Shown here one piece after another: positions 1 through 64,000 of a DNA stretch of 64,000 bases. The notes under the pieces were generated by a model. That model was not told where the DNA came from. It searched no databases and was given only the letters and a program-made list of their open reading frames with translations. Position 1 is the first letter of the stretch. Every line of letters begins with the position of its first letter. Position numbers and translations under genes: made by a program. Origin of the DNA: Eledone cirrhosa (Eukaryota); contig OZ024743.1 in the NCBI GenBank assembly GCA_964016885.1, forward strand, positions 251,410,001-251,474,000. The letters are read 5' to 3'.

Positions 1-689
1 AGAGAGAGAGAGAAAGAGATCTATATAAAAGATAGATGTATTTTGATAATTCCCTCCCTCCTATTTTAATTCTAATTAAAGAAATATATTTTTGCTCAAT
101 AACACACAACACACAATTCCGTGTATTATCCACTTACCGAAATGTTTCCGGCTTCTATTGGCAACATTCCTTCATGGTTTTCAACTTTGGTATTTATCCT
201 TATTTATAAGCTTGTAATGTCAGAAGACTGTGCCAAAAAGTTTCCTGCCCAGAACATGACAGCCACCATTGAAAACGGGAGTTCTAACATTACAACAAAA
301 ACACGATGTAATTTTTCTAAATATGATTACAAAGATATTCTTTTAGCTCTTTGCTGTCATGTGTTTTTTTTTTTAACATTGTAGTTGTTGTTGCTATATT
401 TATTCGGTCAGTATATATGTTTGTATATATATATATGTGTGTGTGTGTGTTTCCTATTGGACCATAACCCATGGTTTAAGATGAGAAACATTATCATCGT
501 CATCATTATCATCATCATTGCCACCAGCACCATCTTCCCCCTTATACGCACCATCATTATCACCACCATTTTTAAAGCCATAAATTATAGTGTATATAGT
601 GGTTTCAATATATTATCAGATTGCTCAACTAAGGATGTTACCAAATCCATCAAATATTCTTTTATTGATTGGTCTAGGTCTCTCTCTCC

Positions 690-1125
690 AGCTCTTGTTA
701 TATTCTTTTACTGATTTCAGTCACTAGAGTTTGGCCATATTGACACACAGCCTTGCAAGGCATTTGTCCTCCATATCCACACCACTGCTCATTTTTTTAA
801 GGCTTTTATTTTATTAATCGTTTTTTGCTGAACTTCAAAGTTAGGGGACATAAACAGACAGTACATGTAACCATGCACACACATACACATTTATATATAC
901 ACATGTATACATACATACATACACATATATATATATAGATATGCATACATATACATACACAAAGGCTTCCACACTGTTTCTGTCTGGTAAATTTCACTCA
1001 CAACACAATTTGTCAACCCAAGGCAACACTAGAAGACAGCCCAAAGTAAGGGCCACACAGTGACGATGGACTTGAAAACGCGATTGCAAAACAAATGTGT
1101 TAACCACCACACAGCCATGTCTACA
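690..1125 (-). mobile_element. Degraded tRNA-derived SINE (family 2, internal CA/TA microsatellite)
   Basis: Minus-strand head resembles GGCATGGCTGTGTGGTTAA (Pol III box A-like). Related segments recur near 12870-12970, 13770-13950 and 47715-47960. Confidence 0.5.
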
Positions 1126-1899
1126 TCTCTAATTGATTGATTAATTTGTTAATTAATTAATTAGAAAATTAAGACATCTGCGTAAAACATACAAATACCA
1201 AATACTTGCTGTTACCTTCTGATTCCTTCTGGCCAACATAAAACCTATGATGTATAGTAAAAGATCAGGAGGTAGAGGAAAATATTTGATGTTGGAAACA
1301 TCATAGGAATTATGTCTGCCATAAGAACATACAAGAGATCTCTTTAGTATGCTCTCTTAGAAACAATACAACAAACCAAAGTTGTAACAATCGAGATTTC
1401 CTGCCTTTTCAAAAATAAAAAAATAAAAACAAGGATAATAAAAATAATAATAATAATAAAGAAAACATTATATCATTGTATCTTTGGAATCTAAAAGACA
1501 ACAACGAAGAAGGAAATATAACATACAAATAGAAAGAAAAAGTTAATGATGGTTTTCAGACGATATCTGATGCCAATAGTATGGCATGGAGTATTATTTT
1601 AGTAAACGTATATTCGCATTCTTTCTAATGAAACTCTGCAATTAGTTGTGGAGATAATTAGAGAACATTTTTTTTATTTGTTTTGTTTTGTTTATTAGTT
1701 GTATTGCATTGTTGCCATGTGTGGTGTGATGTGTGGTGTTGCGTGTTTATTAGACATAACGATATTCTCATTATTTACTTGTTTCATATATAATGAGGTG
1801 TGTTTGCAGATCAAAGCCTAACTAATTTAGTGAAGTGGACCATAACAATGTTTAAAGCTTTGTTACGAAACCAACAATAAAACTATTTCAGTTGGTAGC

Positions 1900-2100
1900 T
1901 ATCGCCACCACTATCAACAGTCCTGTTGCTCTACTAATGCTATAACACTACTGTAGTCATACTAATACTTCAACACTACTGTTTTCCTACTAATACTACA
2001 ACACTGCTCTAGTCTTGCTAATACTACATTACTGTCATCTTACTAATACTACAACACTGCTCTGGTACTAATACAATATTACTAATATTCTTACTATCAA
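1900..2100. repeat. Degenerate (ACT/CTA)-rich tandem repeat
   Basis: Recurring ACTAATACTACAACACTGCTCT-like units. Confidence 0.7.
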
Positions 2101-2104
2101 CATT

Positions 2105-2325
2105 GACGGTGGTAGGTTATCAGAGTTGTTAGAGGAATGCACAAATGCTTTGCAGTAGTTTTTATAGTTCTTTGTTCTGAGTTTAAACCTCGTGAAAGTC
2201 AACTTTGCTTTCATATTTCCAGGGTCCATAAAATAAAGTACCAGTAAAGAACTGAGATCAATATAATTGACTTTCTCCTTATCCCAAATTTCTAGCCTTG
2301 TGCCTAAATTAGAAATTATAATTAT
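2105..2325 (+). mobile_element. tRNA-derived SINE family 1, diverged copy
   Basis: Matches the family core GCTTTCAT...GGGTC.ATAAAATAAAGTACCAG and the tail GCCTTGTGCCTAAATTAGAAA + ATT repeats. Confidence 0.7.
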
Positions 2326-2594
2326 TGTCAACATTACTGTTTCTCTGCTAATATTTACCAACAATTATTAATACTAATATCACTACCATTGTTGTGCTTC
2401 TACTATTACTGTGCTAGAACTCAGTCAGTTCTGATGACTGGCGTCCCATTTGTTTAATCAATGGATAGGAGGAGAAGGGAGATACAGTTGAAGTTTTGAA
2501 TTTTGAAAGAGAAAAAATAATAGCAGAACTGAAGAGAAGGAGGAAGGAAAGGAAAGAATGGAAAGAATGGAATGAGAAGATAGAAGACAAGAAA

Positions 2595-2705
2595 TAATTG
2601 TTTCTACTTTAGGCACAAGGCCAGCAATTACCCAGTGCAGTACTGGTACTTTATTTTATCGACCCCGTAAGGATGAAAGGCAAAGTCAACCTCAGCGAGA
2701 TTGGA
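2595..2705 (-). mobile_element. SINE family 1, 3' half
   Basis: AATTGTTTCTACTTTAGGCACAAGGCCAGCAATTACCCAG...GACCCCGTAAGGATGAAAGGC, nearly identical to 33777 and 48620. Confidence 0.8.
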
Positions 2706-3049
2706 AAAGGAAGGAAAGAAAACAAAAATGCAAAAAATGAATGAGAAACAAAGGATGGAAGAAAGAAATGCAACTCTCGAAACAAAGAAAAACTTTGTTG
2801 CTAAATTTTTCAAACTTAAAATTTCCTGAAAGATTATTTCTGGGGATGAACAGCAAAATGAATGTATTTTATTATGGAGTTGCCTAACTGCTACAGATTA
2901 GTCAATATATGAAAAATATATTGGTTTATTTTGCATTTGAAATGATGGTAAACCAATGGATTAATTAAGTAGTCAATTTTGTCCTATTTGTTTTCGTTGT
3001 TCAACCTTATATATACAAATAAGACAAAATTTACTACTTAATTGATCCA

Positions 3050-3200
3050 TTGTGAATTGGCAGAGTCGTTCAAACATTGGATATAATATTTTATGGTATT
3101 TGTTCCAGCTCTCTGAGTTCAAATCCCACTGTGGTCAAGTATACCTTTCATCCTTTCAAGGTCGATAAAAAAAGTACCAGTCTAATACTGGGGTCAATTC
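3050..3200 (+). mobile_element. SINE family 1 copy
   Basis: Box A-like TGGCAGAGTCGTT, box B GAGTTCAAATCCC, core CCTTTCATCCTTTCAAGGTCGATAAA. Confidence 0.7.
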
Positions 3201-3340
3201 TTCCTCTCTTTGGAAGAATTCTGCTGTACACAGGCCTGGAGAGGGAAGGGTTCCACCAGGCTTAAAATGCCCAAGATACACCGTATGTCAATACGGTGCC
3301 CCTAAGACTCTATCAGGAGTTACATACATATATATATATA

Positions 3341-3513
3341 CAGATAAAATTCCATTATAACGAATACGATTATAACAAATTTTGCAGTATAACGAAATTT
3401 TGTTCAATACCCGGCCACACGCTCGATGCATTAGGTCGATCTCTTTATAAAGAATTTTTCGTTATAACGAATTTTTTCTTATACCCCATGAATTTCGTTA
3501 TAATGGAATTTCA

Positions 3514-3516
<3 letters not shown>
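3341..3516. mobile_element. Tc1/mariner-pogo (Tigger-like) MITE
   Basis: Terminal inverted repeats CAGATAAAATTCCATTATAACGAA / TTCGTTATAATGGAATTTCACTG, internal TTATAACGAA repeats, flanked by TA. Confidence 0.8.
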
Positions 3517-3566
<50 letters not shown>

Positions 3567-3594
3567 TGGTTACACAACAGTTAGTTCACCATAC

Positions 3595-3632
3595 CGAGAA
3601 CAATTGTTTCACCTTAGCGGATCCTCAGCTCG
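3595..3632 (-). ncRNA. Minimal type-I hammerhead ribozyme motif (mirror copy)
   Basis: Minus strand reads CGAG-CTGAGGA-t-CC-gctaa-GG-t-GAAAC-AATT-GTT-CTCG, with a perfect 4-bp stem I. Confidence 0.6.
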
Positions 3633-3668
3633 AGCTGAGGATCCGCTAAAGTGAAACAATTGTTCTTG
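3631..3668 (+). ncRNA. Minimal type-I hammerhead ribozyme motif
   Basis: CGAG-CTGAGGA-tccgctaaagt-GAAAC-AATT-GTT-CTTG: stem I, CUGANGA core, GAAA, palindromic stem III. Stem II is weak. Confidence 0.55.
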
Positions 3669-3763
3669 GTATGGTGAACTAACTGTTTTGTAACCACTTC
3701 TACCTAACTCGTCCCATGGACTGAGTGCTCTACCACTACGGATATTAACTGCCAGTGTTCTAC

Positions 3764-3801
<38 letters not shown>

Positions 3802-4316
3802 CAGGAACATATGACCTAGTGGATAGGATGTCTGGATTCTATTGCTGGTTGCCTTTTGGATTGCAAACTACTTTAAAGAGTGCACTAAAGAGGCTGTTAT
3901 ATCTTTGACATAACTGAACAGTTTGTTATGCCCTTGAGAACACTGAAGTTGTTGTCATATCCTTGTTATATATCTGAAGTGGTTGTCATGTTCTTGACAT
4001 AGCTGAATAGTCCTTGCAGATTCAGCTTAACTAGTTTATATATGTTTACTGAAACAACTCAACAATTTGGTGGATATTTCAGTGATTTATATAATGAAGA
4101 GTATCCATCTGTAAATAATAACAAATAATAAACAACCCTGCTCTAAAGCTCTACCACATATAGAACATGAAAGAGCCCAAATTAGCTGAGCCATTCCAAC
4201 AAACCATACTTCAATCCTGTCTACAGTAAATTTATTTTGTGAAACTCCATTCTGCATACTCATTAATTTTCCCTTTTTGTTTTATCACAGAGTTAAGTAA
4301 ATCAACATTTTCATTC

Positions 4317-4351
<35 letters not shown>

Positions 4352-5307
4352 GTGTGGTATCATTTCAGATATATATTCTCTTGTTTCTGCGAAATATTTC
4401 ATGTCTATTTCTGACAATATTTAACAACAATCTAGTGACATAAAACTACTTTGGATCATCTGTAACAAAGAATTGTTGTCTTGTCTATATATATATATAT
4501 ATATATATATTATGTAATAATACAACCATGCGCATTTTATATAGATTTATATACATCCCTGTCTGTAATTCTTTAATGTTTACACAAACAAGCATACACT
4601 CACACACAAATACATAATGCATTTCCTATCTTAGTAATGTTGCTACAATAATGTTCTCTGTATCAAAAATATATTGCCATAATCATTTTCATGCCTGTTT
4701 CCTCAGGCTTCAAAGGGTTGGACAGAACCTCTCTAAAACTCTGTCTCACTATTTGTTCAACATCATGAAATTAATTTTGTCTACATTTGTTGGTGCCACA
4801 CTAAAATGCACTCGGTAGATTATATATTGAACTCCTGTCCCCAGCTGGAGGTGAAAGGCTCTACTTCAGTACTTCTTGGTCTCCGGTGATATGTACAACC
4901 CTTGCTAACAGGGAAAGCAGATGATAAATAACGATGATGATTGTTTGTAGCCCACAGTGGTTCAACTAGCCAAAAATGTCTTAATCTTAAAGATTAACAT
5001 CAGTCTGGCTGTAGAATTTTGCATGATAACTTGAAAAGTTTTATCAAACCCCTGCCAGCATCGAAAAGTGGATATAAAAGTGTTGATGGTTATTATGATG
5101 ATGATAATCATAAGGATTTAATGGTGATGAAGGAGATGATGAGAACGATGATGATAAGGCGATGGTGATGATGTGATGATGGCAATGAGCATGATGATGT
5201 GATGCTGATTATAGAGATGATGATGACGATGGCCTTCAAAAACTGCAATAAGCATCACAATCTCATGTCTTTCTCATCTAACACATCTCCGTCACTCTCT
5301 ATTTATT

Positions 5308-5363
<56 letters not shown>

Positions 5364-5724
5364 AGACAACCTTGTGCTTAAGTACGAAATCAATATATTC
5401 TAAGTGTGTTGCCTGTGATTAGTTCAAGATAAACTGTATTGATAGCTTTATCTGAAATTACATACAGAAAAAAAACTACAGAAAATTACTACAAAAAAAG
5501 AAAGAAACTACAACAAAAAACTAAAAGATTGGTTTCTTTATTTTGACACATATTTTCATAGTTGCAATATAGTTTCTCTCCAAATATGAATGAGAGAGAG
5601 AGAGGAAGCAAGAGAGAAAGATTCCTTACATAAGTGTCTCATTTACTCTAGTGTTGGTTCTACATTCTATACACTCAGTGGCATTGTTATTTGTTTATCT
5701 CATCTGCCATATTTCAAAGACTGT

Positions 5725-6010
5725 GAAGGTGCATGGTTGAGTGGTTAGGGTGTTTTGTTCATGATTGTAAGGACTTGAGTTCTATTTCTGGCAATGCACT
5801 ATGTTCTTGAGAAAGACATTTTATTTCATGTTGCTCCAGGCAACTCAGCGGGTAAAAAAATAAGTTGTACTGGAAATTTGAAGAACCAGTTTTGTGTCAT
5901 GCTGAATCCATCGAAAGTTATGTTAAGCGTACATATGTCTGTAGAATTATCAAGTAATTGCACATAAATTCCACAAGCAGCTGTTCTGTTGGTCAAACAA
6001 CTGGAGCAAA
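5725..6010 (+). mobile_element. Degraded tRNA-derived SINE (third type)
   Basis: GGTGCATGGTTGAGTGGTTAGGGTG head with box-B-like GAGTTCTATTTC downstream. Confidence 0.45.
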
Positions 6011-6139
6011 CATCATTGGTCCAACAACAACAACAAAAGATGTGATTGAGGTCCAACAACAACAACAAAAGATGTGATTGCCATTTGCTATACAGTTTTC
6101 CACAGCTCTTCTCCTTGACAGAGTTGCAGTTCTGGGTCA

Positions 6140-7090
6140 AGCAATGACTGAGAGGGGATGCTCAGAAACTGGAATGTTTTCAAGTGCCCTCAGCCCTCAG
6201 CGAATCAGGCAGTACAATCAGTGGAAACTTTACCTTGGTTTTCTATAGAGGTTTAGTGGCAAGAAAAAATAATGGCATTCTAGGGGAGACTCTGGGGGTT
6301 GACGAAAATCAGCTAGTCAGTTTTTTCTAGTGTAATTTTAGTCCAGAGACCATGGAAAACTTCCAGAATATCTGACCTGGCAATGCTACCGAGGATCTTT
6401 GTTAATTTGAGATTAACTCTACAGGCATGAAAGTGCCATCACCCAAGTCTGTTTGAGATGCATGCAGGACAACAAAATCTTCCTGCATGCACTCATTGGG
6501 TGACCGAGTATTGCTGATTTGTGGGCTCATGTCAGACACCTACTGTCAGTTGTGTGACAGATCCAACTATTGATTGAGTCTATAGTGAAGATCAGCTCAC
6601 AGTTATCTTGTAGAGGGGAAGGAAAGGCAGTTATTATCTGGTTGATGGCCATAGCAAAAGAGGTTGTGTGCTAGATACATTTGAATGGGTTAAAGACAAA
6701 CATTTTCCTCTTCAGTGAAGCCTTGATTAACTTTTTCAAGTTTTACGGTGGAGGTTCTTCCCAAGCAATTTGTTGGAAGGTGAGTGAGAGAGGAGAGCAT
6801 AGACCAAGTGAATGGCCTTTCTCTGAGTATGCACCTGTAAATTGGAGGACAACTGAAGGAGGGTGCTTTCCCAGGCAGCCAAGGTTAATGTGGCTTTTGT
6901 CTGCTTTCTCTATGTGTGACCCTTGGAGGTCTCCCCATTTGGGGGGAATTTGTAATGTTTGATTTTTAAATATTTGTTTTTTTAATCTTTGTAATAAACT
7001 CTTTTTACACATTTTTTAATCTTTGTAATAAACTCATTTTCCATCTTTATTGTTCTCTTAATGTGAGCCCTGTGGGACTAATAAAGAAAC
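6140..7090 (+). mobile_element. Tx1/L1-clade LINE 3' relic
   Basis: Broken reading WQCYR...CLRCMQDNKIFLHALIG (zf-RVT-like C-terminus) and GLKTNIFLFSEALINFFKF. Ends in AATAAA. Homologous to 35000-35480. Confidence 0.55.
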
Positions 7091-7100
7091 CATTATCATT

Positions 7101-7925
7101 TTTAGGGTGGTGGATTGGCAGAATTGGTAGAGCGTCGGATACCATGCTTCGAAGCATAGAGTTGCGTCCCTTTGCGTTCTGAGTTCAAATACCGCGAAGG
7201 TTAGATTTGCCTTTCACTCTTATGGAGATTCAATAAAATAAAGCACCATTAATGCACTGGGGTCAATTTAATCGACTTTCCCCTCCCCCTCAAATTGTGG
7301 CCTTGCACCTTAATTAGAAACCATTATTATTGTGGATTGGCAGTATCGGTAGAGGGTCAGACGCCATGCTTTCCAGCATAGTTACGTCCCTTTACGATCT
7401 GAGTTCAAATGCCGCCGAGGTTAACTTTGCTTTTCATCCTTACGGGGTCGATAAAATAAAGTACCAGTAATGCACTGGGTAATTGCTGGCCTTGTGCCTA
7501 ACGTAGAAACAATTATTATTGTTAGGGCGGTAAATTGGCAGGATCGGTAGAGCGTCGGACACCACGCTTTGCAGCATAGAGTTACAGCCCTTTACAGTCT
7601 GACTTTAAATCCTGCTGAGGTTAGTTTTGCCTTTCATTCTTGTGGGTTCGATAAATAAAGCACCAATAAAGCAGTGTGATCGATTTACTCAACTTTCTCG
7701 TCCCCTTGAAATTGCTGGCCTTGTGCCTAAAGTAGAAATAACTATTATTATACATGCTTTATGGCATTTAGATATGAAAATTTACATTTTGAGTTCAAAT
7801 CTTGCCAAAGTCAACATTGCCTTTCATCCTTCTGATGTCGAGTACTGAGGTTGATATAATTGACATTCCCTTAATCAGAAATTGCTGGCCTTGTCCTTAA
7901 ATTAGAAATTATTATTATTATTATT
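7101..7925 (+). mobile_element. Head-to-tail array of four SINE family 1 copies
   Basis: Units at ~7101-7330, 7331-7520, 7521-7750 and 7751-7925, each with a box-B-like GAGTTCAAAT (degenerate in the third), the conserved core and the GGCCTTGTGCCT..AGAAA(ATT)n tail. Confidence 0.85.
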
Positions 7926-8089
7926 GTTATTATTGCTTGGCAGGATTGTTAAAGCATAAAACAAAATGTCATTTTATTTCATCAGTCTTATTATTATTGT
8001 TATTAGTATTATCATTACTTTATATTTTTTCAGTGCAGAGTTCTTAGTGCATTCCTTTCATATCAGTTAATTGCTATGCTGTTTATCTT

Positions 8090-8700
8090 GCACCACAGCA
8101 ACAACAACATCAACAGCAGCAACACCTCAGCGACAATAGCCACAAAAACAGATGTAACACCACTGTAACAACAACAACAACAGCAACACAACAGCAGCAA
8201 CAACAACACCACAACAGTACCACCACCATAACAACAATGCTATCACCACAACAGCTACCACAACAGCAACAATGACAACAAAAACATCAACATTAACATT
8301 ACCCGAAAACAATGACACCATCACCACCAACACACTACGACAACAAGAACAACTCCTCCACCACTACAAACAACACCACTATCACCAACACTAACAACAT
8401 CAACAACATGACCACAACTTCAACACCACCAATAATAACAAAAACAGCACTACAATAAGGAAATGACACCACCACCACACCAATAGCATCACCACCCTGA
8501 CCAACAATAACAAAATCACCACTGCCAACTCTACGACCAACACCACCACCATCACCAACAATATCAAACCACCAGCAATACTACTTCAACACCACATGGA
8601 ACAACAGAAGAAACAAACCACCACCTCTCCACCACTAATAAAAAAAAAAACAGCAGTAACACCACCACTACCACCACCAGCATCACTACCAGCAATAACA
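8090..8700. repeat. Degenerate (CAA/CAC/CAG)n low-complexity tract
   Basis: Direct reading of the trinucleotide repeats. Confidence 0.85.
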
Positions 8701-9079
8701 ATGATTCGTTCATTCATACCATTATAACAGTGTTCACCTAAGCACCTATACAGTAGCAATACTGTTGTGTATTTTTGGTCGACTTTTTTCTTCTTCTTTG
8801 GCTTTCTCATGGTATATGTATATTTATATATATATGTATTTTCATGTATATTTTACTCAGAGGTCATTATCAGATCAAAATGAAAAAAGGGGAATATTTT
8901 GGTGTTATGTTTCTAATTCTGTTTGTGTGTTTCTCTGATAATGAATACAATAATAAACAGCGATAACATTTTTACACAGTAACTTAATCACTATGGCTTA
9001 TGTATTTAGTATACTTTATTTTTTATATATGATTTTGTTTATGCATATATAGATAAAAATATATACACATATGCATACA

Positions 9080-9110
9080 TCTCTCTCTCTCCCTCTCTCC
9101 TCCTCTCTCT

Positions 9111-9202
<92 letters not shown>

Positions 9203-9305
9203 ATATGTGTGTGTGTGTGTAATATATATATATAAATATGTGTGTGTGTGTTTGGTGGGGTGGTGTTTGTGTGTGCATATATATACATATATATATATAT
9301 ATACA
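9080..9305. repeat. Compound (CT)n(AT)n(GT)n microsatellite
   Basis: Direct reading. Confidence 0.95.
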
Positions 9306-9937
9306 GCCACACATATAATTGTTATTATTATTTGTGGTGAGGTCTGAAGCACTTATAATTATCTGCTATTAATATGTATTTTTCTGAAGGTGCCATGCAC
9401 CGTTTTTCTGTCCATTATAATAATTTACTTCTTCAATACAATTACCCTAATTCTTTAGACTTCCCTTCTTTTTCTGGGGACATTTTATTGATTATCCCTT
9501 TTGTTACCATATTTCTAATGAATGACAGCCTATGAAGGTAATAATAATATGTAGGAATTTAATAATATAACTAACATTCCGATTATCCTTCTGATACCAA
9601 ACTATCTGAAAGTGTCTTGGTTCTGAGATACAAAACTATTTATTTAAAGTGTTTATATTTATCTAAGGACTTTCCATTATAATTCTACATAAGAAATTCT
9701 GTTAAATGATGTGGACATGTCTAACTTTTTCAGATGTTTATAAAGGAATTAGTCATGTTTAACTCTATGAAACTATGGACATGCACGAATAAGTCAACCT
9801 GCCAATATGTATAAGTCTGCATATATATATAGACATACATTAGTTATATATACATATATTCAGTGATTCAGTAGATTTGTGGTTTACTGAAGAAGGCACC
9901 AATATTATCATTCTATGCTATAGCAGAGTGTATACAT

Positions 9938-10197
9938 TAAGAAGAGCAAAATGAGGTTTCAAATAGATTTTTGTTGATTAGGTTTAGTTATGAACGTTTC
10001 CCCGCTGGATGGCTCAAGATATATATTTGTCTTATAGACCAAACCCCCACCCCAATCTGATCATCAGACTTGTTAAGCAAGCAAAACCATAATTTTATCT
10101 GCAGTTGGGTCTATAACACAAATATGTATCCTGAGTCACCCATATTTGCAACGTTTGTAACTAAGCATTGATGTGAATCCTCATTTTGTTCTTCTTA
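9938..10197. mobile_element. Degenerate fold-back/MITE-like element with long inverted arms
   Basis: TAAGAAGAGCAAAATGAGG...CCTCATTTTGTTCTTCTTA termini. Inner arms GGCTCAAGATATATATTTGTCTTATAGACC / GGTCTATAACACAAATATGTATCCTGAGTC. Confidence 0.6.
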
Positions 10198-11390
10198 TCA
10201 TCATCATCATCATCATCACCGTTTTACGTCCGTTCTTCCATGCTAGCATGGGTTAGACGGGTTGTCCTGTTGTGGGCAGTGTCTACTCATACAGGAACTG
10301 AATTTGGCTTGATTTCTACAGCTGGAGGCCCTTCCTAACACCAACCTCATTTACAGTGAGTGCTGGGTGCTTTTTTCCGTGGCGCCTACACGTCCACTTT
10401 ACAGTGTAGGCTGGGTGCTTTTTTGCCGTGGCACCTCCATGACCACATTGCATATTGTCTATATGCTTCAGCTTGTACCCATGGGAGATTGGTTACTCTG
10501 TATTACTGCGTGACGCCAGAGGTCATGGTCGTGTGTCATTGCCTTTGAGAGGTGTAATTGGGTAAGGTCGGCTTTTATCACCTCATCCCAGGTCTTCTTG
10601 GGTCTCCCCACTCCGCGGTTTCCATTGACTTCTAGTGCTCTGCACCTTTTTATGCAGCTGTCATCCTTCATACGCATCACATGACCATACCAGCGCAACC
10701 GCCTCTCCTGCACACAGCATTTGATTCCTCTTATGCTCAGTCTCTCTCTCAATTCATTTATGCTTTGCCGTTCGTGTATATTACTATTACACATCCATCG
10801 GAGCATGCAGGCTTCGTTTCTTTCTAATCTACGTAAGTCTTCCACCTTCAGCGCCCAGGTCTCACTACCATGTAACATTGCTGTTCATATACACGCATCA
10901 TACAGTCTGCCTTTTATTTTGAGGGAAAAGCCTTTTGCAGCTAGCAGTGGCAGTAGCTCCCTGAACTTCTTCCATCCCGTTCTTACACTAGTTATTGTAC
11001 TTTCTGAACACCCACCTCCGCTGCTAATTCGGTCACCTAGGTAGCAGAAGCTGTCTACTGTCTCTACAGAGCCCTCCCGAGATTGGTGGTACTTGTTTCC
11101 TGTGGCTGTTTGCTGCTTACTGTCCCAGCACAGCTGCTACATGTGAAGCCTACATTCTTAATTAAGTTTCCTGAGATCCTGCTACATCTCTTGTGTACCC
11201 ATTGTTTGCATTTGGGGCAGAGAATGGAGTTCCTAGCTACACCTTTCCTACATACTGAGCAAGGCCATTTCCCTGAGGGGATCTGGGTTCTGTTTTCTCG
11301 TCTACTTACAAGGACCTTAGTCTTTGTCAGGTTGACTTTGAGACCCTTTCTTTCTAGTCCCTGCTTCCAAGTTTGGAATTTCTTCTCAAC
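10197..11390 (-). mobile_element. RTE-clade LINE, 5'-truncated (subfamily A)
   Basis: MLHGSETW...RRLRWYGHVMR...GRPKKTW RTE C-terminus, Cys-rich finger, 3' UTR and (GAT)n tail. Near-identical to 58340-59520. Confidence 0.92.
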
Positions 11391-11699
11391 ATATATATAT
11401 ATTGTAGTGTAATATGGTAATGAATATTCATAGTTGGGAGAGCACTCAATCTATGTGATGAGTTGTATACAGATATTTATTACATTATCTTGAGGGGTTC
11501 TCATACACAAACAGCAGCAACTACATCAGGATATATGTATGTCATGTGAGAACACCTCAGCTGTTGTTCTTATACATGAAGGAGAAACCAATCAATACAG
11601 GCATTTTGCATGGTGATCCACTTCACTCCCTTTTATAATATGTTTGACCTGCACCCTTTGCACTGCCATCATATATATGGATGGCATAACCATCATGAG

Positions 11700-12400
11700 T
11701 AATCAGATTTGCCATCATTAAGCTATTGTTCTCCCTGATCTTGACTATGCAGATGACATTGCTCTTCCAGAAGAAACCATTGAATCAACTCAGAGCTTCC
11801 TCCTTCGTGTCGAGACTGCTTGCCAAGAAGTTGATTCGTTTCTTAATATTTCAAAAACTAAATACGTGCATTTAAACCCATTCACTCTCAGTCCACTACA
11901 TGCTTCTGGCAGTTGACTTATGGAACTGTTTCAAGAATTTCAGTATCTGTATGGTTACACTAACTCTGAGCATGATATGACCACCATAATACAGTGCAAT
12001 AAAATCGCTGCAAAACGCCTGAAAAGCTCCTGTTCTAAGATCTATGAAGTGCAAAGTCTTCAAAGTTACGGTCAAAACCATCTTATTATATGGTTCAGAA
12101 TCTTGAATTCTCTCACTACTAGAAACTTGATGGATTCTACTCCAAGATGTTACATGTGGTGTTTAACATTTCGTGGAAAATTCATTCTACCAACAAAATT
12201 CTTTTTGGTGATCTGTCATGAGTTTTATCAAAAGTTGGAGTCCATCACTTAGCTCTTGCTGGTAATGTTTCTGCCATGATGAACCTGCAGGAAAACTGCT
12301 ACTCTGGACACCAGATGTGCTATGTGGGACATCTAAAACCCAACAAGACTCTGTTGACGAAGGACACTGGCCTCACTGGATAGGAGCTTCTTGCTGTGAT
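11700..12400 (+). mobile_element. Old non-LTR retrotransposon RT relic (RTE/Proto2-like)
   Basis: Translates DLDYADDIAL...QSFLLRVETAC...LNISKTKY, FQYL, LLYGSES and LLLWTP, with many stops and frameshifts. Confidence 0.65.
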
Positions 12401-13515
12401 GAGAGATTTGGAAATCTCAAACAAGAACTCTATTCATGCTTCACCTTCAATGAAGGTATTAATCAAAAAGAAGATCTATGCTGTAATTTTATTACAAATG
12501 TTTCTGTCGCTGCCTATTTCTGGTATTTCTGAGACAAGCCCTAAATCCTCAACCTGTATTGAAGCCATTCGTATTGGCATATATTTGTACCTAAATGATA
12601 GCATAGTTAATGGAATAAATATCTGCGTGTGTAATATGTATGTATGTTTGTGTGTGTGTGTGTGATCGTTTTTACGCTTGTTTATCCATGCTTACATGGG
12701 TGACTTGAGTCTTTTCCAATATAGCCTCTCTCCATTTGTTTCTTTCCTCTGCCGTTTCCTATGTGGGTTTCAGTATCCAGAGATCAGCTTTCACAACTTC
12801 TACCTGTAACTATTTTGGTCTTCCTCTTCTACATTCTGTCTACCAAATCTAATTCATAAAACATAGAGCATTCCAAGGTAGAAGGAACATGCTCAAGATG
12901 CCATGCAGTGAGTCTAAATTCGAAACCACATGATTGTGAAGCAAACTTCTTAATCACTCAACCATACCTATATATATATATATTGACATACTTTTTTTTA
13001 CCCATAGTGTCTCCAATTATACTAGAAATTGTTTTTTTTTAAAAATATGTTTACATATTTTTTTTTTTATAATTTTTGTTTTATGTTTGTATATTTTTGT
13101 TTTTATATTTTTCATCTATTCATATTTTTCATTATTTTTTTATATTTTAAAAATATGTTTTAATACTTTGTTTTCTTTCCAATTCAGAAAAAATATATCA
13201 TATAGAAGTGTGAAAATATTGACAGAGAGAACAGAAATGTTTTGATACTAATTTTGTTTTTTTTCTTGTTATTTTTTGCTTCCTTTTTATACAAGTTGTT
13301 GCTGGAAGATGTCCGAAGCTAATAAATGAGGTTTGAATATTTCAGAATCATGGAATTATATTTCATATGCACAATAATATATAATAATAACAATAATGAA
13401 TATACTTCAAATATAGGAGGGTATTCATTATACACCAGCTGTTAAAGGCAGTTTCATAGACACAAACTCTCTCTCTCTCTCCCTCTGATATTCTCTATCT
13501 CTCCTATTCCTCTCT

Positions 13516-13602
<87 letters not shown>

Positions 13603-13604
<2 letters not shown>

Positions 13605-13647
13605 ATCATCGTTTAACGTCTATCTTCCACGCTAGCATGGGTTTAGA

Positions 13648-13696
<49 letters not shown>

Positions 13697-13741
13697 CCAT
13701 CATCGTTTAACGTCTATCTTCCACGCTAGCATGGGTTTAGA
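13603..13741 (-). repeat. Tandem duplication of a 45-bp RTE 3' tail within (TA)n
   Basis: Identical CCATCATCGTTTAACGTCTATCTTCCACGCTAGCATGGGTTTAGA at 13603 and 13697. Confidence 0.85.
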
Positions 13742-14384
13742 ATATATATATATATATGTATATATATATTGTGTGTCAATGTCTGCATTTGTTTATTAAC
13801 CTAGCAGTTCAACAAAAAGAAATAGATAAATCAAGTACAAGTCTTGAACAAATATATACTGGAGTTGATATGATTGACTAAATCACTTTAAGTAATGCCC
13901 CAACATGGCCACAGTCTGATAATTGAAAGCAGTAAAACAATAAAAGATTACACACAGACAAGTACACACACTCTCTCATACATACACACACACAGGTATG
14001 TACTTATGGATATGTACACCAGTCATCGCCAACATCATATCAACACCACAATATATCTGGTTACAATTTTTGTTCCTTAGAGGCATCTACCACGCTTAGA
14101 ATAAGGCATTGGTTGGCATCACTCTGTAGAAAATCTTACCAGAAAAACAACTCATTAAACCCATGACAGCATTAACTAAAATCCAGATGTAAAAACAAGG
14201 TTGTCAATAAAAAGTTATGATGTATGGACCCATAACTCCTGATAAAGCCGTAGGGGTACTGTCCTGATATTTTAGCATTTGGGCATGCTAGATCTAGACA
14301 AGGAGCCTATCCCTCTCCATGTCTGAACATAGTGAATATCTTTCAGAGGAAGAAAAAGAGTTAGAGAGAAGTAAGAAAACTATA

Positions 14385-14555
14385 TAGAGTAAGAATAGAC
14401 CCCAGTACTGGACTGGTTACTTTTATATTAACCTTGAAAGAATGAAAGATAAATTTTACCTCAGTGGGATCTGAATTCAGAGTGTAAAAGGTTGGAACAA
14501 AAACCACAAGGCATTCCTGTTGACATTGTAAGGACTGCCATTTTTCTGCCAATGA
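14385..14555 (-). mobile_element. SINE family 1, diverged copy
   Basis: GACCCCAGTACTGGACTGG...GAATGAAAG...TCTGAATTCAG, reverse complement of the family core. Confidence 0.6.
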
Positions 14556-15278
14556 TTATGATGATGATAACTAAAAGTCAAACCTTCTTTTAAAAGAAGC
14601 ATGTGTTTTAACCCTTCCATAACCATATTTCTAATGAAAGACACTGATTATTACTTTAAAATTTTCATATAATCAAGCATTTGGAGGGATCTTGTAATAC
14701 ATATCAATTTTACCTTATGAAGCTGTTGTTTGGAGCATAACTTAACGAAGTTTCTTACTTAAAGTTTTGAATATTTTAATCCTTTCATTATTTCTAATGA
14801 AAAACTGCATATTTTCAAATCATTTTCAAAATAATCAAGTATTTTGAGGGATTTAGTAGTATAACTACATTTCTTATTAAACTGAGCCTTTTTTGACAGA
14901 ATGTTTACAGCTGGATACCCTACTTGATGCTAACCTTTTTACCTGGATTTGGCATATTTGTTTTAAACTGGATACATGCAGAATCCCTTTAGTATCCTCA
15001 TATATATTCCAAATAATTTCTTTCCCATTTAGCTATTAGCTTAGCTAACACGAAGGAAGAATGGCAAAATATAAAATGAAATAAATAGAATGAAATTAAA
15101 CAAAACAACACATGCCACCATTGGAATAATTTATAACAAAATGTTATTCAATTTTCAAATGTTTTTTTTTTGTCTGCTAGTGGTGGTGGAGTATGTTACA
15201 TTTATTCCTTTATTTCCCTTTTATCTCCCTCATATGTCTTTGTTTCCGTTGATCAGCAACACTAAAGCCCCCCAAATA

Positions 15279-15309
<31 letters not shown>

Positions 15310-16064
15310 GTATATATACAAAAACACATGTGTGTGTATATGTGTGTAAATGCGTGTAAATGTATATATATATGTTTATATACGTGTGTATATGTGTACA
15401 TATATATGTGTGTGTGTGTGTAAAGAAAATAAAAATTACAAAATACAAATAGAGAAATATATTTTTTTAATAACAAAAGCAAGAAATCAAATAGAAAAAC
15501 AAAACAGTTCCAATATTTTACAGAATGTTTTTATTTTATTCTCTACCAGCTGAACTTTTGTTTCACATTTATGTTTTATATATTTATTTCTATTCAGAGA
15601 GCTAAAACCGCAGGTATTATGCTTGTGGAAGCTGTTTACAGGAGATGGTATTGGAGAATTTATACCTTCGGGCTTACCCTCTTGTCAGTGTTGTGGCCAT
15701 TTTTTTAATATTCCATTGCATGTAGATAAGTGATAGCCTTGAAACATGGGAATCTTTCTATAAATGGTTTTTATTCACAAGATGATCTTGTGAATAGAAG
15801 ACAAAAATAATATTATTATAGTTGGTGTTGTTGTAATAGAAGGTGCTCAGAATCAGCTGCAATTACAACAATAGGGTCTCAACTAGTTAAATGTCACCTT
15901 GTATTACATTCTTTGTGGTTTTCCTAAGCTTACCAAAATAGACGTTGCATCCATCTCCTGTTTTTTTTAAAACACTGAAATATGATATACATGCTGATGA
16001 AGTAGATTGTGTAGCTGTTGATATATATATATATTATATATAGTCATATATATATATATTATAT

Positions 16065-16950
16065 AGAGTCAGAATTGGATGGAAAAAGTTCAGAGAGCTT
16101 ATACCACTATTAGCCGCTAAAGGGTTCTCCCTAAAAATGAAAGGCAGGCTGTATGATGCCTGCATACGAACAGCAATGTTGCATGGCTGTGAGACCTGGG
16201 CATTGTCTGCAGAGGATATACGCAGACTAGAGAGGAACGAAGCTTGCATGCTCCGCTGGATGTGTAATAGTAATATACGCGAACGGCAAAGCATAAACGA
16301 ACTAAGGGAAAAATTAGAAATAAGAGGGATCAAATGTTGTTTACTCGAGAGAAGGCTACGTTGGTATGGTCACGTAATGCGCATGAAAGACGACAGCTGT
16401 ATAAAAAAGTGCAGGGCAATAAAGATAGACGGTAGCCACGGAGTAGGCAGACCCAGAAAAACCTGGGACGACCTGATAAACTCCGACCTCACACACTTAC
16501 ACCTCTCCAGGACAATGTCACTGGACCGAGATCTTTGGTGGCACCCAGTAATAGAGAAGACACGCCTTACCTAAATACAAAGTAAAACCTACTACAGTCA
16601 GTAGGCATCTCTAACAAAATACACCCCCCCCCCCACCCACACCACCCCTTTCAATGTAAAGTTATGTTGGTGCCACAACATCCAGGCCGAAACAAATTAG
16701 ATCGTGTAGGTGTCACGACAAAAAACATACAGTCCACGCTGTAATGTGGCCGTGTAGGCAACACGGTAAAAACCTCCCAGTCCCACACTGTAAATGTGGT
16801 TGGTGTTAGGAAGGGCATCCAGCTGTAGAAAACCCGCCAGACAGTCCTATGCGAGTAAAACAATCACTCTTGCCTCAAGTGGGAAAACTCCCGTCCAAAC
16901 CCATGCAAGCGTCGAACATGGACGTTAAACGATGATGATGATGATGATGA
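16065..16950 (+). mobile_element. RTE-clade LINE, 5'-truncated (subfamily B)
   Basis: ORF 16137-16574 KGRLYDAC...MLHGCETW...RRLRWYGHV, 3' UTR and GGACGTTAAAC(GAT)n tail. Confidence 0.92.
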
Positions 16951-16989
16951 TATATATATTATATTATTTATTTATTTATGTTCATACAC

Positions 16990-17295
16990 AGAACAGTGGT
17001 GTCATGACAAAAAGTGCCCATCCACACTGTAAAAGGGTCGTTTTGGTGTCATGACAAAAATCGCTCAGTTCAGTTCACACTGTAATGATGTCATTCTGGA
17101 GCCACAATAAAAAGCATCTAGCCCACTCTGTAAATGTGGTTGGCATTAGGAAGCGCATCCAGCCATAGAAACCATCCAGAAACATTATTCTATGAGCAAG
17201 AAATGGTCATCTGATCTGGCTTGTCTCACAATAAGCAAACATTTCTAACCCAATCTAGCATGGAGGCATGGTGTTAAATGGTGATAATGATGATA
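16990..17295 (+). mobile_element. RTE 3'-UTR-derived relic
   Basis: CACTCTGTAAATGTGGTTGGCATTAGGAAG.GCATCCAGC and AACCC..TCTAGCATGG...ATGATGAT tail. Confidence 0.6.
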
Positions 17296-17580
17296 TATAT
17301 AATCAAAGCTGCCGAATAATTTTACATACAAAATAGTTATTAGTAAACTGTTCACAGAAAAACATATATGTAAGACAAACCAATGTATTTAGTTTTCTCA
17401 TCAGTCACTACCCGGAAAATATTATTTCTTGTGCACAAAATCATATTTTCTAGATGTTATTCATTTGTCTTTCATATTTACGTCTCCATGTGAAACTTTG
17501 CTAGTATTTATTTATACACTCCCAGACATACAGTAGTGTTATGTACAAATGTTCTTAAACACTTCTGGTATGATCTAAAT

Positions 17581-17891
17581 CAGTGCTACTCAAAGTGGTG
17601 GTCCATGGACCAGTGCCGGTACATGAGCCATCAGCTACCGGTACGCGGCCAGTGTCCAGGCCATGCTTAGGAATCATTTGAGGAATTTTTTTTATTACTT
17701 TTTTATGTTTTGATATTGTATTATTTGTTTACAAAATAAATAGAAGATAAAAAAATGGTCAACTATTATTATATTCATTATATATATATCGTTTCCTGTA
17801 TAAATTAATATTACTACGAAATATTAGCGGTACGTGGCACAGTGAAAAAAAAAATGCCAGTCCGCCACATCAGATAGTTTAAGAAGCACTG
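17581..17891. mobile_element. Non-autonomous hAT (Charlie-type) element
   Basis: TIRs CAGTGCTACTCAAA / TTTAAGAAGCACTG with a perfect 8-bp TSD ATCTAAAT (17573-17580, 17892-17899). Confidence 0.9.
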
Positions 17892-18346
17892 ATCTAAATG
17901 ACTATAATAAACAGTAGAAGGCTGGGAATAAACCATGTTGAATACTTATCTCCAGACTCATTGCTAACATTTATTTTTTTGTGGCCATCTCTCTATATAA
18001 TTTACAGAGATGTTAGAAACCATTTTTATAAATCTGGTTTCCTTAGCAACCATCCCACTACAGTGAGTGGCACCATGTCAAAGTGCTCCTGATCAGCAAC
18101 CTCTAGGTATACTAGTCTGCCATTTCGGAAGAAACCCTCCTGCAGAAACCCTCCACTAGAAACAGGGCATTTGTGATATGCTGTGAAATTACTAAAGGAA
18201 GAGAAAGAAGTTTGATGGGAAGTTTGTATGTAGTGGGGTTATGAGAGTTGTAAGAGCCAGCAATAGAACAACAAAGTGTGTGAGATAGATAGATAGAAAG
18301 AAGGAGAGAGAGATAGAGAGAATCACAGAAGTAGTAGTAAAACAAT

Positions 18347-18382
<36 letters not shown>

Positions 18383-18384
<2 letters not shown>

Positions 18385-18612
18385 ATCATCATCATCATCA
18401 CCGTTTTACGTCCGTTCTTTCACGCTAACACGGGTTAGATGGGTTGTCCTGTTGTGGGCAGTGTCTGGTCGGCTGACCTTGCCTTGCTCATACGGGAACT
18501 GGTTTTGGCTTGATTTCTACAGCTGGATGCCCTTCCTATCATCAACCTCATTTACAGTGAGTGCTGGGTGATTTTCTTTCCATTTTACAGTGTGGGCTGG
18601 GTGCTTTTTTGC
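18383..18612 (-). mobile_element. RTE subfamily A 3'-UTR fragment
   Basis: Near-identical to 10197-10430 and to the reverse complement of the 3' UTR at 59330-59510. Confidence 0.8.
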
Positions 18613-19145
18613 AATACAAGCACTTTAAGCGGGCAATCAAGAGTATTATGGGGGTTGTATTGGTAAAGTATTTTTTATATGTATGATATAGAAGCTTGTG
18701 TGCAGAGAAATATTAAAAATATTAAAAATGATTGCCCGCTTAAAGTGCTTGTATTACATATAACACCCTGCCACACTATAATCTTATATAAATAAGACAC
18801 ACGTGCATGCCCCACGTGTAACTATTGCATACACTAACTACTTCTAACTATCCTCTTGCATTATCTTCGTAAACTGCCAATGTTGTATTTTAACTTTAAT
18901 TTTGTTTTCTTTTAATATGACTTTAATCTTTGAATGTAAATTGCTATGCTAAAATATTATAATGGATGTCAACCCACTGTGCATCAATATATACATATGT
19001 TTCTGTATGTCTCTTGTGTTGGAAAGGAGGTCATGTATGTAAACAATGATTGAAAAATTGCTCCGAAGACTCCAAACCTCGGTTTGGAAGAAACAATTGT
19101 AAGCGAATAAATGGTTTGAACAGAACTTTGATTCATGTAATTTCT
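18613..19145 (+). mobile_element. PLE 3'/pLTR relic with a 27-bp 5' inverted repeat and hammerhead motif
   Basis: Perfect IR 18613-18639 / 18729-18755, hammerhead 19058-19106 followed by AATAAA, ends at a TA tract. Confidence 0.6.
19058..19106 (+). ncRNA. Type-I hammerhead ribozyme motif (U4C variant)
   Basis: TTGCT-CCGAAGA-c-TCCAAAC-ctcg-GTTTGGA-a-GAAAC-AATT-GTA-AGCGA. Confidence 0.65.
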
Positions 19146-19242
19146 ATATATATATTATATATATATATATATTATATATATATATATTATATATATATAT
19201 ATTATATTATACATATTATACATATTATATATATTATATATA

Positions 19243-20034
19243 TCATCATCATCATCATCATCAACGTTTAACGTCCGTGTTCCACGCTTGCATGGGTTTG
19301 GACGGGGGTAGTCCCACTTGAGGCAAGAGTGATTGTCTTGCTCGCATAGGACTGTCTGGCAGGTTTTCTACAGTTGGATGCCCTTCCTAACACCAACCAC
19401 ATTTACAGTGTGGGTCTGGGAGGTTTTTACCGTGTTGCCTACACGGCCACATTACAGCGTGGTCTGTGTGTTTTTTTGTCGTGACACCTACACGATCTCA
19501 TTTGTTTCGGCCCGGATGGCGCGGCACCAACATAACTTTACATAGGACGGGGTGGTGTGGATGGGGTGGGGGTGGTGGTGGTGGGACGGGGTGTATTTTG
19601 TTAGAGATGCCTACTGGCAAGGCGGGTCTTCTCTGTTACTGAGTACCGCCAAAGGTCTCGGTCCAGTGACATTGTCTTGGAGAGGTGTAAGTGTAAGTGT
19701 GTGAGGTCGGAGTTTATCAGCTCGTCCCAGGTTTTTCTAGGTCTGCCTATTCCGTGGCTACCGTCTATCTTTATTGCCCTGCACTTTGTTATACAGCTAT
19801 CGACTTTCATGCGCATCACGTGTCCATACCAACGTAGCCTTCTCTCGAGTAAACAACATCTGATCCCTCTTATCTCTAATTTTTTCCTTAGTTCGTTTAT
19901 GCTTTGCCGTTCACGTATATTACTGTTACACATCCAGCGGAGCATGCAAGCTTCGTTCCTCTCTAGTCTGCGTATATCCACTGCACACAATGCCCAGGTC
20001 TCACTGCCATGCAACATTGCTGTTCGTATGCAGG

Positions 20035-20039
<5 letters not shown>
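19243..20039 (-). mobile_element. RTE-clade LINE, 5'-truncated (subfamily B)
   Basis: DACIRTAMLHGSETW...RRLRWYGHVMR. Highly similar to 16155-16950 in opposite orientation. 5' end abuts (TA)n. Confidence 0.92.
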
Positions 20040-20117
<78 letters not shown>

Positions 20118-20219
20118 GCTAACAATAATCATTTATTAACAATGTATATGGTTTTTAGTTTAAACTTTTATGATGTATGATGTTATAAGCCTACCTTCAC
20201 ATCTACTCCCACCATCACC

Positions 20220-20700
20220 ACAGCAGTTGTTGTTCTTATTTTTCACACTTCTATATGTAACCTTGTTGTTATTCTTACTTATTCACACTTCTCTCGTTAT
20301 TGTTGTTGTTGTGGCTGTTGTTATTATTATTGTTATTATTGTGGTTGTTGTTGCTGTTGCTGCCATTATTGTTGCAGTTGTTGTTATTGTTACTTATTCA
20401 CACTTCTCTCGTTGTTGTTGTGGTTGATGTTGTGGCTGTTGTTATTATTATTGTTGTTATTGCTGTTACTGCCATTGTTCTAGATACTGGTAGTTGTTTT
20501 TATTGTTACTTATTCACACTTCTCTTGTTGTTGTGGCTGTTGTTATTATTGTTGTTGTTGTTGCTGCCATTATTGCTGCAGCTGTTGTTATTGTTATTGT
20601 TGTAGTTGTTGTAATTGTTATTTTTTCACACTTCTCTAGTTGTTATTGTGGATGCTGATATTGTTGCTGTTGTTACTGTTGTTGTTGTTCTTCTTCTTCT
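20220..20700. repeat. (GTT/ATT)n tract with recurring TTATTCACACTTCTC spacer
   Basis: Roughly 115-bp higher-order repetition of the spacer within trinucleotide repeats. Confidence 0.75.
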
Positions 20701-20939
20701 GTCTGCTGCTCTTTTATTATATTTGTTATTGCTGTCCCTATGAGTGTGTTTTTATAGATATTGGTTTCCACAACAGACACAGAGCAATTGAACACTTTTG
20801 ATACCAAACTTCCTGAAACTGCACCTGATTCTATGATACAAAGCTGTTTGATTCTAGGTGTTTATATTTATAAAAAATCTTTCCACCTTAATTTTATTTA
20901 AGAACATTTGTTTTTTCATACAATTTTATACAATTTTTG

Positions 20940-21115
20940 GGGAGAAGGGGCAAGTCAATTAAATCGACCCAGTGCATTACTGGTTCTTTATTCTATCAAC
21001 CTCCACAAGAATGAAAGCTAAAAGGTGGGATTTTAACTCAGAACGTAAAGAGCCATAACTACATGCCACAAAACATGTTGCCAGATGCTCTACTGATACT
21101 GCTAACCCACCACTC
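20940..21115 (-). mobile_element. SINE family 1 copy
   Basis: AAATCGACCCAGTGCATTACTGG...AACTCAGAACGTAAAG...CTCTACTGATACTGC. Confidence 0.7.
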
Positions 21116-22614
21116 TCAGATATCAGTTTAATAATGAGATTGAACATAAACTGAGGAATATGTGACCAAAAATCAATGGTAAAATGAAGAGGTGGGGAAC
21201 AATATTTTGATGATTTTCCCCAACTTCAAATTCTAAGTCAATAAGGAACTAAAATATTTGGAGTTATTATTTTACAATAAAATGCTGTTTTTCTAAATTT
21301 AAGACATTTTCATTAGTGTTATTTATACATTCCCTTGAAAATATTTCCAACAAACTTTTGTAATTGAACTTTTTAATACATAAATATCCCATACACACAC
21401 ATGCATGCACATGTGCACACGAACATACAGGCATGCACGCTGTTTTTCTCTGACTTAATACTTTTTCTTTTTCTTTCAATCTTACTTCTGACTTGTTTTA
21501 TTGCTCTCACTCTCTCTCCCTTCCCCCACTCTTGCTCTGCCTATCTCTCTCACTTGCTATCTCTCTCCCTCCCTTTTCTATTCTATGAATCCCTATATAA
21601 AGTTCCCTTATTCAATCTCTTGCATTCAACTTCTAGCTCACGAGTGAGCAGAGTAAACAAAAATTTGAAAAACTTGTTGAAACTATAAAACCGATGAAAT
21701 AGTAAAAAAGCATTATGTAATGGAATTATGAATCAAAAACTATACTCTAAACAACACTTAAAATCGTTTGAACATCAGAATATTAAAACTTTATGAATAT
21801 ATTCTATACTGATGAGAATTTCAAAACTACACCATCTAAACATAATGCATAATGTGTTGATTAACTGCATTGGCTTATAAATGGGGTTTGAATTTTTGCC
21901 CATTTCTCAGACATAAAATATGGGTTAGCTTATAATCAGATTGGCTTATATTTAATTATGTACAGTAGTTATGTTACTAAATACTTCCAAATTCTGAATT
22001 ATATTTAAAATGATTTGAAATCATAAGCAATGGGAATGAAAAATATGGTAATGAAGGAGCTAAAGGGTCTATATCTATAAAAAAAAATCTTAATTTTATG
22101 TAACAACATTCGTTAAGTTATGTTCCACACACCAACATAATAATAAGAAAGTTAATTATATTACTAAGTCCTTCCAAACTTTTGATTTTCAAAATTGTGT
22201 GAAAATTGAAAGTAGTGACTTTCTTGAGAAATATGGTAATAAAAGAGTTAAAAATTATAACTCATGAATAAAATTATTTAACATACACATACAGGTTAAA
22301 TAGTGTTAGCACGATAGCCACAAGGTGTTTGATCTTTGTTAAAATTTTAACTTTAAATATTGCAAGCACTGTTTCTATATCACTGCACATTGACTGCAAC
22401 CGACTGCAACATCACAGATACAGTTTCTATGCCATTTCAGATGTTATCAGCCAGTTGGCACTATGGCAACGGTTTCTTCTTGGGTCTTTCTTCAAAATAT
22501 TCAGTCTATAAAATATGATGAATTTAGTATAGGCTCTCTCACACTTTGATGTAGAGCTATTTATATGTGAATCTCTGTCTTCGTTTGCATGCATATGTAT
22601 GTGTGTGTATATGC

Positions 22615-22645
<31 letters not shown>

Positions 22646-22701
22646 TATAGATATATATATATACATATATATATATACACACACACACACACAAAAACAC
22701 A

Positions 22702-22739
<38 letters not shown>

Positions 22740-22740
22740 T

Positions 22741-23106
22741 AGTTATAGGAATAACCAAAGAGTGCTTAGAAATACATTGTTTTATTAGCTAACAGTGTTT
22801 CATCCATACACCATGGCAGGAATCATCCAGTCTGGCCGACTGAACTCACTCGATATGCAAATTAGGCTGCTCAGCCGTTAATATGCATAAGGAAAGTATA
22901 TACTTTCAGACGTTCAACCATCTGGCAGGAAGGTATACGATGCTGACGATAGCTAATAAGCTTGAAACTAGTACATCGTTCCTGTGTCAGTGTTGAACAA
23001 AAAGGTGACGTGGTTGCCTAAACACTGTACGGCGTAATTCGGGCTGTTTATTTGTTTATAAACAAACAAACCGAGCATTATAATTAATGTTCGGTAAACT
23101 GATACG
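22741..23106 (+). mobile_element. Short PLE pLTR / retrozyme-like cassette between TA tracts
   Basis: About 365 bp of unique sequence bracketed by microsatellites, containing a canonical hammerhead at 22937-22979. Confidence 0.6.
22937..22979 (+). ncRNA. Minimal type-I hammerhead ribozyme
   Basis: ACGATG-CTGACGA-t-AGCT-aata-AGCT-t-GAAAC-TA-GTA-CATCGT: 6-bp stem I, intact core, 4-bp stem II, palindromic ACTAGT stem III, GUA cleavage triplet. Confidence 0.8.
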
Positions 23107-23242
23107 TGCATATATATATGTGTGCATGTATGTATATATATACATACTACTGTACGTCTGTATACATATATGTATGTACGTATACACACATACATACTAT
23201 ATATATATATATGTATATATAATATATATATATGTATATATA

Positions 23243-23273
<31 letters not shown>

Positions 23274-23743
23274 ATATATATATATATATATATGTATATA
23301 TAATATATATATATATATGTATATATAATATATATATATATGTATATATAATATATATATATATATATGTATATATAATATATATATATATATGATATAT
23401 ATATATGTATATATAATATATATATATGTATATATAATATATATATATGTATATATATACATGTATATATAATATATATATATATATATATGTATATATA
23501 ATATATATATATGTATATATAATATATGTATATATATATACATATATATATATACATATATATGTATATATATATATGTATATATAATATATGTATATAT
23601 ATATATGTATATATAATATATGTATATATAATATATGTATATATAATATATGTATATATATATATATGTATATATAATATATATATATATATGTATATAT
23701 AATATATGTATATATAATATATATATATATGTATATATATATG

Positions 23744-23817
<74 letters not shown>

Positions 23818-23846
23818 ATATATATATATGTATATATATATATATG

Positions 23847-23891
<45 letters not shown>

Positions 23892-23934
23892 GTATATATA
23901 ATATATATATATATGTATATATATATGTATATAT
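23107..23934. repeat. Large compound (TA)n/TATG/TAA microsatellite
   Basis: Direct reading. Source of the spurious YIYI ORFs. Confidence 0.95.
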
Positions 23935-24159
23935 ATACAGTATTTACGTATCGAGAAAGAGAATGCCAAAGATGCTCGATATCCTCCCCTTTTTTTCTCT
24001 TTCTCGATACGTAAATACTGTATTACCGTGCTCCTTTTGTAGAGCATCTCACCTTATTTGCCATTATGTTGGAGAACCAGCCGTTACCCATGTCTCTCAA
24101 GTGTATCCCCTTACCCAGCAGAAAAACCTAACTTAAACTGCTTATAGACGCTTATAGAC

Positions 24160-24752
24160 GTAGAACCATTATCCAGTTCGAAGGCTCCCACTGGACCAGA
24201 ACCAACCGTCCTGATAACTGCGATGTCACGATGGGGTCCAGTGACTCAGCGCAAGCAACTGACCTGGTCGGGATATACCTCCTACATAAGCTTAGGGAAG
24301 AGATACCGGCCATACAAGGAGGTGTATATAGGGACGACGCCCTGTTTACCGTTAGGAACCATAGCCCCCGTAGGATAGAGAACCTTAACAAACATATACA
24401 CAGGTTCTTCAAGTCATACGGCCTATCCGTAACTATGGACCTCAACCACAGGGTTGTCAACTTCCTAGACGTGACCCTGGAGTTGAGTACGGGCTTATAC
24501 AAGCCATACCATAAGCCTGGAGAGTGCCTCTCTTATATTAATTATGCCTCCAACCACCCTAAGCAGACTCTCAACTCCATAGTCTATAGTATCTCACATA
24601 GAATCTCGAGGCTATCCGCCAATGAGGATATCTTCAACCAAGCGGCAGATTACTACAATAGCGCCATGATAAGCGCCGGCTTTAACCGAGGAATTTCCTA
24701 CATCCTTTACGCTAGCTCTAGAAACCACCCCCTCATAAAACAAACGTTATAG
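24160..24752 (+). pseudogene. PLE reverse transcriptase (C-terminal palm/thumb), disrupted
   Basis: YRDD catalytic motif, FLDV, SNHP. Upstream 11-bp duplication (GCTTATAGACG) and downstream stops. Confidence 0.85.
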
Positions 24753-25407
24753 TAAGCCATACCTATAATCAATCACGCGGCAACCTCGTTGAAGTCGGAT
24801 ATAATAGAAGAGATAACCGCACCAAAGATCACGACCCCGGCGACGGTGAACACTGTAGATTACTCGAACTATTCCCCTATTACAAAACCAACAAAGGCGA
24901 CGGCCTACTACTAACGCCTTCCAACCAACATCTTCGTGTACATAAACATGGAAGAGGTAGGAAGAGTGCACCCGAGCATAAAGTGAAAGGGGGCACCGAA
25001 CGGGCGACTGCGCATTAACACACATAAGAGCGGTCACCTAGATGGAACCACCCGTAGCAAAAGTACAAGGACACGTAATCGCCACCGTAACGTCCTATGG
25101 TTCCACCCCCACCCCCCTACTCTCGAAGTGTGACCTCCAACATACCCCGGATGTTCTTCGAAGCCTTAGAGAAGAACTTCCCGCCCAACCATAGGTATAG
25201 AAAAATTCTTAATAGGAACAATATAAAAATATCCTTCTCTACTACTCCTAACCTAGCAGACATCCTAACCTAGCAGACATCACCAAGACACAGCACCTCG
25301 ACACAGACGCACCTACACCTGACAATAACTATATCGGCCTTAACTCCCTGGCAGCATCCAATAGTGTTGGCAACGGCATCCGCAGACGCAACCAGCATAA
25401 CTGCGAA

Positions 25408-26001
25408 ATGACTGGGGAACATGCAGGACATGACGTGCAGAATAACAATCGCACCACCCCGCGTGCTGTGGGTTGTAATGGTGCTAACGACAGCTGCGGT
25501 AGCGTAGGTAGCAACGTAGGCAGCAACAATGATAGCCTTACCGTGGGAAACAGACGGAACCGCGACGGAAATAGCAACTGCCGCGACAGAGGACGCTGTC
25601 CCCTTAGAGGATACTGCTTGACTGATAGGGTTATATATAGATGCACTATTACTAGCCACAATAGCGTTAAACATTATATAGGGGCTACCTCCGGCCCGTT
25701 CAAAATTAGGTTTCGAACACATCTCCACTCTTTCACAAATAGAAAACTAAGGCACTCCACTTCGCTCGCGGACTACATCACATCACTAAAGGACTTAAAC
25801 ATCAGATTCTCCACGCACTGGGAGATTGTCGGCAGGGATGCACCGTACAACTTCAAGAGGAAATGCGATCTTTGCCTCATGGAGCTCTACCACATCATAA
25901 CTGCACCCCACGAGCTCATCAACAGCAGAGCTGAAACAGCGATAAGTTGTACACATCGCTTAAAAATATCCTTCTTCAGATGGGTTAAGGATGAGGAGTG
26001 A
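25408..26001 (+). pseudogene. PLE GIY-YIG endonuclease domain with Cys-rich motifs
   Basis: VIYRC...HYIGAT..FKIRF..H, CDLCL.E, LINSR.E, CTH. Separated from the RT by frameshifts, including a 17-bp duplication CCTAACCTAGCAGACAT. Confidence 0.85.
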
Positions 26002-26295
26002 AACTGTACACCGGATCTCCCTGCAACAAGTCTTAACATCCCGGCGGGCAGGCGATGCAAAATAACACCCAGAAAACTATCCTTGCATACCAGACCCAGC
26101 CTCAGACAAACAGATGCCGCAATAAAAACGAAAAAAAAAATTGTCCGGGAAAGACTGCCCTAACACCGGCCAGAGTTACCTCCCTTGACCTGCTGCAAAA
26201 TCAAAACAAGATATTTTTGCGAGCAATGAACCTTGATGTGGATTTAACCCAAAAAACTCTTTCCGAGCAATATAAGGAACACTTGTGATTATTTA

Positions 26296-26335
26296 TACCC
26301 TTGAGAAGCCCAACTGGGCGAAACGTACGTAGGTG
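26296..26335 (+). ncRNA. Variant hammerhead-like motif in the PLE 3' terminus
   Basis: TACC-CTTGAGAA-GCCC-aact-GGGC-GAAAC-GTAC-GTA-GGTG, followed by AATAAA. Core differs from CUGANGA. Confidence 0.55.
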
Positions 26336-26390
26336 CTGTTTTAAATAAATATGTTTTAACGGTCTATTCTCCGATTTTTTACTTTCCCAC

Positions 26391-26465
26391 GTGTATATAT
26401 ATATATGTATATATATATATGTATATATATATATATGTATATATTTATATATGTATATATATATG

Positions 26466-26496
<31 letters not shown>

Positions 26497-26598
26497 GTGT
26501 ATATAATATATGTATATATAATATATATATATATGTATATATGTATATATATATATTTATATTATATGTATATATAATATCTAGATATATATATCTAG

Positions 26599-26629
<31 letters not shown>

Positions 26630-26674
26630 ATCTATGTATTTATAATCTATGTATTTATAATATATGTATATATA

Positions 26675-26707
<33 letters not shown>

Positions 26708-27231
26708 TGTATTTATAATATATGTATATATAATATATATATATGTATATATATATATGTATTTATAATATATGTATATATAATATATATATATGTATAT
26801 ATATATATGTATTTATAATATATGTATATATGTATATATAATATATGTATATATAATATATATATATGTATATATATATATGTATTTATAATATATGTAT
26901 ATATATATATATATGTATATATAATATATGTATATATAATATACAAAAGAACTTTGACAATATATGAACAATCGTCTGGTTGTGGAACCAACCAACCAAC
27001 CGGAAAATTATAAATTCCTAAATTTATAAATTTAATTTATAATAAATTGAAGTGAAAGCAACTGGTGCGTTTGTTTCTTATTGGCAACATGACCCTCCCA
27101 AAGTATAACAATATCGGTTTCAACACACGTTTTCAGATAAAGAATCTTGCTAAACAAATTCAGAAACGAAATATATATATATGTATATATAATATATATA
27201 TATATGTATATATATAATATATATATATATG

Positions 27232-27310
<79 letters not shown>

Positions 27311-27315
27311 GTATG

Positions 27316-27367
<52 letters not shown>

Positions 27368-27472
27368 GTATGTATACATATATATATATATGTATGTATA
27401 CATATATATATGTGTATATATATATATATGTATGTATACATATATATATATGTATGTATGTATATATATATA
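26391..27472. repeat. Compound TA-rich microsatellites with a ~230-bp unique island (26940-27170)
   Basis: Direct reading. Confidence 0.9.
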
Positions 27473-30205
27473 ATCATCATCAGCATGTTCGTTTTTCCAT
27501 GCTCGTATCTCATTGCATAACTTCATCCTCAGTGAGTCTCAGTTGATTTGAGATCAACTCTCACCACCTCCACCCAGGTCATTCTTAGTCTATCATTACT
27601 GTGGCTTCCTACCATGGGATTTCCTGGCACCTTCACCCAGTGATCATCTTCCATGCGCACCACATATTTGTACCAACACAGTCTTCTCTTGCACATTATA
27701 AAGAATCTCTACCCAAGGAAGAAATAATTGTCAAGGTACAAATGTCAAGACTACTACACTAATGTTGGCACTCTGAAAGGTAAATTACATTCCTCTTAAA
27801 CCCAGTTTCTCCCTCGGTTAATCCAGGCTCTGCCTTTTTCTCACATTTACATTCAACAAAGCATATCTCTACAGCCTATGCATATTCTTGCAGTCACTGC
27901 TCATGTTTCACTAACATGCACCATCACACTTTGTACACGGGTGTCAAACAGCCATCCTTTTAGGCGTAGTAGGGAAACCTTTTGTTGTCAACAGTGGGAG
28001 TAGCTCTCTAAACTTCTTATTCTCTATCCTTATTCTAGTTATTATGTTCTCAGAGAACCCTCCACTGTAGCTTCCTTCATGTGATTGGAAAAGGTTTATA
28101 TCAGTGATACTCTCCATTCAATTACTCCTGTGCATCTTTTACATACAAAGTTCTCCCTTCCGGTTATTCCACTACATCTCTTGTAGAGTTGATGCCTACT
28201 CCTTTTCTACATATTGAGCAGGACTACTTCCCTGAATGAATCAGAGTCCTATCTTCCTTTCTACTCTCTAGAATTTAGTTTTAGTTAAGTTTACTCTTAG
28301 CCTTTTTGATTCCAAATTCTGTTTCCATATTGGAATCTATTATTTAGTTCTCTATGAATCCAGCTATAAGGACTAGATTATCCACATAGAGAAGTTCCCA
28401 TGGACCACTAGTCTTAAACTCTTCAGTTATGGCCTGGCCTGGAGAACAATGATGAACAGCAGTGGGCTGAGAACCAAACCCCGATAAACTCCTAGCTGCA
28501 CCTTGAGATTCGCACTGAAATCACTTCCTGCTCTCACTTTACTGTCAGCTCCTCTTTACATAGCTTGCACTGCTCTCACACGCCATTCTTCTACACCTAA
28601 TTTTCTTAAGGACCACCAGACAAGATAATGAGATACTCTGTCAAAGGCTTTTTCTAGATCAACAAAAGCTAGATATAGCAGCTTATATTTAGCTTAGAAC
28701 TTCTTTGTTGAACTTTTCCCAGGCATAAAACTAAACTGCATCTCATCTAATTTGACTCTTTCCCTAATTAGCTATGCTAGAATACTTTCAATAACTTTCA
28801 TAACTTAATCCTTCAGTTTTATTCCTCTGTAGTTGCTCCTTTCTAGAGTAGCCCCTTTACCCATGTAGCAATTTATGATTGTACTGTTAATTCCAATAGC
28901 TGGTCCCTGTTAGCTAAGTTGGAGGTAGTCTCTCTTCCTGCCATTCATTATCTGCATTCATCAGCCTCTCATAATAACATTTCCAGGCCTATTTATTTTG
29001 AGCATCAGTTGTTTTAAGAGAACAAATGACATTTCTAATACACTTTTCCCCAACAATATTTCAATTCACACTGAGACACTGTTTTGCAATCTGGAACACT
29101 TCATGTCCCTGGTTCTCATATTGTGAGCCTCTTTCCAAGCTATATGTACCTGATGTCTATCTTCTCTCTCAGCTAACCCCATTTTTCCAATCTTTGCACA
29201 TTTGTCTCTTGGCTTAAATGGCTCTATCCACTGTGCTGTCTGACTGGCACTTTGCTCCAGCCACAACTTTCATCAGTAGTTTGCAATAGGTTGTCATGTA
29301 AGAACTTCCAATTGTCTTCTATATCATATATATCTACCTTGTCTTCCCTCTCATTAAAGCATCATGCAGGGCCTTTCTAAACCTATACTTAACAGAAAGG
29401 TCTTTTAGTTTCCAAACCTTCCATCTCCATATTTTCTTGCATATCTTGTTCTATCTTGTGTTTATCCTCATGTCATTAATAACCAACTTGTGTTGGGCAG
29501 CACATTCCTCCCTCGGGAAGGCCTTGGCTTTCATTACTCTCCATCTTCTCTTACAAGTAAGAAATCAATATGGTTTGTGTGTTCACTTGATTAATATATA
29601 ATATATGTGTTGCAAACAGTGAATTCATTTGCATTAGAGAATTCAAGAAGCCTCACTCTCTCTTTATTTCTTGAGTCATAACCATAGCTGTTGTAAACGC
29701 CGTCCTGTTACTTTCCAATATGTCCATTGAATTTGCCTGCCAAGATGATGATTTCTCTTTCATCAGTAGCTGAGGTTTTCGGTAAAAGTTCCTCATATAA
29801 CCTGTTTTTTCATTCTCTACACAGTCCTGCCTGTGGTGCTTAGGAAGATGTAATTGTCACCATTCTATTTGCTACAGCTATTGTAAGCTTTATAATTCTG
29901 TCACTTACTCTAACTACCTCGATCACCTTATCTATTAATTTCTCAGCTAGTAGAATGCTTACACGACCTATCATGTCATCGTTTCTTATCCAGTAACATT
30001 TGTATGTATGTTGTTTGCCTGTGAGTAGTCAACTGAGGCACACCTCCATCTCACTGCTTGTACACAGAATACATCCACTATTTCCTTTCTAACAGCTCCA
30101 CAATTTCACCTAATTGACCTTTCAGGATGCCACCATTGAGGGTGGGTGGCAGTCATGATATTTGTACTTTGACAGTTGTTACTTCCTTGAGTAAAGGTTC
30201 TTTGT
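27473..30205 (-). mobile_element. Old, near full-length RTE LINE (APE + RT), heavily decayed
   Basis: Minus-strand remnants of APQAG, AGKFNGHIG, DLEKAFDRV, GLVLSPLLFIIVL, WELLYVD and KFRELLPLL. (GAT)n tail at 27473. Confidence 0.8.
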
Positions 30206-30944
30206 ACCTGGAAGGGGAAAAGGTTGTGTCATTGTTTGATGACAGTTGAGAGGTTCTTGCACATTGCTACACTAGTCACTCCAATACAGTGATAATCTTG
30301 TATATGCAATTAGTAAGAGTCTTATTAGTTGTGCTTTCCATAATTTTGGAAGGGAGTTTTTCTGGCTGGATGCCTTTCCTATCACCAACAACACTACAGC
30401 ATGAACTGGGTGCATTATTCATGCCACCAACACTAGAGAGGTTATCTTATTGGGCTCAAGAGTTCTTACTGCCCTGCATCAGTTCTTATTTAGAGCATCT
30501 ACTCTCTTAGAAGGATTGTTTCACTCCGATTTACTGAGTCCACATCTTCCACGTGCAGTCATTTCTAATAGGAGTCACTGGTCTCCAAGAATAGTTGACT
30601 TCGCTATGGCTTGCAGAGTCCACATCTGCTCTCCTACATAGGTTGCCTTCATATGGCTTGTGAAGTCCATGTCTGCCTGGTGTGATCATCTTTAACTTGA
30701 GCTAAGGTTCTCTTAGATGAGCTGTCTTCATTATGTGGTTAGAGCATTGGGCTTGCAGTGTGGAGAGGGGAGACTAATATGCATGGGCAACTGCTGGTCT
30801 TCCACAAATAAACCTTGCCCAGGCTTGTGCTTCGGAGAGAAACTTTCTAGGTGCAAAACCATGGACATTAGTGACTGGTGGGGGCTATATATATGTGCGT
30901 GTGTGTATGCATATGTATACACACACACACACACATATATTTGC

Positions 30945-31320
30945 CTCCATCATGGAATCATGGATCAACTAAGCACCCTTACTATATTAACACATTTTGA
31001 TCTGCTTAACTTCAAGAACTATGCCTGTAAATAACATTATTTTTTTCTTTCACATTGACTTTTTATGCTCTACATTTTCTCTTTTTTCTTTTTTCTTTTT
31101 TCTTTTTTCTTTTCACTTCATAAACCTGATTTGTAAATAACATTATTCTTTCTGCACCATTTCTTTAACATGTGCGACACCACCATTCTACACTAATACA
31201 TATCACTATCATTTGATAATGCATATAAATGCTGAAACCGGTAATAGACAATTATTAAATATATAAATAGATAAATAAATGCCATTGTTAATTAATAAAT
31301 AAATCAACTAATACCTTAAC
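30945..31320 (+). mobile_element. PLE 3'-end relic with degenerate hammerhead
   Basis: ESWIN-like end of a GIY-YIG ORF, T-rich UTR, and CTAT-catttgataa-t-GCAT-ataa-ATGC-t-GAAAC-CG-GTA-ATAG at 31206-31247. Confidence 0.45.
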
Positions 31321-31466
31321 ACTTCACACAAAGTAAAACATTTCGTTTTAATAATTTTCTAACCCAGAAAAAAGAGAGAGAGAAATAAAAAAGGAAAAAA
31401 ATATATTTTTCTTCCTAATAATCGTCTCTTTCTCCCTGTTTTCATATATATATATATATATATATA

Positions 31467-31818
31467 TAAAATAAAGTTAAATAAAAAATCAAATGTTTAA
31501 AATTTAGCTTCGTTTATTGCTGCTATATATATTTCAGTGACAGCCATCTGTATTGACAATATTATACACCTCAACAACATATGTACTTGTCTATACCACA
31601 CTAATTCGGACTGCCTGAAGAGGTCACAGCCAAAGATGGCTGTCACTGAAATATATATAGCAGCAATAAACGAAGCTAAATTTTAAACATTTGACTTTTT
31701 ATTTAACTTTATTTTACATTACTCCGGAGTAACCAAACCAACCTGCGCACTTCGTCGAGTGCTCCAGCCTGCATACTGAGGTGTTGGTATACAACCAACA
31801 TATACTCAAAATCTATTT
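31467..31818 (+). mobile_element. PLE pLTR cassette with an 83-bp inverted partial copy, inside (TA)n
   Basis: Arms 31467-31549 / 31634-31716 with 1 mismatch. Canonical hammerhead at 31611-31663. Confidence 0.78.
31611..31663 (+). ncRNA. Type-I hammerhead ribozyme
   Basis: CTGC-CTGAAGA-GGTCACAGCCA-aaga-TGGCTGTCACT-GAAA-TATAT-ATA-GCAG, followed by AATAAA. Confidence 0.78.
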
Positions 31819-32223
31819 ATATATATATATATATAGGGAAGACACACAATCACACATTAATTGCAAAACATAGAAATTCAATTAGGTTCATCAATCTAAA
31901 AATCATAGACAATAATTCATTTAAATTGACGTACATTCATACATTCAGATGTGTGTAGCATAAAAAGCATTACAATAAAGATTCATGCAAATATATAAAC
32001 ATATATATGTACATGCACAGATAAACAGATGTGCAGACATAACCCATATATACACACATTTTTGTTTGTTTCATATTGTGCTATAAGATTATAAAAGTGC
32101 TAGAAATGTGTTAATATATGCAGAGATGAAAATAGTGGGCAAATATTATACGTGTCTATGTATGTATAGGTATATATATATATATATATACACATACATA
32201 TATCAATATATCTGTCTATCTCA

Positions 32224-32256
<33 letters not shown>

Positions 32257-32280
32257 CATATATCAATATATATATATATA

Positions 32281-32347
<67 letters not shown>

Positions 32348-33299
32348 CAATCTATATATCTACCTAACGATATATATATATATATATATATATACGTATA
32401 TCAATATATATATATATTCACGCACACACGTGAATAGTCACACACAGATATTCACTTAAAAGTTATGTTTATACAACAAAAACAGCCATTAAACACACAC
32501 ACAAAGGCACATACATATACATTAGTATGTATGTATGTATATATATATATACACACACACACAATTATATACATATACGCAATCCTTCAAACACAAAAAC
32601 ACATCAACAGAAGAGAAATAATTTTTACATATACTTTTTGCCTTTAAAACTCTTTTAATACAAGTGATATTTTCGGTTAATTTCCTGGAAGTAATGTCCA
32701 TATTGGCGGCATCCGTTGCGTAGTCGGCATATTTTCTGTTGAAGACGTAGTTATTTTCATTGCCACAAACTGTTAAGCTGTCATAGATATTTCCACCTCA
32801 TTTCACTCACATCTGTCAGTTTTACAATTTGCTATTAATAAATATATAGTAATAATAATCATATATGTATATATTTCGTAAATACCTACTTTATTGTGCA
32901 TAATTTACTGTATGTTGTTTTGGGTATTTTTCTAATTCTTTTTATTTTCAAATTTTTGTTTTTCTATTATTCTACATTCTTTCTTCCTGATGTTTTCTCC
33001 CTCCAAACACTTACCTCTTCTCTGCAACCCTGCTCCTATTCATTCTTGTCCTCGGCGCCACTGTCTTTGTCGCTGTTTGTTAATGTATGCTGGTGTCTCT
33101 TGGTTGTATCGTTAAATTCTGCATCATCATCAGTAAATGTTTTTGTCATAACATTCTCATATATATATATACACACACAAATATTGCATTAAAGATACTT
33201 AAAGGGGGTTGCTTTTAAAAAACTACAGCAACAACAATACATGTAATAATAACAATGACAAGAAGAACATTCATGAACAATTGCATGAATGACTTTAAT

Positions 33300-33961
33300 A
33301 ATAATTGTTTCTACTTTTGGCACAAGGCCAGTAATTCAAATTGAAGGAGAAAGTCGATTAAATTGACCTCAGTACTATACTGGTACCTTATTTTATAAAC
33401 CCCATAAGAATGAAAGGCAAAGATAATTTTGGCAAGATTTGAACTCAGAATATAAAAGGCTATAACCATATGCTACAAAGCATTTTGTCTGATGCTCTAC
33501 TGATACTATAGAATGACTATGATAATGATTTCAACATTAGGCACAAGGCCAGTAATTTTGGGGAGAAGGGGAAGTCAATTAAATTGATCTCAGTGCATTA
33601 CTGGTACTTCATTTTATCGACTATGTAAGGTTAAAAGGCAAAGTTGACCTCAGCATAATTCTAACACTGAATGTAAAGAGCCGGAAGTAATATCACAAAG
33701 AACTTCATCTGACAATCTAATAATTTTGCCAAACCATGTGTGAAATAATACTATTGATATTAATAATAATAATAATAATTGTTTCTACTTTAGGCACAAG
33801 GCCAGCAATTACCCAGTACATTACTGGTACTTTATTTTATCGACCCCGTAAGGATGAAAGGCAAAGTTACCCTCGGCCGGATTTGAACTCAGATCGTAAA
33901 GGGACGTAACTATGCTGGAAAGCATGTCCGACCCTCTACTGATACTGCCAATTCACCGCCC

Positions 33962-33965
<4 letters not shown>
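33300..33965 (-). mobile_element. Head-to-tail array of three SINE family 1 copies
   Basis: Units at ~33300-33510, 33525-33735 and 33777-33965, separated by TAA-rich spacers. Confidence 0.85.
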
Positions 33966-34000
<35 letters not shown>

Positions 34001-34020
34001 TTGTTATTATTATTATTATT

Positions 34021-34990
34021 TCTTTTGTGTAGGCAGAAAATGCACCAGAATATTTAGCCATCCATCAAGTCACGACAAGGAACTCAGACAGATAATACTT
34101 TCCTTAAAATATGTGCAGTGCCTGGCAAGGCTGAGTTTTGTATGTCACCAATTTTACATGGTATTTCAAACTGCTTCAAGAAATCTTGGTGGTTCAATGG
34201 GATTGACCCTAATGCCCCGATCACAATTGATATCACTTTCACATTACCATCTAACGTTCCAAACAGTCTTTCCATCTCCATTTTCAATTTGGAGTACTTA
34301 ATCTTTTTAAAACCTCTTTACTCACAGTATTCATGTCATTTGGTATCGTTACATCGAAAACCTGACAATATTTGTCTTTCTTGTTCAATACAACAATGTC
34401 CGATCGACATTGATCAATTACTCTTTCAGTCTGAAAATCATAATCCGAGAGTATCGTTGCTTTTCAATTGTCTTGCATTGCATTACAAGGCACATGCTCA
34501 TACTAATTCTCTATTACTTCATATTGGTATTTATGACACAGAAGCCAATGAAGGAATGGATAGATATTATGGCAGCACTTGTATTCTTTTTGTGCAAGGC
34601 TCTCACTTCCACTTACCAAATGAGTTACATTTTCCACATTCTTTCCACAAAGTCTGCATTTCTTGGTCTCAAGTTTTGTAGATGTTATACAGCACCAAAT
34701 TGGTAGCAAGAGCTTAGTCTTATGCTGTTATTATATGTCTTTCTGTGAAACACTTGAAATTAGCTTGCTTAAGCCATGTCAATGATGTTGTTTTGTCCTT
34801 GATATCCTGTGTATTTCTTTCAAAATGCCTGTGCATTCTCACTTTAAGATCTTTTCTCTTTTCAACTCTTTGGTTAAACTCATTTATACCCATATCATCT
34901 GCTGCATATTACAACAACTCTTTGTTACTTTTACCAAATATTCTGCAAGTATTCTCATCCAAAGATATCATCGCTCTTACTCTCCAATAA
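34021..34990 (-). mobile_element. R4/Dong-like non-LTR retrotransposon relic (restriction-like endonuclease end)
   Basis: KCRLCGKNVENVTHLVSG zinc knuckle and VISIVIGALGSIP...GTAHILRKVL C-terminus. 3' end runs into (TAA)n. Confidence 0.75.
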
Positions 34991-34999
34991 CCCTCTATA

Positions 35000-35480
35000 G
35001 AACGCTAAGGTGGAGTTTCCACTGAATGTACTGCTCTATGGCTGAGGGCTGTGAGCACTAGAAAACATTCCACTTGGGTTCATTGTGAAGATCCCCCTAC
35101 TACCTTCTTCCTTTAGAGGAGAAGGATAGGCAGTGTTTAACTGTCTGGTGGCCATGGACAAAAGAGGTTGTGTAGTAGGTGGGTTTGAAAGGGTTGAAGA
35201 CAGCCACTTTCCTCTTCGGTGAAACCTTCATTAACTTTTTCAGGTTTCATTTGAAGAGGAAAATCAGGGTGGAGAGGTAAGTGTTGCCTTCCAACCAATT
35301 TGTTGAAAGTATGATCCATGTGAATGGGCCTGCCTTGAGTATATGACTGTAGATTAGAGGAGAACAAATGGGAGAGAGCATTTTGCCCTAGCAAACAGTG
35401 TGGCTGTGGTTTTTGTGGGATTTCTCCTCACCTTTGGGGAATTTGTGCTTATTTTTAAATGTTTATTTTCTTAGTCTCTG
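35000..35480 (+). mobile_element. Tx1/L1-clade LINE 3' relic (second copy)
   Basis: GAGGTTGTG...GGGTTGAAGACA...CCTCTTCGGTGAAACCTT.ATTAACTTTTTCA, homologous to 6660-6745. Confidence 0.55.
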
Positions 35481-36769
35481 TTTTTCGTAGGGTAGTATGT
35501 TAACTAGAAAACGAATAATTTGAAATGGTTTTTAAAGGTCAAATTCATTGAAATCACACACACACACACAAAACAAAACAAAAAACAAACAAAAAAAAAC
35601 TAGGAAAAAGTACAATTTGCTGAGGGTTGATTTTCTCAAATTTACTGAATATATTAATGGTAGGGTTAAAGGTGGAGGTACATCAGTATTATTGTATAAA
35701 AATCTTTAACAGAAAAGGTACAATTTTATTTTCTCTGTTAACATGTTAGGGGGTAAATATCCCAGCTGGAGGTTTAAATTTCAGCTGCTGAAAAATATTC
35801 TTGTAAATATCTGAATTAGACATTTCAGTATGACATGAGGAAATCTTAGTTAAATGTTAGATACAATATTTTCTGACATTTTGAATAAATGGTATTTTAG
35901 GCTTGGGCTCTATTGCTGTTGTTATTGTTGTTGTTATCTTCATCATCGTTGTTGTTGTAGTTGTTTCCATTGTCATCGTTGTCATTGAAGATTTTGCTAT
36001 TCTTATTGCTGTCTTCATTATTGCCATTATTGGTTTTGCACTGGGTAATTGCTGGCCTTGTGCCTAAAGTAGAAACAATTATTGGTTTTGTCATCATTGT
36101 TGTCGTTGGTATTGTCATTGATGTTGTTGTCATCATCGTTGCCTTTATTATCATGGGTGGTCGGTGCATTTTAATTTGTCACCAGCTTTACAGGGTGAAC
36201 TGGGTGTTTTTTGTTATGTCACCAACATGACCACCTTACAGGATAGGTAGGGTGATCTTTTATAATATCACCTGCATGACCACCTTGCAGGGTGTATTGG
36301 AAAGTTTTAACCATTTCAGCAGAATTGTGGAGGAGCATGTCCAGCTTTCCATGCTTGTAAGCATGTATTGGAGAAAGAGGTGTCTCAGATGTTGAAGGGA
36401 ATGGGTTGGGGGATAGTGTGGTGATGTATGCAGGATGGGGATTGGAGAGGTCAGTCTGAAGTGAAGACAAAGAGCTTTTTATCAGAGCAGCAGCATTATG
36501 TGAGGGACAGTAAATTTGGAGCGTGTCTTACTTTCAACGCTTGTATGTAGGGGTTGAGCATGATCAGAGAGGTACCATAGGAGTGTGTAATGTGGGGAGA
36601 GGAGGAGTATATAAGTTGGATATGGATGAGGTGAGTGGGGTATTTAGTTGGTGAGGGTGAGGATATTAAGACTAAGGAATGTGATTGGAGGAGGAGGAAG
36701 GAAATGCTAGTTGCAGGCTAGTGTCCTCTACATGTTTTATCCTGTGCACATGGGAAGGCAGCCTGTGCA

Positions 36770-37950
36770 TATGGGAAGGCAGGTCTTCTGAAGTACAGCA
36801 TAATGCCAGAGAACCTGATCCTGTGGCAGCTCTCTTTGAGAGAATTAATAGTGCAATGTCAGCTTTTATCACTTCATCCCAAGCTTTTCTAGGTCATCCT
36901 CTACCATAGCTTCCATCAACTTTGAGAGCCCTGCACCTTTTTATACATCTATTATCCCCCATACATATTACACATCCACACCACTGCAGTCTCCTCTCCT
37001 GCACACTGCATCTGAACCCTCTTATGTGCAGTTTCTCCCTTAGTTCATTTACGCTTCATCCTTCATGCACACTACTATTACATCTCCATAAAAGCAAGCA
37101 AGCTTCATTTCTGTCCAATCTTCATAGGTCCTCTGCACACAGATCTCATTTCCATGCAGCCTGGCTGTTCTTACACAAACATCATACAATCTGCTTTTCA
37201 TTTTAAGGAGAAAATACCCTTTGTAGTTAGCTGTGGTAGCAGCACCCTGAACTTTTCCCATCCTGTTCTTACTCGGGATACTGTACTTTTAGAACAACCA
37301 CCTTCACTGCTAATTTAGTCATCCAAGCAACAGAAGCTATCAGTTACTTCTATGGAGCTCTCTGTGCATTTGATACAGCTTGTTTCCTGTAACCTTATGC
37401 TGCTTACTTCTCCTGTGCATCTGTTACATATAAAACCTATGTTCTTTGCTAGCCTGCTTGAGATCCTGCTACACCTCATGTGTACCCATAAGTTGCATTT
37501 GGGACATAGGATGGAATTTCTGACAATGCCTTTCCTGCTCACAGAGAAAGGTAATTTCCCTGAATCAAGGCCATGTTTTCCTTTCTACTTATTAGGAATT
37601 TAGTCTTTGCCAAGTTGACTTTAAGGTCTTTTGATTCTAAGCTATGCTTCCAGGTCAGGAACTTCTCTAATTCTACCATGGATTCAGCTATGAGGGTTAG
37701 ATCATCATACAGGAATTTTGAACTCTTTTGTTATGGCTTGCACAATGATAATAAACAGGTGGGGAGTAAAAACCAACCCTTGATGGACCTCCAGTTGCAC
37801 CCTACATTCCTCACTATAATCATTGTTAATTCTCAACTTTCTAACTGCTCTTACAAGCCACTCTTTTAAGAGCCCACCAGATTATTGATCAGGGGATTCT
37901 GTAAAAAGCTTTCTCCAGGTCAACAGACCCTACATAGATGGACTTACTTT
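36770..37950 (-). mobile_element. Decayed RTE LINE fragment
   Basis: RNSILCPKCNLWVHMRCS...FICNRC finger, KMKSRLYDVC, DLEKAF remnant. Confidence 0.8.
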
Positions 37951-38569
37951 TAGATTCATGATTATTTTTGCTTTTTATGGTGGAAGATTAACAGAATTAG
38001 AAACCATTATCATTATTGTTAAAATTAATCTTATTTTTACTAAGTGTTATCACTACATTACAAAGCACAGCTTTGGGTGACATTGGCATATGCAATGTTG
38101 TTTTGGTGTTGTTATTTTTATTGTATTGAGTGTATACTTCGTTATGTTTATGCAGTGTGTAGTGGTTATGTATCTGGAGCTTTTTAATCATTCCCAGGGC
38201 ACCTAAAATCTAGGGATTGTTTCTGTCTTCATTAAACACATTCAGGTTATTATTATTATTTTTGCTATAAAACCCTAGAAAGAGAATTCATCACTAAGTT
38301 TGTGTCACCAAACCTATGATGCAATCCTTAGATTAACACTTTCTTTTATTCTATTAATAGAATATTGGTGTAAATCAGGAGCCATAACTTCATTACATCT
38401 CATAACTGTTGAGTTTGAATAACGGCAAAACTCCTCCCTCGCTATTGTTTTGTTTGTGGTGGTTATGGTGGTGGTTGTTATGATGGGGACTAAAACAACA
38501 TATTAGTTATTTATTTACAGAACAAGCTATTAATTATTACTGAGAAATATTCCAGGGTACAGGCATCAC

Positions 38570-38780
38570 TGCCACCAGCACCATGTTCACCATCAACACC
38601 ACCAAACCACCATCACCACAATCATCACCCATCCAACACCATCACCACTGACACCACCATCATCACTACCATCAACACCACCACCAGCACCACCCCACCA
38701 TCACAATCATCACCCAACTGATACCACCACCACCAGCACCACTACCATCAACACTACCACCATCATCACCAGCATCTACG
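38570..38780. repeat. (CAC/CAT)n degenerate tract
   Basis: Direct reading. Confidence 0.85.
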
Positions 38781-39812
38781 TTTATCCACACCTATTATGT
38801 TTATTGTTTATCCATTTATTATTAATCATCATCACCATTATTATTATTTTTAATATTGTATTATCATTATTATTAGCTCACATGATGTTATGAGTTATTT
38901 GTGAAATAATGGAAGGACCCTCTGTAGGTGTATTCTAAATTCCCACCAGGATGTATCTATTTGCTGTCAATAAGGAATATTCAACTAACACATGATTATA
39001 TGTTAATATAAACATTGAGAAATTGGCTTAGTTGCTAGAGCATCAGATAAAATTCCTAGCAGTATTTGTTACAGCTTTCAGTGATCTGGTTTCAAATTTT
39101 GCCTGGATCAATTCTTCCTTTCATCCACTAAGTATTCTATCTGGCACCCTAATGTCTTTGCCAATTCACCACCTTTTCATACTTTAGGGTTTGATAAATA
39201 ATGCACCAGCCCAGGATTGAGGAAGGCAAGGAATTGGCCAAGTTGTTAGGGTATTGGATTAAAAATCCCTCAATAGTTGTTCCAGCTCACTGGGCTTTGA
39301 TTTCAAATACTGGCAAATTTGATCTTGCCATTCATACTTTCAAAATTAATAAATAAAGTGCATGTACTGGGGTCAATTAACCCTCTCCATCTCTCTGTCT
39401 CTCTCTGGGTTTATAAAATATAGGAAGTACCTGTTTAGGGCAGTAGTGGATTATCAGAATTGTCAGAGTATTAGACAGGATGCATAGCAGTATCTGTTCT
39501 GACTCTGTGTATTCTAGTTTCAAATCCTGTGCCTTGCACTGACAATTACCAACTAAAATAGAGGTTAATCACGTGGGCTCCATGACAAGCTTCTTCCTTT
39601 TGTCCCATCGTTTGAATCTCCATCCATCACCACACCCTTGGCTTTCATTTCGTTCTCCATCATCTTTAGCCATATCTTTCTGTCATCCCATTCCTCTACT
39701 TCCTTCCATAATCATTTCCATCACTTCCCATACCCACTCACTTTCATCCTTCCTCAACACATGACCCAACCATCTCATTCCATTTGTCTTCACAACATTC
39801 ATCAATGGTACT

Positions 39813-40088
39813 TGTTGTATTCCTCTCGGTACTCGCAGAGAAAACACAACGAGTTATATCAAATAATTTGTGTAATTTGCGAAACAACCAAAACGCTCCT
39901 CCTCGCAGTAGCAGAATAACATAAAGTAAGCCAGTAGCAGTCTGTGACCGAGTTTTTAATACCAACGCTGACTGACTGCCCAGGTCACGTGATTCATATG
40001 CAAATGTGTGAGCACGTGTAAATTGAATAGAAATGTAACAGTCCATACAACAATGAGGTTGTGAGTTCGATTCCCAGTCCATACAACA
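39813..40088 (-). repeat. 3' LTR
   Basis: TGTTGTAT...ATACAACA, 4 differences from 44537-44812. Confidence 0.95.
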
Positions 40089-40098
40089 CCTCCCCACC
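40089..40098 (-). other. Polypurine tract
   Basis: Minus strand GGTGGGGAGG immediately before the 3' LTR. Confidence 0.8.
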
Positions 40099-40122
40099 GA
40101 AATTGATGCGACTAAAGAAGCA

Positions 40123-43100
40123 TCAACAGCAAAGTCTCTCTGGGGGTTTACGAGTTCTCTTGGACCGTCTTCGATTGTCTGGTCCATACTCTGGAACGGG
40201 CAACAAGGTCTTGGGTCTGGTCTGTCTTGGAGTTAGTGGCACGATTTCCGAGATCTCCATCGGGTGATCTGTTGCAAATTCAAAAAATGTGTCTACTGCA
40301 TCAACAGGTTCATTGTCTTCCTCAGTAGTGTACCGCGGTTGCAGCTGTTCCCAGTGTCGTCTCCACACCGGGCCATGAGGTATGACCTTAACGTTGAAGC
40401 AGCGAGTACCCAATGACTTCTTAATGATTGCTGGTACCCATCGAGGATCTTTGTCTCGGCGAGGTCCGTAGTACAGTGCATACACAGGATCTCCAGCCTT
40501 GTACTGCCTGGTAACCTTAGCGACACCTGCCGAGTCCGGAGTCATCTGAGACTTATATGTTTCCTTAGACTGCTTGCCTTGAGCGATGTGTGCTGGCGAG
40601 GGCAGCAGACAATCAATCCTTGTCCGTATCTGCCGGTGATTCAAAAGTTCACTCGGAGAGAATCCACTGGATGTCGGTGTTCTCCGGTACTGCATCAAGA
40701 ACTCTTGAAGTGCTCGCTTCGGCGGAAGAGAAGTCTTCCTCAGAGCTTGTTTGAAGGTCTGCACCAAACGTTCCGCTGCTCCGTTAGTAGCTGGGTGGTA
40801 AGGTGCCCCTGTCAGGTGCGTGATCCCACGTTCTTTGCACCAGCTCTGGAACTCCTCAGAAATAAAAGTTGGTGCGTTATCGGTGACTAGCGTGTGAGGA
40901 AATACGAAGTGCGCAAAGTCTTCTTCAAGCAGATCTAAAGTGGCTCTGGAGGACGTGGATGACGTAGGATGAATGCATGGATACTTGGAATAAGCATCAG
41001 TGATCACCAACCAATTACTGCCCATGAAATTTATTGCGTGGTCCAGGTGTAAGCGGCTCCACGGCTTTTCAGGTAACATCCATGGGTGAACTGGAGACTT
41101 GGATGGCTGGTTTTGATGTTCACCACACGAATCACATTGTCGACTGGTTTTCTCTATAGCAGCATCGATACCAGGCCAATAAACAGCAGTTCTTGCCAAT
41201 TGTTTCATGCGCTCCATGCCAAAGTGTCCGAGATGCAGAAGATTGAGGATCTTTGGCTGTAAGCTATGTGGAATCACAACTCTCGATCCATGGATAAGGC
41301 ATCCGTGGCAGATACTGAGTGAATCCGATAACTTCCGGAACTTATTGACTTCGTCATTGATCTCAGTATTCTTTGGTGGCCAGCCTTCACGGACGTAGCG
41401 TATCACTCTAGATATCCCTGATCTTTCCCTGACTCTTGACGGAGGACGTTAGAATCGATAGGTTGGACTTGAAGACTGAGAGCTTTGATGGCGTACACCA
41501 TGTCCATGTCTTCACCATTTTCCTTCCTGTCAAAGTCGATGTCATTACCAAATGGCAAGCGACTGAGGGCATCTGCATTGCCATGATCCGCTGTTTTCCG
41601 ATATTCGATGGTGTAGTCAAACTGGTTCAGCCACAGGGCCCACTATGCTAGTCGGTTAGCAGCGAGAAGTGGCGTCCCTTTCCTCGGACTGAACAGTGAT
41701 GTCAGTGGCTTGTGGTCAGTTACGAGTATAAACTGATGTCCGTACAGATACTGATAGAACTTCTGCAAGCCAAATATAATGGCCAGGGCTTCCTTTTGAA
41801 TTTGGCCGTAGTTACGCTGTGCAGAAGTAAGAGTCTTGGACACATTGGATATTGGGCGCTCGCTTCCATCAGGATAGCGATGAAACAGGACTGCTCCAAT
41901 ACCAACGTTTGACGCGTCGCAAGCCAGTCCCAAAGTTTTGTTTGGATCGAAGTGTATCAGAACTCGATCCGATGAAAGCACATTTTTCAACTGATCGAAA
42001 GCTGACTGTTCTTCATCTCCCCACTTCCAAGCAGTCGTTTTTTTCGTAAGGCAATAGAGTGGCTCTGCCATGCTGGCCAGGTTTGGGATAAACTTTCCAT
42101 AGAACTGAACTGAACTGAACCCAGAAAAGACTTCAAGCTTGAGACGTTCGTTGGAGGTGGCATCTTTAAAACTGCTTCGACCTTGCATCCCTTCGCGATC
42201 CCTTCAGCCGACAAGGTGTGTCCAAGGTATTCCACACTGGGTAGTGCAAACTGGCACTTGTCACGGCGACATCTTAGTCCTTTGTCGCACAGACGTGTGA
42301 GCAGACACTTTAGGTTGTTCAGGTGATCGTTTGCATCTTTCCCACTGACGAGCATGTCGTCCTGGAAGACGGCCACACCAGGTAGATCTTGAGTCAGGTT
42401 TTCCATGATCTCCTGAAAGTAACCAGGTGCTGACTTGATTCCGAAAGGGAGTCGTTCCTGCAGGAGCACCCCACGGTGAGTGCTGAGTGCAAGCCTGCGT
42501 TGACTTTCTGGAGCCAGCTTGATCTGATTATAGGCATCAGCAAGATCAATCTTTGTGTATCCGAATCCACCTCCGAGCTTCTGCACCAGTTCCTCTGGGA
42601 GTGGCATTGGATGACGATGATCTGCAAGTTGGTCATTAATTCCCACAGAGTAGTCACCACAAATCCGTAGTTTGGGCTTCAGGTTGCCTGAAGTATGTGC
42701 TTTACGAATCGGTACCACTGGCGTTCCGTATTCGTTGAACTGTATTGGCTTCCAGATTCCTTTGGCGATGCCTTCTTCGTAACCTTTGGCCAGGTCATCA
42801 CGAAGAGCAAACGAGACCGGGCATGCCTTGTGAAAGACCGGTGTCGCGTCCGACTTGAACTTCACTTCCAGTTCGAAGTCATTAAGACATCCCAATTCTT
42901 GCTTGAAGAGATCTGGGAATTCATCACACATGTGACAATCTCGTTGCATGGAAATATAGGGCTCATTTGAGGTCTTTGGATGCATCACTTCTGCACCCTC
43001 ACTCTTGGCCTGGCTGTCTATGCTTTTCAATCCTAGAGCATTGTCCACGGAAATTCCCAGAGTCTGGATAGCGTTTCGTCCCAGCAAATTAAGATCAGGG

Positions 43101-43558
43101 ATCTTGGTGACGATGTAGGGTATTGAATTCCGTTTACCAGTCGTTGGATCCTTGGTTTGGCCCATGAAAGTTCCCAGAACGGGCAGGTCGTGCTTGCTGG
43201 CAGATTCAAACCGATGTTTGACATCTTGCAGCTTCGGTTTTCCTAATTGTTTCCAAACTGACAAGGAAACAAAATTGCCTGTAGTAGCTGTGTCCAATTC
43301 CATTGTGAAAAGTCTGTTCTGGATTGTTATTAGCACATTCAAACTATGAGTATCGTGGGAAACTTCACCAAGGATCGCCTTGACTAGCTCAGCTTTCGTG
43401 ATTCTTTTCACGTAATTCTGTGAGCGATGATTACGTTGCTGATGTTGTTTCTTTCTACACACCGCTTGCAAATGTCCCTTTTTGTCACAAAAATGACATT
43501 TGGCTTCTTTGAAGGAGCAGTCTGTCGCTTTGTGGGCCTTTCCACATCGGTAGCACAT
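40123..43558 (-). pseudogene. pol: Gypsy pol (nucleocapsid knuckles, protease, RT, RNase H, integrase), frameshifted
   Basis: CYRCGKAH..C and CHFCDKKGH..C knuckles, ELDTA protease, RICGDY / IDLADAY / LPFG / FQDD RT, ACDASNVG / TDHKPL RNase H, H..H..C..C plus DAYSK / TDNAP / NGAAER integrase. Stops and frameshifts, including a GAACT duplication near 42105. Confidence 0.92.
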
Positions 43559-44385
43559 CTCCTGGTCTGTGGAATAGGACTGCTGATAGTTTTTCGAGGA
43601 CCCTTGTTCTTGTTCTGCTGGACCTTGTAGACTTGCTTGGTTTTGGAACCGTAAACAGTTTCCTTGGCAACCTTTGCTGCGTCTTCGGTCCCGATGGCAA
43701 CTTGGACAGCACGGGCGAAATCTAGTTCTGTATCCTTGATCTTGAAAATAGCGTTCAACACAGCTTCATTATTGACAGAACATATAAATCTCTGTCTTAG
43801 AGCTTCATCTTGTGGATTTGTGATCGAAGGAAAATCACAGGTAGCTGCATCCTGACGTATACGTGCTGCCAGGTCCTGGAGAGTTTCGCCTGGCTTCCGT
43901 TGCATGTCACTCCAGAACTTGAAACGTTCTCTCACAATGAAAAGTTTTGGGTCGAACTGTTCTTTCATGAAGTCAACAATTTCGTCCATTGTCAACTTGT
44001 TGATATTCTTAGGCGGATTTTGTTGAGCAGCCAGATTTACAAGTTGTTTGTAGATAGCAGCCGTCTGATTAGTCAGGAACACTTGTGCCATGCGTTGCTC
44101 GGGTACAGCGTTAGCAGCCACAAACGTGCAGAATCTTGACCAGTAATCAGGCCATAGTTCTGTTGTTGAATCAAAAGCAGCAAATGGTGGGATGAATGCT
44201 GTTGGTGTCGAAGCAACTGGCGACGCCAATAAACTCTGTTGTTCAGAATCTCGAGCACCAAACAGTTTTATCAGGGTGTCCATATCTTTTTTGTGTTGTT
44301 GTATTTGTTGTTCCTGTTGTTGCATTTGCTGTTCCATCTGTTCTCTAAACAACTTTATTAGCTCTGCTGTTTGTTGTTCCGCTAT
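43559..44385 (-). pseudogene. gag: Gypsy gag (capsid)
   Basis: FDSTTELWPDYWSRF...ERFKF..MQRKPGET..DLAARIR..AATCDF...LRQRFIC. Probable start mutated to ATA at 44385. Frameshift near 43560. Confidence 0.85.
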
Positions 44386-44408
44386 GTTTTTGTGATAAAC
44401 AATTTCCC

Positions 44409-44518
44409 GGCAATGTCGGTAAATCCTATCGGCAATGTAGGTAAATCCTATAGGCAATGTAGGTAAATCCTATCGGAAATGTAGGTAAATCCTATCGGCA
44501 ATGTAGGTAAATCCTATC
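44409..44518. repeat. Five tandem 22-bp repeats adjoining the PBS
   Basis: GGCAATGTAGGTAAATCCTATC x5 with single-base variants. Confidence 0.95.
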
Positions 44519-44528
44519 GTCGACGCCA
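44511..44528 (-). other. Primer binding site (tRNA-Ser-like)
   Basis: TGGCGTCGACGATAGGAT is the complement of ATCCTAT-CGTCGAC-G-CCA (T-arm 3' side, 7-nt acceptor strand, G discriminator, CCA). It lies 8 nt from the 5' LTR. Confidence 0.7.
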
Positions 44529-44536
44529 ATAAACTC

Positions 44537-44812
44537 TGTTGTATTCTTCTCGGTACTCGCAGAGAAAACACAACGAGTTATATCAAACAATTTGTGTAAT
44601 TTGCGAAACAACCAAAACGCCCCTCCTCGCAGTAGCAGAATAACATAAAGTAAGCCAGTAGCAGTCTGTGACCGAGTTTTTAATACCAACGCTGACTGAC
44701 TGCCCAGGTCACGTGATTCATATGCAAATGTGTGAGCACGTGTAAATTGAATAGAAATTTAACAGTCCATACAACAATGAGGTTGTGAGTTCGATTCCCA
44801 GTCCATACAACA
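44537..44812 (-). repeat. 5' LTR
   Basis: 276-bp direct repeat of 39813-40088. Confidence 0.95.
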
Positions 44813-45684
44813 GCACTATTCTGATATTTCTCTACAATTCATTGTTTGTTTTCATCTTTCTGAGCAATAATCCACTCATCCACCAAATCATTCTTATTTC
44901 CATTTTCCCCAGCCTTCTCTATTACACCACCCTGTCACTCATGTCTCACCCTCATAAATCATGGCACTTCACACACATGCAACATACACATTTCTTTTCT
45001 TTTCTTTCTATCTCAAGCCTCACTCCAATGAATCATGGAACTTCTCCCACATGCAACATACACATTCTCCTTTCACTTTCAAGGCATAAGAAAAATTTCT
45101 GTATATTCCATTCTTTCATCTCGACTATGTTTTGTTTTGTTTTCCTTTCATTAATCTTTGCTTCCTATTAATATTAATCTTTCAATGAAGTCTGTAATTC
45201 TTCTGAACCTATTGTTATCTATTTCCTTTTTCTAGTTTCTGATATCATGCTTAGGTCAGAGAAATTCATAGACATACCTGTAGTTCTTTTATTTGCCTAG
45301 ACACCCCTCCATTTACCATCTACATTTCGATCTAAATGCATTCATTCATTCATTCATTGAAGACTTGTTTACAGTTTCTGATAGACTTAACCTTCTGTGG
45401 GTGTTAGGAGATCACAAGGATGGAATACAAAAAAACATTAACAGTTTAAGTCAAACAAACATTTTGAAGTGAAAACAAATCAATAATCAAACCATTGGTG
45501 TGGGTGGGGTGTGGGTAGTGTAGGGTGGTAGTTATTTGAAGGGTGGGAGAGATATAGAATTTATTAGAATGTCATCTTTCCCGTCTTTTTCTCCATTGTT
45601 GCATCTCCTCTAGCTTGCAATAAACCTTTATTAGTTTTTACTCACAAAACACAATATAGACCTCACTCCCCTCGCCCCTCTCTC

Positions 45685-45716
<32 letters not shown>

Positions 45717-46054
45717 CCACTCCCCCTCCTCTCTCTCTATATATATATGCATACATACATGCATATATACACATATATATATATATGCATACATACATAT
45801 ATATATGTACATATATATATATATAATATATATATACATTAATATATATATATATATATATATATATGAAAAAACAGTACCAAGGAATAATACATTATAA
45901 TAATGGTATGTTAGTATATAAAGAGATTAAAAGGAAAATGAAGGAAGAAGAGAGAAAACATGTGTAGTTGCTAAGTCAGCCATCTTAGTAGGAGTAGTAG
46001 AAGCACTCGGAGTTATTATCCAATAAAAGAATTAAATATCGTAACTGTAGTATA

Positions 46055-46270
46055 TAATGGTTTCTACAATAGACACAATTTTTAGGGAGGGGAAAGTCGA
46101 TTAAATCAACACCAATGCATTACTGGTACTTTATTTTATCGACCCCCGTAAGGATGAAAGGCAAAGCTAATCTCGGCGGGATTTGAACTCAGAACATAAA
46201 GGACAATAACTCTATGCCACTAAGCATATTGTTCGATGCTCTACTGATTCTGCCAATTCACTGCCCTTCA
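46055..46270 (-). mobile_element. SINE family 1 copy
   Basis: CTGGTACTTTATTTTATCGACCCCCGTAAGGATGAAAGGC...GGGATTTGAACTCAG. Confidence 0.8.
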
Positions 46271-47329
46271 GTATATAATACCTTTCTCTATATATTGTAG
46301 TTACTGCCATAAATCATTTTGTTACCATATAACAAATGAATGACACTGGTTTTTAGAATAATCAAGAATTAGTAATACAACTAAATTTCTCATTATCAAA
46401 ATGGTGCTTTGAACATAATTTAAGAAATATTATTTCATAAAATTATGATGGAAGGTTTTTATATAAATATAAGCAATTTAACATAAACAGTTTGGTATCT
46501 TAGAACCAGAGGCAGTTCCAGGAGTTTTTGTATCAAGAGTCAATATATTTATTCTGTCAAAAAGATTTCTTCACTATATAAATATTATATTTGTTTCTAA
46601 CCATTACACATTGTCATGTATTTTAAACTTTTTTTCTCTAGCATGGTCATGATTCTATTATGGAAAATATGGACGTCACAATTAATTAGAAGTTGGTAGT
46701 ACATACCCTGTTCATAGTAACAGTTTTAGGTGCTCATATAGTCATGAGCAGGCACAGGCACCTTCTTGGTCACACCTTTCTCCATGTGTGGAAGAGAGGG
46801 GGGGACACTGGACAGGATTACCTCCTATTTTTTAATGGTGCACCCTCGGATTCAGAAAAGATTATGGAGATATGCTGATATACTTATTCTGAAATTACTC
46901 TTAAAATTATTGTGAATGTTCTGAATATATGAACCTGTAACTCCTGATGGATTCCTAGGTGTGTCTAACAACTGACATCCACTCTTCAGGTCTGAACATA
47001 GTTGATTTCTTCCTAATAAGGAGAGAGAAAGTGATAGAGAGGAAGTGTGATAGAGGAAGAATCAACACTTGTTCTGGACAAATACATTTTTTATTGACTT
47101 TGAAAGGATCAAAGTCAAAGTTTACCTTGGTAGGATTTGAACTCAGAGTACAGAAAGCTGGAAAATCCACATAGCATTCCATTTGACAATTTAACAACCC
47201 TGCCAATTTGCTACCTATGGTACTTTCTTTATCAATCATAAAAGCATGAAAGGTGAAGTAGACAATGATGGGAATGAGACTGAGAAGGGAGGAAGGAATA
47301 TCACAATGTATTATATCTACTGCCCTAAG

Positions 47330-47517
47330 AGGGGTGGATTGGCAGCAATGGTAGAGAGTTGGACGTCATGCGGTCCAGCATAGTTATGTCCCTTTACAGA
47401 CTGAGTTCAAATCCCGCCGAGATTAACTTTGTCTTTCATCCTTACCAGGTTGATAAAATAAAGTACCACTAATGTACTGGTTAATTGCTGGCCTTGTGCC
47501 AAAAGTGGAAACAATTA
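47330..47517 (+). mobile_element. SINE family 1, young-looking copy
   Basis: GGTGGATTGGCAGCAATGGTAGAG...GAGTTCAAATCCC...GGCCTTGTGCCAAAAGTGGAAACAATT. Confidence 0.85.
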
Positions 47518-47910
47518 TATCTACTGCTCTAATCACACTGCCAAATCAACCACCTTAATAGAGACCATATCTACTATAGCCATGATCAATAGGTACTTCC
47601 AGGGATCAATAACTTAAATTTGATTATTTGAAGATGTTTATATTATCTATACATCTCCTCACTCAACCATCATCCTCTTCTTTATCATGTCATTTCAAAC
47701 TTCACTCAAAACGTTATTTTTATTCTTTTACTAGTTTGTTATTAGACTGAAGTCATGCTGGGACACCACCATAAAATGATTTTACTCAATCATGTCAACC
47801 CTAGTACTAATACACTATTTTAACAATCTCTCTTTTTGCCAAACTACTAAGTTATGGGACACAAACACTGACACAAGTATAATCACACGTGGGGACACAC
47901 ATACACTCAC

Positions 47911-47943
<33 letters not shown>

Positions 47944-48619
47944 ATGGGCTGCTACTGTTTCTGAAACCGTGTGGTTCCAGTGCGTCACCCTCACCATCCT
48001 CTTCAGAAATGCCTTCACTATTCTGTCCGTTAGGACCATGTGGCAGCCAGCGCATGTTCATAACATTGAGAGATGGGGAGGGCGGAACAGACGGAGGCTG
48101 TGACAGTGGGAGTTTGGCTCTTTTGTGTTCAGACCTGGTGTATATGTATATATTTATTTACCACACCAAATATTTCAATTACATCTTTGATTTTATTCGA
48201 TAGTTAAGGCTAGTTATGAAACAAATATATTAACCACACAGTCATGCCTGGACCTTAATCCCCGCCTCACACAATCCCATCCTAACCCCAACTCCTTAAA
48301 CTGACTCATACTAAAGATGGAGTCTAATGCTAGTTTACACAATTTATCAGCTAATTACAATGGATTTTCCAAACCATTATGAAAATTAAACATAATCTGT
48401 CTTTATCCCATTGCTACTAGGAAAAAAAAAAAATAATAATTCATCTACCACCTAAACTGGGGTGTGGTGTCTACCAATATCTCCTCCCTTTTCCTCAATT
48501 TTGTTATTTAATTTTTTCTCTTCATTTTTTTTTATGTATACAAACACTGATAAATTGTAATTTGTTTTTCTTTTATTTCTAAATAAAGTCTTTGTTTAAT
48601 GATTCTCTATAAAAACAAA

Positions 48620-48808
48620 TAATTGTTTCTACTTTAGGCACAAGGCCAGCAATTACCCAGTGCATTACAGGTACTTTATTTTATCGACCCCGTAAGGATG
48701 AAAGGCAAAGTCAACCTCGCCGGGATTTGAACTCAGATCGTAAAGGGACGTAACTATGCTGGAAAGCATGGCGTCCGACCCTCTACCGATACTGCCAATC
48801 CACCGTCC
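48620..48808 (-). mobile_element. SINE family 1, young full-length copy
   Basis: Near-identical to 33777-33962. The flank CTATAAAAACAAATAAT occurs on both sides (TSD-like). Confidence 0.88.
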
Positions 48809-48946
48809 GTGCTATAAAAACAAATAATGAAATATTCTTTGTGTCTTGTTATCTAATTACTCGAAAAGCGGGTGTTGCTAGGTTACACGTAGATCCATTA
48901 ATCAGCTAAGGATGTAATAAAAACTCTTTAAGGATTAATGTAAAGA

Positions 48947-49008
48947 ATACAAGTCTCTCCTCTAACATCTTGCCTCCCATAGCAAGATGTTAGAGGAGAG
49001 ACTTGTAT
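48947..49008. repeat. Perfect 27-bp inverted repeat with 8-nt loop
   Basis: ATACAAGTCTCTCCTCTAACATCTTGC-ctcccata-GCAAGATGTTAGAGGAGAGACTTGTAT. Confidence 0.9.
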
Positions 49009-49074
49009 CACGCCACACACTCTGCCCTGTCCTGTCTTGCTTTGCCTTGCTCTGCCCTACCCCATGCCATTTTA

Positions 49075-50822
49075 TATAATATAATGATAATATAATGAAA
49101 TTATTGTGTAAAGTGCTCAGGTGCACTACAACTCGTCAAAGGTGCATGTATAGTACATAGAATAATACACAAATGTCAGGGAAGTGAATAGTGTATGAGT
49201 CATGATATACATGTGTGTATGTGTATGGAGGGGGAACATTAGGTGTAGTGTTGGTGAATCTCGGGAAGCATGGAGGCCTTAAAGGATGCAGTGTCTTGAC
49301 AGCTAACAACCGATGCAGGTAGTTTGTTCCATGCTTCAGCAACTCTGAGCGTGAAAAAATGTTTCCGAAAGTCATGGGAACTGTACTGTTTTCTGACTTT
49401 GTGGGCATGCCCACGTGAGTTAGACACATGGAAATCAAAAAGGTACGCAGGGTTGTTGTTGGCAAGATGGTTAACAATTTTGTGGGTGTTTACCAAGTCA
49501 GTTGCCAGGCGTCGGAGCTTCAATGTATCCATGCCCAGGGAAGCAAGGATCTCAGAGTATGGTAGATGCCTGATGGAGGGTATTCACTTGGTTGCACGTC
49601 TCAGAACAGTTTCCAGGTGGTCAATGTTCTGAGCAAGATAGGGGCTCCAGACTCGTGATGCAAATTCTAAGTGTGGCCGCACCATAGCCATGTACAGCCT
49701 TAAATAGATAGCTGGAGAGTGGCTGACAAAGGTCTTGCTGAGTGATGCTAAGACACCCTCGACCCTCTTGACAATTTTAGAGACGTGCTTCGTCCAACGC
49801 AAATCGCTGCTGACCGTAATAACCAGGTCACGTTCACAAGAAGACTTCTTGATATTAGTGCTGTGGAGGGAGTATGTGGACGCTGGGTTTTTACTCCCAA
49901 AATACATGGTGGTGCACTTGTCCACAGCTAGCTTGAGTTGCCAGTCTGAGATCCATTGTTGCATTGTGTCCAGGTCAGACTGCAAGCAAGATCTATAGTG
50001 TTCAGGATCTGTCCTTTTTATCTCAAGGTACAGCTTGATGTCATCTGCGTACTTTAGTACTGTGGAATTCTTTAAGTTGGCATCTATGTCATTAATATAT
50101 GCCACAAACAAAAGGGGGCCAAGAGCAGATCCCTGTGGTGCACCAGATGACATCTCATATGGTGAGGAATGCTGTCCCAGAACCATGACTACCTCTCTTC
50201 GATTGAGAATGAAGGACTTCAACCAGTTAAAAAGATCATCCTTCACACCCATTGCAGAGAGTTTTGCCATAAGCCTTTTGTGTGGCACAGAATTGAAAGC
50301 TTTTGCAAAGTCAAAGTAAACAACATCCACCCATGAGCCGCTATCAGTGATCCGGGTGATGTCTTCAAGAAACTCGATAAGTTGATCACAGCAGCTGGAG
50401 TTGGGGATAAATCCAAATTGCGAGGGCCGGATAAGACTGTGAGAGTTCCAGAAGTTCCAAAGTGTTTCTCTGACACAGGATTCCATCAGTTTGGCAGTGC
50501 AGCTATTAAGACTGACTGGACGATAGTTCACAAGTGATGTGCGGTCACCCTTTTTGAACAGAGGAATGACACTGGCAGTTTTCCACTGTTCTGGAGTAGC
50601 ACCGTTGTTCAGACAGAATTGGAAGAAGCATGATAACTGGTGCAGAAGGAAGTACCCACCACGTTTAAGAAGCAGGTACGTAACACCATCAAGACCAGGA
50701 GAGGCATAGTTGCGTTTATTTTTTATGTGACGTCGCAGCATTGCAGGTGTAAAATCCATGGTTGTAATAGAGTCCGGTGTCATAGGTGGTGGAGATGGTA
50801 CACTCTGGTCTTCAATAGTGAA
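49075..50822 (-). mobile_element. CR1-clade LINE, 5'-truncated ORF2 with 3' UTR and (ATT)-rich tail
   Basis: SPGLDG, PLFKKGD..NYRPVSL, QFGF, FDFAKAF, GAPQGSALGPLLF, YADD, RPHLEFAS.VWSP, RGHAHK, FFTLRVAEAWNKLP. One frameshift near 49585. Confidence 0.92.
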
Positions 50823-50920
50823 AATGCCTAATTTAGTGTAAAATAGGTGTTTCATGGAAGCTTGAGCAATTGAAACCAGGAAATTAACTGGGCTGTTTGT
50901 GTGCATGCCTATATATATAA

Positions 50921-51201
50921 CTTGTGGTGTGCAGGAGAGAAGGCTGATATGGTATGGACATGTGATGCACATGGAGGATGACTGATTGGTGAAGAAGTGC
51001 CAGGAAGTCCCAGTGGAGGGAAGATGCAGTAGAGGTAGATCACGAAAAACATGGGTGGAGGTGGTGAGAGCAGACCTCAGTTCACTGAAACTCACGGAAG
51101 AGATGACGAAGGACCGTGATGGGTGGAGAGATGCTGTGCTGAATAGGACCTGTCCAACCCTTGCAAGCAGGGAAAAGCAGACATAAAATGATGATGATGA
51201 T
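50921..51201 (+). mobile_element. RTE LINE 3' fragment (subfamily C, short 3' UTR)
   Basis: RRLIWYGHVM...GRSRKTWVEVV and (GAT)n tail. Confidence 0.85.
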
Positions 51202-53164
51202 ATGAAAATGTTTAACCCCAACGGCAGAGCTCAAGCCATTTCGATTGCTATGTCTGTGTCTCGCTCATATAGAAGTGTATCTGGCATATATAAATATATA
51301 AACACACACACATATATGTATGTATCTTTGTCATTATCATATATTTATGCCTGCTTGTATATGTTAGCATATGTTGAATAAGACTTTTGTAGTAGTAATC
51401 TATTGCTGGATGCACTTTCTAACATCATGATACCTGCTCCTCTAATCTTTACCCATGAAACTGCTTGGCAGAATAGTATGCAAGGAGTCAGAATAAATCA
51501 TACTAGACATCCACTTCACCATTCTAACAATTCCACTAGTCTGCTACAACTTAGACTGTATTTCATTTTATCAGGAGTTGACCATGGCAAGATTTAAACT
51601 CAGAAAGCTACGAACTGAATCTTATAGTCTCAAGGCATCTCATCTTCCTCTCTTACAATGGCATTAGTCCAAGACTGGTACCTGAATTTATTAGGAGCAG
51701 GTGCTTTTTGTAGTACCAGAACTAATGCCCTGCTGTATGAACTGTGTGCCTTTTGTCATAGCACCAGCATTACCACCTTACAGACTAGACTGGGTTATTT
51801 TTTGTTGTTGTTGCACCAGACTAATGCTTTACTGTATGAACTGGGTGCTTTAAATAATAGCACTGGCACCTTACAGAGGTTGGGAACTAATGTCTAACAA
51901 TTTAACACCTCTTGTTTTCAAAAGTCTTATGTTTGTTTAGATGAAAATATTTTAATAATTTTGTTGTTTTTCATGTATTTTCTGTGATAAAACATTATGC
52001 TACTTACAGACAAAAACAAAATACACAGAACCAAAACAGATTTCAAGGAAAACTAAAAAAAAAAAAGTCAAAAAGATTAAAAGCCAAAAAAGAATTGGAA
52101 AATAAGGATAATTGTTTCCAATTATTTTTTAATTTTGTGTTCTTCATTTTATTTTTATTACCAAAGTAAAACTGTTTCTTATTTCTGAAACAAACTCTTC
52201 CTGGTAATAGAACAATTTTCAGTTGACAACAAATAAGCTAATTTACTAAACAACAACAACTATGAAGAAAAAACAACACTAACATGAAAGAAATAGAAGA
52301 GGTAGTGCATGGGTAGGGTAGAGGAGAAAAATAACACTTTTTATTATATTTATTATTATTATTATTATTGATTAATGTTTGATGTTTTCTAGTGTTGTTT
52401 TATTTTTGAATTTTTTGATTTTATATTTAACAAAAGAAATTGTTTTAATGGCATGCCTCTCTTGTACTGAACACCATAAAGATAATTAAGATTGTATATT
52501 TATATATATAAAACAGGAAAAATATTTAGTAATACTTTTCACTTATATCTTAAATAAATATTAAGTGTTGTATTTGTTTGGCAAGTGACTTGATCCAAGA
52601 TTGTGTTGAAACTAAAGCAATTCCATCATAGAAGAGTCATTTTGGCCATTAAAAGAATATACAGAATCTGTTAAATTTACTTGACATTTATCATTTATTT
52701 CTTTGCGTCAACATTTTCATCATACTTTTCGTAACTTGATTACTGACAGTATATGTTACAAATGCCAAATAAATAATAAATTCTTGATTTTTTTTTTTTT
52801 CTTTCTTTTTTTTGTTCTCAAAATGTCTTGAAAGCATTCAGCAATGTCTTTCGTTAGAAATAAGGTAATAAACAGGCTAAAGTGTCTATATTTATCTTTA
52901 AATGTTTGATTATAATTTTATGGAAGAACCTTTATGTCCCACATATATACTAAATCACTCCAATTTCTTTTATTATTTTAAAATGTATGTGAAAATTGTA
53001 GGCACTCAATTTTATAGAAATATAGTAATGAAAAGGTTATATTCTTTCAGAAACAAACTTGAAATAAATTTATCCTGAAAGAAAGAATATCAAGTAATCT
53101 TGGAATGATTTCATTTTATTCAAAAACATTTTTATTTTATTTTAATCTCTCTCTCTCTCTCTCT

Positions 53165-53196
<32 letters not shown>

Positions 53197-53285
53197 CAGG
53201 GTCTCCCCAAAAATGTATACATACTTTGATTACCTGTACAGGCAATATTTATTAGAATGGTGTATACATTTTTTGGGACACCCTA
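53197..53285. mobile_element. Tc1/mariner-type MITE (~90 bp)
   Basis: CAGGGTCTCCCCAAAAATGTATACA...TGTATACATTTTTTGGGACACCCTA in TA context. Second copy at 55923. Confidence 0.8.
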
Positions 53286-54539
53286 TTTATATATATATCA
53301 TTTATTTGATCATTAAGCTACTTAAAAGATAAACTGATTCCCAGAAGACAATGTGTATGAACCAACTTAAAAATATTGTCGCTGCTGCAGTAGGGAATAA
53401 AACCAATGTCGAATTGAAATTGAAAATTCTGGAAGATAGAAATCATCCCTCTACCCCAATCCTCCAAAGATCCCCCCTTTCCTTGATCCCAAAGACCAGA
53501 ATGATATCAAAAAAGCCAAAATAAGCCTGAAAATAATTGAATGAAACTTAATATATTTTCCTTCCCAAGATATCCACCAAAAGATATTCTCTCAGGAGGA
53601 ATGCAGTCTTTCTCTTGTGGGATTGAATTCTTTGAAAATTATATTGGTTGGACTGGCTTATGCATAAAATTCTTGAATTTCCCTCAAAGAAAAAACATTT
53701 TTTAAATGCGTTTTTATTTGTATTTTTATCTATATTTTATATTTTTATTTTCTGCAAATGTTTAGGAAAACATTTAGTTAAAATTGTTGTCAGTCTTATT
53801 CCTTGTTGCTATTTCCTTCGCACTAAATTGTGCAACATCATTTAAATGCATTTATGCACATACAAATGCATTTATGCTATTCACATGCATTTATGCAATT
53901 CACATGCATTTATGCACCTACACATTTCTGTATACACATACATATATAATACATACATATGCACAGACATGCTTTTATGCACATGCATATACATTTATAC
54001 AGGCACATGCCTGGATGCATATATTTATGCATATACATATATATTTATTCACATTCATATAGTCATGAACACTCATTTATACATACACATATATTTATGC
54101 ACCTGCAAATATATTTATGCATGCTCGTACATTTAAGCACATACATGCAGCTAGTCACACACACATATATTTATACACATTTCATAATCATCGTTTAATG
54201 TCCATCCTCTCTGTTAGCAAGGGTTGGACATGCCATCATAGATTGTCAGTACTCATATAAATTTCTGACTTCCAGGTAGGCTGGGGACATGACATATCTC
54301 ACACTCTACCCAGTGCAATTCATTATGGTGCCAACACTGGGGAAGTTGACACTTCTGTGGCACAGCTGAATCATCCTGCCATCACTTTGGTTGGCAAAAT
54401 TTCTGTGGATCAATACCCTTCCTACCACTAACCACTCTACATTCATATGCAAACACAGTCAGTTATTCACACATGTTAAGCAACAAATGTAATTTTTTAC
54501 ATAACTAAGTACTTATTTGCATATGTATAGATATGTGTC

Positions 54540-54570
<31 letters not shown>

Positions 54571-54609
54571 TCAAATATATTCTATATATATATATATTCT
54601 ATATATATA

Positions 54610-54938
54610 TAGATATTCAAAACAACAAACAGCGGAGGACGCGTTTCGCACCTTTCCGACAGACAACCTTTCCCCCGCCCCGGAAAAAAAACCCAGTTGA
54701 TAGATGTGAACCGAAATATATAAGGACAATTAAATCTCTCCCAAGGTAACTCTCTCTCGTGTTGTTATTTTTATTTTATCCTTTATACTCTTTCCTTCAT
54801 TCTTCTACACGTCTTATGCACACCACGCATCTCAACGTACACCCACTTACATCTCTCTCTCCACCACCGGATCTTGTTACCCGAAGATTTACCCATTTGC
54901 ATTGTCGAGGCTTCCAAACGACTTAAAGATATTTACCT
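54610..54938. mobile_element. Possible PLE terminal relic between TA tracts
   Basis: Minus-strand CGAAACGCGTC (typical 3' half of a PLE hammerhead) at ~54638-54648 and plus-strand CGAAATATATA. No intact CUGANGA. Confidence 0.35.
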
Positions 54939-54959
54939 ATATATATATATATATCTCAT

Positions 54960-55200
54960 GATCAACATATAACGTACATTTTCTACGCTAGCATGGGTTA
55001 GATGGGTTGTCCCATTAGAGGCATATTGGGTCAGGTGACGATGTCCTGCTTATATAGGACTGTTTTAGGCTAGGTTTCTATGGCTGGATGCCCTTCCTAA
55101 TACCAACCACATTTACAGTGTCGTGCTGGGCGTTTTTTGTCACGACTCCTACTTTACAGTGTTGGATGGATGCTTTTTGTCCTGACACCTACACAACCAT
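54960..55200 (-). mobile_element. RTE 3'-UTR fragment
   Basis: GCTAGCATGGGTTAGATGGGTTGTCC and GGCTGGATGCCCTTCCTAA.ACCAACC. Confidence 0.7.
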
Positions 55201-55922
55201 CTTAGAGTGCGGCTAAGAAATTGAAGGGAATGGGGAGAAGCATAGATATTCGTTTTTTTTTCTCTATATTAGTAAAGGAGGAGAAAAACAAAATAAAAAG
55301 GGAAAAAAATGGCGAAAGAGAAACAGAAAGATGCAGTCTGAAGGGAAACAAGTTGTTTGGCCTGGGTGGTAATGTATGGGATGGCATGGTTGGAAAAAAA
55401 ACAAGAGGCTATATTACATGATGAATGACATAAACCTTCTCCTTATGAGTTGAGAGTGAGTGAATTAAAAAGGCTAAGAAGGGGATGGGGGAAGTCAGGG
55501 TATCTGTTTTTTCTCTAGATCAGTAAGGGAGGAAGAAAACAAGGTGAAGGAGAATATATATTTGTATATCATCATCATAATTGTTTAACATCTATTTTCC
55601 ACGCTAGCATGGGTTAGATGGGTTTGTCCTATTTGAAGCAAGATCAAAACTTGCCTATTACTTTCACCAAGTTGTCTTATACACAAAGTCTATTCCCATT
55701 GCAACCTTAAATTGCCTCTCATTCTCTGAACACCCTTAAATGCAGCTTTTGGCTTGGAATTGCGAGGACAGTCTTAGTTAAGTGATACTTTTTTCCAATT
55801 CACCATATTTTAGGCTGCAAGATTTTATTTGTTTGTATATGTTATTGTATGTGTGTGTGTATATGTATGTATATATGGGTGTGTGTATGTGATACATACA
55901 TACACACACATATAAATATATA

Positions 55923-56024
55923 TAGGGTGTCACCCCAAAATATGTATACACACTTTGATTACCTGTGCAGGCAATATTTATTAGAATATGGTTGAAGTGT
56001 GTATATATTTTTGGGAACACCCTA
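55923..56024. mobile_element. Tc1/mariner-type MITE, second copy
   Basis: Same TIRs and internal ACTTTGATTACCTGT.CAGGCAATATTTATTAGAAT as 53197. Confidence 0.8.
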
Positions 56025-56371
56025 TATATATATATGTACATATATGCACACACATGCATGTGAATTTTGTTATTTTTATACAGTTTGTTAGGAAAGATCT
56101 TGTTGCTTGCTTTCATCGTTTATTCATTGGATTCCATCAAAAAGTGATTCTTATAGAAAATAGCAAGATTAAATCCAGCCTTTTAATACAAAATCAACTT
56201 CCTTTTTGGAAAATTCGATTTATTTACTTATTTTATTTTTGGAGGATTGTTGTTAGTGTTGTTGTTGTCCTTACCATTAAGCACACAAACAATTAGAGAA
56301 TTATATGCATTTGAGATACAAAATATTCAGTAGTAAATTTTATTCTTCATATACATATATATGTGTGTGTG

Positions 56372-56410
<39 letters not shown>

Positions 56411-56559
56411 TATGAAGAGAGAAGAGATATATATATATATATATACATATGTATATATAAACATATATATATATATATACATATGTATATATAAACATAT
56501 ATATATATACATACATATGTATATATAAACATATATATATATATAAACATATATATATA

Positions 56560-59520
56560 AATTTTTCTGGGTGGGAAATGACGATGGGATGGGTGGTGTA
56601 GGTATACTACTAGCTGACAAGTGGGTAGATAAAGTAATCTCAGTGTACAGGGTAAATGCAAGAATCATTAAACTCAGACTAGTCCTGAATAAAACAATTA
56701 CCACAATAATATCAGCCTACGCACCCCAATCGGGGTTGCCAGACGAACTTAAGGATAGATTTTACGAGTCCCTAATGCACACTGCTGCTCTAACAAACGA
56801 CAATGACTTCCTAATCATCGCAGGAGATTTTAACGGACATGTAGGTAAACACTGTGATAGCTTCAATAGAGTCCATGGAGGCCATGGGGTTGGCACAAGA
56901 AATGAAGAAGGATTCAGACTTCTAGAATTCTGCGACGCCAATGACATGTCGATATGTAACACAAACTTCAAAAAACCCGACAACCACCTGATCACCTATA
57001 GATCATGGGAGCATTCTAGTCAGATGGATTTTATCCTCATCAGAGGATGTGACAGATGGACGGTCGTAAACACAAAAGCCTTCCCTAGTGAGAAATGTAC
57101 CTCCCAACATAGCTTAGTTGCCAGCAACCTCACGGTCAGAACTAGATGAACCTGGAAACAGAGGCCAACCTGGAGAAGAAAGATCTGGAAGCTGAAAGAG
57201 CCCTCAGCCAGTAACAGATTTAAAGATATTTTACTCAACGCCTACGACAGTAGAGAAGAACAGATAGAGACATTCAATGTAGAAGAGCACTGGGAGTTCC
57301 TAAAAAATAACTTACTAGAGACGACGGATGAGGTCTGTGGCTGGAGTAAGACCACAAGCAGGAGGAGAGTGACTTGGTGGTGGAACAATAAGGTAGATGA
57401 GGCAATTAAGGCCAAGAGACAGGCATGGAAAGATTGGAAGAACGGGGGGAGCAGGCTACGTTACATAGAGACCAAGAGGGAAGCTAGGCAACAAGTATAT
57501 TGAGCTAGGAGGGAAGCAGAGGATAGAAAATTCAAGCATGTTTTGCAACTTTGCAACGTGAGGACCAGAAACAGGAGGTGTTCAAGATTGCGAGGCAGTG
57601 TGTCAAAGAGAATTGTGATCTCATTGGAGAGAAGTGTATCCGGAATGATAAAGGTGAGCTTGCCCTCACAAGTGCTGAGAAGAAAGATGCATGGAAGAGT
57701 CATTATGATAGATTACTAAATGAGGAGAATGCATGGGAAGAAAAGACCCTACCCCAAGTAGAGGGGCCAGCAGTACAAGTCAGCAGCAGCATAGTAAGTA
57801 AGGCAATCAAAGATATGAAGATGGGGAAGACAACCGGTCCATCGGGTATAGCTGCCGAGATGCTGAAGACATCTGGGTCTGTAGGTCACACTATAACCAC
57901 ACGTATTGTTAACCAGGTAATACTAGAAGGTGTCATACCAAAAGATCGGTGCAGTAGCATCATTGTCAACTGCTACAAAAGTAAAGGTGATGCACTAGAT
58001 AGAGGAAACTATAGAGGTATAAAGCTGATGGACCAAGAGAAAGCCTTTGACAGAGTTCCACGTGCTGTTAGCTGGTGGGCTCTTAGAAAACTAGGAGTAG
58101 ATGAATGGCTTGTGAAAGCTGTACAAGCCATGTATAGGGGAGCAGTCAGCAAAGTTAGGATTAGCAATGAGTTTAGCGAGGAATTTAGCGTACAGGCTGG
58201 TTTCCACCAGGGCTCTGTTCTTAGCCCTCTCCTGTTCATCATAGTCCTGCAGGCAATAACGGAGGAGTTTAAGACCGGATGCCCATGGGAACTCCTGTAT
58301 GCTGATGACCTCGAACTTATAGCTGAATCTATGGTAGAACTAGAGAAGAAATTCCAAACTTGGAAGCAGGGACTAGAAAGAAAGGGTCTCAAAGTCAACA
58401 TGACAAAGACTAAGGTCCTTGTAAGTAGACGAGAAAACAGAACCCAGATCCTCTCAGGGAAATGGCCTTGCTCAATATGTAGGATAGGTGTAGGTAGGAA
58501 CTCCATTCTCTGCCCCAAATGCAAACAATGGGTACACAAGAGATGTAGCGGGATCTCAGGAAGCTTAATTAAGAATGTAGGCTTCACATGCAGCAGCTGT
58601 ACTGGGACAGCAAGCAGGAAACAGCCACAGGAAACAAGTACCACCAATCTCTGGGAGGGCTCTGTAGAGGACAGCTTCTACTTCCTAGGTGACCGAATTA
58701 GCAGCGGAGGTGGGTGTTCAGAAAAAACAATAACTAGGGTAAGAACGGGATGGAAGAAGTTCAGGGAACTACTGCCACGGCTAGCTGCAAAAGGCTTCTC
58801 CCTCAAAATGAAAGGCAGACTGTATGATGCATGTATCCGAACAGCAATGTTACATGGTAGTGAGACCTGGGCGCTGAAGGTGGAAGACTTACGTAGATTA
58901 GAGAGAAATGAAGCCTGCATGCTCCGATGGATGTGTAACAGTAATATACGTGAACGACAAAGCATAAATGAATTGAGAGAGAGACTGAGCATAAGAGGAA
59001 TCAAATGCTGTGTGCAGGAGAGGCGGTTGTGTTGGTATGGCCATGTGATGCGTATGAAGGATGACAGCTGCATAAAAAGGTGCAGAGCACTAGAAGTCAA
59101 TGGAAACCGCGGAGTGGGGAGACCCAAGATGACCTGGGATGAGGTGATAAAAGCTGACCTTACCCAATTAAACCTCTCAAAGGCGATGACACATGACCGT
59201 GACCTCTGGCGTCACGCAGTAATACAGAGTACCCGACCTCCCATGGGTACAAGCTGAAGCATATAGACAACATGCCCCCACACCCTCCCATTGCAAGGTG
59301 GACGTGTAGGCGCCACGAAAATGCACCCAGCACTCACTGTAAATGAGGTTGGTGTTAGGAAGGGCATCCAGCTGTAGAAATCAAGCCAAATCAGTTCCTG
59401 TATGAGCAAGGCATGGTCAGCTGACAAGACACTGCCGACAACAGGACAACCCGTCTAACCCATGCTAGCATGGAAGAACGGACGTAAAACGGTGATGATG
59501 ATGATGATGATGATGATGAT
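56560..59520 (+). mobile_element. RTE-clade LINE, near full-length (APE-RT-Cys finger), inactivated (subfamily A)
   Basis: APE motifs GGVGIL, SAYAPQ, AGDFNGHVG, QMDFIL. RT motifs GPSGI, NYRGIKL, EKAFDRVP, HQGSVLSPLLF, YADD. Two in-frame TGA stops, one duplication frameshift, one internal deletion. (GAT)n tail. Confidence 0.95.
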
Positions 59521-59536
59521 ACATATGTATGTGTAT

Positions 59537-60180
59537 ATCATCATCTTCATCATCATCATTTTACGTCCGCTTTTCCCTGCTTGCAAGGGTGGGACGGGTC
59601 TTATTCAACACAGCATCTCTCCACTCGTCACGGTCCTTCGTCATCTCCACCGTGAGCTTCAATGATCTGAGGTCTGTTCTCACCACCTCCGCTCATGTTT
59701 TTCCTGGTCTACCTCTACCACGTCTTCCTTCAACTGGCATTTCCTGGCACTTCTTCACCCATGCGCATTACATGTCCATACCACCTCAGTCTCCTCTCCC
59801 GTACACTACATTCTATCCCTCTCAGACACAGTTTCTCTCTCAACACATTTATGCTGGGTCGTTCACGCACATTTACACTGCACATCCAACGGAGCATGCT
59901 TGCCTCATTTCTCTCCAGCCCACGCATATCCTCTGCAGTTGCTGCCCATGTCTCACTACCATGCAGCATCGCACTCCTCGCACAGGCATCATACAACCGG
60001 CCTTTCGTACGCAGGGAGAAACCCTTCTTCATCAACAGAGGAAGCAGCTCCCTAAACTTCTTCCAACCCGTCCTTATTCTAGATACTATGGCCTCGGAAC
60101 ACCCTCCTCCCATGCTAATCTGATCTCCTAGGTACCGGAAACTATCCACCACTTCTATAGCACCCTCCTGCATTTGAAAA
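59537..60180 (-). mobile_element. RTE LINE 3' fragment (subfamily C), tail-to-tail with the previous copy
   Basis: FRYLGD...WKKFRELLPLL...MLHGSETW...RRLRWYGHV. (ATC)n at 59537. Confidence 0.9.
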
Positions 60181-60523
60181 ATGTGTCTATCAATGCGACT
60201 ATGTGTATATATAAACATATATATATGTATATATATATACATATGTATGAGTGTATATATATATATATATACTTATATATATATATACACACATATATAT
60301 ATGTATATATACACATATATATATGTATATATATATATATACACATACACATATATGTATATATACACACATACATATATATATATATGTAAATATACAC
60401 ACATATATATATATTATATATATACACATATATATATGTATATATATATACACATACACATATATGTATATATACACATACACATATATGTATATATACA
60501 CATATATATATATATATATATAT

Positions 60524-60742
60524 ATAGGAACGAGTAGGACCCCGACGGCTGAGCTCAAGCCGTTTCAACGGCTAATTCTGGACTAATATATTATTTTAGT
60601 CTAGAATTAGCCGTCAAAACGGCTTGAGCTCTGCCGTCGGGGTCCTACTCGTTCCTATTACCCACTCTACTACCCTAAGTATTGAGTACTTTGGTGCGTT
60701 ATGGTCCACCTGGTTCCTTACCACATTTCCTTCGTTATAAAA
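60524..60742. mobile_element. Fold-back cassette (63-bp arms plus ~85-bp tail) inside TA tracts, probably PLE-derived
   Basis: Arms 60524-60586 / 60596-60658 with 4 mismatches. Related fragment at 51215-51250. Confidence 0.6.
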
Positions 60743-60773
<31 letters not shown>

Positions 60774-61209
60774 CACACACACACACACATACATATATGT
60801 ATATATACACATATATGTATATATATACACACATATATGTATATATATACACACATATATGTATATATACACACATATATTTATATATACACATATATGT
60901 ATATACACACATATGTATATATACACATATATATATATATATATATATAAACACACACACATATATATATATATACACACACACACATATATATATATAT
61001 ACACACTTATATATATTTATATATATATACACACACATTTAAGTTTGATAGGTTTCAGCCAGTATTTGCCCAGGCCAAATCTAACTTAATAGTACCACCC
61101 GGCGAAGTCTTTCAAATCAGGATTCGGACTCAAGTAGAAAGATATTATTTACAGAGACATATCCGGGTATCCATGATTTCTTTGAAAAAATTTTCCCAAA
61201 GATTTCTTG

Positions 61210-61680
61210 AACTTCATGGGGTCTGTTTCTGTTTTAATGTGTTTTGCTGTAATGTTAAAGAGAGCGGGGCCAATTGAGGTGAAATAATTGTGCCGTATTG
61301 TTATGAGATGCGAGTGTGATTTTTGTCATGGGCAGATAGCATGGGGCCCAAGCCTTGGGTGTACCTTAAAGGTGATGTCAACATCATTTGGGCAATACTG
61401 ATGGAATATTTTCCACATCAGGCAGACAATGTAGTGCTCACAATGATGTTGGAGAGAATAAAGGTTGAGCTTTTCTAGTCAACTCCAATAGTAAAGGCCT
61501 GTTATGCCATCTATATTTTTTGTAATTGACTTTTGAGGTGCTTCAACTTTCACGATACTTTGTTTCATGTGGGGAGACCATAGTGGACAACAGTATTCGA
61601 GGTGAGGTTGAGCAAAAGTGGAGAAGAGAAGGATAACAGTGTGGATATCTCTCGACTGGAAGGTTCTGAGTGCTCCACCC
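61210..61680 (-). mobile_element. CR1-like LINE 3' relic
   Basis: LRTFQSRD...QPHLEYCCPLWSPH...VEAPQKSIT. Confidence 0.75.
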
Positions 61681-61694
61681 ATGTTTGGAAGGCC

Positions 61695-62650
61695 ACCGTG
61701 TAGTCCTCATTCATCTCCTCCACATCCTCAAAGCAGATACCCTCGAGCTTTTCCTTCAGAAGTCATATGGGATTAATTCTGGACTGTAGTCAAGATGTGA
61801 AATAATCTTGATTCCCCATATTGGCCATGTAGTTGGTCACCAGGATAGATTTGTGGCAAGGGGCATTGTACTGGTGTAGGTGTCACTGATGTGACTTGAA
61901 GAATTCTGGACTCTTGAGACAAAATCTCTTTCTGAACTTCTTCAAAACCTCTACATAGTACTGTTTGTTGACTGTCTGGCCGTGGGGTACCCAGTGTATA
62001 TAGATGATGCTCTTACTGTTGAAGAATGAGATAATCATGAACTTCCCAGTGGACCTGCGTTGTCTGGCCTTCTTGGGTCTTGGGGAGTCAGAATGTTTCC
62101 ATTGGGCACTCTGTCTCTTGGTCTCTGGATCATAACAGTAGACCCAGCTCTTGTCATAGGTTACCAGAGACTCAAGGACACTTGGATTCAAAGCAATCCA
62201 CTTGACCATCTCTCTTCTGTCATTAACCTGCCTCTGCCTTTGATCTTCATTGTGCATCCTGGGAACAAACTTTTCATATGTTCAGATCATCATGAATGAA
62301 ACTGTGCTCAATGCCCTCAGCCACATATAATTGTTTATCAATCGTTGGAAGAGATGCATGACAGACCCCACATCCAGAAATTTGTGAATGTTGTTAACCA
62401 GCTTTGATGTCCTGATCTCCCTCTACTTGCCACACCTCTCATCGCCACTCACCTGCTCCCTGCCCTCCTAGAACCTCTTGCACCAGCAGAAAACAATGGC
62501 TCAGCTCATAAAAGTCAATCTGTAAGCAGTTTGAACATTTCATAGTTTTCTGCAGCATTTTTAACTGAGCTAGAAACAAAACATTCTTGCATATCAAGCC
62601 TCCAAGTTATCCTCACATCTCAACTGCATTGTGGAATGAGTCAGCTGTGA
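61695..62650 (-). mobile_element. Mariner (DD34D) transposase relic
   Basis: VTYDKSWVYCYDPETKRQSAQW, GQTVNKQYY, HQYNAPCH and YSPEL motifs, with stops and frameshifts. Confidence 0.85.
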
Positions 62651-63399
62651 CAAGACGTGTATGATGGGTAGTATAGTTTGGTTGTTAAGAGAAAGACAGA
62701 TAGATAAACAGAAAAATAAATAGCAAGTTAGATAGATGTGTGGTTTCAGTGTTATTCATCCAGCATTCATTTAAGTTCTCCTGTAGCAGAATATTTTCCA
62801 TACATTTATTAACTACAGCTTTTCTAACTTCCAAACTTAAATTAATCCTTTCTTTACCATATATCTTCTGATATTTTCCTATTTACCTTTCATTTAATCA
62901 GAGCTGCATTTTCTTCACTCCTTTCTTTTATGCAAACACTCATACATACCAACACACACACACACACGTGTGTGCATACATACTAACACATATAAATACC
63001 AACATATGGAGACAAGAATATATATACAGAGATACTCTCACACACACGTGCAGATACCAACATATACATATATGAATATATCATACAGGTACACACACAC
63101 ATCAAAACATATTAATATATATATATATATACACACATGCATGTATATATGCCTATTCATGCATACATACACACAAAAGCCAGTAAATCAATTTACATAC
63201 AGATACACATTCATATGCATAAACATATGTGTTTATCTGTACATATTTTCATAATACACAGATGTAAATATATATGTGTGTATATATATATGGGTGCATG
63301 TGTACAAATTATAAATGTATTTGTCTGCATAGATTTATACATGTGTGTGTGTGTGTGTATATATATATCATCATCATCATCGTTAAATGATGATGATGA

Positions 63400-63446
<47 letters not shown>

Positions 63447-64000
63447 TGCATATGTAGACACAAATATACCCAAGTGTATTTGTGTGTGTGTATAGAGAGA
63501 GATATACATATGCCCATACATACACACAGGCAAACATATTTATACAAACATTTAACCATTTCCCATGAATTCACACACATGCACACATAAATGTCAGGAC
63601 AAATATTTGTTTTAGATTTTCTACTCAGATAAAAAAAAAAAACATTAGAAATATATTTGTAAATAATATATATATGTGTGTGTATATATGATATATAATG
63701 GCAAGCCAATATATTTGCATGTGTATGTGTGTATATATATATTAGCAAGGAATTTCATAGGTTTTAGTGATTGAATTGAAATCTTCGGTGACATAAATAT
63801 TAATTGATTTCTTAACTAAAAGATAAATAGAAGGATGACAAATGCTGTTGCCTTTATTTTCTTTGTATATATCTGGATCTTATATAAGAAATACAGATAT
63901 TTCCAAATATATATCATCATCGTTTAACATCCACCTTCCCAGCAAGGAAGCGTAAGACCTCCCAGACTGGCCTTTGAAGGTTATTCTGCATTTTGCTTAT

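What the first reader, a model, noticed from the sequence alone, without database searches (positions are those of the whole stretch)
3564..3768. 136-bp loopless palindrome encoding a hammerhead ribozyme on each strand
Seen: 68-bp arms with 3 mismatches meet at CTC|GAG with no spacer. The central CGAG is the 5' strand of stem I for a minimal type-I hammerhead (CUGAGGA...GAAAC-AAUU-GUU) on the plus strand (3631-3668) and for its mirror on the minus strand (3595-3632). A 70-bp tail with a 15-nt direct repeat (AGTGYTCTACCACTA) follows, and the unit sits in (TA)n. Known: minimal hammerheads with palindromic stem III occur in PLE pLTRs and non-LTR retrozymes and can cleave as dimers. Inference: transcription from either direction gives an RNA that either folds into a long dsRNA hairpin (an ADAR/Dicer substrate, ribozyme off) or self-cleaves. 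This could be a strand-symmetric ribozyme switch or a non-autonomous palindromic retroelement.
Basis: partly seen in the sequence, partly recalled or inferred. Interest (0 to 1): 0.75.

Follow-up and report, generated by a model that had tools for sequence, protein, structure and literature searches.

The report
Head-to-head Penelope retrotransposon ends
This palindrome is two short, back-to-back copies of the hammerhead-bearing end of a very common Penelope-like jumping gene, likely made when one capped RNA was copied from two fixed start points at once; it is a known kind of insertion debris, and its ribozymes are predicted to be shut off.

Summary
The palindrome, both hammerhead motifs and the (TA)n flanks are real. 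It is neither a ribozyme switch nor an element of its own. It is one insertion of a Hydra-clade Penelope-like retrotransposon (full-length copy L065; 5,207 exact hits of one 26-mer): two short copies of the pseudo-LTR joined head to head. The joint varies between insertions; 2 loci genome-wide have this exact 30-nt centre. In the first 100 hits (81 insertions), 43 are head-to-head and 38 single. Arms end at two fixed sites, one of each in 36 of 43 pairs; in 13 of these 36 each arm carries sequence the other lacks, which simple fold-back cannot give. Joints peak 8 nt before the ribozyme core, and arms ending there are preceded by a non-templated G (23 of 28, against 10 of 44 elsewhere), a likely cap signature. 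Best model (inferred): both ends of the cut (TA)n prime on the same capped RNA. Few copies start at the predicted ribozyme cut, and both cores are predicted to be locked in the hairpin. The architecture is published, and this scan reported it and twin priming before on other DNA of this genome; the cap-G evidence was not in the notes I saw.

The parts
3517..3564 (.). (TA)24 left flank, the insertion target
   Evidence: copies read mostly end in (TA)n; Hydra clade prefers (TA)n
3564..3632 (-). Left arm: pseudo-LTR positions +5 to +73 (+1 = A of ATTACGAG, likely RNA start); ends at site A; identical to the parent copy L065 over this span
3631..3768 (+). Right arm: pseudo-LTR positions +5 to +141/142; ends at site C; 6 differences from L065 in 137 nt, including all three arm mismatches
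3631..3632 (.). Head-to-head joint: 2-nt CG overlap; both arms lack the first four bases of the likely RNA
3631..3668 (+). Minimal type-I hammerhead motif (core 3635-3641 and 3653-3656, predicted cut after 3664); stem II weakened by G>A at 3650, stem I with a G-U pair from C>T at 3667
   Evidence: pattern matches Hydra-clade motifs
3595..3632 (-). Mirror hammerhead motif with the family's majority sequence (predicted cut after 3599); 4-bp stem I only
3655..3664 (.). Self-complementary stem III region AACAATTGTT, predicted able to pair two ribozymes (-8.2 kcal/mol)
3700..3768 (+). One-sided tail: the stretch between the two end sites A and C
   Evidence: tail = stretch between two RT start sites in PMC11167929
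3707..3726 (+). Bulged hairpin (ACTC-GTCC-CAT-GGAC-T-GAGT) starting 5 nt after site A
   Evidence: present in MFE and centroid; z of the 74-nt stretch only -0.56
3724..3768 (+). 15-nt direct repeat (3724-3738, 3754-3768); the second copy is end site C; the first copy is not used as an end (0 of 100 arms)
3767..3800 (.). (TA)17 right flank

Best explanation
The unit is one insertion of a Hydra-clade Penelope-like retrotransposon, reduced to two short copies of its hammerhead-bearing pseudo-LTR joined head to head inside (TA)n, likely made when both ends of the cut target primed reverse transcription on the same capped RNA at two fixed internal sites. Shown: family identity, variable joints, two fixed outer ends, shared variants between arms, a peak of joints at +1 with a non-templated G. 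Inferred: (1) the RNA starts at +1, 8 nt before the CUGAGGA core, and is capped; (2) the GIY-YIG nuclease cuts both strands of (TA)n; (3) one DNA end primes at site A (+73/76), the other at site C (+141); (4) both cDNAs run towards the RNA start, the second displacing the first; (5) their 3' ends are trimmed or extended and joined through 0-4 nt of pairing, here CG at +5/+6. The template was uncut, since the ribozyme core is copied. In this copy the ribozymes are predicted inert: distal stem I is lost, the plus copy has a broken stem II, and both cores would pair in a 68-bp duplex. Odds: identity 0.97; two-site priming from both ends as the main route 0.7; capped start at +1 0.75.
For: Family: 1,390 candidates, the 30 loci read are dispersed copies in simple-repeat flanks; 214 hits of the upstream-extended motif, whose 30 loci mostly run on into a 3' UTR and an RT + GIY-YIG frame; L065 has pLTR-ORF-pLTR, about 2.56 kb per unit; RVT_1 weak hit E = 0.011; DKT, RWR, YRDD, CxCx5C, CxxC, CxH read in the translations as defined for Hydra. 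Ends: of 100 arms 44 end at +73..77 and 52 at +138..141 (2 of the latter run on into the body), 0 at the first repeat copy. Pairs: 36 A/C, 3 C/C, 0 A/A, 4 other of 43; solos 19 C, 17 A, 2 other of 38; 36 of 39 against 50%, p = 2e-8; 100 of 122 short pairs A/C in all loci held. Crossed arms in 13 of 36 (12 independent, 9 by 6 nt or more); in L178 the C arm stops at +77 where the A arm begins. Same template: arms share 48 non-majority bases against 6.3 +/- 2.8 in 1,000 shuffles, max 18 (112 pairs). RNA start: joints at +1 259, at -1 69, at +2 105; G before +1 in 23 of 28 arm ends with inserted bases against 10 of 44 elsewhere, Fisher p = 8e-7, where the parent has C. Precedent: an anole PLE cleaves and extends both strands, starts at two internal sites that bound the tail, and uses uncut RNA; untemplated 5' G is read as cap copying in L1.
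Against: This copy itself (+5/+5, nested ends) fits fold-back equally well. 20 of 36 A/C pairs are nested and 3 level, so fold-back is excluded only for 13. L018 mirrors about 90 nt of flanking DNA and L163 about 12 nt, which needs DNA-templated fold-back or later duplication. Part of the +1 peak is AT microhomology: among the first 100 hits the -1 base is G 47, T 33, A 20 (hand count), and the crude control at -1 has G in 25 of 69 (hand count), so the raw G excess is weak; of 18 G cases read, 13 are non-templated, 3 templated by the partner arm, 2 unclear. The loci for the G test were pooled from searches of unequal bias, and a recurring CGG insert may not be independent. Subfamily sites are discordant in some pairs (+66: both arms 10, one arm 4; +13: 6 and 4). 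28 of 100 arms reach beyond -150 and 26 end between -150 and -1, so many arms come from the 3' pseudo-LTR by plain truncation. Shared variants could also come from arm-to-arm conversion.
Confidence: 0.7

Rival explanations
1. Fold-back: one cDNA primed at site C reaches the RNA start, snaps back on itself through short self-pairing (here TCGA) and copies itself, and the second arm is resolved at site A. A published variant has self-priming on an antisense template.
For: Fits this copy and the 23 of 36 nested or level A/C pairs; explains shared variants and the mirrored flank of L018; proposed for head-to-head PLE repeats in PMC3846280 (passages).
Against: Cannot give the 13 of 36 crossed pairs, the C arm that stops where the A arm starts (L178), or joints where both arms reach +1 with added bases between them (7 such joints listed). 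Solo copies end at site A as often as at C (17 and 19 of 38), so A behaves as a start site. The G before +1 points to a sense, capped template, not an antisense one.
Confidence: 0.15
2. Two RNA molecules, or two pseudo-LTRs of one tandem transcript, held together (possibly through the palindromic stem III), are each copied from one DNA end.
For: Stem III can form a 10-bp duplex, -8.2 kcal/mol; minimal PLE hammerheads are thought to act as dimers; needs no strand displacement; some pairs are discordant at subfamily sites; partial tandems exist (L065).
Against: Arms share variants far above random pairing (48 against 6.3), which excludes random RNAs but not two RNAs of one source locus; does not by itself explain one A end with one C end, nor L178.
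Confidence: 0.12
3. One reading: a selected strand-symmetric ribozyme switch, or a palindromic non-autonomous retroelement that multiplies as such.
For: 238 loci have a short head-to-head joint; 9 of 110 joints are +5/+5 like this one; a read-through RNA would fold with the cores paired.
Against: Exact 30-nt centre in 2 loci including this one; none of the 50 joints listed has this centre (read by eye); 8 of the 9 +5/+5 joints were fetched for likeness to the window, 1 of 43 in the unbiased sample; those copies differ in ends and subfamily bases, so they formed separately; two of this copy's three mismatches fall in the plus ribozyme and its fold is predicted unstable (+3.5 to +6.0 kcal/mol).
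Confidence: 0.03

Closest known systems
Hydra clade of C-terminal EN+ Penelope-like elements, nearest Hydra-1_Obim (PMC8557442; passages, section 11, supplement hits and supplement part 2 read)
   Same: Under 3 kb, single ORF with DKT, RW(K/R), CxCx5C, CxxC, CxH and C-terminal GIY-YIG; (TA)n target; hammerhead of the form CUGANGA-U...U-GAAAC with palindromic stem III and often U at the cut site; protein stretches align by eye with Hydra-1_Obim.
   Different: A different family: two 12-nt words of this hammerhead have 0 hits in the supplement; stem II is 2 bp against 3-7 bp in the listed Hydra motifs; a clear pseudo-LTR is seen here.
Typical EN+ PLE insertion unit: inverted 5'-truncated pLTR plus one-sided tail (PMC8557442 Fig. 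2 legend; PMC3846280 passages; PMC2377424 passages)
   Same: Head-to-head inverted copy, palindromic joint, tail on one side only.
   Different: Both halves are truncated to under 140 nt, with no ORF; the tail is 65-68 nt rather than 30-40; the data favour two-end priming on a capped sense RNA over the antisense self-priming proposed in PMC3846280.
Anolis Poseidon PLE in vitro (PMC11167929; parts 1-2 of 4 read)
   Same: Two internal start sites bounding the tail; both strands cut and extended; uncut RNA is the template; AT-rich target.
   Different: Different clade; the parts read do not explain inverted copies; here the genomic copies link one start site to each DNA end.
Non-LTR retrozymes (10.64898/2026.07.22.740005, part 1 of 5 read)
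   Same: ORF-less, type-I hammerhead, related to PLE pLTRs.
   Different: Retrozymes are head-to-tail tandem units; this is head-to-head, with variable joints and a coding parent whose end it matches at 131 of 137 nt.
L1 twin priming (recalled, not read here)
   Same: Both target ends prime on one RNA; joint with short microhomology.
   Different: L1 gives an inversion without long duplication and primes the second strand at variable sites; here both sites are fixed and the arms overlap.

Membership tests
Hydra-clade PLE | Single ORF with RT and C-terminal GIY-YIG, element under 3 kb | tested here: met
   L065/L064/L033: YRDD RT followed by VIYEAVV..YVGM nuclease, unit about 2.56 kb; copies read carry stops or shifts; Pfam RVT_1 only E = 0.011, below cut-off, no GIY-YIG Pfam hit
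Hydra-clade PLE | DKT motif, RWK motif, CxCx5C linker, CxxC and CxH near the C end | tested here: met
   SDKT, RWR (K>R), CSCRKPEAC, CGLC, CPH read; definition
Hydra-clade PLE | Insertion into (TA)n | tested here: met
Hydra-clade PLE | Hammerhead in the pseudo-LTR | tested here: met
   both pseudo-LTRs of L065; same layout as listed Hydra motifs
Hydra-clade PLE | Placement inside the clade on an RT tree | not tested
   reference proteins were seen only in a paper supplement; compared by eye
Minimal type-I hammerhead of PLEs | Core CUGANGA and GAAA, palindromic stem III, short stem I | tested here: met
   in 213 arms the core varies mainly at the free position N7 (CTGAGGA 151, CTGAAGA 39, regex-biased)
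Minimal type-I hammerhead of PLEs | G10.1-C11.1 pair and a stable stem II | tested here: not met
U...U flanks are common in Hydra motifs
Minimal type-I hammerhead of PLEs | Self-cleavage, as monomer, dimer or with protein | not testable with these tools
   indirect: joints at the predicted cut 41 against 19 at a control site; at least 7 of 20 read have CT/CTCG overlap with the partner arm; 0 of 100 sampled arms start at +39
Non-LTR retrozyme | Head-to-tail tandem repeats each with a hammerhead | tested here: not met
   head-to-head or single copies; no such tandem at the locus
Palindromic non-autonomous element or MITE | Copies share a fixed internal structure and centre | tested here: not met

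The most novel reading that the evidence does not exclude
The inverted pseudo-LTR that is typical of Penelope elements is the product of double priming: a dimeric enzyme cuts both strands of (TA)n, starts one cDNA at each of two fixed sites on one capped sense RNA and copies the RNA's front end twice, down to the cap. Thousands of genomic joints then record the transcription start at single-base resolution, 8 nt before the hammerhead core, where stem I lacks its distal CC, so the ribozyme next to the cap is built to stay weak while the downstream, read-through copy has the full stem.
Probability: 0.5. Interest if true: 0.6.

Novelty: new member of a known kind. Interest (0 to 1): 0.3.

Why it matters
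The locus itself is ordinary retrotransposon debris. The family-level pattern bears on an open question stated in PMC8557442 and PMC11167929: how Penelope elements make their inverted and tailed insertions. It gives concrete predictions (start at +1, capped sense template, one start site per DNA end, uncut RNA) that the existing anole in vitro system can test, and it argues against antisense self-priming as the main route. As a by-product, an estimated two thousand or more such perfect hairpins are potential double-stranded RNA substrates for editing or silencing if transcribed, which was not tested.

Tried and rejected
Rfam scan: no hammerhead family among 50 matches; the miRNA-precursor hits are generic hairpin matches below gathering scores and were rejected. 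Free folding of the isolated arms gives no hammerhead fold and no excess stability (z -0.4 to +0.9). Pfam on L033 and PDB sequence search gave nothing. RNA evidence: no RNA holder listed; three runs of unknown kind, one sample, contigs only, were laid on 3300-4000 and say nothing on expression, start or editing. A count of joints of the window's exact length was not obtained (one search gave no result); the exact-centre count stands in. A second hairpin after site C, as proposed in earlier notes, could be looked at in one run-through copy only (L065): a 4-bp hairpin about 18 nt downstream inside a weak larger stem, z = 0.09, inconclusive. One fold (L183:1-60) was off target and is ignored. My first x-drop alignment stopped falsely at a variable stretch near -147; replaced by chained BLAST. 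Naiad clade rejected: nuclease is C-terminal and a hammerhead is present. In vivo cleavage as the cause of the joint rejected: the joints lie 5' of the core, not at the cut site. Searches for prior print: 'Penelope-like + hammerhead + inverted + palindromic' 1 unrelated paper; 'Penelope + twin priming + inverted + retrotransposon' 2 papers, not on PLE mechanism by title and abstract, not opened; 'Penelope + internal promoter + pLTR + transcription start'. The library lacks most subscription papers. Supplementary figures of PMC11167929 (S1, S2) and figures S7-S8 of PMC8557442 were not seen in full and may bear on the start-site and clade claims.

Full report
1. Observation. The sequence is as described. 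Arms 3564-3631 and 3632-3699 are 68 bp, abut with no spacer and differ at three pairs; the hairpin folds at -110.8 kcal/mol, z = -22. A CTGANGA...GAAAC motif lies on each strand, the 15-nt repeat is at 3724 and 3754, and (TA)24 and (TA)17 flank the unit. Rfam gave no hammerhead match among 50 hits at E <= 10, and the isolated arms do not fold freely into a hammerhead.

2. It is the end of a coding retrotransposon. A DNA search of the own genome gave 1,390 candidates, 40 scored; the 30 loci read are dispersed copies in simple-repeat flanks with differing centres. [quoted passage not shown] Locus L065 holds pseudo-LTR, ORF (with stops) and pseudo-LTR, about 2.56 kb per unit. The protein has DKT, RWR, CxCx5C, CxxC and CxH, the marks of the Hydra clade in PMC8557442 (section 11), which also inserts in (TA)n. 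Published Hydra hammerheads have the same layout, CUGANGA-U...U-GAAAC with palindromic stem III and often U at the cut (supplement part 2). The family is not Hydra-1_Obim itself. Pfam support is weak (RVT_1, E = 0.011) and no tree was built. The window's right arm matches L065 at 131 of 137 nt and its left arm fully. Exact words of the pseudo-LTR have 3,451 and 5,207 hits; at 81 insertions per 100 hits that is about 4,000 insertions or more (estimate). Earlier notes call the genome an octopus; I did not test that.

3. The centre is not fixed. Numbering is from +1 = A of ATTACGAG; the core is +9..+15, the predicted cut follows +38. 238 loci have a short head-to-head joint; none of the 50 listed has the window's centre (by eye), and the exact 30-nt centre occurs at 2 loci including this one. 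In an unbiased sample, the first 100 exact hits of a 26-mer on contig C1, there are 81 insertions: 43 head-to-head and 38 single; 1 of the 43 has the +5/+5 joint. Arms run from under 30 nt to over 2 kb. So the palindrome is a product of insertion, made afresh each time, as known for these elements (PMC8557442 passages; PMC3846280 passages; PMC2377424 passages).

4. Outer ends. 44 of 100 arms end at +73..77 (site A), 52 at +138..141 (site C; two of them run on into the body), 4 elsewhere, none at the first copy of the 15-nt repeat. Single copies use both (17 A, 19 C, 2 other). Pairs have one of each in 36 of 43 (3 C/C, 0 A/A, 4 other; 36 of 39 against one half, p = 2e-8); in all loci held, 100 of 122. 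The window copy is an A/C pair. In the anole PLE, reverse transcription starts at two internal sites that bound the tail, both DNA strands are cut and extended, and uncut RNA is the main template (PMC11167929, parts 1-2).

5. Fold-back or two primers. A cDNA that folds back yields a second arm nested in the first. 20 of 36 A/C pairs are nested, 3 level, and 13 crossed: the arm without the tail reaches further 5'. Two of the 13 are duplicates of one insertion; 9 cross by 6 nt or more; in L178 the C arm stops at +77, where the A arm begins. Arms share 48 non-majority bases in 112 pairs against 6.3 +/- 2.8 in shuffled pairs, so both usually copy one template or one source; some subfamily sites are discordant. 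Against: L018 mirrors about 90 nt of flank, which needs a DNA-templated step, and the window copy cannot by itself tell the routes apart.

6. The joints mark the likely RNA start. 25 of 100 arms start at +1..+10, against 6 at -10..-1 and 5 at +11..+20. Genome-wide, patterns that require two non-parent bases before a 20-mer give 259 hits at +1, 69 at -1 and 105 at +2. The parent has C at -1. Among joints with inserted bases, arms that start at +1 are preceded by G in 23 of 28 cases, other arms in 10 of 44 (p = 8e-7); seven listed joints have both arms at +1 with added bases between. An untemplated 5' G is read as cap copying in L1 (PMC9341517 passages), and CC-A-TT resembles an initiator (recalled). 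Caveats: a third of the +1 hits are AT overlaps with (TA)n; the raw G share (47 of 100) is little above a crude control (25 of 69; hand counts); of 18 G cases read, 13 are non-templated, 3 templated, 2 unclear; the loci were pooled from searches of unequal bias. Many arms (54 of 100's bins upstream of +1) come from the 3' pseudo-LTR by ordinary truncation.

7. The ribozyme. The family motif looks constrained (variation mainly at the free N7 position), but stem II is only 2 bp and lacks the G10.1-C11.1 pair stressed in PMC4209133 (parts 1-2), where such motifs cut weakly and only as dimers. The parent's stem I is predicted to be 4 bp + 2x2 loop + 4 bp when read from upstream; imposed hammerhead folds score -6.9 or -5.5 kcal/mol from -2, -1.7 or -0.3 from +1, -1.0 or +0.4 for the window's minus arm and +6.0 or +3.5 for its plus arm, for the two readings of stem II, all above the alternative folds. 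In the whole unit each core is paired with probability about 1. Copies starting at the predicted cut are few: 41 hits against 19 at a control site, several explained by overlap with the partner arm, and 0 of 100 in the sample. Cleavage was not testable here.

8. Model. Shown: identity, two outer ends, their pairing, crossed arms, shared variants, the +1 peak with G. Inferred: a capped RNA starts at +1; both strands of (TA)n are cut; one end primes at A, the other at C; both cDNAs run to the RNA start, the second displacing the first; their 3' ends join through short pairing, here CG after loss of four bases each. Rivals: fold-back (0.15), two RNAs of one source (0.12), a selected switch or palindromic element (0.03).

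9. Novelty. The architecture is published, and this scan has already reported Hydra-clade head-to-head ends, two fixed ends, twin priming and a pile-up at the RNA start on other DNA of this genome (unchecked notes, used as leads and retested here). The cap-G signature did not appear in the notes shown nor in my searches, which cover an incomplete library. Verdict: new member of a known kind; interest 0.3; the mechanistic reading would deserve 0.6 if confirmed.

Noticed in passing
window 22937-22979 (+), with 24132-24752 and 25252-26001 (+): A second, well-formed Hydra-type hammerhead (6-bp stem I, 4-bp stem II, palindromic stem III; it is the MFE fold) and downstream RT and GIY-YIG-like frames of another Penelope-like family.
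   Followed up: partly
window 3339-3518: A 176-bp element with about 25-bp terminal inverted repeats (CAG...CTG) between TA dinucleotides, likely a Tc1/mariner-type MITE; its right end abuts the (TA)n that holds the palindrome; repetitive in the runs laid.
   Followed up: partly
window 40123-44469 (-): LTR-retrotransposon frames in gag-RT-integrase order, broken into several frames (RVT_1 E = 2e-20, rve E = 5e-14).
   Followed up: partly
L018 / L061:4766-5234: A C/C palindrome of this family in which about 90 nt of flanking DNA is also mirrored, suggesting a minor DNA-templated fold-back route.
   Followed up: partly
L200 and L237: Short head-to-tail units that include the first 150 nt of the 5' body (unit +35..+292 in L200), so a further start or jump site near +290-310 may exist; these resemble retrozyme-like tandems.
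   Followed up: no
L055 oriented 1600-1717; L035, L040, L054 flanks: Unrelated spacerless palindromes of 120-750 bp lie in the flanks of several loci; the one in L055 looks like a truncated hammerhead of another family.
   Followed up: no
L065:1309-1833 (+): A 175-aa cysteine-rich frame that looks like an interleukin-17-family domain (recalled resemblance, not tested).
   Followed up: no
sample arms starting at +35 (L140, L151, L188, L200): Five of 100 arms start at +35, beside the centre of the stem III palindrome, 4 nt before the predicted cut; unexplained.
   Followed up: no
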